Assembly (NCBI GenBank): GCA_951406725.2
Contig: OX597822.1
Span: 28,768,001 to 28,832,000 of the forward strand
Source of the DNA: Octopus vulgaris
Lineage: Eukaryota
Direction: 5' to 3'
Length of the DNA: 64,000 nucleotides
Part shown: positions 1 to 64,000 of the stretch, in pieces
How positions within the stretch are numbered: the stretch's first letter is position 1
Layout of the letters: each line of letters begins with the position of its first letter
Translations under genes and position numbers: made by a program
The notes under the pieces: model-generated
Database searches by the model: none
What the model was told of the DNA's origin: nothing
The model's input: the letters and a program-made list of their open reading frames with translations, nothing else

Positions 1-1655
1 TAATTCTTCCACTTCTTCTGCCGTTGGTGCTGCAGTGATTTCTATTTTATTTTTGCCAAGTTCTTGGTAGAACTTTTGGAGATTGGAGTTGAACTGTTTG
101 TTTTGTTCAAAGAAACGTTGGCGTTTCTCGTACCGGCGGATCCTTTGTGCTTTGGCAAGGATATCTTGCTTTAGCTTTTCTTTTATCTCAGGTAAATCTT
201 TTTCTGTGATGTTGTATTTTCGGAGTATTTTTGTTTTCTTTTTGTTGCTTAGTAACGTTGATTGTCTACTGATTTCGTTAAGAACCGACAGATTTTTTCT
301 CATTTTTTGTATTTTCTTTTGGATGTTATTTATCCACAGGGCTTGTTTGGGTGGTGGTACTCCTGTTTGTATGGGTTTGAGGGAGTATCCTGCTTCTTTT
401 ATGGCTACAGTGGCTGCTGCGTATACTAAGTCATTTAGCTCAGTGATGTCGCTATTTGTTTCAGTGGCTATTAGTTCTGTGATGGCTAGGTTTATGCTGT
501 TTATAATTGATGTTGTTGTTTTGTCTATTTTGATTTTTGGGAGGTATGGTCGGTGGTCCATCTTGAGATCTGTGTTTTTCAGTTCTTTGATTATTCTACT
601 TTTTATAGTTTCATAATCATTAGGCTCCCCTTCTTTGTTTCCAGGTTTTAGATTTGTGTCGCTTTTTTTCACGTTCGTATGTTTGTCTGTTGTGTTTTGG
701 CTTCCTGTTTGTCGTGTATTATTATGTATCCTTACAGTCTGGGTTTGTTGTTTTTTGTTTACATCGCTTTTGTTGGAAATGTTACGTTTGTCTTCATGTT
801 TTACTGTTTCAGTGTTTATATTATTGGGCATTGTTGTGTGGCTTCTATCTACATTTTCCTGGTGTATTTTTTCTTTTAAATGTTCTATTTCTATTTCTGA
901 TATTTTTTTGCGTTGAGAATATATCTTCGTACGTTAGCTAGTTTATTAGGGTTCATTGTTGTATCCAAGTCTATATTTATATTATTTTCCTTCCATATTT
1001 TATATGTATGTGTTGTTGTATTTTCATTCTTTGGGTAGAGCACTGCTGTAAAGTGAGCGTGTAGGATAGAAATGTATTCCTCACGTATCCATTTATGTCT
1101 TTGAGGTTTTATTTGCGGGACGTGAGGAACAACGTCCGGCCCATTATTTTGACGGTCGTCATTTTCGTAGGGTACCGGTTCGTTCATTTCTGTTGTCACA
1201 TTGTTTTGCACGTGTAGTTTTTCGTACATTTTATGTTGTAAGTTTAAAGTACGTACTTCCCGATTGTTATTCTTGGGTTGAATAATACCGGTATTATTTA
1301 ATTTCTTCGTAGTTTTTTGTACATGGTGTTTGGGGCCGGAGATGATCTGGTGTTGATGGATCGTAATGTATCACGCATGTTTACATGTGTTGTGTTAGAG
1401 GTGGAGATGATATCGAGTTAAAATACATCATTTCGTTTCGAAAATAGTAATAAATTTCAATGAGTATTACTTACTCGGTTACAGTCCAATCCTTTGTCAG
1501 TTAATTTTTGGCTCTATACAACGTCTTTGTTTTCGATGTTTGTGGATAGATTTCGGAGCACTGTTTTATCGTTCTCTCATGTTAAACGTCCCCGGTGTTC
1601 CTCTCGTCCCCGGCGTTCCTCTCCGTCCCTGGTGTTCCTCTCCATCCCTGGTCTA
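1..1655 (-). mobile_element. 5' part of an R4/Dong-like (RLE-type) non-LTR retrotransposon, frameshifted, running off the window start
   Basis: The minus-strand ORF 891-1229 has the N-terminal motif RHKWIREEY...H. It continues after a frameshift near 905 as SEIEIEHLKEKI... and ...AKAQRIRRYEKRQRFFEQNKQF, typical of the R4-clade pre-RT region. The 5' end abuts a (TAA)n tract (1657-1720), the known Dong/R4 target. Confidence 0.7.
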
Positions 1656-1661
1656 ATATTA

Positions 1662-1720
<59 letters not shown>

Positions 1721-1742
1721 TGATTGAACGCCACGCATCCGA

Positions 1743-2135
1743 ATGTGTGGTATGTAGCTTGTTTACCAGCCACATGGTCCCGGGTTCAGTCCCGCTGCGT
1801 GGCACTTTGGACAAGTGTCTTCTACTATAGCTTCGGGCTGACCAAAGCCTTGTGAGTGGATTTGGTAGACGGAAACTGGAAAAAGCTCGTTGTATATGTG
1901 TATATATATGTATGTGTGTGTATACGTTTGTGTGTCTGTGTTTGTTCCCCCAACATCGCTTGATAACCGATGCTGATGTGTTTATGTCCCCGTAATTTAG
2001 CGGTTCGGCAAAAGAGACCGATAGAATAAGTATTAGGCTTACAGAGAATAAGCTCTGGAGTCGATTTGCTCGACTAAAGCCGATGCTCCAGCATCGTCGC
2101 AGCCAAATGACTGAAACAAGTAACAGAATAAATGA
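1743..2135 (+). mobile_element. tRNA-derived octopus-type SINE (family A), near full length
   Basis: tRNA-like head with GGTTCAGTCCC B-box-like motif, GGCACTTTGGACAAGTG core, internal (TG/TA)n and a tail ...CCAGCATCGTCGCAGCCAAATGACTGAAACAAGTAA. Homologous to copies at 32.6, 36.9, 40.8 and 60.3 kb. Confidence 0.85.
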
Positions 2136-2423
2136 GTAATATATATATAACATGGCTCTTGTAGCTTATCTATTATATCTTAACAAATGGTTTATTATTA
2201 TGAAATATTCTGTAAAAATATTCTCTGAAACCATATTAATTCGATGGATAAACATATACATATAAGTATAATTTAACTGTGATGAAAAGAAAAAAATCCT
2301 CTGGTGGATATTGGTGTATATTAGTACGTATGTATATATATGTAAATGTTGCTTCTATTTGTTACCCATACGCATGGACTTGTGTGCATGAAGAACAATA
2401 TTGTAACAACCCTGGTCTAACTG

Positions 2424-2519
<96 letters not shown>

Positions 2520-2530
2520 CATATATATAC

Positions 2531-2580
<50 letters not shown>

Positions 2581-4772
2581 CATTGCAGGCAGAACTGCAC
2601 TGTTAATGAGGTTGGCGCGGGTAGTCCTGTCCAACCTTCCCTTGAGCACATCCCTTATGCCATTGAACGCCTTCCATCCGGCCCTTACTCTCCGTGAGAT
2701 CTCCTTTTTGATATCCCGGCACATATTTACTTCCTGTCCCAGGTAGACATATTCTCTCACCTCCTCTATTTCATCACTGCCGATCACCATTCGACCTGTT
2801 GGTACGTTGTCTGACCGCATGAACTTTGTTTTAATGCGTTTCATCTTGAGACCTACTGCAGAACTTTTGATATCGAGCTCCGTCAGCATGTTTTCAGCGA
2901 TGAGTACGATGTCGTCAGCGAAACGGAGGTGAGTGAGGAGCTCGCCATTGATGATGACACCACCTTGCCATTCGATGCCTCTGATGATCTGTTCGAGACA
3001 TGCAGTGAAAAGTTTTGGGGAGATTGTATCTCCTTGCTTCACTCCCTTCTCGACCGGCACTCGTATGGGTGATGACAGTAGAGTTATGTCGGTGGTGCAT
3101 CCGGAATTTGCCTCTCTGAGCAGCTGCACATATTGCGCTTCGATTCCTTGCCTCTGCAGCGAGTTCAGCACTGCGTTGGTTTCGACGCTATCGAAGGCCT
3201 TCTCATAATCTATAAACGCAACGCAAAGAGGCAGCTTGTACTCATTTGCTCGCTCAAGCAGTTGCGTTAGAGCAAATATATGGTCCATTGTGCTGTAGTT
3301 CTTCCGGAAGCCTGCTTGCTCCCTCGGTTGTTGTTCGTCGAGACGACGTGACAACCTGTTCAGAATTATCTTCGTGAACAGCTTGTACACGTGAGACAGC
3401 AGGCATATGGGTCGGTAGTTCTTTAGATCTTCTCTGTCGCCCTTCTTATACAGCAGGATGGTATTTGACTCTTTCCTCTGCGAGGGAATTCTTCCCTCGT
3501 CTAGATAGTGCGTAAATCGCTCAGCGAGGATTTTCCAGAGCTGCTCTCTGCCTGACTTTAGCACATCCGATGTTATACCGTCTTTCCCTGGAGCCTTTCC
3601 GTTTTTCATCGAGCCGATGGCTATTTCAACCTCACTGACAAGGATAGGTGGCACGTGGTAACGGCTGGACATTTCCGGTAGACTTAAAGAGCTTGGTGTA
3701 GAAGTCTTCACAAACTTTTTCCATCTCGCTCTTCTCGTTGACCGGTATTCCATCTGTATTTTTCAGGGCCGTCACCTCCGATCTATATAGTACCATGTCC
3801 CTCTTGCATTTCTTGAGGCTCTTCTTTTCCTCTGCGGCCTTCAAGAGCTTCTCCATCCGGTATGCCTCAAAGTCTTTCTTTAGTTGCTGACGAATCACTC
3901 TGCTGAGAATGGAATATTCAAGGTGATCTTCAATAGTTCTCTTCATATTTTTCCTCTTCTCGAGTAACTTCGTAGTTTCTTCCGAAATTCTTCCTTCTTT
4001 TCTCTTGGGCATACACCCTTAGCCTTCCTGAAACACTCCTTCAGTTTCCCTGTCAGTGAGTTGTAATCATCGTCTATGTCGTCTCCTTGGCACCAGTCTT
4101 CCTGCATGATGGCTTCCTGCAGCTTTGCCTCGTTATAGACTCGGACACATTTTCCTAACACGTCGCACCTGATCTTCTTCCTCTCCTCCATTAGGTGGTT
4201 CAGTTCTTGCCACCCTGCCATAGACCTGCAGTTGTAAGTGCATATGGCAAGTTTAGTCCTGTTCCATGACGGCTTTCGGGAACCTGTGATTCTTAGCAGC
4301 CTCTCGTCGCTCGAGTTGCACTCTGCCGTCATGGAGTGGCCCTTTTCCTGTTATATGGTAGTGAAACATGGGCTACCACAAAGAGAGAAGAGCAAAGACT
4401 GATAACGGCTCAAAGAGCCATGGAAAGGTCAATGCTTGGTATCTCGTTGAGAGAGCACATAAATAGCAACATCATCAGAAAGAAGTCCGGCGTGAGAGAT
4501 GTCATCGCAAAGTATACTCGCAGCATGTATAGATGGGCTGGACACGTCGCCCGGCTCACCGATAATCGGTGGACGCACGCAGTTGTCGAGTGGTACCCGC
4601 GTGAGCGGAAAAGAACACCCGGAAGACCTCCACGACGGTGGAGTGACGATTTAAAGAGGACGATTGAGATCACGTGGATGAGAAAGACGCGATCCAGAGA
4701 GGAGTGGACAGCGTGCTGTGACCAGCGGTGTCAAATGGACGCCTGACGGACTAGTCGGTCAAAGTGATCAAA

Positions 4773-4776
<4 letters not shown>
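2581..4776. mobile_element. RTE-clade LINE with an inverted 5' portion (2581-4335, -) and a sense 3' end (about 4345-4776, +), inserted in (TA)n
   Basis: Minus-strand RT motifs [35 protein letters not shown] and LRFADDIVL. Plus-strand C-terminus LLYGSETW...RWAGHVAR...GRPPRRWSDDL with a (TCAAAGTGA)2 tail. The APE domain starts (ICTYNCRS...CDVLG) but most of it is deleted. Confidence 0.92.
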
Positions 4777-4858
<82 letters not shown>

Positions 4859-5020
4859 TTTGTTTGTTTGTAGGGATTGTGGATTTAAAATTTATAAAAT
4901 TAAATCTACCGTAAAAATTGTTTATATAGTATCGTAATATATGATATATTGGAATCTACGATAATATGTATTGTGAAATGAAGATTACTCTAAATCTAAT
5001 AATATTGTTATTATTGATAA

Positions 5021-5089
<69 letters not shown>

Positions 5090-5097
5090 TAACAATA

Positions 5098-5140
<43 letters not shown>

Positions 5141-5443
5141 TAATAATAATAATATTAGTAATAGTTGATTATTGTTTATGTAGTTATGAGCATGGACGTA
5201 TGTATATGTTCCAGTATATATGTATATATATATGTATATGACGAATTGTCTATTTCCTTGGACCTATTGTTTAATTGTGCTTTTTTATGTATTTATACAC
5301 ATATATACTTTGCTTTTGTACGTATATATATATATGTGTATATGTATATGTGTATGTGTATATGGATATTTGTTTATATTTATATATATTAAATTGTACG
5401 TGTTTCTTGTTTCATGTATTCATATTTTTAAAGATCTTTATAA

Positions 5444-5569
5444 TCTCTGACGAGGCCTATGGTTATATATAAGTAACCTTTTTTTAAATGACTACAACCT
5501 CAATATAATTGACAACTATAGGCACTGAAGAAAAACTACTTTTTTCCATAGGCTGAAACAGCTGTAAGA
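5444..5569 (+). ncRNA. Type I hammerhead ribozyme motif with a long stem II loop
   Basis: TCT-CTGACGA-G-GCCTATGG[83 nt]CCATAGGC-T-GAAA-CAGCTG-TA-AGA. Canonical core, 8-bp stem II, palindromic stem III, GUA triplet, short stem I. Confidence 0.7.
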
Positions 5570-5759
5570 GTGATTTTAATGATGTCACTAATTTATATTA
5601 AGATTTTTATAATTGTATTCTTATCTTATATGTATTGAATTATAATGTGTATATGTATGTTATTAAGGTTCTCGTTTTTGTTAAATGAATAAATAAGTCA
5701 GCATTCTAATATCCGAATACTGATGAACCAACTAAATTGTTTCTCGATTTTCTTATTTG

Positions 5760-5806
<47 letters not shown>

Positions 5807-6242
5807 AATAATGAGGGTGATAAATTGAATATTAATTTAATTAACATCAATTTAAAACCAGTGGCCTAGCATATAGAAAAATCTGAAAATTCAGAAACAT
5901 TGTATTACATACGTTTAAGAAGGGATGACCACTAAGAGGACATCCAATATGCTAGAAATAGATCACCTACGATCTAGCCACAAAGGAAAAGAATGTTCAG
6001 CGAACACCAGGACATAAGCGGGTAAGACAAATGAAAATATACAAAATAAAGAATTAATTGTAGACTAATTTCGCCATTAACGAATTTACTTACGTAACAA
6101 CGTCTGTGGCTCCTCAGTACGACTGTTCTAATTCAATATAATTTGCAGAACTGTACACAGGTTGTCCTCATAAAATTAGACGTGTACGCGTCTGTGTGTG
6201 TGTGTATGTATGTATATATATACATATGCGTGTGCGTGCGTG

Positions 6243-6276
<34 letters not shown>

Positions 6277-7399
6277 CATGTATCTATGTATGTATGTATG
6301 TATATGTGTGTGTGTGTATAATGTACAGATCCGATATTGTTGACGTTATAAGAATTCATAAACTTTCAAGAGAAAATGGAATAATTCTCTTTTGGAATAT
6401 CTCGAAGCAAACGCAAAAAACTACAAATAATAATATAAATACCGCGTTGAATATTAGCATGTAATCCCACACACGCTATTACTTTGTGTGCGCTTCGAGA
6501 TGTTCCCAAAAAATATATCTAAGAATTACGTGTTTATGTATGTGTATGTCTTTGTATGTCTGTTTGTCGACCACCACCACTTGGAATTTGGTGGTGGTTT
6601 GTTTACATCCCCATTACTTAGCTGTTTGACACAAGAGACGCATAAAATAAGTAGCAGACTTAAATCACGTACTAGGGTCCATTTGTTCGACTAAGCCAGA
6701 GGTCGCCAAACGGGGTCCGAGGAACCCCTAGAGGTCAGCGAGTAATTAAATGGGGTTGCTGATAGCCAAGTAGTCGAAAAGGGGTCGATGTGCGAAAGAC
6801 CAGCTCACCGAGATTAACTATTTGAAATACTTAATCAGAGCCATGCTCGTCCCTCAAATTGATGCTGTCAATTTCAATAAACGTTATTCTTGTAATATGA
6901 TGCATTTTTCACATTTTCTAATGATATAAAAATCAGAATACAAAAAGTTTCAAAGTCTGAAAGCCCAGAATAACAAATTCTGAAATGCTCTATGACAAAA
7001 AAATTTTATTATTATTTTTCACATTTTCTAACCGTGAGGGCATTTTCATAACAATTGAAAGTTTAATACAGTATACTAGTATACGTAGTTTAAAATAAAA
7101 AGGGTGTGTCATTTTCAATGGAATTTCTTTATTTGTCGTACATGTATATTTTAGCTAACATTTTTATTGCCAGCATCAGTACCCGGTACAAATTTAAGAT
7201 ATGGTAGGGTGAGATAGGCTATTAAGATATTTTAAATGAGGAAGGTAATAGATACGGAAGGAGAAGTGATTAAAGGGGGTCGATGCGGAAGGTGAAATGG
7301 TTAAAAGGGGTGGATGGCCGAAAACATTTGGTGACCTCTGAACTAAACATTTCAAAGCGTTGCTCCTGCATAGTCGCTGTCCCTTAACTGAAACAAGTA

Positions 7400-7670
7400 G
7401 TAGCGTTAACGTATGGATAAGAACCTTTAGCATCTTCAAATGCAGTTGCTGTATGTAAGATTGCCACTCCTGTGTGACCTTCACAGCCTCAGCAGATGCG
7501 GCACCGCCATCAGCAGGTTACACACAAATTCTCCAGGGGTAATTCCATGGCCTTTCGGGACCATATCAGACACCATGGAAATGGATATCCGTATCCATAT
7601 CCAAGGTCTCTGTCGGTCTCGAAAGGCCGTGAAGAATATATTATATATATTGATATATATATTATTAACA

Positions 7671-7708
<38 letters not shown>

Positions 7709-7975
7709 TATACACCCATAGTGAGAGACATATACATATATAAGAAGTGTGTAGGAGACGAGAGGGAGAGAGACGATGCAAACACAAAGACCAAAATATC
7801 AAATCGATATTGGGACTAAACGATTACTATAGGGAAATATGAAATAGTCAATATGAAGGATAGATTAATATTACTATTCAATAATATTTACAAAGTTCAA
7901 AATGTTAGCAACTTTTGATATAGTAATTAGTTTTATACATAGTTAAGTGGGATCCGAGAATTTATTAATGACACA
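7400..7975. repeat. Dispersed repeat of unknown class, copy 1 (near-identical copy at 12770-13352)
   Basis: Shared sequence from GTAGTAGCGTTAACGTATGG to TTATTAATGACACA with an internal (TA)n. The ORF track shows matching peptides at 7440/12824 and 7510/12844. Confidence 0.85.
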
Positions 7976-8734
7976 CAAACTTTTTTCTCTTTCTTAAACT
8001 GCTTGGAACCCTATCTTCTACCATAACAATACTCGCCACAACATATAAAGGAGGAAGGAAGGTGTGATAGATCAATAAGGAAGGAAGGGGTGATGGCAAA
8101 CAAGTAGTGGGAGCGTTTCAACTCTGAGTAAATGTGTATGTAAAAGGGAGGAATGTGAATGTGCGTGTGAATGTGTGTGTGTGGAATGGAAGTGTGATGG
8201 TGAACATTCAACGATGAAAAAAATCAAACAACGTTTCAACTCTGTGTGAGTATATGTGTATATATAAGTGCGTGTACAAGGGAAGTATGTAAATGTTTGT
8301 ATGTGTAAACCAGCGTTCTTTTAGTTACAAACGTTGACCGATGTCACATCTCAAAAGACAACCACTAGATAGCATTGACAAGTATATTAATTTGATTTAC
8401 CATCCATATTTATATATAAAATACTACAATCAACCGTCAGTTTTGACGGCACAATGCCAACTAGTTTTATACATTTGCGATCCAAAAAGGCACAGCGGCT
8501 TCTTCTGATTAAACTTTCTGAAGAAGATTAACAAAAGTATCTAGACCAAACTCCATATTCGCCATTTTAGTATTTTTTTGTTCACATATGAATAAATCAC
8601 AACATATTTCAATATACAACCTCAAATTCTCATAACCATCGATCTGTTTTAAAATGCTTCAAAGTTGATTTTTTTTCTTTTATTCTTTATGGTTCCACTA
8701 CAGTTTTCAAATCTTACATCATAGGCAGCAGTAA

Positions 8735-9040
8735 TCTGTATATATATAAAAGGCATGATGTGTGTGTGAGTGTGTGTGTACGTGAATGTAAATTATGCAC
8801 ATCCACAAATTAGCACGCATGTCTCTCCAATTTTAGGAGGACATTCGGCACGACTCTAGCTGTAATTTCGTCAAATTATTTTCCCCGAGGCACCAGTGAA
8901 TAGCAATAAAAATTAATTTTCGACCATAACTTAACAATTTTCACAGCGGAGAAATCCACCATTGTTTATACAAACATGAGTTAAGTACCCTTCTAGGTAC
9001 GGTGTAAAGAGAGGGAGGGAGAGGCTTGATTCACACACAC

Positions 9041-9097
<57 letters not shown>

Positions 9098-9149
9098 AAC
9101 ATGTATGCGTACAAAACACATGTATGCAATGTGTGTGTGTGTGTTGCCC

Positions 9150-9202
<53 letters not shown>

Positions 9203-9883
9203 TATATATACACACACACAATATAAATGATATTCTCCGTTTCTCCACAACTAATTTCCAAATTAGCTGAATCCGTTGATCTACTCGTAGAGATATATAA
9301 CTGGACGTGCATGAACATGGGAGAGAGTAGAGGTTACCAGAGCAAAAGACCTACGTGTTGACTGTAGACACGCTCCTTCGCAAACGATCAGCTATTATTT
9401 TGTAAACAATGTTTCGAAACTGTTCATGTTTTCGAAAGAAGAGATCTGACTCTCATATCTCTGTTGAAGAAGGTAGGCCCCCTCTTTTCCGCTCACAAAA
9501 CTTACGTCTGGGTGTTTACAAATTTGCATTTTGTAAACAATGTTTCGAAACTGTCCATGTTTTCAACCATAACGTCTACCAATTTTGATGTATTCTGTTC
9601 AAACTTGATGCCAGCATTACTTAGGACTCATGGGGTCTTTGAATGTTTTAAGTTCTCCAAAAAACGAAAATAAAACAATCGATGAGTGGAAAAAATCGAT
9701 AAACCGATTCCTTATGGGATTTCCCAATCAAATTGTCTGCAAAATTTCAGCCAAAAGTTTACCAATTTCAACGGATTTCACTCAAATTTGACGTCGATGT
9801 TACTTAGTTTGCTTTGAAATAAAGAGCTTGATTAGCTTAATAATCCTAACTTAATCCCGAGCAAAGCCGGGATATACTGCTAG
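8735..9883 (+). mobile_element. Non-autonomous Helitron-type element
   Basis: Begins TC after host A (8734). Ends with the hairpin CCCGAGCAAAGCCGGG, a short spacer and CTAG before host T (9884). There is no TSD. It has an internal 36-bp direct repeat (9398/9529). Confidence 0.75.
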
Positions 9884-10179
9884 TCGACAATAAAATGGAT
9901 CCTCACAAAAGTCCATCCTTTGAGTATTTACTGTGGTTTACAGTCTACCAGAGTTTACAACTTACGCTCGCATACATTACACATTTAAACGACATTATTC
10001 GTATCTCCAGAACTGCTATTCTTCTGACATGATTAATAATGTCAATTCTGATCACAAAAATCTTTTCTATCAATAGTTGTAGAAATATTTATTTTAAATT
10101 TTAGTACAATACTAGCAATTTCGGGACAGAAGTAAGTCGACTACATAGACCCTAGTGACCCACTGGTGTTTATTTTATC

Positions 10180-10352
10180 ATTTTCTACTCAAGGAACGAG
10201 GCCTGAAATTTGAGGGGAAGGGCATCAGTCGATTAGATCAACCCCAGTACGAAACTGGTACTGAATTTATCGACCTTGAAAGGATGAAAGGCAAAATCGA
10301 CCTCTGCGGAATTTGAACTCAGAACGTAAAGACACAATAAATACCGCTAAAT
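10180..10352 (-). mobile_element. tRNA-derived SINE (family C) fragment
   Basis: The reverse complement gives GTTCTGAGTTCAAATTCCGC...GCCTTTCATCCTTTC...GATAAAT..AGTACCAGT. Homologous to 30020-30250 and 31665-31775. Confidence 0.8.
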
Positions 10353-10535
10353 TGGCTCGGCACCAGAGCTTGTCCTCAAAAGAAATAAGGGTTTGGGGGG
10401 CATTAAAAATTATCTTTATTTCTAGAGAGGTTAGGTTAGTTAGGTTCTTAGCTAGAAAAAGAGTTTGATTTAGAAGTTAGGAGAAATAGAAGAATAGTAA
10501 TTGTTTATGTCGAATTTTTTTGAAGAATTTTTTGT

Positions 10536-10595
<60 letters not shown>

Positions 10596-10859
10596 ACAAA
10601 AAATTATTTCCTATATAAGTACAAATAAAGGTTACAAGCATCATTGAGGGATAGCAAAATCCTATGAAAGTACTGGTTAGTTACCTATACAAAGAATGTT
10701 GTACATTACAGTTAATACACTGCAAGGTAACTATATCAACTGTGGTTTATATATTTATTTATTTATTATAAGATAAGAAAATAGAGAGATTATTGATAAA
10801 TTTTTATTCGTTAATTAAAAAATTGACCAAATTTTAAATTTTTTAAATAATAATAATGA

Positions 10860-11725
10860 AATTATTGTATACAGTGCTCAGTTGCACCACAACTTGTCAA
10901 AAGTGCGTATAAAGCATATGCAGTAATGTACAAATGTCTAGAAAGGGAACAGTGTATGAGTCAGATGGAGGGAAAAAAATCAGGTGTAGTGTTGGCAAAT
11001 CTCAGGAAGCATGGAAGTTTTGAAGGATGCAGTGCTCCAACAACTAACAACTGATGCCGGCAGTTTGTTCCATACTTCAGCAACTCTTAGCGTGAAAAAT
11101 GTTTCCGAAAATCATGGGAGCTGTGCTGTTTTCTGACTTTGTAAACATGTCTACGGGTGTTAGACAGGTGGAGTTTGAAAAGGTGCTCAGAGTTATTGTT
11201 TGTAACATGGTTAATAATTTTATGGGTGTCTACCAAGTCAGCTGCCAGGCGTCGGAGTTTCAATGTATCCATGCCCAGGGAAGTAAGGCGTTCAGAACAT
11301 GGCAAATGCCTGATGGAGGGTATTCTCTTGGTTGCACGTCGCTGAATGGTTTCCAGACGATTAATATCCTGGGCAAGATAGGGGTTCCAGACCGGTGATG
11401 CAAATTCCAGGTGAGGTCGCGCCATAGCTATATAAAGCCGCAGATAGCCGGAGAGCGGCTCGCAAAGGACTTAGTAAGTAATGCCAAGACACCCTCAGCC
11501 TTCTTGGCAATTTTAGCAATGTTCTTTGTCCAACGCAAATCGCTGTCGACAATAATGTCCTGGTTACGTTCACAAGAAGACTTTTTGAGATTAGTGTTGT
11601 GGAGGGAGTAAGTAGACGCTGGGTTTTTCCTCCCGAAATGCATGGTGGTACATTTGTCCACAGCCAGCTTGAGTTGCCAGTCCATGATCCACTGCTGCAT
11701 TGTGTCCAGGTCTGATTGCAATAAA
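10860..11725 (-). mobile_element. 5'-truncated CR1-like LINE 3' end, frameshifted
   Basis: Peptides LQSDLDTMQQW...WQLKLAVDKC, RPHLEFASPVWNPY, LETIQRRATKRIP and RRLAADL...HKI, followed by a 3' UTR ending in (TTA)-type repeats. Confidence 0.85.
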
Positions 11726-12109
11726 GATCTTATCTTTTTTACTCTAGCTCAATAATATTTCTTTAAGGGACAAAAGGCTATGTTTTGTAAGTCTTTATAC
11801 ATTTATTTATTTATTTTTACTGCGTCTATTTTTACTTTTTACTCAATTTTTTTTTATTTATTTTACTTTATTCTTGGTTTTATTTTAAAAAGTTTTATGT
11901 ACCCTAGCATTAAATTAACATATAAGTCTTTTAACCTTTTCGATATTTATAATAAGTAATATATTGCCTGAAATACCTTCCACCTTAATTAAATATTAAT
12001 AATAACTAAGACACACTTGAATTAAACTCTACATAATAATTTTCTATTGATTTTATATGGATGGACATAATATCACAATACATGACATTTATACCAATAC
12101 ATCTACTCT

Positions 12110-12171
<62 letters not shown>

Positions 12172-12610
12172 ATCTATTCTTACTTTACAATTCCAATATG
12201 CATCTTTCTAAGGTCTATACCATATTTTACATTATGTTCTTTATGAATAAATTTTATCAGTTAGCAGTTTGCAGCCGTTTACTCAACGTGCAGGAATTAA
12301 ACACCTATTTTGTATATTTTAAATTATTTTAGGTGAGATTCGACTTTCAAATAACTTTTAATTTTATTAATTAATTTTCTGAATGTCGTGTATTGAAACA
12401 GCTTAAAGGGATGCTTGTCAATTTTTAATTAGTAAACAATAATTAATTAATTATTTTCTATTTTCTTACCTTATTATATATATGTATACATGTATATATA
12501 TGTGCGTATGTATATATATATATATATATATATACATAAAATGAACACATGCGTGTTTATATATAGATATATACATATATATACTCATATAATGAACACA
12601 TTATATATAT

Positions 12611-12659
<49 letters not shown>

Positions 12660-12660
12660 C

Positions 12661-12741
<81 letters not shown>

Positions 12742-12769
12742 TACACATATTAGAGGAAAACCACTACGT

Positions 12770-13032
12770 AGTAGTAGCGTTAACGTATGGATAAGAATCG
12801 TTAGCATCTTCAAGTATGTAAGATTGCCACTCCTGTGTGACCTTCACCACCTCAGCAGATGCGACACCACCATCAGCAGGTTACACACAAATTCTCCAGG
12901 CGTAATTCCACGGCCTTTCGGAACCATATCAGACACCATGGAAATGGATATCCGTATCCATATCCAAGGTCTCTGTCGGTCTCGAAAGGCCGTGAAGAAT
13001 ATATTATATATATTGATATATATATTATTAAC

Positions 13033-13094
<62 letters not shown>

Positions 13095-13352
13095 CCATAG
13101 TGAGAGACATATACATATATAAGAAGTCTGTGGGAGACGAGAGGGAGAGAGACGATGCAAACACAAAGACCAAAATATCAAATCGATATTGGGACTAAAC
13201 GATTACTATAGGGAAATATGAAATAGTCAATATGAAGGATAGATTAATATTACTATTCAATAATATTTACAAAGTTCAAAATATTAGCAGATTTTGATAT
13301 AGTAATTAGTTTTATACATAGTTAAGTGGGATCCGAGCATTTATTAATGACA
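12770..13352. repeat. Dispersed repeat of unknown class, copy 2
   Basis: Near-identical to 7400-7975. Confidence 0.85.
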
Positions 13353-14010
13353 CAAAAATCTTGCATACATTCCACAACTCGAACGTTTAAATACTTTAAA
13401 TAAAAATTATGAGTATTCCTATATATTTTTCAAATTTTAACTTTTTATTATAATAATAAGAAGAAATATACTATACTAACCTTTAACTTAACTTTCATAG
13501 ATGACTAGAAAAACTTCAATGTAATCTTGAAATTGGAACTTTTCTTAAATCTAATCTAGTTTTAAAATTTAACGCTGTTCCCCCAGTTATAAAATACTAT
13601 GCCTACTAAAAATAAGTGATGGGTTTTTTTCCCTACTCTCTGTAAAAGAAATTAATGACCTTTTGACACTGACCTAGTTTCTTCTCACCACATAGTATTA
13701 ATTGGCTTTTTGTTAGTGGTAACTTGAATTCCTTTATGGTTTTCTGAAACCTTCCTTAACCTCATTTCTACAACCAACTTGAATTCCTTTTATGATATTC
13801 TGAGACCTCCCCTACCCTCATTCCTAAACCTAAAACAAAAAAAAATTCTTATAGCAGTCAGATACAACCAGAGTTTTGGTCAGTTAGCAACTGAACTTCA
13901 TAACCTCATATGTTCTTAAAATTCAAATCTACATCTTTATCTGTATATTTACCTTCTCTAAAATGTTACTACTTGATTTGAACTCTTTTATATTATTGGA
14001 AAACCTATAT

Positions 14011-14100
14011 AATTGGCTGAAGAGCACTCGGCATCTTAAATCTGCTGCAATACTTATAGCTTTTAATAAAATGTTGTAGTGCGAAACATTTGTACAAAAT
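14011..14100 (+). ncRNA. Type I hammerhead motif in a PLE pLTR-like remnant (stem I partly degenerate)
   Basis: AATTGG-CTGAAGA-GCACT[~49 nt]AGTGC-GAAA-CATTTG-TA-CAAAAT. It is followed by ATTCTTGTTGCTT, as in the 25.5 and 53.9 kb HHR family. Confidence 0.65.
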
Positions 14101-14128
14101 CACCGGAGTCATTCTTGTTGCTTATTTT

Positions 14129-14226
<98 letters not shown>

Positions 14227-14344
14227 CTTTATTTAAAGCAGCAGAAAATTCAAATTTTCTGCTGCTGTAAATTATGCATATTACTCTACCACTGGTATTT
14301 GAGTACTCTTTTTTCCACCTTGTTTCACATTTATGTGTTTACTC

Positions 14345-14389
<45 letters not shown>

Positions 14390-14393
<4 letters not shown>

Positions 14394-15595
14394 GTTGAAA
14401 ACCCTATTCACAGGCCTCTCCGGTGGTCTCTACCGCGATGATGGCCTTTTTGCCCTCCACAAAATAAACCCCAGGACCACGGATGGGTTCCGGAAAAACC
14501 TTTACACTTTTTTTAAAAACTTAGGCCTTAGGATTACCTTAGATTCGAACTTAACCAAAGCTAACTTCCTTGGCGTTACCCTCGATTTAGAAACCCAATG
14601 AATCCCTTAGATACATAGACATTAATTCTAACCACCCCAAAAATATATTAGACAACCTAGTGAAAAGTGTCTCCATTAGGATATCTAGCCTCTCTGCCTC
14701 CGAGGATATCTTTAATGCCGCAGCCCCCTATTACAACGAGGCCCTGGCCCGCAGTGGCTTTAGAGATAAGATCACCTATATTAGCATAGCCCCACGCCCA
14801 CCCAAGAATAATATGCGAAGACACATTAGCTGGTACCACCCCCCTTCAACCGTGAAGTTTCAACACCCGTAGCTAAAATTTTCTTCACTCTCTTACAAAA
14901 ACACTTCCCCACCCAACATAAGTACTATACAATCCTTAATAAGAACACCATTAGACTCTCCTACTCCACCACACCCAATCTAGCTAGGAACCTAGCCAAC
15001 AACAACGTCAAAAAACTTAATAAATCTACTTTTTCCGCAGCCCATCCAGCATCCGACAGCAACTGCAATTGCAACTGCCCTGATAAGACTACTTGCCCCC
15101 TCAACAACAACTGCCTACAGAAAGATCTCGTCTACATATGCGATGTACGATTAGGCCCCGATGATAAAAGAAAATCGTACATCGGAATGACCTCAAATAG
15201 TTTTAAGACTCGCTGGTACGCCACACACATTCGTTCCGGCGACCTGACAAATCTAACCAGACCACTCTCGCCGCCCATATCTGGCACCTTAAAAGGAACT
15301 CCATCCCCTTCAAGATCAAGTGGAGACTACTCCAGAGAGCGCGTTCTTACACGGGAGGCCATACTTGCTGTGACCTTTGTATTTCTGAGAGCTTGGAGAT
15401 CTTATTCGCCAAAGGCCCTCTCCTCAACAAGATCTCGGAACACTCCTCAAACTGTATGCACAAAATCTATGCAAACTACAAAAATTACAGACCCACCCGG
15501 CCACCCGATTGACGACACCCCACCCACAAAACCCCCCACCCCCCACCACACCACCGTTCCTTCATCACCCCCAATTACCTTCTCTCCAAAGACTA
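14390..15595 (+). mobile_element. Degraded Penelope-like element (RT C-terminus plus C-terminal GIY-YIG; Hydra-type Cys pattern)
   Basis: Peptides GLYRDDGL, NFLGVTLDL, SNHP, RRHISWYHPP, IRLSYSTTPNL, CNCPDKTTCPLNNNC, LVYIC...YIGMTSNSFKTRWY and CDLC, with several frameshifts. The 5' end lies in (TA)n. Confidence 0.85.
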
Positions 15596-15943
15596 TATAC
15601 ATATGTATATATGCACATATGATTGATTGATTGATTGATTCTAGTTTCAGCTTATGAGCTGTGGCCATGCTGGGGCACCGCCATTTGGTGTTGCTACCTG
15701 GTTTCACTTCATGGAGGCTTTCTAGCAACTGCTATTTGGTGCATGAGAGAGTTCGATGCAGCTGCCCTCATCTGCCCCTCCTGCCGTGAAGTTGGTTCAT
15801 CTGGGACACCTGACAGATGTATATATGTGCATATATATGTATGTGTGCATGTGTATATGTACATATGTATGTGTATGTGTGTATATGTGTGCATGTGTAT
15901 ATATGTGCATATGTATGTATACGCGTGTATATATATATGTATA

Positions 15944-15985
<42 letters not shown>

Positions 15986-16347
15986 CAACAATTGAGGGTA
16001 AAATTAATTAATTAATTATTTATCAATTTCACCAAGTGTTCAGTATGTAAAGGGACCATTTAAGGCGAATTTAAATTATTACATTATATAAAAGGGCTTA
16101 GTAAAATAAATTACTTTGCCACATACTGAACTCATTAGAAATAGTAGCTAAAAAAAAACTTTTACCGAAAAAGCATAGTGTTTACTGATTTTAACCTACG
16201 CTGGTGGAAAGGGGAGAGCAGAAATTCTTCGCTTGCATATTTTGGGTGTGCTGGCACTGTTAGTTTCGAGCAGATCTTCAGAAGCGATAAGAAGCCGAAA
16301 GGGTATGCTCCCACTTTCAGTGTTTTCAAATCCAAACCAAGGAGTTC

Positions 16348-16400
16348 TGAGCTGATGATAGAAATGTCGAGTTTGACTAATCTTGAAACGTACGTTCTCA
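16348..16400 (+). ncRNA. Type I hammerhead ribozyme motif, array unit 1
   Basis: TGAG-CTGATGA-TAGAAATGTC-GAGTTT-GACTAATCTT-GAAA-CGTACG-TT-CTCA. Palindromic stem III, GUU triplet. Confidence 0.75.
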
Positions 16401-16910
16401 AATAACCTTTGCATTTGATTTTTTAATGTCTTTACCCCCATACTTATCGTGAGTTGAATTGAGCAAACACTACATGAGAGAGATTTTCTTTAAGTATTAG
16501 AAATAGTTTTAAAAAGTTTTTTTAGCTACATTTCTAATGAGTTCAGTATGTGGCAAAGTAATTTATTTTACTAAGCCCTTTTATATAATGTAATAATTTA
16601 AATTCGCCTTAAATGGTCCCTTTACATACTGAACACTTGGTGAAATTGATTAAAAATTAATTAATTAATTTTACCCTCAATTGTTGAAATTATAATTCAT
16701 CTCTCTCTATTTAATGTTTCGGATTTACCGAAAAAGCATAGTGTTTACTGATTTTAACCCACGCTGGTGGAAAGGGGAGAGCAGAAATTCTTCGCTTGCA
16801 TATTTTGGGTGTGCTGGCACTGTTAGTTTCGAGCAGATCTTCAGAAGCGATAAGAAGCCGAAAGGGTATGCTCCCACTTTCAGTGTTTTCAAATCCAAAC
16901 CAAGGAGTTC

Positions 16911-16963
16911 TGAGCTGATGATAGAAATGTCGAGTTTGACTAATCTTGAAACGTACGTTCTCA
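16911..16963 (+). ncRNA. Type I hammerhead ribozyme motif, array unit 2
   Basis: Identical to 16348-16400. Confidence 0.75.
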
Positions 16964-17473
16964 AATAACCTTTGCATTTGATTTTTTAATGTCTTTACCC
17001 CCATACTTTCGTGAGTTGAATTGAGCAAACACTATATGAGAGAGATTTTCTTTAAGTATTAGAAATAGTTTTAAAAAGTTTTTTTAGCTACTATTTCTAA
17101 TGAGTTCAGTATGTGGCAAAGTAATTTATTTTACTAAGCCCTTTTATATAATGTAATAATTTAAATTCGCCTTAAATGGTCCCTTTACATACTGAACACT
17201 TGGTGAAATTGATTAATAATTAATTAATTAATTTTACCCTCAATTGTTGAAATTATAATTCATCTCTCTCTATTTAATGTTTCGGATTTACCGAAAAAGC
17301 ATAGTGTTTACTGATTTTAACCCACGCTGGTGGAAAGGGGAGAGCAGAAATTCTTCGCTTGCATATTTTGGGTGTGCTGGCACTGTTAGTTTCGAGCAGA
17401 TCTTCAGAAGCGATAAGAAGCCGAAAGGGTATGCTCCCACTTTCAGTATTTTCAAATCCAAACCAAGGAGTTC

Positions 17474-17526
17474 TGAGCTGATGATAGAAATGTCGAGTTT
17501 GACTAATCTTGAAACGTACGTTCTCA
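17474..17526 (+). ncRNA. Type I hammerhead ribozyme motif, array unit 3
   Basis: Identical to 16348-16400. Confidence 0.75.
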
Positions 17527-18292
17527 AATAACCTTTGCATTTGATTTTTTAATGTCTTTACCCCCATACTTTCGTGAGTTGAATTGAGCAAACACTATAT
17601 GAGAGAGATTTTCTTTAAGTATTAGAAATAGTTTTAAAAAAGTTTTTTTTAGCTACTATTTCTAATGAGTTCAGTATGTGGCAAAGTAATTTATTTTACT
17701 AAGCCCTTTTATATAATATATATATATATATATATACATAGTGATAAATAAAAATATGTGCATACATACAAACATATATGTACGTACCTACATCTACATG
17801 TATATATACATGCATATATAAATAATTATACGTGAGTACAGGACACCACAATAAGACGTAGAAACGTTCCACCTCTTGGTTCCTGTTATTTTTATATTAT
17901 TATTATATATATATATACATATGTTTGTATGCGTGTGTATGTATTTATGTATGTATGTGTGTACATGTGTATATATTTATATGTATGTATATGTATATGT
18001 ATATGTTTATGTATGTATATATATATGCATATATGTGTATTTATATGTGTGTATGTATGTATGTATGTATATGTGTATATGTGTATATATATATGCATGT
18101 ATGTATTTATGTATATATATATGTGTGTGTGTATGTGTATATGCTTGTATATGTTTATGTATGCGTATGTGTATTTATATTTACATGCGTATTTGTATAT
18201 AAATGTATGTGTGTATGCATGTATATATTTGTGTATGGATGTATGTATATATATATATACTTTATTTTAAGCAGCAGAAAATTCAACAAAAT

Positions 18293-18330
18293 CTGTTACT
18301 CTGAGTTTCTCGTTGCCGTTCATCAGACAG
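18293..18330 (-). ncRNA. Minimal type I hammerhead ribozyme motif
   Basis: Reverse complement CTGT-CTGATGA-ACG-GCAA-CGA-GAAA-CTCAGAG-TA-ACAG. 4-bp stem I, GNRA-capped mini stem II, GUA triplet. Confidence 0.75.
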
Positions 18331-18487
18331 TTTTTGCTAGAATGGAACTTATATATTAATTCAATCTATTACTCTTACAAACGCTACACCTTTAAAAAGA
18401 AATGGACTTAAAATAAAGCATATTACTCTACCACTGGTATTTGAGTACTCTTTTTTCCACCTTGTTTCACATTTATGTGTTTACTCC

Positions 18488-18522
<35 letters not shown>

Positions 18523-18919
18523 ACATGTACATTTATGTATGGGTATATATATATGTGTATATGTGTAGATGTGTATATGTATGTACGTGTATGTATGTGT
18601 ATGTATGTGCATGTATGTATATGTGTGTATGTATGTATGTATATGCATGTGTGTATTTATATATGCATATATGTATTTATATGCGTATATATACTTATAT
18701 ATGCGTATATATATTTATATACACATATGTTTTTATATGTGCATTTGTGTTTATATATGCGTGTATATATTTATGTGTGTGTTTGTGTGTACGTATGTAT
18801 ATTTATGTATGTGTTTATATATGCATAATTATTTATATGTTTATTTGTACATGGGTATATTTATGTATGTATACTTATATGTATTTGTATATATATATAT
18901 ATGTGCGTGTGTGTGTATG

Positions 18920-18986
<67 letters not shown>

Positions 18987-19430
18987 ATATATATATATGT
19001 ATGTATGTGTATGTATGTATATGTATGTGCGTATGTATGTATACATATGTATATTCGCATGTGTATGTATGTGTGTTTGTATGTATATTTATTTTATATG
19101 TTTTTTCATGTATATTTATCTATTCCCTCCACCTAACAATAACAAACTGCCTACCTCTTCTTGACCACCAAAAAGCAATTGTCTTCTAATTTACCTAAAA
19201 TCCCATCCCATATATCTGTTTCTATTCATTTATTCTATTTATTCATTTATTTATTTTCTCACTGTTTCTTCTCTTTTCACAAAACACTCTGGCCTTTTGA
19301 CCACTCCCCTAAGAACAATAGCTTGTGCCCTGTTTATGTCCTAAATACCAACCTACCCAAAAAACGTCCCCCACCACCACTCCATTAAATCTGCCTAAAT
19401 GCATAAATACCAGAACTTATTTTGACAGCC

Positions 19431-19481
19431 AGCTTCCTGAAGATTTCATCTGAATGAAACAGTTCTAGTCCTGTAGAAGCT
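19431..19481 (+). ncRNA. Canonical type I hammerhead ribozyme motif
   Basis: AGCTTC-CTGAAGA-TTTCATCTGAAT-GAAA-CAG-TTCTAGTC-CTG-TA-GAAGCT. 6-bp stem I, self-contained stem III, GUA triplet. Confidence 0.82.
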
Positions 19482-19563
19482 CCTTCTATAAAATAAATTA
19501 CTTTACTCTGCTATGTATTGAGTACCTTATTTACTGTGGTTAACCCCGACTCAACCCGGGACC

Positions 19564-19599
<36 letters not shown>

Positions 19600-19857
19600 C
19601 ACACACACTCATGAATACATGCACACGCAGAAGTAAATATCGTAAAATGTGCAATGGCTCACACGCGTTCAACGAGAACGAAAATAACATCTTTCAAGTT
19701 GGAACAACCAGTCACGGGTATAGTAACCGGTTCCCTCTAATATGTATATAATACAATTTAACTGAACCTTCAGTCTTTTTTATATGCTAGAGCACTGGTG
19801 TGAAATCGATGTTAATTAAATTAATATCTAATTTCTCACCCTCATTTTCAATTTAAA

Positions 19858-19917
<60 letters not shown>

Positions 19918-20023
19918 CCTGCTCGCTTAGCCAGCGGGGTGGCGTCATTCGAAGGCTAAAACAATGCGAACGCATTGTGACCAGCGATGTGTAACAACAG
20001 CTGATGGTCTGGTCGGTCACGTG

Positions 20024-20112
<89 letters not shown>

Positions 20113-20564
20113 AGGCGATTACTAGTATTTTAGTATTTTGAAAGGGATCGTCTGAAAATAGTGGAAGCTTCTTCGTATCCTCGTTAATCCTGAAATAATG
20201 TGTATATATTCATGCAGAGATAACCCGTCGTTCGATGTACCACCATCATCAGACTTCATCGGCGTCCAATCTATTACGAGCCAAATTTTCGGCTACACTA
20301 TGTCGTGTCCCTTTGCATATGTCAGAATAAAAAGATAATATATACACGCTAAGACACACACACACATACACACACACACACATGCACGCACACGCACACA
20401 TACACACATGCTGTGGTTTGCTTTAACCGTATGCGTATGGGGAATTGTTGAACGCGTGTGAGCGCGCGTTGAACGCGTGTGAGCCATTGCACATTTTACG
20501 ATATTTACTTCTGCGGTGCATGAATTCATGTATGTTTGTGTGTGTGTGTGTGTAAATATATATG

Positions 20565-20621
<57 letters not shown>

Positions 20622-21121
20622 ACGCATGTGTTCATTTTATGTGTGTGTATATATACATACGTATATATGTATATAGATATATTTATATATACATGCATAT
20701 ACATATTTATATATACATGCATATACATACACTTCTACTTTATGTCGTAAATCTTAAGTACAAAACAAATGTATTCAATACATCTTCCTGTTAATCTTAT
20801 AAAGATGAGGATTTTATATGTGTGTGTATGTTGGTACTTATGTGCATTTGTACGTGTGTATATTTGTGTATTTTATATGTGTGTATGTATATTAAGCGTA
20901 GTGCAACAGCTTCTTCACTGTATGTTCCACGTGCATATATAATCCTATTCTATACTAAAACAAATAAGGCAATAATGCACGAATTCGATAATTGAAGGTA
21001 TTGTCTTTCTACGACAGTAGATTATTGTATACAAATGACTCCCTTGCATCATGTTATTACTCAACCTTTAATACGTCTATTCTCAATACCTACTAGACAC
21101 ACTGCAATTCGATATTTATTG

Positions 21122-21182
<61 letters not shown>

Positions 21183-21249
21183 TAACTTCATATATGTTTC
21201 TCTTACGCTATATCTTATGCTTCTATTATTTTTTGTATTAGTAGCATTA

Positions 21250-21507
21250 ATGAGCCAATCATTTTATCACTAGCCGTTTTCTGAAAGAAAACAATTGATA
21301 ATTTTGGAGGAAAAAGAATTGAAAAGATCGAGGGCGCATTTTCATAATAACTGACAAAAAACAGCAAAATGGCAGCCCCAGATGCATGATGTTATTCGTC
21401 AAGATGTCTGCTAAGTAAACAGTGATATTTTGATGATATCCAAATTAATGAGGGGAATAACGAACAAAAATTCAACAATTTGAACTTTGAAATAAAATCT
21501 GGTAAGT
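21250..21507 (+). promoter_or_regulatory. Candidate promoter / upstream exon ending at a splice donor (CTG|GTAAGT), possibly of the GPCR
   Basis: Non-repetitive island with AGCCAATCA (CCAAT box, about 21253) and a consensus donor at 21502. Clearly homologous to 58900-59230, including the donor. Confidence 0.4.
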
Positions 21508-21804
21508 CTTCTTAATTGTTTCTTCTTCATCACATTCTTCCTAGAGATACCAGTGTGTAACGAAGCTTATCCAAGATATATTCTTTCTTGTTTGGGAATG
21601 AGATTCCAATCTATCACAAGAGACCCAACAATAATTGCTGTTACTATTTTAAGCTTTCTCAGTTCAAACCATTTTAACAAACATAATATTTTGCTAAACG
21701 ATTACTAATGTTTTCTTTTGATTCTAGTATACTGCTTAAACTCTACTGATTACATATAGAATAACACTTAACTAATAAATCAAGCTAGTTCCAAAATTAT
21801 ATAT

Positions 21805-21870
<66 letters not shown>

Positions 21871-22017
21871 AAAAGCAATAAAGATTCAAGTTAGTTTAAA
21901 TGAATTTACTTGAATATGGTACCTAACTTAGATGCACCAAAAAAAACTATACTGATTTAACAATACAGTAATGTGGGGTGATTATAAGCGAGAATGAAGC
22001 AACAAGAATGGATAGGT

Positions 22018-22108
22018 TTTTAGTACAATCGTTTCATACAAGGACAGGTTTTATTAAAAGTTGCAAAAATTACAGCATATAAACGTGTCCCGTACTCATC
22101 AGCTAAAA
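22018..22108 (-). ncRNA. Type I hammerhead motif in a PLE 3' terminus
   Basis: Reverse complement of 25498-25588. Confidence 0.78.
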
Positions 22109-25100
22109 TACATGTGAGTTCTCTAGACATCCTAGTGGTTGAGGCTATACTCATGAAGTAATGTAGATAATTAAGTAACATAAACAGATTTCAAAAGTTC
22201 ATTAAAGTTCTTTAAAGATGATGTACAGTCTTATCACAGAATTTTAAAAAAAGTCTTAATAGCATCACAGAGAAGGTGACCCAATCCATAGTGCACATAT
22301 GAATTTCCAGAGATATGATGAGGGATTACATACTCACAGAAGGCAAATTTATCCATTGTTAATTACAACGAGGTGGGTTTCAATTCCTGCTTATTAGCAT
22401 TACAGAGAGGGTGAATTAATCCTTTGTATAGATGCACAATTTCCAATGGTGTAGGTGTAAATTTCCAAGGAATTTCATATTCACAGGCGATAAATTTATC
22501 AATGGTTGAACACAATGAGGTAGGTATCAATTCTTGCTATATGATTAGGTATTTGCCACATTAATCACATTACTGCTATTTACAAGAGGTTGTAGCTATT
22601 TAACTTTTAAAGGCTGAAGGGCTTACTAGAGCTGTATAGAATAGAAAAGGGAAGGGCATAGAAGAAAAGAGAGAAAATAAAAGAGAGAAAATAAAAGAGG
22701 AGGGAGTAAAAAGGGGGGAAAGGGGGACTCAAAGAGAAGAGAAAAGGAAAAAGAGAATAAGAAGAAGAAAAAGAAAAAAGAGAAAAGAGAAAGAAAAGAG
22801 AAAGAAATAGGGAAGGAAGGGAAAAAAAGAAAAAGAAGAAAAAAGAAAAAAAGAAAAAAAGAAAAAGAAGAAAGAAGAAAGAAAAAGAAAAAAAGGGTTC
22901 TAGTTATACAGAAGAATTAGTAGACGACAAGTCTGGTTTTAGTTTACAGGCATCTAGGAATTAGAGGAGAATATTATTCTTTGACCAGTTAAAACAGTTA
23001 ATTTATTGCTGTTGAAATCAGCTATGAATTTAAAGAGAATCTAAAGAGATAACACAGTTAGGGGTTTCGGGGTCAGATGCTAAAATCACCAGAAAATACA
23101 TTAGGGAAAACTAGGTATAATCTTATCAAAAAGTCATCAAAATTTACTTATTTAATTTATTCATTTTATTGTCTTAAGGAGTTGCCGTTATTATTCATAC
23201 ATTGACGGACTACAGGTCAAATCTTAGAAGATCATTTAAGAGGTGTTAGGGGATTGTCTATCATAATGAAGATAATCATATTATCACCGAGGGAATAGTC
23301 TCATTTATTTAATTTTGAAATAGAATTATGGGTCTATAGTAACCCAATTTAATTAATTAGAGTTATGCTAATTAAATTAGATTAAGTTAGGAACTAAAAT
23401 TAAAAATTACAATTAAGATTTAAAATTAAGAATTTAAAAATTTAAAAATTGTGAGTTTGAAATTAAATAAAGCCTCAATCAAGCAGCGAATAAGTGCTAT
23501 TCATTTCCCTGTTCTCAAAAAACTGATGCAGATATAGGAAAAAGATAACTGTAGTGTGAGAACTCTTAGTTATCTACTTAAAGCAGTGCTATACCAGTAG
23601 AAATCAGGTTATATCTATCTATCTAGTTACGAATATTCTAATCATTTAAAATATTTTAAAGTCTTCAATTTAGCGTGGACACAAACTTGACCTAGTTCGA
23701 TATGGTTATTCAATAGGTTTCTATGTTTTCTATGCTTTAGAATTTCATATGTCTCCATGGAGCATAGTTGGCAACCAACCCTACTATTTTTATACGGAAT
23801 TGCTCTCCTAACTATTTCCCAATTAAGGTTATAATTTTTATTATTATTTTTGAGTTCCCAGATTTTGTTTGAAAGTGTGGTGGTACCAGCTTTATGACGT
23901 AATTTAAAAGTCGAGATGTGATTTCTAACTCTAGCTAAAAAATTAATTGTACATCCAATGTAAAAATATTTGTTATTCTCCGTGGATATGGTACATTTAT
24001 AGATTACATTATTTTCTCCACATAGACCAGGTGCCGGGCATTTTGATTTTATTCTACACTTACACACAGGAGGAACACCTTCAGGCTTTGGATTATTCTT
24101 GGGTAGATGTTTTAGGTTCCTATTATTTTGATTATCATTTCTATAGTTGGTGCTGATATCTAAAGTATTGCTATTATTTCTTGATCCTTCTGTTTCATTA
24201 TTTAGATCTAAAGTCCTACCATGATTTCTTATATTATTGGTAATGTTAATATTATTGCTAGTCTTTTCTCTATTTTCCTATTTCTATTATTTCTATTATT
24301 AACATTATTACTTCTACTAATATCGGCATTGCTATTATTACTATTAATGTTAATGCTATTAGTCATTCTGTGGTTACTAATTTCACCTATGTTTTGATAG
24401 TTACTATTGCTGTTTTTATTGTTGGTAGTATTATTACAATTGCTATTGGTATTCATGCTGATATTATTATTATTATTATTATTATTATTTATATTTCTAT
24501 CTTTCCTGGCTAGTTTAATGTTGTTATTATTAATCTTAGCTATTAAAGTGGACATATTTGGGAGGGTTGAATAAGAAATCCTAACTGTTTTCCTAGAAAT
24601 AATTCTATGATATCTATGAGAGATAGGGAAATTTTTTTCCAGAATCACTTTGAATTTGTTCTGTATATCCGATTGTATCGCACAGTTGAAAGGAATATTC
24701 AGCCATAATATATCTTTTTTTTCTTTTCTTTCTTCTTTCTTCTTTTTCTTTTTTTCTTTTTTTCTTTTTTCTTCTTTTTCTTTTTTCCCTTCCTTCCCTA
24801 TTTCTTTCTCTTTTCTTTCTCTTTCTCTTTTTCTTTTTCTTCTTCTTATTCTCTTTTTCCTTTTCTCTTCTCTTTGAGTCCCCCTTTCCCCCCTTTTTAC
24901 TCCCTCCTCTTTTATTTTCTCTCTTTTATTTTCTCTCTTTTCTTCTATGCCCTTCCCTTTTCTATTCTATACAGCTCTAGTAAGCCCTTCAGCCTTTAAA
25001 AGTTAAATAGCTACAACCTCTTGTAAATAGCAGTAATGTGATTAATGTGGCAAATACCTAATCATATAGCAAGAATTGATACCTACCTCATTGTGTTCAA

Positions 25101-25497
25101 CCATTGATAAATTTATCGCCTGTGAATATGAAATTCCTTGGAAATTTACACCTACACCATTGGAAATTGTGCATCTATACAAAGGATTAATTCACCCTCT
25201 CTGTAATGCTAATAAGCAGGAATTGAAACCCACCTCGTTGTAATTAACAATGGATAAATTTGCCTTCTGTGAGTATGTAATCCCTCATCATATCTCTGGA
25301 AATTCATATGTGCACTATGGATTGGGTCACCTTCTCTGTGATGCTATTAAGACTTTTTTTAAAATTCTGTGATAAGACTGTACATCATCTTTAAAGAACT
25401 TTAATGAACTTTTGAAATCTGTTTATGTTACTTAATTATCTACATTACTTCATGAGTATAGCCTCAACCACTAGGATGTCTAGAGAACTCACATGTA

Positions 25498-25588
25498 TTT
25501 TAGCTGATGAGTACGGGACACGTTTATATGCTGTAATTTTTGCAACTTTTAATAAAACCTGTCCTTGTATGAAACGATTGTACTAAAA
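25498..25588 (+). ncRNA. Type I hammerhead motif in the inverted PLE terminus
   Basis: TTTTAG-CTGATGA-GTACGGGACA...TGTCCTTGTAT-GAAA-CGATTG-TA-CTAAAA. 6-bp stem I, extended stem II. Confidence 0.78.
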
Positions 25589-25618
25589 ACCTATCCATTC
25601 TTGTTGCTTCATTCTCGC

Positions 25619-25743
<125 letters not shown>

Positions 25744-26166
25744 CTAGCAGCATAGCCCGACGTTGCCCGGGTATGTAAGAGCCCCTAGTAGGCAACGACT
25801 AATCCCAATCTAGTCCTTTCCCTCTAGGGAACGAAGGCGCATGTGTAGGTTGCAACGTCTTCACTTCACTCGAATACTTCTGTGTATACGATGTTCCTAG
25901 CTGTCCCTGTGGGCGATAAAAAGGTCGAGTTGTGTCCCCTAGACAGAAAATGTGTTGCATATAAAAAGCTTAGATTCTCGACCCCATGTCCAATTTATCG
26001 ATATTTTTCAGAACTGGGGGAACTTTTCAAAATTTTCACTGCGTTAGTTTTGAATTATGACATTGGGCTATGTGTGTGTCAAGTTTCATCAGAATCGGTT
26101 GAAAGCCGTGGTCAGGGTGAGGGTACAACCTGACAGACACACAGAAGCACACACAGACAAACTGCC

Positions 26167-26190
<24 letters not shown>
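25744..26190 (-). mobile_element. Non-autonomous Helitron-type element
   Basis: The minus-strand 3' end reads CCCGGGCAACGTCGGG-CTATGCTG-CTAG|T. The 5' part TATATAAACGGCAGTTTGTCTGTG resembles the 8735 element. Confidence 0.7.
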
Positions 26191-26208
<18 letters not shown>

Positions 26209-27259
26209 TGTCCTTGGATTGCAAATGCATCCTTTGAAATGTCATGTGATGTAGCGATCTCGAATCCAAGAGAGGCTTCGTTTCATATCAATGTTACTAT
26301 CTTTTTAAATTCTATGAGAAACATGCCCATGCATGGTCCTTTTTGTTTGTTTTTTGGGGGTTTGTTTTTTGGTATCCTGAGTGTTTCACTTCCAGGCCTT
26401 CTTTAGGGTATGATTGTCAGGCTGATTCAAGGTTGTATCAGAGGTCATCAGGAAGAGAGTAATTCCTAAGGAGTTCGCTTCCAATACGTAGGATAGTGTT
26501 TTGTTTTTTTCTTTTCACTTCTTCGTACTAAGTTAATGTTTTTATTTTTGCTACTGTTGTTTAGCAAGTGCTGTCTGAGAGAGATTATGCGACATCCGAA
26601 GGCTGTCTGCATTGATCTAAAGCCGCTTCTTTATCTCTTATTGTCGATATCACCAGTTGATGTTAGAATCTCACAGGTTTTAACGTCTAAGTATATATAC
26701 ATAGTTTAAAATTAACATCTAAAACCAATGCTCTAGTGGTGAATCAGATAAAATACATGTGAAAATATGTACAAACCATTTATTATAACATATATAATAT
26801 AATCATTTTCTTAAACGTGTTTTTTCTCTGTCTTTTTACACAGGCCGTCGAAGCAATCGGTCGTAATTCCTCTAGTCTCCACTTCAACCTGTTTTGGCTC
26901 TCTGTTGCCCTTCTGTTTCCAGACCTTCGTCTTCATCTAACCTTAAGGTTATATTCTGTTTATTTCGTTTTTGGCCCTCGTCCGTGCACTAACGGTCTCG
27001 TCTTGAATTAAATTTATTCATTTTCATATGTCCACTTCCGTATCGCTTGTTATCTATGTATTGTTTGTTTTCGGTCCCACATTCCCAGCAACTCCTGCCG
27101 GTGCCACCAGATGGGAATCATCGTTAAACACGAAATTACGTTTGATTTACTGGCCGATAACTGATGAAGAATTGGAGACCTTCTGTGTCTGCTTTCTGTT
27201 CGTTTGTGCATTTACTGTACGTTTTTAACATACATATATACATACATACATACATACAT

Positions 27260-27350
<91 letters not shown>

Positions 27351-27534
27351 TGTGTGTGTATGTATATGTATGTATATGTAGGTTATGAGAGGTAATGGTG
27401 CCAAGAAGACCCAAAGGTATCAGGTAATGCTGAGTAAGTGCTATGGACAGACTATAGTTAAGCTCCAGGAGGTTCGGTGATTATGCGAATGAGGAGTCCA
27501 ACGTAGGTCATATATTAGCATGCATATATATATA

Positions 27535-27900
27535 AAAATTAACAGAATGAGATAAAAATCCAAGGCTGTGAAATATCTCAGAACATTTATAAAGAGAAGG
27601 TCTTACAGCTGTTTCCGGGATATTTTATATATCCCTTCATCGGAGACGCTGCGAGGAGGTGGTTAAGCAATTGTTATTCTATATACAATATCCCTGCATA
27701 TCTCACGTCTGTTTTCATTCTACTTCACTCTCTATTTCATATCTTCTTTAGAATAACTACTGCTTAACCATTTTCTCGCACCGTCTCCGATGAAGGAATA
27801 TATAAAATATCCCGGAAACAGCTGTAAGACCTTCTCTTTATAAATATTCTGAAATCTTTCACAGCCTTCGTTTTTCATCTCATTCTGTTAATGTTATATA
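27535..27900. mobile_element. Small fold-back element with a hammerhead-like motif in each arm (27600-27647 -, 27783-27830 +)
   Basis: Inverted arms of about 150 bp. Motif GTCT-CCGATGA-A-GG(G/A)ATAT-ATAAA-ATATCCC-G-GAAA-CAGCTG-TA-AGAC. Confidence 0.72.
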
Positions 27901-27954
27901 TATACATATGTGTATGTGCGTGTGCGTGTATGTGTGTGCGTGTGCGTGTGTGTA

Positions 27955-27999
<45 letters not shown>

Positions 28000-28592
28000 T
28001 ACGAGTGTTATTAAAGATAAATTTCAAAATTATGCTTGGTAGGAATATAGTATCAAAGTGAGTACTGTAGTTGCATGTACCGGTTATTAATGCCACCCAA
28101 CCTCCATGAGTGTCTAAAACCTTCAGTTAGTTTGATTTACTAACCTCAGTCTATCTTCCCATCGATAAATCCAAATGTCTATGTAGAGACTACTATTTTC
28201 CGGTATATATATATATTCCTCGGGAGTAGAAAATCCAAGTTTCCCGACGATCACACCGTAAATAATCCAAATATTACGACAATGAAAATTCTTTAACACA
28301 TCTTTAATGATTTGTTACAACTGTTTCTGTACCAACTCTACAGACGTGTTAAATAATTGTCTTTGTCTTATTATTATTATTTGGATAAATGTATATGTAC
28401 GTGTGAGTGTGTGCATGCGTGCATGTGAGTGTCTATGTGTATTGTATGTGTGTGTGTGTGTGTGTGTGTGAATAAAAGTATATATATAAATATATATATA
28501 TATATTATATATATATATATATATATACATACACATATATACATATACATATACATATATATATATATATACACACACATACATACATATAC

Positions 28593-28664
<72 letters not shown>

Positions 28665-28681
28665 GTATATGTATGTATGTG

Positions 28682-28717
<36 letters not shown>

Positions 28718-28784
28718 CACATACATACATATACATATATATATATATATATACATACATATATATATATATATATATACATAC

Positions 28785-28824
<40 letters not shown>

Positions 28825-29046
28825 TCTGTGTGTTGTATGTGTTACAAGATAGTTAATGAATGATAAAGAGCATTTGTATTACACTAAACTGAGAATAATT
28901 ATCCGTTCTATTTATTTAAATACGAATATGATATCTTCGTTTTTAAAATAGCTGAATGAATAATAGCATTTGGGAATTAACGAATAAAAGAACATTAAGT
29001 GACGGCTGATATATAATACCACAATTGCTTACAATTAGCGAGGACT

Positions 29047-30127
<1,081 letters not shown>

Positions 30128-30377
30128 TCGGGCTCGAAAGGATGAAAGGTAAAGTCGACCTCAGCGGAATTTGAACTCAGAACGTGACGGCAGACGAAAT
30201 ACCGCTAAGCATTTCACCCGGCGTGCTAACGGGTTCTGCCAGCTAATCGCCTTTAAATACAGAGATACACAGATACACATATGCATGCATGTATGCATAC
30301 ATACATACATACATACATACATACATACATACATACATACATACATACATACATACATACATACATACATACATACA

Positions 30378-31358
30378 TACGAGGGGAAGTCAAAAATTAT
30401 CACCACTTCACTTTAACATATCTTTATTGTCACACTGCCTTTTGCGCATACGTGCTTATTGTAGGTACTATTGTAGTCACGTGTTCGAAGTTTGAGCCTC
30501 ATCACACCATTTTTCTTTCTGGTTTTACAGTCTAAGCATGGCCGTTTCATTAGCAATGTGCACCAAAGAAGAACAACGAGCAGTGATCCGATTTTTCTGG
30601 TCGAAATGTGTTTCAGGTACTGAAATTCATTAGAGTCTTTTAGTGTAATACGGGAAGAGTGCACTACCACGTAGATGTGTGTATGAGTGGATCGAAAAGT
30701 TTAAAAGTTGCCGGATAAGCGTGACGCACGAAGAAGGCACAGGACACCCGACAACCTTCACCACTGTGGAGGCACATGGCCTAGTGGTTAGAGCAGCGGA
30801 CTCGCGGTCGAGGGATCGCGGGTTCGAATCTCAGACTGGGTGATGTGCGTGTTTATGAGCGAAAACACCTAAGCTCCACGCGGCTCCGGCAGAAGGTAAT
30901 GGCGGACTTTTGCTGACTCTTTCGCCACAACTTTCTTTCACTCGTTTCTCCTGCATCTTGCAGCTCACCTGCGATGGACCGGCGTCCCGTCCAGGTGGAG
31001 AACCTATAGGCCAAGAAACCGGGAAACCGGCCCTTGTGAGCCAGGCATAGCTCGAGAAGGAACAAACAACCTTCACCACTGACGAGAAGATTCAGTAAGG
31101 TCGAGAGATGGTAAAAGTGAATCGGTTCACCATTACCATCTCTCGGATCACTGCTCTTTGTTCTTCTCTGGTGCACAATGGTATTGGAGCGGCTATGCTT
31201 ACATTGTAAAGCCAAAAAGAAAAATGGCGTGATCAGGCTCAAACTTTGATCACGTGACCACAATAGTACCAACTATAAGCATGCATGCGCAGAGGGCAGT
31301 GTGACAATAATAAAGATATGTTATGGTGTAAGTACGGATATTTTTTAACTTCTCGTGT
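30378..31358. mobile_element. Mariner-derived fold-back element (left end duplicated in inverted orientation) carrying a nested SINE
   Basis: TACGAGGGG terminus and a decayed transposase N-terminus (MAVSLAMCTKEEQRAVIRFFW...VYEWIEKFK). About 31145-31358 is an inverted copy of 30378-30590. Confidence 0.8.
30767..31065 (+). mobile_element. tRNA-derived SINE (family B) with a 16-bp TSD
   Basis: A box TGGCCTAGTGG and B box GGTTCGAATC. TSD ACAACCTTCACCACTG at 30751-30766 and 31066-31081. Confidence 0.9.
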
Positions 31359-31373
31359 TTGTGTGTGTGTGTA

Positions 31374-31431
<58 letters not shown>

Positions 31432-31432
31432 A

Positions 31433-31775
31433 AGGTGCCTGGCACAGTAGCTAGAGCGTCAGGCGCTCAGTCTTGAGGTAGTGAGTTCGATTCCCAGACC
31501 GGGCTGTATTACGTTCTTGAGCAAGACACTTTATCTCACGTTGCTCCAGGTCACTCAGCTGAAGAAATGAGTTGCAATGTCACTGGTACCAAGTTGTATC
31601 CACCTTGGATAACATTGGTAGCGTGGGGAAGGGAGGGGAGGGGAGGCTGGTATGCATGGGCGACTACCTTTCATTCTTGTGGTATCAATAAGATAAGTAC
31701 CAGTTTAGCACTGGGATCGATCTAATCGACTACCCACCTCACCAAAATTTCAGGCCTTGTGCCTATAGTAGAAAG
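31433..31775 (+). mobile_element. tRNA-derived SINE followed by a family C SINE 3' fragment
   Basis: TGGCACAGTAGCTAGAGC...GAGTTCGATTCCC and a TTGAGCAAGACACTTTA core, then CCTTTCATTC...GATAAGTACCAG. Confidence 0.7.
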
Positions 31776-32629
31776 AATATGTATGTGTGTATGTACGTAT
31801 GTATGTATATCTGTATGTATATTTGCATACATGCATGCATGAGTGTATGCATATATATATGCATATATGTAAGCAAGCAGGTTCGTTTTCAGCAATTTCA
31901 GTTTTAGGAAATTTGGAAAGAACTAGAACAGTATATTGAATTATGATAACGCATATTATATATAGGAGAGAAACAGACATAGTCCCTACAGTGACTAACG
32001 CGAACGACGGTCGCGTTTCACCTTTATCGAGGTTTGACAATGCCATGCACACGACTCTTACCTGCTTAAACAAAATTCGTGCCTCGTTGTATAGGAAACA
32101 GTGGATAAATTTTTCAATGATATTGCCCAAGCTTGCTGGACTGAAATAAAATTCAACATACGCAATTGAGATAGCATTAAATTGAAATCCACATCTATCT
32201 ATCGTACCAACTGTATACACACCGTTAAGCATGATGCTCTAGAATATTTATACATATTGTTGTTTTATTTTTAATTCTCATCACATATTTTATAGGCCTT
32301 CTTTGTTTGAAACCCCAAGCTTAATCTTGCCACCTAAACGTTAATCAATTAATAAACTCCGTGATCAATGACTTAGTAAAATCTCCCAATCATTAACGCA
32401 AGTATTCAATTAAGTAACCTAAGAGTTTGACCTTTCTATTGCATTCATCTTCGTTGTACTTTTTACTAACATCGTAAGCTATAAATTGAATATTCTGTTA
32501 GGCTCATCGAAAGAGCATTTCATACACCGCAAGCTCAGCAATAATTTTAGATTACATATCAAGATTATAATCTTATGAAAGTTTTGAATTTAACTATTTC
32601 TATCTACGTACAAAGAACTAAATATTCTT

Positions 32630-32880
32630 TTCTTTCTTTTATTCTTTTATTTGTTTCAGTCATTTGACTGCGGCCATGCTGGACCACCGCCTTTAGTCAA
32701 GCAATTCGACCCCAGCACTTATTCTTTGTAAGCTTAATACTTATTCTATCGGTCTCTCTTGCCGAACCGCTAAGTTACGGAGATATAAAAACACCAGCAT
32801 AGGTTGTCAAGCGATATTGGGGGGACAAACACAGACACACAAACATAGACATACACACAAACACACACACACAAACACGT
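32630..32880 (-). mobile_element. SINE family A, 3' half
   Basis: Reverse complement of the 3' half of 1743-2135. Confidence 0.8.
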
Positions 32881-32902
32881 ATATATGTATATATATGTAT
32901 AT

Positions 32903-32967
<65 letters not shown>

Positions 32968-32971
<4 letters not shown>

Positions 32972-35900
32972 TCAATAAATGGTGGGGTTGTGTTGACCGC
33001 ACGTGGAGAAATGATAAGTAAGGAAAATTTTTTTTTTTTTAAAAATGCAGAATGCTCAAATGAAAGAAAATTTTAATAAAATGAGAAAATGATAAAATAT
33101 ATAAATATATATTTATTCAACCGGTTTTCGTCATTGTATGACTTGTCAAGAATATTTATGTTTTAAGAAGTTTTTTTAAAAATTAGAAAGGGGAAAAAAA
33201 GAAAATTGCATTGTTTTTTGTAAAAGAATAATGATAAAAATGTACAAAATTGAAAAATAAGTTCTCCGATACATTGTGAGTTCGTTGTGTATCTTGAGTT
33301 TTATGGTTGTTTACCAAAAAATTACCTTGAGGTGTTAAGATCCAAAGGGATTAAGAGCATGTGATGTGTTGTGTTGTTAAATTCAGCATGTTGCAGGACA
33401 GGAAGTAGTAGTAATTGTGGTCCTGGTTCTTCAGTTCCTGTGTTGTGAGTAAGGGGAGACAACTCTTTTGAGTTCTTCAATAAAACCCAAATTATAAAAC
33501 TATCATTTTAGCTTCATTTGCATTATCTTTTTTATATAATTGCTTGTTAACTTAACTTTCAGATTTTAACACTTTATTTATATTATTTTCTAATAATATA
33601 AATCTGCATAGACAATTGCATTTCAAATTGTCATATCATTTATAATAAAAATGATAGTAATAACAACAATAGTAAAAATGATATTTAAAGAATATAAGTT
33701 TTAGCTTGAAGTGATGAATGCATGGTATCTTTATATATTTATGTTAGTCCATCCATGAAGAGTGAGGTAGAGAAAGGAAGTTTGATCAACGAGGAGTTTG
33801 CATATTAAGTTGTGTTTGGAATTTTTCAATAAAGAGATTCTCCTTGTTAATTCTCTCCTGTGTGGTGATCCCGTCTTTACATTGGTAGAAGGGGAATATA
33901 TAGAATTTGGGGTTTAAGTCTTTAGCACATGAGTCTAAGTGGTCACTCAGTGGAATTTGTCGGTATTCCGGGAGATTTATTTGTTCTTTATGCACCGTTA
34001 CTCGTTTACGTAACGGGAGACTCGTTTGTCCAACATAATTATGTTGGCAACCAGCGCATGTGAGAACGTAGATAAGGTTCTCGGAGGAACAGGAGAAGTT
34101 AGTCTTGATTTTAAACTTCGTACCTTGTTTGAAGGTAAATTCAGAGCCTTCAAGTAGAAAGGGGCAGGTACCACAGTTTGAGCGTGCACATTTTTTTACT
34201 GTTGGGGGTGGATGTGGTGTGTGAAGTTTGGCATTTGTCAAGAGTTTTTTTAAAGATTTGTGTTGCCTTTTGCATTTGAGGATTTTGTGTGTATTTATAA
34301 TGTTTTTCATTTTTGGGTCTGTTGACAGTAGACTGAGGTTTTGTATGATTGTGGTGTATGCTTCGATATTTTTGGGGTTGTGGGTGGAAATGTATGGAAG
34401 TATTTTGAGGTTGTGTGTGGTGTTAGGTTGGGTGGTTTTCAGTGTAGTGTTGTCTAGTTCTTTGGCGCGTTTTATTCCATACTCTATAAGGGTGGAGGGA
34501 TATTGACGTTGTAATAGTGTTTTTTTGAGGTCTTGAAGGCGTATTTCTCGTGTTTTTGGATCCGAGACAATGGTGCATACCCTTTTAGCTAAATTGAAAG
34601 GGATATTTGTCTTGGTGTGTTTTGGGTGGCATGAACTAAAGAGGAGGTATTGTTGTGAGTCTGTAGGTTTGTGGTAGATGTCTGTTATGATTTGGTTCTT
34701 AGGTGTTTTTATAATTAGGAGATCAAGGAATGGGAGATGATGTTTGCTTAATTCCATAGTGAATTGGATGTTGGGATGTATGTTGTTTAGTATGGTTTTG
34801 AATTCCAGGAGTTTTTCATAAGGTTCTTTCCATATGATGAAACAATCATCTAAATACCTTTTCCAGTTTTCCATTAGGTAGGTGTGGAAAACATGTCCAA
34901 ATTTCTGGCTTGATATTTCATAGAGTGACAGTTCGAAGTAACCCATTATGAGGTTCGCAAGGACTGGTGCAGCCTTGGTACCCATCGCAATGCCACATTT
35001 TTGACGGTAGTGTGTGTCGTCGAAGAGAAAAAATTGTTTGTCAGAATGAACTTAAGAGATTCTGTAATAAAAGACTTGTTAATGCGGTCAGGGAATGCCT
35101 CTGGGTGTTTTTCTAGCCAGAAGTCAATTGCCTCTATACCACACTCATGTGGAATGTTGGTGTAGAGGTTACCACAATCATACAAAACCTCAGTCTACTG
35201 TCAACAGACCCAAAAATGAAAAACATTATAAATACACACAAAATCCTCAAATGCAAAAGGCAACACAAATCTTTAAAAAAACTCTTGACAAATGCCAAAC
35301 TTCACACACCACATCCACCCCCAACAGTAAAAAAATGTGCACGCTCAAACTGTGGTACCTGCCCCTTTCTACTTGAAGGCTCTGAATTTACCTTCAAACA
35401 AGGTACGAAGTTTAAAATCAAGACTAACTTCTCCTGTTCCTCCGAGAACCTTATCTACGTTCTCACATGCGCTGGTTGCCAACATAATTATGTTGGACAA
35501 ACGAGTCTCCCGTTACGTAAACGAGTAACGGTGCATAAAGAACAAATAAATCTCCCGGAATACCGACAAATTCCACTGAGTGACCACTTAGACTCATGTG
35601 CTAAAGACTTAAACCCCAAATTCTATATATTCCCCTTCTACCAATGTAAAGACGGGATCACCACACAGGAGAGAATTAACAAGGAGAATCTCTTTATTGA
35701 AAAATTCCAAACACAACTTAATATGCAAACTCCTCGTTGATCAAACTTCCTTTCTCTACCTCACTCTTCATGGATGGACTAACACAAATATATAAAGATA
35801 CCATGCATTCATCACTTCAAGCTAAAACTTATATTCTTTAAATATCATTTTTACTATTGTTGTTATTACTATCATTTTTATTATAAATGATATGACAATT

Positions 35901-36504
35901 TGAAATGCAATTGTCTATGCAGATTTATATTATTAGAAAATAATATAAATAAAGTGTTAAAATCTGAAAGTTAAGTTAACAAGCAATTATATAAAAAAGA
36001 TAATGCAAATGAAGCTAAAATGATAGTTTTATAATTTGGGTTTTATTGAAGAATTCAAAAGAGTTGTCTCCCCTTACTCACAACACAGGAACTGAAGAAC
36101 CAGGACCACAATTACTACTACTTCCTGTCCTGCAACATGCTGAATTTAACAACACAACACATCACATGCTCTTAATCCCTTTGGATCTTAACACCTCAAG
36201 GTAATTTTTTGGTAAACAACCATAAAACTCAAGATACACAACGAACTCACAATGTATCGGAGAACTTATTTTTTAATTTTTGTACATTTTTATCATTATT
36301 CTTTTACAAAAAACAATGCAATTTTCTTTTTTTCCCCTTTCTAATTTTTAAAAAAACTTCTTAAAACATAAATATTCTTGACAAGTCATACAATGACGAA
36401 AACCGGTTGAATAAATATGTATTTATATATTTTATCATTTTCTCATTTTATTAAAATTTTCTTTCATTTGAGCATTCTGCATTTAAAAAAAAAAAAATTT
36501 TTTA

Positions 36505-36508
<4 letters not shown>
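32968..36508 (-). mobile_element. Young Penelope-like element (Neptune-type RT plus GIY-YIG), 5'-truncated, with an inverted 1.34-kb copy of its 3' part
   Basis: ORF 33786-34985 has AMGTKAAP, WKRYLDDCF, LPFLDL, YHKPT, SCHP, CARSNCGTC and NLIYVLTC...YVGQT...R...H...H. 35171-36508 (+) is the reverse complement of about 33016-34355. (TA)n flanks. Confidence 0.93.
36373..36413 (+). ncRNA. U3-A8 variant hammerhead-like motif in the PLE terminus (other copies 33114-33154 -, 51449-51489 -, 53285-53325 +)
   Basis: TATTC-TTGACAA-GTCA-TACAA-TGAC-GAAA-ACCGGT-T-GAATA. Confidence 0.6.
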
Positions 36509-36560
<52 letters not shown>

Positions 36561-36683
36561 CATATATATATCTAATATAGGATAAAATATTTCCAAAAAA
36601 TTTCTATCAATGGCCAGCAGATTAAAAAATACCCTTAAAGGTTAAATTTATAAACAACTTATAAACAAGGGCAAAAGAAAAGA

Positions 36684-36938
36684 TTTCTAATGCCCAATAT
36701 GCCGAAAGTAGACACTTCATCAATAACCATATAATTTATCACTATAAGTACGTGTCTCGTTTCTTCGAGACACGTACTTATAGTGATAAATTATATGGTT
36801 ATTGACGAAGTGTCTAACGAGACACGTACTTATAGTGATAAATTATATTGTTATTGACGAAGTGTCTATTTTCGACATATTTGGCATTAGAAAGCCCGTC
36901 GTATATATAAGTTGTATATATATACGACGGGCTTCTTT
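36684..36938. repeat. Nested inverted repeats (A-B-B'-B'-A') followed by a SINE-derived palindrome
   Basis: A 51-bp segment B (36709-36759) is followed by two reverse-complement copies. A and A' are TTTCTAATGCC...GGCATTAGAAA. Then GCCCGTCGTATATATA...TATATATACGACGGGC. Confidence 0.8.
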
Positions 36939-37046
36939 CTTGGTAGGCCCGAGGCTATAGTGGAAGACACTTCCCCAAGGTGCTACGCAGTGGGACAGAA
37001 CCCCGAACCATGTGGTTCGTAAGTACGCTACTTACCACACAGCCAC
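36920..37046 (-). mobile_element. SINE family A, 5' fragment
   Basis: Reverse complement of the head of 1743-2135. Confidence 0.75.
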
Positions 37047-37325
37047 ATGTGTGTATATACATATATATATATATTTGCATATATGCATATATATATATAC
37101 ACACACACATATACCTACGCATATGCATATATATGTTCTCACACTTATACACACACATATACACACTTACATATGTGTGTAAATGTGTGTATGTATATAG
37201 GTGTATGCGTGTGCGTGTGTGTGTGCGTGCGTGTGTGAGATCGATCAGTATTATGTGAGTTATTAAATGGTTTTTGTTTTTTTTTTACAGATACCTGAAA
37301 ATTTCTCAAGTACACACATATATAA

Positions 37326-37404
<79 letters not shown>

Positions 37405-37829
37405 TAAATCACCAGATAGCCAGTGCGCTTACTTTCAACGTTTCATATTGATATATTCTAACTACCAACCAAAATAAATCTGAAACTAATTCATCATTCC
37501 ATGTAGGAGCAAAGGTACTTTTAAATATTTGGCGATTTATACAACTAAAACCACTAGACGGATTGAATACATCTGACGTTAATTGTACTAATGAGCAGTG
37601 CCAATATATACATGCAGCATCACTACAGCAAGATAATTACCTTTTTATGACTAAAGTAATAATTCCTTGCATTTCTCAATAGAAATACTTTTGAAATACA
37701 CATATATTTAGAATTATAAATAATTGTATTTCTAAGTGTTGCTAAAGTTTCATGTTGAAGACTTTAAATGTCGATATATAACCAAGACTTTTAGGATCAG
37801 TTATTACATTGTTTACTATAACTTTTAAA

Positions 37830-39842
37830 ATGGTAACATCATTTCAGTTGCTTATGCTTTCTCTTATAATGTTCTCAAATGATGCATCACTTGCACAATT
37901 CTTCAACAATTGCAGCCCAGCTTTGTGTTCTGATCCTCCTGCATATGACGTACCTGAACGTTGTTCGTGCCGCCCGGACTGCTACCTCTATAATGAATGC
38001 TGTTCTGACAAGATTAATAAAACCACTTCTGATCACAAACAACCCTATCCATCAATGTATTATAGTTGTAGAATGGTTAGTGATTCTTATTATTATCTGT
38101 TTGACCGTTGTCCACCTAACCATGATGTTGCAGAGCATGTAAACCACTGTGAAAACCCTGACTCCGATGATCAACTGCAAAACATACCCGCTTTTGGTAA
38201 AACAAGTAAAAGACTCTACAGGAACATGTATTGTGCTCTGTGTCATGGAGAGGAATTCACTCTTTGGAATATTCTGTATAAATGTAATTTAAGCTCTAAT
38301 GTAAGCCTTGAAAATTTATCAAATTATGTCAATAGATGTATGCGAATTGTAAAGGCTCCGGCGGAGAAATATAAACATTATTTGCATTCTTGTATTCCAC
38401 ACATTTCGAGTTGTCCTCAAGATTACAATAATACCGAACAAAGAATGGCATGTGAGACCGAGCCAATGGCGTTAATATATTTAGATAAGAAATATATATC
38501 ATATAATAAGAAATATGTATATGATAAGTTTTACAAAAATAGAGGTTGTGCCACGTGTAACGGGATTTCTGAAATTCAATGTAGAGTATTGTATTATATA
38601 AAGACTAAAACACCTATATTTAATTCACTAACAATCCTTTTCAATTATCATACCAATTTTTTAGAGATAAGAGATGCATTAACCGAAACTGTTCTACAGT
38701 TGCCATCCTGTTCAAAGCACGCTGTCTACGATATGAATACCAATCAATGTCGACAAGTTATCTACCATCCTCCACTAAACTGTACATCAACAAGATTAAA
38801 TGAATCTGAGTATTACATTACTAATGATGGTCGTCTCTACTTAAATAATACCCAACGCTTGCTGAACCAATCAGAATTCACTCGTGATTCTCAAGGTATA
38901 ATAAGTATCTGTGTAAACAATGGTACCAATAATATATCAAATATCAATGATGTATCAAAGTATTCCGTGGCTGAGAGCTATATCACATTAGTGGGACTCG
39001 TAATCTCTATTCCGGCTCAGGTAATCACTATTATAGTCTATCTCTGTATACCCGATCTCCGTACCTTACCAGGTAAATTACTCATTAGTCTTTTATCAGC
39101 ATTGTTTGCAGCTGAGCTTCTCTTTCTCATCTCATCACAAATCACTACATCTCTAGTGATGTGTAAATCTTTAGCTATAGTGATGCATTATTCCCTTCTA
39201 GCGACTTTCTTCTGGATGAATGTCATGTCTTTTGATGCCTGGTACACTTTCTCAGGATTTACACAACTTCGAAGTAAAGGAAAACATACCAAGAGATTTG
39301 TATTGTATTCCTTATATGCTTGGATCTGTCCACTTGTAATAGTAATAGTATCACTGATATTTGAGTATATTCCTGGAAATCACGGACTTTCTCCAGAATA
39401 TGGAAATGGTAATTGCTGGATTACAAATGGAAAAAATCTACTATGTTTTTTTGCAATCCCCGTAATGATTATTTTATGTCTTAATTTCGTAGCATTTACC
39501 CTCACCGCTAGAGGGCTCTATTTGGCACGCAAACTTTCTTCGAAATATTTACCAAAACATAACAAACCTGAGTTCATCATTTGTGTAAAACTATTCTTTG
39601 TCATGGGACTAACATGGATATTCGCATTTCTGTATACGTTTACAGGAATTGAAGAATTTTCTCTATTATTTTGTATTTTAAACTCATTCGTTGGGTTATT
39701 TATTTGTGTATCATTTCTATCAACAAAGACTGTCCGTCGCAATATTCTCCGGAATTTGAAAATAATTATAAAATTGCCCGCAAAAGAGTCTGTTGATTTG
39801 ACTTCTGCTCATAAAACAACTTCAACAGATATACCTGCATAA
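37830..39842 (+). CDS. Intronless family B (Methuselah-like/adhesion-type 7tm_2) GPCR with signal peptide, somatomedin-B-like and Cys-rich ectodomain, 670 aa
   Basis: AAAATGG Kozak start and a hydrophobic signal peptide. SMB-like CSCRPDCYLYNECCSD. Repeated YRNMYCALC / YKNRGCATC motifs and many NxS/T sites. Seven TM segments with LRTLPGK, HYSLLATFFWMNVMSFD, YSLYAW, CWI, KLFFVMGLTWIF and LNSFVGLFI. Confidence 0.93.
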   Translation: MVTSFQLLMLSLIMFSNDASLAQFFNNCSPALCSDPPAYDVPERCSCRPDCYLYNECCSDKINKTTSDHKQPYPSMYYSCRMVSDSYYYLFDRCPPNHDVAEHVNHCENPDSDDQLQNIPAFGKTSKRLYRNMYCALCHGEEFTLWNILYKCNLSSNVSLENLSNYVNRCMRIVKAPAEKYKHYLHSCIPHISSCPQDYNNTEQRMACETEPMALIYLDKKYISYNKKYVYDKFYKNRGCATCNGISEIQCRVLYYIKTKTPIFNSLTILFNYHTNFLEIRDALTETVLQLPSCSKHAVYDMNTNQCRQVIYHPPLNCTSTRLNESEYYITNDGRLYLNNTQRLLNQSEFTRDSQGIISICVNNGTNNISNINDVSKYSVAESYITLVGLVISIPAQVITIIVYLCIPDLRTLPGKLLISLLSALFAAELLFLISSQITTSLVMCKSLAIVMHYSLLATFFWMNVMSFDAWYTFSGFTQLRSKGKHTKRFVLYSLYAWICPLVIVIVSLIFEYIPGNHGLSPEYGNGNCWITNGKNLLCFFAIPVMIILCLNFVAFTLTARGLYLARKLSSKYLPKHNKPEFIICVKLFFVMGLTWIFAFLYTFTGIEEFSLLFCILNSFVGLFICVSFLSTKTVRRNILRNLKIIIKLPAKESVDLTSAHKTTSTDIPA

Positions 39843-39899
39843 ACTTCTGTTTATTAACTCCGCAGTTTTGCCGTTATGCAAAACTTGTATGAATTTAAT

Positions 39900-40515
39900 C
39901 TGAATGAATGTCATGTTATTTGGTGCCTAGTGCCCTTTCTCAGGACTTACACAACATTAAAGTAAGAATAAAGTACCAAGAGACTTATTTTGTATTGCTT
40001 ATGTGCTTGGATCTGCCCTCTTGTAATAGTAACAATCTCACTGATACTACTTTCTCCAGAATATGAAAATGCTATTCGCTGGATTACAAATGGAAAAAGT
40101 GTGCTATGGTTGTTTGCAATCCCTGTAATGATTATTTTATATGTTAATATCATTGCATTTATCCTCTTCGCTAGAGGTCTGCATATAGCCAGTAAGCTTT
40201 CTTCAGGATATGTATCCAAACATAGCAAAAAAAATTCTTTACATAAAACTATTCTTTATAATGGAATTAACATGGATATTTGCATTTCTGTATACGTTTA
40301 CAAGAATTGAAGAATTTTGTCTATTATTCTGTATTCTGAACTCATTTGTTGGATTATTTATTTGATTATCGTGTCTATCAACAAAGATTGTTCGTAGCAG
40401 TATTATTCAAACTTTACACAAAATTATAAAATTATCATCAAGAATATGTATTGATGTTACTTCTGCTCTCGAAATAATATCAATGAATATATCCGCTGGA
40501 AGATCTGTTCACTAA
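39900..40515 (+). pseudogene. Decayed tandem duplicate of the GPCR 3' half (end of TM3 to C-terminus)
   Basis: Aligns to about 39216-39857 (ATGAATGTCATG...; GCTTGGATCTG; TTTGCAATCCC; AACTCATTTGTTGG), with stops, a deletion after TM4 and frameshifts. Confidence 0.88.
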
Positions 40516-40804
40516 AAACATAGTTGTTCTTTAGAATTAAACCCATTTTAATTATGCCAACGACGGTTTCCTATTTTTATTTTCTTGAGCAGCTAGAAAT
40601 AATTGCCAAATGTTACTTAAGTAAATCACTTGAAAGAGGACGGAAATATTGGATAGTATGGTCTGAATGTAAGTCTGGACTGTCCCTGCTGAAATGTCTT
40701 TGACTATAATTTGTCTCAGCTTTGCCTGACCTAAGATGAAATATCAACCACAAAATCTATTTTAAGCATTCATTGTACAAAGAGGGTTTGAACATAATTC
40801 TGTT

Positions 40805-41220
40805 TACTCTCTTTTACTCTTTTACTTGTTTCAGTCATTTGAATGCGGCCATGCTGGAGCACCGCCTTTAGTCGAGCAAATCGACACCGGGACTTATTAT
40901 TTGTAAGCCCAGTACTTATTCTATCGGTCTCTTTTGCCGAACCGCTAAGTGACGGGGACGTAAACACACTAGCATCATTGTCAAGCGATGTTGGTGGGGG
41001 GACAAACACAGACACACAAACATATAAACACACATACACACATATATATATATATACATATATACGACAGGCTTCTTTCAGTTTCCGTCTACCAAATCCA
41101 CTCACAAGGCATTGGTCGGCCCGGGGCTATAGCAGAAGACACTTGCCCAAGATGCCACGCAGTGGGACTGAACCCGGAACCATGTGGTTGGTTAGCAAGC
41201 TATTTACCACACAGCCACTC
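40805..41220 (-). mobile_element. SINE family A, full length
   Basis: Reverse complement of 1743-2135 type, with a (AAGAGTA)-type tail. Confidence 0.88.
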
Positions 41221-42005
41221 CTGTTTCCCTGTGAATTTTTTTTATCTTCATGAATTCCAAACACATTATAAATGTGTTATGTAAACATAACACACTCGGG
41301 AACAAAACAAATTAGCCTGATTTAATATCTTAACTATTTTAGTTAGAACTATTTTCAAAGGAGCACTCCGTCGGTTGCGACGACGAGGGTCCCAGCTGAT
41401 ACGATCAACGGAACAGCTTGCTCGTGAAATAAACGTGCAAGTGGCTGAGTACTCCACAAACACGTATTCCCTTAACGTAGTTCACAGAACTATTTTTTTA
41501 TAAGCTTAACGTGCCTTCACGGAACTATTTTATTAAATGCTAAATGTCCATAAAAACACAAGAACATGCAGAAATACGTTTACAAATCAATACAACATAG
41601 CATGACCCTTACTTGTTTTGAGTTAATCATATTTTTTGTGGAAACTCAGATTTTTTAAATTTCATCAAGAATTGAAAATATTATCCCACTCAGATTTCAC
41701 GGTTTCCTAACGTTCATGACCACTGCGCTTTTTCTTTTACACATTCCTTTAAAAAACACCTAATAGTACCTTTTTTGACGTTTTAAATACTTTTATCACA
41801 TTTTTACTATAAAGAATGGAGTCTAAAACAACTCTGCTATTCATTTTGTATAATTGCAATTCTAATTTTCCGTGTCTTACTTCAGATATCTATATACGCT
41901 TAAAGATAAAATTTAAAAACCTGAAAATCTTCCGTGTTTCATTATTCTTTATAAAATTGAATGCAACTTTGTAAAACATGCCTTGTTTCTACAAAATGCT
42001 ATTAA

Positions 42006-42588
42006 CCCCTTACCCGGCAGAAACGAATATATGCGTTTTGACCGAAATCGTTTTTTTTCTATCTCTGACGAGTTAACTCGTCAAAAGATAGACTCGCCAA
42101 AATCGACAGCAAACGAGTTCCTTTGTCTATTATAAACTCTTTTTTGACATATACGAGTATATTCGCTAACTTTATACGTCTGGCAGTGACGATTTCTGCC
42201 ACCTTTCGCTTGAGTAAGGCATTGAAGACCGAGTATGATTTAATCACCTGGAGACAGTCGAAGGGTTGGAAGGCACATTTTATGAATAGAAGTATTCACT
42301 TTGTTTTTACGTTGTTTTTTTATACCTTTATATTATAACCCCACCATGTCGATAACCAAATAAAATAACATGATTTTTTGTAAAAGTAATATGATTTATG
42401 AAAAAAACGGGTTAACTCGTTTCTGCCCAAAGCGGTAATTTAAAATCAATATTATTGAATTAAAATTCATAATAAATAAGGTTTGAAATATACCTCGAAA
42501 TCACCATTCAAAACATAGTAAAATAAAACAATTAAAAAATATGTCTGAAAAAATACATTTATTTTCAAAATAATTGTTGGGTAAGGGG
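42006..42588. mobile_element. piggyBac-type MITE
   Basis: TTAA|CCCCTTACCC...GGGTAAGGGG|TTAA (TSDs 42002-42005 and 42589-42592). No coding capacity. Confidence 0.8.
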
Positions 42589-42987
42589 TTAAGAGGGTCA
42601 AAATCGGTAACACAAACAGGACAGTAAAAACAAACAGGAAGGGCTGCTAAGCCTAAATGAGGTTGTGGTAGCGAACGTATATATCAAGCTTGGGACAGGA
42701 GACAAACAAGAACACGTCTTCCTTGTTCCAGCTACAACGGAAAGAAAGAAAGAAAGATGCCCGATGGCCATGTGGGAGCCAGGTGAGCAAGGGAGGAGGA
42801 GTGGGGGAGATAGGGTGACAGAATAATAGGATAGAATAGTGAGAGAAGAGGAGATAAAAGAAAAAGAGAAAGAGAGAAAAACGAAAGAGTAAAAAGATCG
42901 TATAGAGTGCGCATCAGAATTATTAAGATAAAGCTTACTTGGAAGTGGATGCGTGGCGTTCAATCATATAATAATATAAATAATATA

Positions 42988-43092
<105 letters not shown>

Positions 43093-43150
43093 CGTATATG
43101 TACATGCTTACATCTATATGTATGTATATATATATATATATATATTGTAT

Positions 43151-43916
43151 AGAGGGCATTACTACACATAAATGCCACATGCTAGGAGGGACTCTTAAAG
43201 TCAAAACTACTAAAATAAATAAACACATTGTACCGAATGCAACTCTCGAAGCAAGTCATTTAAAAGCAGAATTTAGCTGCAGATCACCGTGACTTCATAA
43301 TCAGTGCAGTGGTGCAATCTTTACTCATCAGTACAAACATGATTCAAGACTTAAAATGAATGAACAAAATCAACATAGCAGATGAACAACCATCGGATCC
43401 AACGTAGTATATAGAAATGTTCACCCCTTACACATCTATGTAAAAGTACTGAATTTTTATTCCGAACAAGCACGTTGTTATCGAAATGTAATTCGAAAAA
43501 GCCCGCCATTTACATAGATGTATAAGGGGTGAACATTTCTATATACTACGTTGGATCCGATGGTTGTTCGTCTGCTATGTTGATTTTGTTCTTTCATTAT
43601 AAATCTTGAATTATGCTTGTACTGATGAATAAAGAGTGCACCACTGCACGGATTATGAAATCACAGTGATCTGCAGCTAAATTCTGTTTTTAAATGATTT
43701 GCTTCGAGAGTTGCATTCGGTACGTTGTGTTTATATATTTTAGTAGTTTTGACTTTAAGAATTCCTCCTAGCGTGTGGCATTTATGTGTAGTAATGCCCT
43801 CTATATAATATAAATAAATATATTTAAGTGAAAGAATTGGTGGATTTTTCTCTTATGAGGTGTTTCACGCTGACTACGTGATAAATTCTTATAAAGATTA
43901 TATCCTTTTTTTAAAT

Positions 43917-43920
<4 letters not shown>
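43151..43920. mobile_element. Fold-back element with ~290-bp arms, a hammerhead in each arm and a 3' tail, in (TA)n
   Basis: 43151-43444 is inverted relative to about 43509-43802. The plus-strand HHR is at 43618-43675. The minus-strand HHR at 43278-43335 has GAAA changed to GAAG. Confidence 0.8.
43618..43675 (+). ncRNA. Type I hammerhead ribozyme motif
   Basis: TGTA-CTGATGA-ATAA-AGA-GTGCA-CCAC-TGCAC-GGA-TTAT-GAAA-TCACAGTGA-TC-TGCA. AUC triplet. Confidence 0.78.
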
Positions 43921-43978
<58 letters not shown>

Positions 43979-44261
43979 TGCATATGTAGGCACAGGTCGT
44001 CATGAAACGTGTACAACAAAAACTACAGAGCACGAGTACATGGAACATAAACTATTCTTCCGAACAACGAAAGACACAAATGGAAAACAAAACAAACAAC
44101 ATAAAGAACGACCCTTCATCAGTTGTTGGCTGTTTTTCTCGTCTCGAATTTCGAGCATTTAACAACAATATACGCTTTCAATAAAACAGTTTGCTCCCGC
44201 AAAGCAACTTAAATAAAATTTAGGATTTTGCGGAGGGTCAAAATTGTTAACACAAATAGGA

Positions 44262-45062
44262 CAGTTAAAACACTTGATGTAGGCCTTCGTGTTGAGTGTG
44301 AGGCCATATGGGAAGATGAATGGAAGCATAACGTCGCCATCACTAGTGATCAATCCAAACACCATGATGTTGACTGAATGGTTGTTTTTTATCACTCTCG
44401 GTATATGTTTAGGGACACGGCAGGCCAACGGTTGTTCTGTGTGTTCACTATCTGATCCTAGCAGAATTTTTTCTAGTCTGAGAAAGACCATAGCATGTTC
44501 AGTTGGAAGGGATGCTTGAGTTTATTCAAAAGCTTCGTAGTGCACTCTTTCCTCTTGTACTTGATGGCTTGGGATAAAAGTTGATGAATACCGAATGTCT
44601 TCATACACTATCTGCCTGATCAGAAACTCAGACACTCCCATGTCCCTAGCGATGGACCTAATTGACATGGAGGGGTCATTGTCAATTATGGCCTGGATCT
44701 CACCAACAAATTCAGGAGTTCTTTTCTTATCAGAACGGTCAGAATGAGTTTTCCGAGCTGCTGTACCTTCGTAATTATCATTAGACTCATGCAACCCCTT
44801 CCCAATCCCCTACACTGTCCTCAGATTGACACCCGAACACTTTGAAATGGTCGTATTGGAGCTTCCGGCGTGAACTCCAAGCAGCACAGCATGTCGTTTC
44901 TAAATTTCTAGCAGAGTGAATTGCATCATGGTGCTGTTTTTCTCTTACAGACAGTGCCCAACTGACCCTACTATATTGTGTAGTCGACAAACTCGAAAAC
45001 AAACAATGCGCATGCACTAAATTAAAAATATAAAATGGCGATAATTTACCAATCGCACTCTA
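44262..45062 (-). mobile_element. Degraded IS630-Tc1-mariner transposase remnant (maT/DD37D-like)
   Basis: Peptides RTPEFV...IDNDPSMSIRSIARDMGVSEFLIRQIV and IMVFGLITSDGDVMLPFIFPYGLTLNTKAYIKC. Confidence 0.75.
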
Positions 45063-45096
45063 TATATACAATAATAATATATCATAATAATGATAC

Positions 45097-45452
45097 ATAT
45101 ACTTCGATTAAAGCAACATTATCTAAACAATTGACTGTAAAATGATGAGCTAACCGGGTTAGAATCGAACCAACTTATTAATGCTAACATGGCTCCTAGA
45201 GCATCCGACTGACCCAGACGCTCACCCAAGTACTTGGGTGAGCGTCTGGGTCAGTACTTCTATCAAATTTTATGTTTAAATACTTAACTCTCTAGTACTA
45301 CACACAATATTTGTTAACAAACCCGGAGACTTGATAAGTTACGGAGAAAAAGAGCCATATTAGCGTTGATGTGTGGATTCGATTCTAGCCTGGGTTAGCT
45401 CATCATTTTTCAGTCAATTGTTTAGATTAATGTTGCTTTAATCGGAGTATAT
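45097..45452. repeat. Fold-back element with ~100-bp outer arms and an internal perfect 48-bp palindrome (45208-45255)
   Basis: ACTGACCCAGACGCTCACCCAAGT|ACTTGGGTGAGCGTCTGGGTCAGT. The outer arms are ATATACTTCGATTAAAGCAAC... and ...GTTGCTTTAATCGGAGTATAT. Confidence 0.8.
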
Positions 45453-45460
45453 ATATTATG

Positions 45461-45845
45461 TGGAAGTGCAATGGCCCAGTGATTAGGGCAGCGGAATCGC
45501 GGTCGTGGGATCGCGGTTTCGATTCCCAAACCGGGCGTTGTGGGTGGTTATTGAGCGAAAACACTTAAAGCTCCATGAGGCTTCAGCAGTGGGTGGTGGT
45601 GAACTCTGCTGTATTCTTTCGCCACAGCTTTCTCTCACTCTTTCTTCCTGTTTCTGTTGTACCTGTATTTCAAAGGGCCAGCCTAGTCACACTCTGTGTC
45701 ACACTGAATATCCCCGAGAACCACGTTAAGGGTACACGTGTCTGTGGAGTGCTCAGCCACTTGCACGTTAATTTCACGAGCAGGCTGTTCCGTTGATCGG
45801 ATCAACTGAAACTCTCGTCATCGTAACCGACGGAGTGCCACGAAA
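45461..45845 (+). mobile_element. tRNA-derived SINE (family B variant)
   Basis: TGGCCCAGTG...GGTTTCGATTCCC head and GAGCGAAAACACTTAAAGCTCCA core. The tail is shared with 41360-41480 (-). Confidence 0.8.
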
Positions 45846-45869
45846 TTATTGTTACGATATATATTTTAG

Positions 45870-47383
45870 ACCGACATGGGATTGGAAAATGTAATAAAAA
45901 TGGAGTAGCTCTTTTCACGTTTTGTACTGAGAATAATCTGAGAATAATCTGGTTGGTACCAACACTTTGTTTAAGCAGAAAAATTAATATAAAACCACCT
46001 GGATGCACCGAAGATCTAAGCACTGGCATCTCATAGATTATATTTTGATCAGAAAGATGTTTCTAGCGTTCGAGCCATGAGAGGAATAGAGAGCTGGACT
46101 GACTATCATCTAGTGCGTGGAAACATTAATTTTTCGTTAATGCCTAAAAGTCGACAGTCTGCTCCTAAAAAGTTAAAAGTTGCAAACTTCAAATTACCAA
46201 GCAACTTGCAAAGACTCCACGGTGCTATAGAAAGTATCAATCTTGATCCAAACAGTCTATGGATAGATTTCAAAACAAAAGTATTTCGGGCTGCAAGTTC
46301 GTCTGTGGGATTTAAATCACGTAAGTCCAGAGACTGGTTCTCAGATAAATCAGCAGAAATTCATGATCTACTTTTAGAAAAACAAAACTTAGGCAATACA
46401 CTTCTCTCTCAGTCCTTGAACCCCCAACTCAAACGAAGTATACAGAAAGTTGAAAGGGAAAGTGCAGACTGCTCTAAGGAAAATTAAACGATATATAAAT
46501 AGCAATGCAAAATTGGCTCTTTACAAATCATTTGTTTTACCATCCCTGTTGTATTCTTCTGAAACATAGACATATTATGAAAGACATTTCAAATTGTTAG
46601 AACAATTCCACCAAAAATGCTTTCGTCGCATTTTAAACATTAAATGAAGTTTTGTTTTTACTCCAAACATAGTTGTTCTTGCATCTGCAGGCATCACCTC
46701 AATTAAAGTAATGATTTTGAAAAACCAATTGAGATGGTGTGGCCATATTGTTCGAATGGTGGATGAATGCACATCCAAACAGCTGTTTTACGGTGGTGTT
46801 GCACAAGGGAAACACTATCGGTGTCAACCTAAAAAATGGTTTAAGGACAGCATGAAGTCACTTGGAATGGATCCAGAGAACATAGAAACCCTTGCTTCGG
46901 ATCGAGCTGAATGGTGAACAAAAGTGTGGAGTGTAGTGAAAGCGCATGAAGAGGCCAGGATAACACATGAAAGACTCAAGAGAAATTTAAACAAAAATGT
47001 TACAATCAAGAAGGTGAATCGCAATTACCTTTTTGTGTGCACAGTTTGTGACAGACCATGCCTTTTTTTTTGCTGGGCTCAAATCTCATTTGCAAACCCA
47101 CAGGAAACGAACTTCCACCAACTATTCTTCCTATAGGTCTGTGCACACTTTTCAATGCAATGTATGCCAGATCTGCAAATCTAACGGAGACCTCAAAAGA
47201 CATTTTAAGATCCAAAACGATCAGAACTTAAGTGCAGCACTTGGTGATCCAAATGGGATATGCACTCTACGTGGGTATCTTTTCAGAACACTGTCTGGTT
47301 TAAAAAGCCACATCACACACCATGATGGTTCTAAGGTGTAGATACAGGAGGTGGTCAAACTCTACATAAGGAGTAGACAATCA

Positions 47384-47386
<3 letters not shown>
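45870..47386 (+). mobile_element. Internally deleted, degraded RTE-like LINE with C-terminal C2H2 zinc-finger remnants
   Basis: APE remnants (HLIDYILIR, WTDYHLV), QLRWCGHIVRM...KQLFYG and three CxxC..LKSH/LKRH fingers. The 3' end abuts (TA)n. Confidence 0.75.
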
Positions 47387-47440
<54 letters not shown>

Positions 47441-47446
47441 CTATTT

Positions 47447-48205
47447 ATCAATAAGTATCCGGACTATTCTCATAGTATCGAAGCTAGAGCACGCAGAGTA
47501 AAACCGCTTAGCACAGATTGACCTTGACCTTTGCTGTGCTTGTGCACCACGTTTTAATGTTCCAGCTTACTTCCACTGTTTACAGCAATGCTTGGAAATA
47601 ATGTTGTAACGCATTGATCATGACACAGAAAGCTGTCATGGCGATACCCGCTCAAAGGCCTACGCAAAGTTGCAGAAAGTGTATGGAGAGGAGTGTATGA
47701 GCCGCACACAAGTGTATGAGTGGCTCAGACGCTTCCAAGATGGATGAAGATGTCGATAGTGATGAATGTTCTGGGAAACCCGCAACCAGCAAAACTGAGA
47801 AAAAACAGTGCTGAAATTGCATTCAGCTGGCCAAAGAGACACTCGGGTTTCAGTCGCACAAAATCTCCTTAATCATATCGGGAACGATGAAACCTTTTTG
47901 AAAACTTTCGGTAGGATTCTGGGTAGGTATCGCCTTTTTTTACTTTTTATTTTTATTTTTATAATTTTTTTTTTTTGCAAAATTTGATGCAGATTCTCTG
48001 CTCAAGTTTCTCTGCCATGATCAATGCGACGAACACACACTACACACGTTACTTCCAAGCACTGCTGTAAACAGCGGAAGCGAGCTAAAACATTAAAGCT
48101 GTGCATATACAGCAGAGTACAAGGTAAATCTGTGTTAAGCGGCTTTGCTCTACGTGCTTTAGCTTCATTACTATAGCAACAGTCCGGATACTTATTGATC
48201 AGACC
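47447..48205. mobile_element. Mariner-derived element with long (~190 bp) terminal inverted repeats
   Basis: ATCAATAAGTATCCGGACT...AGTCCGGATACTTATTGAT, with an internal remnant KLQKVYGEECMSRTQVYEWLRRFQDG. Confidence 0.78.
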
Positions 48206-48320
48206 ACTATGTTCGTGTGTGTGTACGTATGTGCATGTGTGTTTGTGCGTATGTGTGTGTGCATGTATGTATGTATGTATGTATGTATGTATGTATGTAT
48301 GCATGCATGTATGTATTTAA

Positions 48321-49345
48321 TAAGGTCATAGATGAAATGAGCAATTCAGGAAAAGAACCCTAATGGGTTCTCAACAGTCCCCTCAAAAGCATATAAACAG
48401 GTTTTAGCTAAACCACTCCAGATACTGTCCCAAAGTTTCTTCGCAAATACCTTTCTCTAACGTTTTAGGGAAAAATTCGAATTTATGCAACATAATAAGC
48501 ATTATTGCATATGTTACATCTATTGCATATCGTGACCCGAATATCCCTAACCACTGATCCACGCGCCTTAACCCTCTGCCTGCTTCCATTACTTCGACTT
48601 CCCCTCGTCCAGTTTCATCCATACAAAACGTGTCGCACCAATTCTTTTTGTTCTACTGTCCCTCAACCAATGACTAGGACTTTTTAAATCATAAATAAAG
48701 ATAATCCTTACCATATTCGAAGTCGTCCCTCCCGCACTTATTATGTTCCCAATAACCCACCCCCGCTTGTCATTTCGCACCCATCTCACGGTTAATCGTC
48801 TTGCCTGCCTCCCACTAACTATTTCACTACATTATTTCTCCGGCATGTCATCTTGCGTTGCGATATCTCCAATTCCTCCAAAAAGATCTAAATCCCACCT
48901 CACTGCCGACCTAACCCCCTTCTCCTTTAAACAACCAACAATCGACAATGATCTGCACCATTTACTGGTCCGTAGCTCCTTTATTCCCTTACATGATTTT
49001 CTGTGTGATTGTGCGTGTGCGTACGTGTGTGTGCGTGTAAGGTGGTGTTAAGCATCTATTACATCGACATAAAAGAGGATATTCAAACAAGGCCGTAGAT
49101 GAAATGAAAAATTCTGCAAAGAACCCTGATGGATCTCAACAACCCTCCAAAAAGCATGTAAACAGGTTTAAACTAAGCCACTCCAGATACTTTCCCAAAG
49201 CTTCTTCGCGAATACCTTCCTCTAAAGTTTTAGGGAAAATTCGAAAAAGAACTGAAAGTAGGTACAGTATGCCCTATTCGTAAAGGAGGAAGCAGTACAG
49301 ATGCTAAGGATTACAAGACTATCTCTCTGATTTTACTTATCAGTG
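48321..49345 (+). mobile_element. Two diverged fragments (48321-48481, 49089-49345) of an old LINE pre-RT region
   Basis: The two fragments are about 160 bp of mutual homology. The second continues into CPIRKGGSSTDAKDYKTISL, which resembles RT domain 0-1. Confidence 0.55.
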
Positions 49346-49556
49346 AGTAATAGAAAAAAATACGTGCGTAACATTAGCCCTGGGCCAGGTTGCCTTGCAC
49401 AGTTCTTGGAGCTCTACATTTTGAGTGCCCAAACATTTATTCAACCATTGCAACGTGAACGTTGTACATCTTGACTTTGAAAACAATCATCAGTCTCGCA
49501 GTAAAAAAAAGTGAAAGGCCAATAATGTAGTTATACCAACATTTAGACAGACAGAC

Positions 49557-49670
<114 letters not shown>

Positions 49671-49714
49671 AGGGAGAGAAATAAAGAGAGAGAGGGAGGG
49701 ATGAAGCTATTTTC

Positions 49715-49786
49715 TCCCATGTAGTCTAGTGGTTAGGATTCCTGGCTTTCACCCAGGCGAGCCAGGTTCGATTCCCAGCATAGGAA
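49715..49786 (+). tRNA. tRNA-Glu(TTC), probably a pseudogene
   Basis: TCCCATGTAGTCTAGTGGTTAGGATTCCTGGCTTTCACCCAGGCGAGCCAGGTTCGATTCCCAGCATAGGAA matches animal tRNA-Glu. It has one acceptor-stem and two T-stem mismatches. TTTT follows downstream. Confidence 0.8.
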
Positions 49787-49851
49787 CGCATTCTTTTCTC
49801 TGTGGTACTCTAGCATGACCGCAACTGTAAGACTGAAACGAGTAAAAGAGT

Positions 49852-49938
<87 letters not shown>

Positions 49939-50099
49939 TATTATTCCATTTTATGCATGCAGACAAAACTTGGGCCTTAATCTTGTTAAAGGGTTATTTT
50001 TTTTCCTTTCAAATTATAGTATATTCATTGTTTAAAGCAACTAGCCATGCTGCGAACACCAAAAGCAAGAGTGCTCTGATTTTCAGAGAGGGTGTATTG

Positions 50100-50460
50100 T
50101 GGGTCAGTCTGAGAGCAGACTTAGCCAACGTATGATTGCACAAAACCTTGGGATTATTCGTGTCACAATCAACAGAGCGATTGTGCAATTCACCAGTAAA
50201 GGAAAGGAATTAACGTCATCCTGATTAGGTCAGGCTTAACTCAATGGCAGTTATCTCCAGGCTGTCAAGCCAGCTGATCGTTGAAAATAATCCACGTTAT
50301 GCAACAGCTTATCTTGCAGAAGAACTCCAAATGAGTCGGGGGTACTTTTGTGCGGTATCTCCATCAACTTGACTACAATAGCAATGCAGCTAGAAGGAAA
50401 CCTCTTCTTCGACCAGCAAATATCCAAAGAAGAAAAAAGGAATAAATCCTTCAAAAATGA
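50100..50460 (+). mobile_element. Possible Tc1 transposase N-terminal remnant
   Basis: [24 protein letters not shown] resembles a paired-like HTH. Heavily decayed. Confidence 0.4.
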
Positions 50461-50470
50461 TTGTGCTGTA

Positions 50471-50524
<54 letters not shown>

Positions 50525-50537
50525 TGTGTGTGTGTGT

Positions 50538-50701
50538 GAAATATAACGTGTCTTGAATGGCACAACAATACAGAGTGAACTATAATAACTGCTATAATTT
50601 AATTATTCATAGTCTGATATAATATTATCAGATTATGAATAATTAAATAACAATTATAGTCTACTCTGCATTGTTGTACCATACAAGACACGTTATATTT
50701 C
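50538..50701. repeat. Imperfect 164-bp hairpin
   Basis: GAAATATAACGTGTCTTG...CAAGACACGTTATATTTC with a central TTCATAGTCTGATA..TATCAGATTATGAA. Confidence 0.75.
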
Positions 50702-50719
50702 CCAAACAATACACAATGC

Positions 50720-50998
50720 TTCCAGCGATGTTGTTACACATCGCTGGTCTCAATGCGTTCGCATTGTTTTAGCCTTCGAATGACGCCACCCCGCTGGCTA
50801 AGCGAGCAGGCCAACAGAAGAAAGAGTGAGAGAAAGAGTGGTGAAAGAGTACAGCAGGGATCACCACCCTCTGCCGGAGCCTCGTGGAGCTTTTAGGTGT
50901 TTTCGCTCAATAAACACTCATAACGCCCGGTCTGGGAATCGAAACCGCGATCCTGCGACCTCGAGTCCGCTGCCCTAAACACTAGGCCATTGCGCCTC

Positions 50999-51000
<2 letters not shown>
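50720..51000 (-). mobile_element. tRNA-derived SINE (family B)
   Basis: Reverse complement TGGAGGCGCAATGGCCTAGTG...GGTTTCGATTCCC. The tail is shared with 19915-20030. Confidence 0.85.
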
Positions 51001-51029
<29 letters not shown>

Positions 51030-51035
<6 letters not shown>

Positions 51036-51310
51036 AAAACGGTAAGATAACAAAAGAAAGAAAGAGACCTCAATATTATGTAAATAGAGGAAATTTATCT
51101 ATACAATATGTTACATTACTCGGTAGTCAAAATAAAACTCTGAGTTTCAGATGCCGAAGTGGAAATCCACAACACCATCTCTTCGGTTATCTGGCTAATT
51201 GAACGTTTTCAAATAGCCAGATAAACGAAGAGATGGTGTTGTGGATTTCCACTTCGGCATCTGAAACTCAGAGTTTTATCTTGACTACCGAGTAATGTAA
51301 CATATTGTAT

Positions 51311-51315
<5 letters not shown>
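51030..51315. mobile_element. Fold-back element with a C4-variant hammerhead-like motif in each arm (about 51130-51192 -, 51219-51281 +)
   Basis: Near-perfect inverted arms 51097-51314. Motif AGATAA-(C/A)CGAAGA-GATG...CATCT-GAAA-CTCAGAG-TT-TTATCT. Confidence 0.7.
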
Positions 51316-51371
<56 letters not shown>

Positions 51372-51374
<3 letters not shown>

Positions 51375-53467
51375 AGGAAAATTTTTTTTTAAAATGCAGA
51401 ATGCTCAAATGAAAGAAAATTTTAATAAAATGAGAAAAATGATAAAATTATTCAACCGGTTTTCGTCATTGTATGACTTGTCAAGAATATTTATGTTTTA
51501 AGAAGTTTTTTTAAAAATTAGAAAGGGGAAAAAAAGAAAATTGCATTGTTTTTTGTAAAAGAATAATGATAAAAATGTACAAAAATTAAAAAACTGGAAA
51601 AGGTATTTAGATGATTGTTTCATCATATGGAAAGAACCTTATGAAAAACTCCTGGAATTCAAAACCATACTAAACAACATACATCCCAACATCCAATTCA
51701 CTATGGAATTAAGCAAACATCATCTCCCATTCCTTGATCTCCTAATTATAAAAACACCTAAGAACCAAATCATAACAGACATCTACCACAAACCTACAGA
51801 CTCACAACAATACCTCCTCTTTAGTTCATGCCACCCAAAACACACCAAGACAAATATCCCTTTCAATTTAGCTAAAAGGGTATGCACCATTGTCTCGGAT
51901 CCAAAAACACGAGAAATACGCCTTCAAGACCTCAAAAAAACACTATTACAACGTCAATATCCCTCCACCCTTATAGAGTATGGAATAAAACGCGCCAAAG
52001 AACTAGACAACACTACACTGAAAACCACCCAACCTAACACCACACACAACCTCAAAATACTTCCATACATTTCCACCCACAACCCCAAAAATATCGAAGC
52101 ATACACCACAATCATACAAAACCTCAGTCTACTGTCAACAGACCCAAAAATGAAAAACATTATAAATACACACAAAATCCTCAAATGCAAAAGGCAACAC
52201 AAATCTTTAAAAAAACTCTTGACAAATGCCAAACTTCACACACCACATCCACCCCCAACAGTAAAAAAATGTGCACGCTCAAACTGTGGTACCTGCCCCT
52301 TTCTACTTGAAGGCTCTGAATTTACCTTCAAACAAGGTACGAAGTTTAAAATCAAGACTAACTTCTCCTGTTCCTCCGAGAACCTTATCTACGTTCTCAC
52401 ATGCGCTGGTTGCCAACATAATTATGTTGGACAAACGAGTCTCCCGTTACGTAAACGGTGCGAACAAATAAAGAATACCGACAAATTCCACTGAGTGACC
52501 ACTTAGACTCATGTGCTAAAGACTTAAACAAATTCTATAATTCCCCTTCTACCAATGTAAAGACGGGATCACCACACAGGAGAGAATTAACAAGGAGAAT
52601 CTCTTTATTGAAAAATTCCAAACACAACTTAATATGCAAACTCCTCGTTGATCAAACTTCCTTTCTCTACCTCACTCTTCATGGATGGACTAACACAAAT
52701 ATATAAAGATACCATGCATTCATCACTTCAAGCTAAAACTTATATTCTTTAAATATCATTTTTACTATTGTTGTTATTACTATCATTTTTATTATAAATG
52801 ATATGACAATTTGAAATGCAATTGTCTATGCAGATTTATATTATTAGAAAATAATATAAATAAAGTGTTAAAATCTGAAAGTTAAGTTAACAAGCAATTA
52901 TATAAAAAAGATAATGCAAATGAAGCTAAAATGATAGTTTTATAATTTGGGTTTTATTGAAGAAGTCAAAAGAGTTGTCTCCCCTTACTCACAACACAGG
53001 AACTGAAGAACCAGGACCACAATTACTACTACTTCCTGTCCTGCAAACATGCTGAATTTAACAACACAACACAACACATGCTCTTAATCCCTTTGGATCT
53101 TAACACCTCAAGGTAATTTTTTCGTAAACAACCATAAAACTCAAGATACACAACGAACTCACAATGTATCGGAGAACTTATTTTTTAATTTTTGTACATT
53201 TTTATCATTATTCTTTTACAAAAAACAATGCAATTTTCTTTTTTTCCCCTTTCTAATTTTTAAAATAACTTCTTAAAACATAAATATTCTTGACAAGTCA
53301 TACAATGACGAAAACCGGTTGAATAAAAATATATATTTATATATTTTCTCATTTTCTCATTTTATTAAAATTTTCTTTCATTTGAGCATTCTGCATTTTT
53401 AAAAAAATTTTTCCTTACTTATCATTTCTCCACGTGCGGTCAACACAACCCCACCATTTATTGATCT
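51372..53467 (+). mobile_element. Second copy of the 33-36 kb Penelope family: short inverted terminus (51372-51590), then a 5'-truncated sense copy with tail
   Basis: ORF 51703-52494 is identical to part of ORF 33786-34985 until small deletions in the GIY-YIG region. It has the same tail ...CCCCACCATTTATTGATC(TA)n. Confidence 0.92.
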
Positions 53468-53489
53468 ATATATATATATATATATATAT

Positions 53490-54209
<720 letters not shown>

Positions 54210-54229
54210 ATACATATATATATATAACA

Positions 54230-57200
54230 ATAATAAACTTTGGAAAGAAAAATGTGAACTCGAGGAATTAACATCTCTTCAATGGTGGGAGATAAGTGGT
54301 CATTGGTTCTCCAATTATGAATCTCACTTCAGAAACGAGTACTCTGCCGAGAACCCATTCCTGAGAAAAGTTAAAACCCACGAACCCCATTCGCAACCGA
54401 TTAATCAAACACCTAAATATGAAAATTATATTCACCAATTTCATAAGGACAATTCAAGACTACTTCAACAACTTTTTCGTCTGGACTGAACTTTCCCCAA
54501 AACCGAAGACACACAACGGATAAAAAATATCAACTTTGAAAGCAATTACAGAGGGAAACAACCACAATCCAGAACAACAAATGTACAAAATCGATACAAA
54601 AAGGACAAGCTAACAGAGAAAATGTCATCAGATATATGAACTATAATACAAGGAAGACCTTGGAAAATCTTTTTTAGATCCAACCGACAGAGTTCTCGAC
54701 ACTTGGTTGTACAAACCGAAGATGAGAAACAGAAGATAATTAAGCTATCCAAAAAGACTCTCTCAGTAGAAGAAATTAATATTTTGTCAAAAAGCCAAAA
54801 ATTTACCCCAACATCACAGCACCCTAATTCCAATGAAATACAGAACGATATTTCACAGTTCTGTTGAAAACTGCGCCTTACAAAGGAATTGTACGATAAA
54901 GAAAATAGGGACGAATCAATTACAAGAAACAAGCGTGATTACAAGCCTACGAAAGGTAAGAATAAAACTTTAGATAAATTTTATGACTTTATATCTACTT
55001 TCCCTTACAAAGAACTTCCACGCCCTAAATCAAGCCCAATATCAGTCGAAAAGAATAAGATATTATACATGAACTGAAAAACAATAACGACATTATAATT
55101 AAGCAAATAAAAGAATTGCAATAGTTATTATGGATATTGGACACTACAAAAGAGATGTATTATCTATATTACAAAATATGACCTACTACGAAAAGGTAAA
55201 TAATTACCAAAAATCAAAGACAATGACTAAACTGAGCACACTCACACTCACAGACATCCAAAAGGTTTAACAAATAAAGAATATAACTACCTAACCCATT
55301 TTGATTGAAAAACTAGCTACTTCTACGGTTTCCAAAAATCCATAAGAATCAAACTATAAAGAATTCATGTAAAGAATCAACTTCAAATTGCATAAACATA
55401 CAATATCTCACCGAATTTAAATTTAGACCAATCGTGGCAGGCCCGTACTTTGAAACACACAGACTGAGCAACTTTTTAGATATTTTACTGAAACCTATTT
55501 TAAAATACATACCAAGTCTTGTAAGGGATGATCTGGACCTGTTAAACTACCTCCCAAGATCCATAAACAATGATACCGCTATTATATATCTTGATGTGGT
55601 AAACCTCTATACTACAATCCCACTCCAATATGGACTAGAAGCAATGCATTTCTGGCTTGAGTAATTCCTTCATAAAATTCCAGGCAGAATTGAAAAAAGT
55701 TTCATCACTAAAGGATTGAAGTTTATCCTCGAAACAATTTGTTTCACTTCAATGGTAATATTTACACATATCTGGCACTGTTATGGTAACAAAAGTTGCT
55801 CCGACTTACGGCAATCTAGTCATGGCTTACATGGAGATCCAGATATATGAACAATCTAAATTAAAATATGGCTTGAACTTCCACAAATATCCACTAGAAA
55901 ACTAGAAACGCTACGTAAATGACTGTCTAATTCTATGGACTCACACATTTGAACAACTTATAGATTTCAAAAACTTAGTCAACAGCATAAACAATAATAT
56001 CAACTTCACCTTGGAATACAATAAAATTCAACAACCATTCCTGAATATACTAATCATCAAAAGAGATAAAAACAGACATTTACTACAAACAGATTCTAAA
56101 CAATACTTACTGTTCTCATGCCAGCTTTTGACTCGGTAAACCACCGCCTACTACTTGTCAAGCTTCAAGCATATAGTTTCCATCCGGATATTGTACGATG
56201 GGTTGGTGCCTTCCTCTCAGATCGCTCCTTCCAAGTTCAAGTTAATGGTTCGCGGTCCGACGTCTCCAGTGCGAGCAGTGGCGTGCCTCAAGGTTCAGTG
56301 CTTGGGCCCTTGTTGTTCTTAGTCTTCATAAATGACTTGCCCGACGACATTACGCAACACACCCTTCTATTTGCAGACGATATCAAACTGGTCGCTCCTC
56401 GCGGTAGTATAGAGGATCTTCGTCGATGCCTCCACCAAATTTGGAAGTGGTCTAACGATTGGGACCTGTGTCTGAACGTGTCGAAGTGCTGTCATCTGCC
56501 TGTCGGCTCTACTCCTGCAACTCAACTTGATTTCGAGCCGGGTCGTCTGCTGCTGGAGAGGACCGATCAGGTAAAGGACCTGGGTATCTTGGTGGATTCC
56601 TCCTTTTCGCCTTCGGCCCAGTGCGTCCATGCTGCCAACAAAGCGCGCGGAATTCTGTTTTTGATTCGACGGTCATTCGGAATGCTCACAGCAGCCATAT
56701 TCCTGCCACTCTATGTCACGCTGGTGAGACCCATATTGGAGTATGGGATTCAAGCCTCTTCTCCTTATCTCCTCAAAGACATACAGCACCTCGAAAGAGT
56801 CCAGAGGCTGGCTACCCGCATGGTTCATGGTCTCAAAAATTTGTCCTACGAAGAAAGGCTGAGGACGCTCGACCTTTGTTCTCTTGAAAAACGCCGCCGC
56901 CGTGGTGATCTCATTCTCGCCCACAACATCATAAGCGGGAAGTGTAACCTCTCGAAAGAGCTGTTCTTCACTCCTGCTCCGGAGCGTCGGCTGCGGGGTC
57001 ATTCCGAAAAGCTCTACCTGCGACGATTTCATCTCAATCGAAGGAGAGGAGCTTTCTCCGTCCGGGTTGCGGATCCGTGGAACAAGCTGCCAGACGAGAT
57101 GGTGAAGATGCCGACGACCGCTTTGTTCAAAGCCTCCTGGACCTCAAGTGGCCTGAACTCTTTACATGAACACCACCCTGTACTTAACTCCATGTCCCCC

Positions 57201-58495
57201 TACATGGCCTTGCTATTTGCTTTTGAGCCAAATTAACTAACTAACTAACTAACTAACAAACACACGAAGAATAATATTCCCTTTAATTTAGCAAGAAGAA
57301 TCTGCACAATTTCTCAAACCCTGAAACTTGCAACAAAAGACTCCAGGAACGAATAGAATGTGCTACAGCAATAAATATCCAAGAACTACGAAAATCGCTC
57401 CAGATACATCCTATAATCTACCCTTTATTACAACATACAACCCAAGAAATACAGAGGTTTACAATATTATACACCAGAACATCCCTCTTCGAAGACAAGA
57501 CCCAAGAATGAAACAAGCATTCGAAATACACAAAAAAAAACAAAAGTAAAAGACAAAGCCTCTCAAAAAGTTCCTCAGAAGTGCTAAATTACCTTCCGCA
57601 ACTCCTGCACCAACAGTCAAAAGGTGTGACCACCCCAGTTGCATGATCTGCATCAACCTTATTGAAGACACAACATATAAATACAAATCGGGACAGATTT
57701 TTACCGTAAGAAATCACTTTACATGTTTCTCAAGGAATTTGATATATGCTATCAAATGTCAAGGATGTAATGAAGATTACATACGTCAAACAAAGCTTAT
57801 TCTAAGAAATAGACTGACCATTCACCGACAACAAATATGAGACCACAATGCGAGACAAATTCCATTGAGTAGATACATTGACATGTATACAAAAAATAAG
57901 TCTACGAAATTCCAGGTCTTCCCATTCTACCTATGTCCAGTGAATACCACAGATGGAGCACGATTAAACAAAGAGAACACTTCCATACAAAATTACAAAC
58001 CCAGACTTAACAAACCTTAACAAAGTACATGCACAAATAAATATTCACACACAAAACTCATTCTACCACTTAACATAAGGAACCTACACAGCTAATAGCC
58101 TAAACTGTAGCTATATACAAACGACTCCTGACTTCTACCAGACATTAAATTTGGTGTGCCTTGATTGTAACTACCACTAGACCTGTTTAGTCAACCATGT
58201 CTGCCTTAATTTACAACGCTAAACATTGTCTGTTTATACTAACACACGGACGTAGCGGGGAACTTACAAATAATCATATGACTATCTTCTACCAATCAAG
58301 CTATCTTCAAAATATATACTTATTTGCGCCATGAACTCCCTATAAAAATAAGGAAAGCTTCAAACCCTAGTAAGAAGCACGTCTTTCTATTTCAACTGTT
58401 TGAAAATCAGTGTAAACAGTGAAACCTGTTAAATCTTTGAATATAATAATAAATAATATCTTAACTATTCTCAGTGTATTTTCAACTTCTATTTT
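54230..58495 (+). mobile_element. Old, near-full-length degraded Penelope-like element interrupted by a CR1-like LINE
   Basis: Remnants LSVEEINILSKSQKFTPT, FRPIVAGP..THRLSNFLDILLKP, DVVNLYTTIP, TKVAPTYGNL, KRYVNDC, QYLLFS | KHTKNNIPFNLARRIC and NLIYAIKCQGC...YIRQT. Confidence 0.85.
56118..57257 (+). mobile_element. 5'-truncated CR1-like LINE with a nearly intact RT C-terminal ORF and a (CTAA)n tail
   Basis: AFDSVNH, SGVPQGSVLGPLLFLVFINDL, LFADDIKL, VRPILEYG and LERVQRLATR, then a TAACTAAC repeat tail. It sits between PLE codons LLFS and KHTK. Confidence 0.92.
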
Positions 58496-58899
58496 TACTA
58501 TATATATATATACAGAGAGAGAGAGAGAGAGTATGTGTAACTTAAATATAGTGTGCAGTGGGTTTTTGCATGTATTATTTGCATATATAATGCTATTGTA
58601 TGTGTATAACAACAGTATACAGATTTAATAATTGAAAATTTTGTCTTCCCATCACAGTAGATTATTGCATTAAAATACTTGCAACGCATTATATTATTTA
58701 TTCCATTAAAGATATTTTCAATGCCTGATAGTCAACGTGCAATTAGCCGTTTTTTATGTCTTTGTTTATTATTATTATTTTTTATGTAAATATTTTTTAT
58801 ACGTGTTGCCTCATGAGTTTTCCATTGTTCTCGTTACTAGTGTCCTTGTTATATCATATATTTTATGAACTGTTAAATCAATGATTAGCTGTATTTAAA

Positions 58900-59230
58900 T
58901 AGAACCTTCCTGATGTCCTTCAGGAAAATGAAATTGAAAAAATAAGGTGCGGTTTTATTGCAATGAACAACGAATGAGAAAATTTCAACCTTCATAACAA
59001 TACAGTAGTTGGTTACGAGGTCTTTGAAGTATAAATACAGATATTTTTAGAAGAATGATGATCAAAACATCTCCAACATTAACGATGAGATAAGGTCAGG
59101 TAAGTCTCATAGCCATGTTTTTCTTAATTCTTTCTTCGTCATCATATTCTTCCCATGGATGCCATAACGTAGTGAGGCTTATCTTAGATATATCTTCCTA
59201 TTTGTAAATGGGATACCAGTTTATGACAAG
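58900..59230 (+). promoter_or_regulatory. Paralogue of the 21.3-21.6 kb island with splice donor CAG|GTAAGT (59100)
   Basis: Co-linear similarity with 21290-21620 on both sides of the donor. Confidence 0.4.
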
Positions 59231-59372
59231 TTTATGTTACCTATCTGAAGATGCTCAAAACTACATGACACTTGGCCGAACAAACAAATCACTAATATTT
59301 TCCTTTCATTCTTGAATAAGCTGCTTACTTATAAATGTGTATGTGTGTTAGTATATGCATATATATATATAA

Positions 59373-59454
<82 letters not shown>

Positions 59455-59475
59455 ATATGTATGTATGTATGTATG

Positions 59476-60152
<677 letters not shown>

Positions 60153-60167
60153 AGGTATATATATTGG

Positions 60168-60236
<69 letters not shown>

Positions 60237-60255
60237 TATGTATATACATATATGC

Positions 60256-60313
<58 letters not shown>

Positions 60314-60561
60314 ATTTTATCCTTTATCCTTTACTGGTATCAGTCATTTGACTGCAGCTATACTAGGACACCGCCTTGAAGAGTTTTAGAGGAACAAATC
60401 GATTCCAGGACTTATTTTTGCTAAGCTTAGTATTTATTTATTTATTCTATCGTCCACTCTTGTTGAACCGCTAAGTTACAGTGACGTAAATACACCAACA
60501 CCGGTGGTCAAGCGATGGTGGGAGGCAAACACAGAAACAAATACACACATTATATACACAT

Positions 60562-60612
<51 letters not shown>

Positions 60613-60615
<3 letters not shown>

Positions 60616-60738
60616 GGTGTCCCAAAAAATGTATACACACCTTAAATAATTGTAAATTTGTTATTCTTTGTAAGCCTAGTACTTATTCTATCGTTCTCTT
60701 TTGCCGAACCACTATGTGTATACATTTGGGGGGACACC

Positions 60739-60741
<3 letters not shown>
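60613..60741. mobile_element. Tc1/mariner-type MITE containing a SINE fragment
   Basis: TA|CAGGGTGTCCC..AAATGTATACACA ... TGTGTATACATTT..GGGACACCCTG|TA. The interior TTATTCTTTGTAAGCCTAGTACTTATTCTATCG derives from SINE family A. Confidence 0.75.
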
Positions 60742-60782
<41 letters not shown>

Positions 60783-61048
60783 TGGCAGCATGCCCGTTGG
60801 TTAGTGGGCACTGCGCCATTAGAATCCATATATAGAGACCCATGTTAGTATCTAAGGGTCCCGTCCCCTCAAGTTTGAGAAATTTTAATTCACTCCTGGA
60901 AGAATGCATAAATCATTTCAACCTTGCTGTGTTTGTAGATAGTTGAAAAGAATACTGTTAATGAACAAAAAATTAAATGATAGCATTGTAGTTGCGGGTG
61001 GGCCTCCTTATTATCCTGGCAACCAATATTTTTAGACCCAGTCCACCA

Positions 61049-61116
<68 letters not shown>

Positions 61117-62382
61117 ATGTATGTATGTATATATATATATATACAAACATATACACATATACGATGGGCTTCTTTCAGTTTCCATCTAACAAATCCACTC
61201 ACAAACCTTCGGTCGCTCTAATACCATTTAACTAAGGTATTTTCGGCCTTGTGTGTAGCTGGTGGAATAGGTTTCGTTGAGTAATTATTACTTCCGAAGT
61301 TCAGCTACCTAGGAAACATATGGAGCCTGGAATTTACCAGTTCTATTCTCTCAATCTGGATTTTTATTCGCACTCATAGCAACTCTAGATACTAACCATA
61401 TTCTATAAATGTTTTTCACTTTATCGAACATCGATATGGGTGAAACCTACAATCATCTACGCCAATAAACTATTATTGTTCGGGAAAGTTGTTTTTTATG
61501 CCTACTACGAACTTAACGAAGTTTATTAATTTCTCATACATAGATCCTTTGATCTTACAATTACATATCACTTAGACACTTGGAAATATCACAGAGGATA
61601 CACACATATCAACAGACAGACCGAGCCTCAACAGAAAACACGAATGGAACAATAACACCCACCACCAAACCAGGCAACATGACGACTAAAGACAGAAGGG
61701 AGAAAAAAGCAGATACAGTATAATACACACACAAGAGACCAATATGCACATATCCATGATAAATATAAGAAATAGAGCTAGATAAGATAAATTTTTTTAA
61801 TAAAAAAAGAATTATACAAAAGGAACGGATACAAACAATATAGGAAGCGAAACCATAAACATATAGAAACACACATTCAGTAACTTCACAAACGGCTGCA
61901 ACAATATCAGCAACACCACCAACAACTGCAACAGCGGTAACAACAACATCGACAACGGCAACAACAACATCAACAACAACTACCACGATGGCAGCAGCGT
62001 CAGCAAACACACAAACACAGAGAGATACAGGGATGGTTCCAAAAGTAGGGTTCAAGGGCAACAGCAGCGACAATGGGAGAGGGAACGGAGATGAGGGGAG
62101 AATCATAGTACCACGAAGAAAGATATAATGCACTGGCGCGCACACACATACACGCGCACAGACAAATAAAGACGCCAAGGCATACGCGTATAAGGATACA
62201 CATCATAGAAGAACAGTATGGACTAAGCGGAGCAAGAGCACACACGAAGACGGAAGGTGTCGCTGAAGAGGTCAATGGACATTATTTAGGATAAGAACAG
62301 TAATAAACGAGTGGAGAACGAATATATAGTGCGCGTGTTTATTTGGCAAAAACATCCCGAAATATACATACATATATATATG

Positions 62383-62424
<42 letters not shown>

Positions 62425-62450
62425 CATACATACATACATACATACATACA

Positions 62451-62482
<32 letters not shown>

Positions 62483-63260
62483 CAGGGGCCTCGTTTGCCT
62501 AAAAATGTGAGGGGGACAAACCAAATTTGTTGGTTCTTAAAGGAACATGTTAGTGTTGCTTATGTTGCCTTTCCCAGACCCTATCACAAGAGTAAAATTT
62601 TACGTCAATTAAATTTTATATTTTCAAATGGAGTTCAGTTATAAAAAAAAATAAACTTAAAAAGGGTTTATTATATCAAATAACAAAAACTAAAACAGGC
62701 ATTTAAATAAAAAATTTTGAAGTAAATTTATTGTCTTTTAGAATATACCAAATGTATTATATCTTGCATCATTGCTGTCAATAGATAATTTATCAACTTC
62801 TTCACAACTAATTAGAATATGATTTTCAACCTTTGCTGTGTCATGGTTGATCGCAGCCAAGTTTTGAGTCTCCGCAGAACGCTAAAATATTTTTCGGCTT
62901 CACAAGAACTGGTTGGAAACACTAAAAGTAGCTCGAGAAATTGCTCAACATTTGGAAACATGCGACCGACTCCTGATAGTATTTCACCGAATATTCTACG
63001 ATGATCCTCGAGTGATGATCCACTATGATGATTTCTATAAAAAAAAAAAGTCATTTCAAAATAATCATTCACGTGACGAACACAAATGACCTCCTGCTCC
63101 TTACCCTGAATATCTTATGTACCATCAATAATTATTCCAAACTGCTTAAATTCTTTGTTAATTTTCTTTATTATGCCTTTCAAAACCATATGACTCATTG
63201 TTTTTAAAATATCATTTTGGATTGCAGCACTGGTGTAGCTGTGTTTTTGTTCACTGTAGT
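62483..63260 (-). mobile_element. hAT transposon 3' remnant
   Basis: hAT dimerisation motif FPNV...LLVFPTSSCEAEKYFSVLRRLKTWLRSTMTQQRL. CAGGGG terminus at 62483. Confidence 0.8.
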
Positions 63261-63309
63261 TTGGATATCGTTCAAAGTGGTATTTGCTTTACCTTGAGTT
63301 AGGCTTAAC

Positions 63310-64000
63310 GATAACAAGTTACCTCACACGATTTCCAACGAATCATCCACATCCGACTTCGATTGGAAAATGCTCCGCTTTCCAGCATGCGTTTTCATAT
63401 TCCTCCAGAAGGTTTACATAACAGTCAATCTTTCGAGCCTGAGCGGCGTCCATCTTATATTCGTGAGAAACTGTAAACTTGACTAGATTCACCACTTTAT
63501 TTCTTTCACACCACATTATAATATCCGGTTTTTTCGTAACTGGGATAGGAAAGAATCCTTGGCACCCTGGTAAATCTGTAGCCACCTCCCAATAGCTGTT
63601 CCACTTTTCATCGCTCACAGTAAGTTACTTCTTCTTGAAACGGATCTGCTGACTTGAGCGCACAAAAGTAATGAAATCTCTGGTTGATTCTTTCAATAAT
63701 TTTTTTCTTTCCACTGCTGATAAGAGCAATTTGGTTCCAATTTGGTTCTTTATAGCATTGAAGATAACCTTAAGGACCAGGTTGTGTCTCCATGTATATC
63801 AGTTCAATGCCAGGGAACAGTTGGAAAGAATATGTTTCAGTGTTACGACTTCTCCGCATTTGCATATTTCATTTTCTGAGACGTTCCATCTTACTAGATT
63901 TGGAGGCGATGGCAAGATATCATAGGATGAACGAATCAGAAAACTTAGCCATATCTCATTCTAACTTATTTTTTTCTCAACGACATGTTCCTCCCATTTC
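63310..64000 (-). mobile_element. RLE-type non-LTR retrotransposon C-terminus (HERO/NeSL-like), degraded
   Basis: CKCGEVVTLKHILSNC (CCHC), YTWRHNLVL and KPDIIMW...K...Y...FPIEVGCG restriction-like endonuclease motifs. Confidence 0.75.

What the first reader, a model, noticed from the sequence alone, without database searches (positions are those of the whole stretch)
43151..43920. Ambisense fold-back mini-element with hammerheads on both strands
Seen: ~290-bp inverted arms around a ~65-bp spacer, an intact plus-strand HHR (43618-43675) and a minus-strand copy with GAAA changed to GAAG. A ~120-bp tail is present on one arm only, and there is no ORF. Inference: this is a non-autonomous PLE terminus. 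Either strand would give a rod-like RNA with a ribozyme, superficially viroid-like, and a long dsRNA substrate.
Basis: partly seen in the sequence, partly recalled or inferred. Interest (0 to 1): 0.7.

Follow-up and report, generated by a model that had tools for sequence, protein, structure and literature searches.

The report
Retrozyme copy pasted from both ends
This hairpin is one decayed insertion of a common non-coding, ribozyme-carrying repeat, likely pasted in by a Penelope-type copying enzyme working from both ends of a cut in a TA-repeat, so it is a known kind of insertion scar, not a viroid-like RNA.

Summary
In detail: 297-bp arms (20 mismatches), a 64-bp spacer, a type I hammerhead with intact core on +, a GAAG copy on -, a 113-bp one-sided tail and no ORF. 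It is one copy of a dispersed ~497-bp non-coding monomer. The monomer's head-to-tail junction occurs at 185 places in the genome; this fold-back junction occurs once, so the hairpin does not spread as a unit. Hammerhead stems covary across sister families, which fits a non-LTR retrozyme. Fold-backs are common (47 of 111 loci). In 39 of 47, one arm ends at a fixed site S1 and the other at S2, about 110 nt upstream; none ends S1/S1. This best fits Penelope-type priming on both target strands at two start sites (inferred). The inverted truncated copy plus one-sided tail is published Penelope anatomy. The viroid-like reading is not supported: each strand has one ribozyme, predicted to be buried in the duplex. 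No coding parent was found, and cleavage and expression are untested. The scan has noted similar fold-backs in at least 16 other genomes.

The parts
42966..43147 (.). (TA)n-rich run, left target flank
   Evidence: sequence; start is approximate; no TSD can be told inside TA repeats
43148..43444 (-). Left arm: 5'-truncated monomer copy (monomer ~87-383) whose outer end is the second fixed 3' end, S2
43274..43339 (-). Type I hammerhead copy with A15.1 changed to G (GAAG); likely crippled (recalled hammerhead rule, not assayed)
43445..43508 (+). Spacer: monomer positions 23-86, the part of the right copy that the left arm lacks; the junction at 43444/43445 is unique in the genome
43509..43805 (+). 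Right arm: paired part of the forward monomer copy
43614..43679 (+). Type I hammerhead with intact core; predicted cleavage after 43671
43769..43872 (+). Predicted 3' structure: a hairpin just before S2 and a 7-bp long-range helix (43769-43775 with 43866-43872) that brackets S2
   Evidence: RNAalifold on 13 sequences: helix paired in 13 of 13, one-sided changes only
43806..43918 (+). Tail: the 113 bp between the two fixed 3' ends S2 (~43802-43812) and S1 (43918)
43919..43988 (.). (TA)n run, right target flank
   Evidence: sequence

Best explanation
The hairpin is a single insertion of a dispersed ~497-bp non-coding hammerhead repeat (non-LTR retrozyme type) into a TA-repeat, likely made when a Penelope-type enzyme supplied in trans primed one cDNA on each strand of the cut target. 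Inferred steps: (1) a tandem or circular RNA of the monomer is bound by a PLE RT/GIY-YIG protein; (2) both strands of (TA)n are nicked; (3) one end starts copying at S1 and the other at S2, about 110 nt upstream; (4) both cDNAs stop early at variable points and are joined head to head. This gives two arms, a spacer (the part only the longer cDNA reached) and a tail on one arm (S2 to S1). Shown: the family, its closed monomer, the two fixed ends and their pairing, the variable inner ends, and later decay (each arm about 4-5% from the family majority). The ribozyme likely worked in the source RNA to cut multimers into monomers; in this hairpin it is predicted to be masked.
For: Family: 2998 first-look candidates, 40 scored, full-length matches at 87-93%. 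Head-to-tail junction at 185 places, control 0; fold-back junction at 1 place. 3' ends: 94 of 165 segments end at S1 and 55 of 165 at S2. Fold-backs: 39 of 87 loci, of which 32 pair S1 with S2, 0 are S1/S1, 1 is S2/S2 (a compound locus) and 6 are other; a separately drawn set of 25 loci adds 7 of 8. In 8 of the 32 (L101, L103, L110, L112, L113, L117, L120, L121) each arm holds sequence the other lacks, so neither arm was copied from the other. Three other hammerhead-bearing insertions in the window (two unrelated families), one of them an ORF-bearing PLE fragment, show the same one-sided tail of about 100-110 bp (read by eye). Hammerhead: 94.5% of cells paired, 7 of 16 pairs with two-sided changes, covariation 0.39 against 0.22 shuffled and at most 0.12 slid; the cleavage-site base is never G in 44 distinct copies. 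Papers: inverted truncated copy, one-sided tail and microsatellite bias (PMC8557442, passages); a PLE protein nicks and extends both strands from two internal start sites that define the tail (PMC11167929, parts 1-2 of 4); retrozymes as non-autonomous PLE derivatives (10.64898/2026.07.22.740005, parts 1-3 of 5).
Against: No coding parent or helper was found: none in the flanks of 112 element loci, none among 35 GIY-YIG loci out of 148 matches. The tail is about 113 bp, not the published 30-40 bp. In vitro, the anole PLE showed no difference in start site between strands, so the strict S1/S2 pairing is not explained by that work. The arms share three variants (one private), but the right arm also shares two variants with L067 that the left arm lacks, so a single template molecule is not proven. 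The count of two-sided pairs alone is not above shuffles (61 of 500), and the 15 sequences were hand-picked. No pile-up of 5' ends at the cleavage site, so there is no genomic sign of in vivo cleavage. Loci were drawn by similarity and are not a random sample.
Confidence: 0.72

Rival explanations
1. Snap-back: one cDNA primed at S1 folds back, self-primes and copies itself to S2, where the TA-rich site anneals to, or is cut and joined to, the other target end.
For: It gives exactly this locus's layout, since the S1 arm contains the whole S2 arm; a 6-bp palindrome opens the spacer; the arms share a private variant; self-priming was proposed for inverted PLE junctions (PMC3846280, passages).
Against: In 8 of 32 S1/S2 fold-backs each arm holds sequence that the other lacks, which one self-copied cDNA cannot give.
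Confidence: 0.12
2. The repeat is only the 5'-truncated end (pLTR stub) of a coding PLE that I did not find, not a self-propagating non-coding unit.
For: PLE insertions are mostly truncated; only 35 of 148 GIY-YIG matches were fetched; earlier scan notes reached this reading in other genomes.
Against: Whenever a copy extends past monomer position 1 it continues into the previous monomer's 3' end (185 junctions), never into an ORF; sister families at 70-86% identity close on themselves in the same way.
Confidence: 0.08
3. Two independent insertions landed head to head in the same TA-repeat.
For: The family targets (TA)n; the arms differ by 6.8%, close to the 8.8% median to other copies, and the right arm shares two variants with L067 that the left lacks.
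Against: No TA run separates the arms; 47 of 111 loci are fold-backs with near-strict S1/S2 pairing; the own partner ranks 3rd of 37 in similarity and shares a private variant.
Confidence: 0.05
4. An ambisense, viroid-like fold-back RNA that replicates or transposes as a unit using ribozymes of both polarities.
For: Either strand folds into a rod (83-87% paired, about -491 kcal/mol); sister families have fold-backs with both cores intact (10 pairs among the first 100 matches listed).
Against: The junction is unique and inner breakpoints differ between loci; one ribozyme per strand cannot release a unit-length RNA; both are predicted masked; one core is mutated; the arms have drifted 20 of 297.
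Confidence: 0.02

Closest known systems
Metazoan non-LTR retrozymes (PMC7229834, passages; 10.64898/2026.07.22.740005, parts 1-3 of 5)
   Same: Non-coding, low-GC monomer with one type I hammerhead per unit, in head-to-tail repeats and solo copies; occurs in a genome rich in PLEs.
   Different: Monomer ~497 bp (about 300 typical; 51-972 reported). Mostly partial tandems, and often an inverted arm with two fixed 3' ends; 'inverted' does not occur in the main text of PMC7229834. Circular RNA and cleavage not tested.
Complex insertions of EN+ Penelope-like elements (PMC8557442, PMC3846280, passages; PMC11167929, parts 1-2 of 4)
   Same: 5' truncation, partial tandems, adjacent inverted truncated copy, tail on one end, (TA)n target, hammerhead near the 3' end, two start sites.
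   Different: No RT or GIY-YIG ORF; tail ~113 bp instead of 30-40; no parent pLTR found.
LINE-1 twin priming (recalled, no call)
   Same: Two primers from the two target strands yield a 5' inversion.
   Different: Here both start sites are fixed in the RNA and the arms overlap by hundreds of bases, which needs strand displacement or a multimeric or circular template.
Hammerhead viroids and other ambisense ribozyme circles (recalled, no call)
   Same: Rod-like fold; hammerhead motifs on both strands.
   Different: Here the two motifs are two copies of one ribozyme from an inverted duplication, the unit is unique, and no strand carries two sites.

Membership tests
Non-LTR retrozyme | Type I hammerhead in the unit | tested here: met
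   Core and three stems; covariation among sister families. Rfam models do not hit.
Non-LTR retrozyme | Short monomer in head-to-tail repeats | tested here: met
   185 junctions; two hammerhead-bearing units in tandem in L013 and L173. This locus itself has no tandem.
Non-LTR retrozyme | No coding capacity | tested here: met
   Longest frame 63 codons; no significant match of the monomer to the PLE proteins held.
Non-LTR retrozyme | Self-cleavage of the RNA | not testable with these tools
   No assay; the isolated motif does not fold as a hammerhead at minimum energy; 5' ends do not pile up at the cut site.
Non-LTR retrozyme | Expressed as small circular RNA | not testable with these tools
   No RNA holder on record; only contigs available.
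Non-LTR retrozyme | Target-site duplication when present | tested here: inconclusive
   Both flanks are (TA)n.
Autonomous EN+ Penelope-like element | ORF with RT and GIY-YIG endonuclease | tested here: not met
   No ORF.
Non-autonomous PLE derivative | Homology to the pLTR of a coding PLE | tested here: inconclusive
   None found in 35 GIY-YIG loci or in the flanks of 112 element loci; search not exhaustive.
Non-autonomous PLE derivative | PLE insertion signature: partial tandem, inverted truncated copy, one-sided tail, microsatellite target | tested here: met
   compared with passages
Viroid-like ambisense RNA | Propagates as a defined unit | tested here: not met
   Junction found once with up to 2 mismatches; inner breakpoints vary.
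Viroid-like ambisense RNA | Ribozymes able to release unit-length RNA in both polarities | tested here: not met
   One per strand, one mutated, both predicted masked.
MITE / DNA transposon | Terminal inverted repeats that define both ends of a repeated unit | tested here: not met
   The two ends differ by the 113-bp tail; arm length varies and 48 of 87 loci have no inverted arm.

The most novel reading that the evidence does not exclude
Penelope enzymes prime both strands of a cut target at two different, fixed sites of one RNA substrate (one strand at S1, the other at S2), and this family of non-coding retrozymes records that rule almost without exception, giving direct genomic evidence that retrozymes move by PLE machinery and a minimal RNA for reconstituting the reaction.
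Probability: 0.5. Interest if true: 0.5.

Novelty: new member of a known kind. Interest (0 to 1): 0.27.

Why it matters
As a feature the hairpin is ordinary: a decayed insertion scar with published Penelope anatomy. What is useful is the family. How PLEs make inverted arms and one-sided tails is called unresolved in PMC8557442 and PMC11167929, and the retrozyme-PLE link rests so far on co-occurrence and pLTR homology. A 500-nt non-coding RNA with two mapped ends that pair S1/S2 in 39 of 47 fold-backs is a compact test substrate for both questions.

Tried and rejected
Rfam gave no hammerhead hit; its miRNA hits are below the gathering scores and reflect hairpins and TA repeats. Parent search: GIY-YIG search of the genome (148 matches; 15 + 20 fetched), BLAST and motif scans, my own covariance model on 37 held sources, and patterns for sister families found only more non-coding relatives. 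Expression: no RNA holder listed; contigs of runs guessed to be RNA match other family members, no listed piece (tables were cut) matches this locus or spans its junction, and they say nothing on strand or level. A run-off at the ribozyme cut site, or a shared inner stop as earlier scan notes saw in other genomes, was not seen: 164 5' ends are spread over the monomer, with a broad excess at 261-320 that query choice may cause. MITE and viroid readings were rejected (see membership tests). Paper searches. The search 'Penelope + twin priming + inverted' listed two papers whose titles and abstract starts are not on PLE mechanism (listing only); the library lacks most subscription papers and I saw no supplements, so this does not show the idea is unpublished. 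PMC7334843 had no passage on Penelope hairpin siRNAs. The organism was not identified; 'cephalopod' was my guess from genome size.

Full report
1. Observation. The described structure is present. Without the flanking TA runs the arms are 43148-43444 and 43509-43805, 297 bp with 20 mismatches and no gaps, around a 64-bp spacer; 113 bp (43806-43918) follow the right arm only; the longest frame is 63 codons. A type I hammerhead lies on + with C3 at 43622 and predicted cleavage after 43671, and its copy on - has A15.1 changed to G. Rfam does not report it and the isolated motifs do not fold as hammerheads at minimum energy, so I tested the motif on relatives.

2. It is one copy of a repeat family. 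A search of the 2.8-Gb genome gave 2998 first-look candidates; the 40 scored include full-length matches at 87-93% identity. Alignment defines a ~497-bp monomer; the best copies lie about 2-9% from the majority sequence. The finding's spacer is simply monomer positions 23-86. Where copies extend further 5' they run into the 3' end of a preceding monomer: this head-to-tail junction occurs at 185 places with up to 2 mismatches (control 0), whereas the fold-back junction occurs once. Sister families at 70-86% identity close on themselves in the same way; one hammerhead pattern alone matches 558 places (control 0).

3. The ribozyme looks conserved in the source elements. The core is intact in 31 of 41 copies; core positions differ from the majority in 8 of 407 cells against 537 of 10103 elsewhere (copies were picked by similarity). 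Among 44 distinct motifs, found by a pattern that required the core, the cleavage-site base is C 27, A 15, U 2 and never G, and stem I positions 2 and 3 are paired in 44 of 44 with two-sided swaps. On 15 hand-picked sequences 94.5% of cells pair and the covariation score is 0.39 against 0.22 in shuffles and at most 0.12 when slid; the count of two-sided pairs (7 of 16) is not above shuffles (61 of 500). There is no pile-up of 5' ends at the cut site, in line with the report that uncleaved RNA is the main substrate of the anole PLE in vitro.

4. Two fixed 3' ends. Of 165 segment ends in 111 loci, 94 fall at S1 (monomer end) and 55 at S2 (~110 nt upstream), nearly always running into (TA)n. Of 87 loci, 39 have an inverted arm; 32 pair S1 with S2, none is S1/S1, one compound locus is S2/S2, six are other (L074 and L077 were dropped as segmental copies and L051 as cut by the locus edge). 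A second set of 25 loci drawn by the hammerhead pattern (L192 dropped as a segmental copy) adds 8 fold-backs, 7 of them S1/S2. Two of the draws required the tail in one arm, but nothing forced the other arm to stop at S2 in 24 of 24 classed cases. Inner breakpoints vary widely. In 8 of the 32, each arm holds sequence that the other lacks, which excludes simple snap-back copying there. A predicted hairpin and a 7-bp long-range helix, paired in 13 of 13 sequences with one-sided changes only, surround S2. Read by eye, three other hammerhead-bearing insertions in this window follow the same rule: the fold-back at 53487-54100, the GIY-YIG-bearing PLE fragment at 21850-25630, and the 563-bp tandem at 15978-17720.

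5. Mechanism. Most likely a PLE protein acting in trans nicks both strands of a TA-repeat and primes one cDNA at S1 and one at S2; both truncate and are joined head to head. The anatomy and the end rule are shown; the enzyme, the template form and the order of steps are inferred. Support from print: PLE insertions often carry an adjacent inverted truncated copy and a 30-40 bp tail on one end and favour microsatellites (PMC8557442, passages; PMC3846280, passages); a purified PLE protein cleaves and extends both strands and starts at two internal sites whose spacing is the tail (PMC11167929, parts 1-2 of 4). Against: no parent or helper was found, the tail is longer than published, and the two arms are not clearly from one molecule: they share three variants, one private, but the right arm shares two with L067 that the left lacks.

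6. The viroid-like reading. Either strand does fold into a rod (about -491 kcal/mol). But the monomers point outward, so on each strand the ribozyme is made after its own antisense; forcing the hammerhead fold costs 78 (+) and 93 (-) kcal/mol, against 5 and 12 for RNAs starting in the spacer. One site per strand cannot release a unit, the junction is unique, and the arms have drifted. Two-ribozyme fold-backs are common by-products here: 10 pairs with both cores intact among the first 100 matches listed. Whether the locus is transcribed into dsRNA is untested.

7. Comparison and novelty. It works like a PLE insertion and meets the testable features of a non-LTR retrozyme (PMC7229834, passages; 10.64898/2026.07.22.740005, parts 1-3 of 5; hammerheads in PLE repeats, PMC4209133, passages); cleavage and circular RNA are untested. 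It is not an autonomous PLE, a MITE or a viroid-like unit. The scan has no note on this sequence but holds 36 notes on similar fold-backs in at least 16 genomes; my two-end reading was noted before I saw them, and they are unchecked AI notes, not support. They mostly describe stubs of coding PLEs with shared inner stops; here the unit is a closed non-coding monomer with variable inner stops. Verdict: new member of a known kind; interest 0.27, carried by the near-strict S1/S2 rule as a handle on PLE integration.

Noticed in passing
window 53487-54100: A second fold-back from an unrelated hammerhead family, both cores intact (53606 -, 53872 +), with a ~110-bp tail on the right arm only.
   Followed up: partly
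window 21850-25630: 5'-truncated PLE with a C-terminal GIY-YIG and Asn-rich stretches, flanked by 913-bp inverted arms at 99.3%, hammerheads at 22102 (-) and 25504 (+); same pLTR family as the 53.5-kb fold-back.
   Followed up: partly
window 15978-17720: Three tandem 563-bp units with identical type I hammerheads (16352, 16915, 17478) and an inverted arm; a young retrozyme-like array, further copy near 59.5-60.2 kb.
   Followed up: partly
window 32908-36579 and 51300-53490: Near-identical (96-98%) PLE fragments with RT and GIY-YIG in tandem and inverted arrangement.
   Followed up: no
window 37782-39842 (+): Uninterrupted 686-codon frame for a secretin-family 7TM receptor (PF00002, E 5.5e-26), 3.3 kb left of the finding.
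   Followed up: no
window 6055-6125 (-): Another hammerhead-like motif, hit by my model at E 3e-4.
   Followed up: no
G000, e.g. L037 and L042: A PLE family with 781-codon open frames at many loci with identical scores, suggesting recent activity; a candidate source of enzyme, though its ends do not match the monomer.
   Followed up: partly
L073, L074, L077 and L165, L192: Element copies sharing their flanks, i.e. segmental duplications rather than separate insertions.
   Followed up: no
window 49715-49786 (+): tRNA-like match above the Rfam gathering score (47.7 bits).
   Followed up: no
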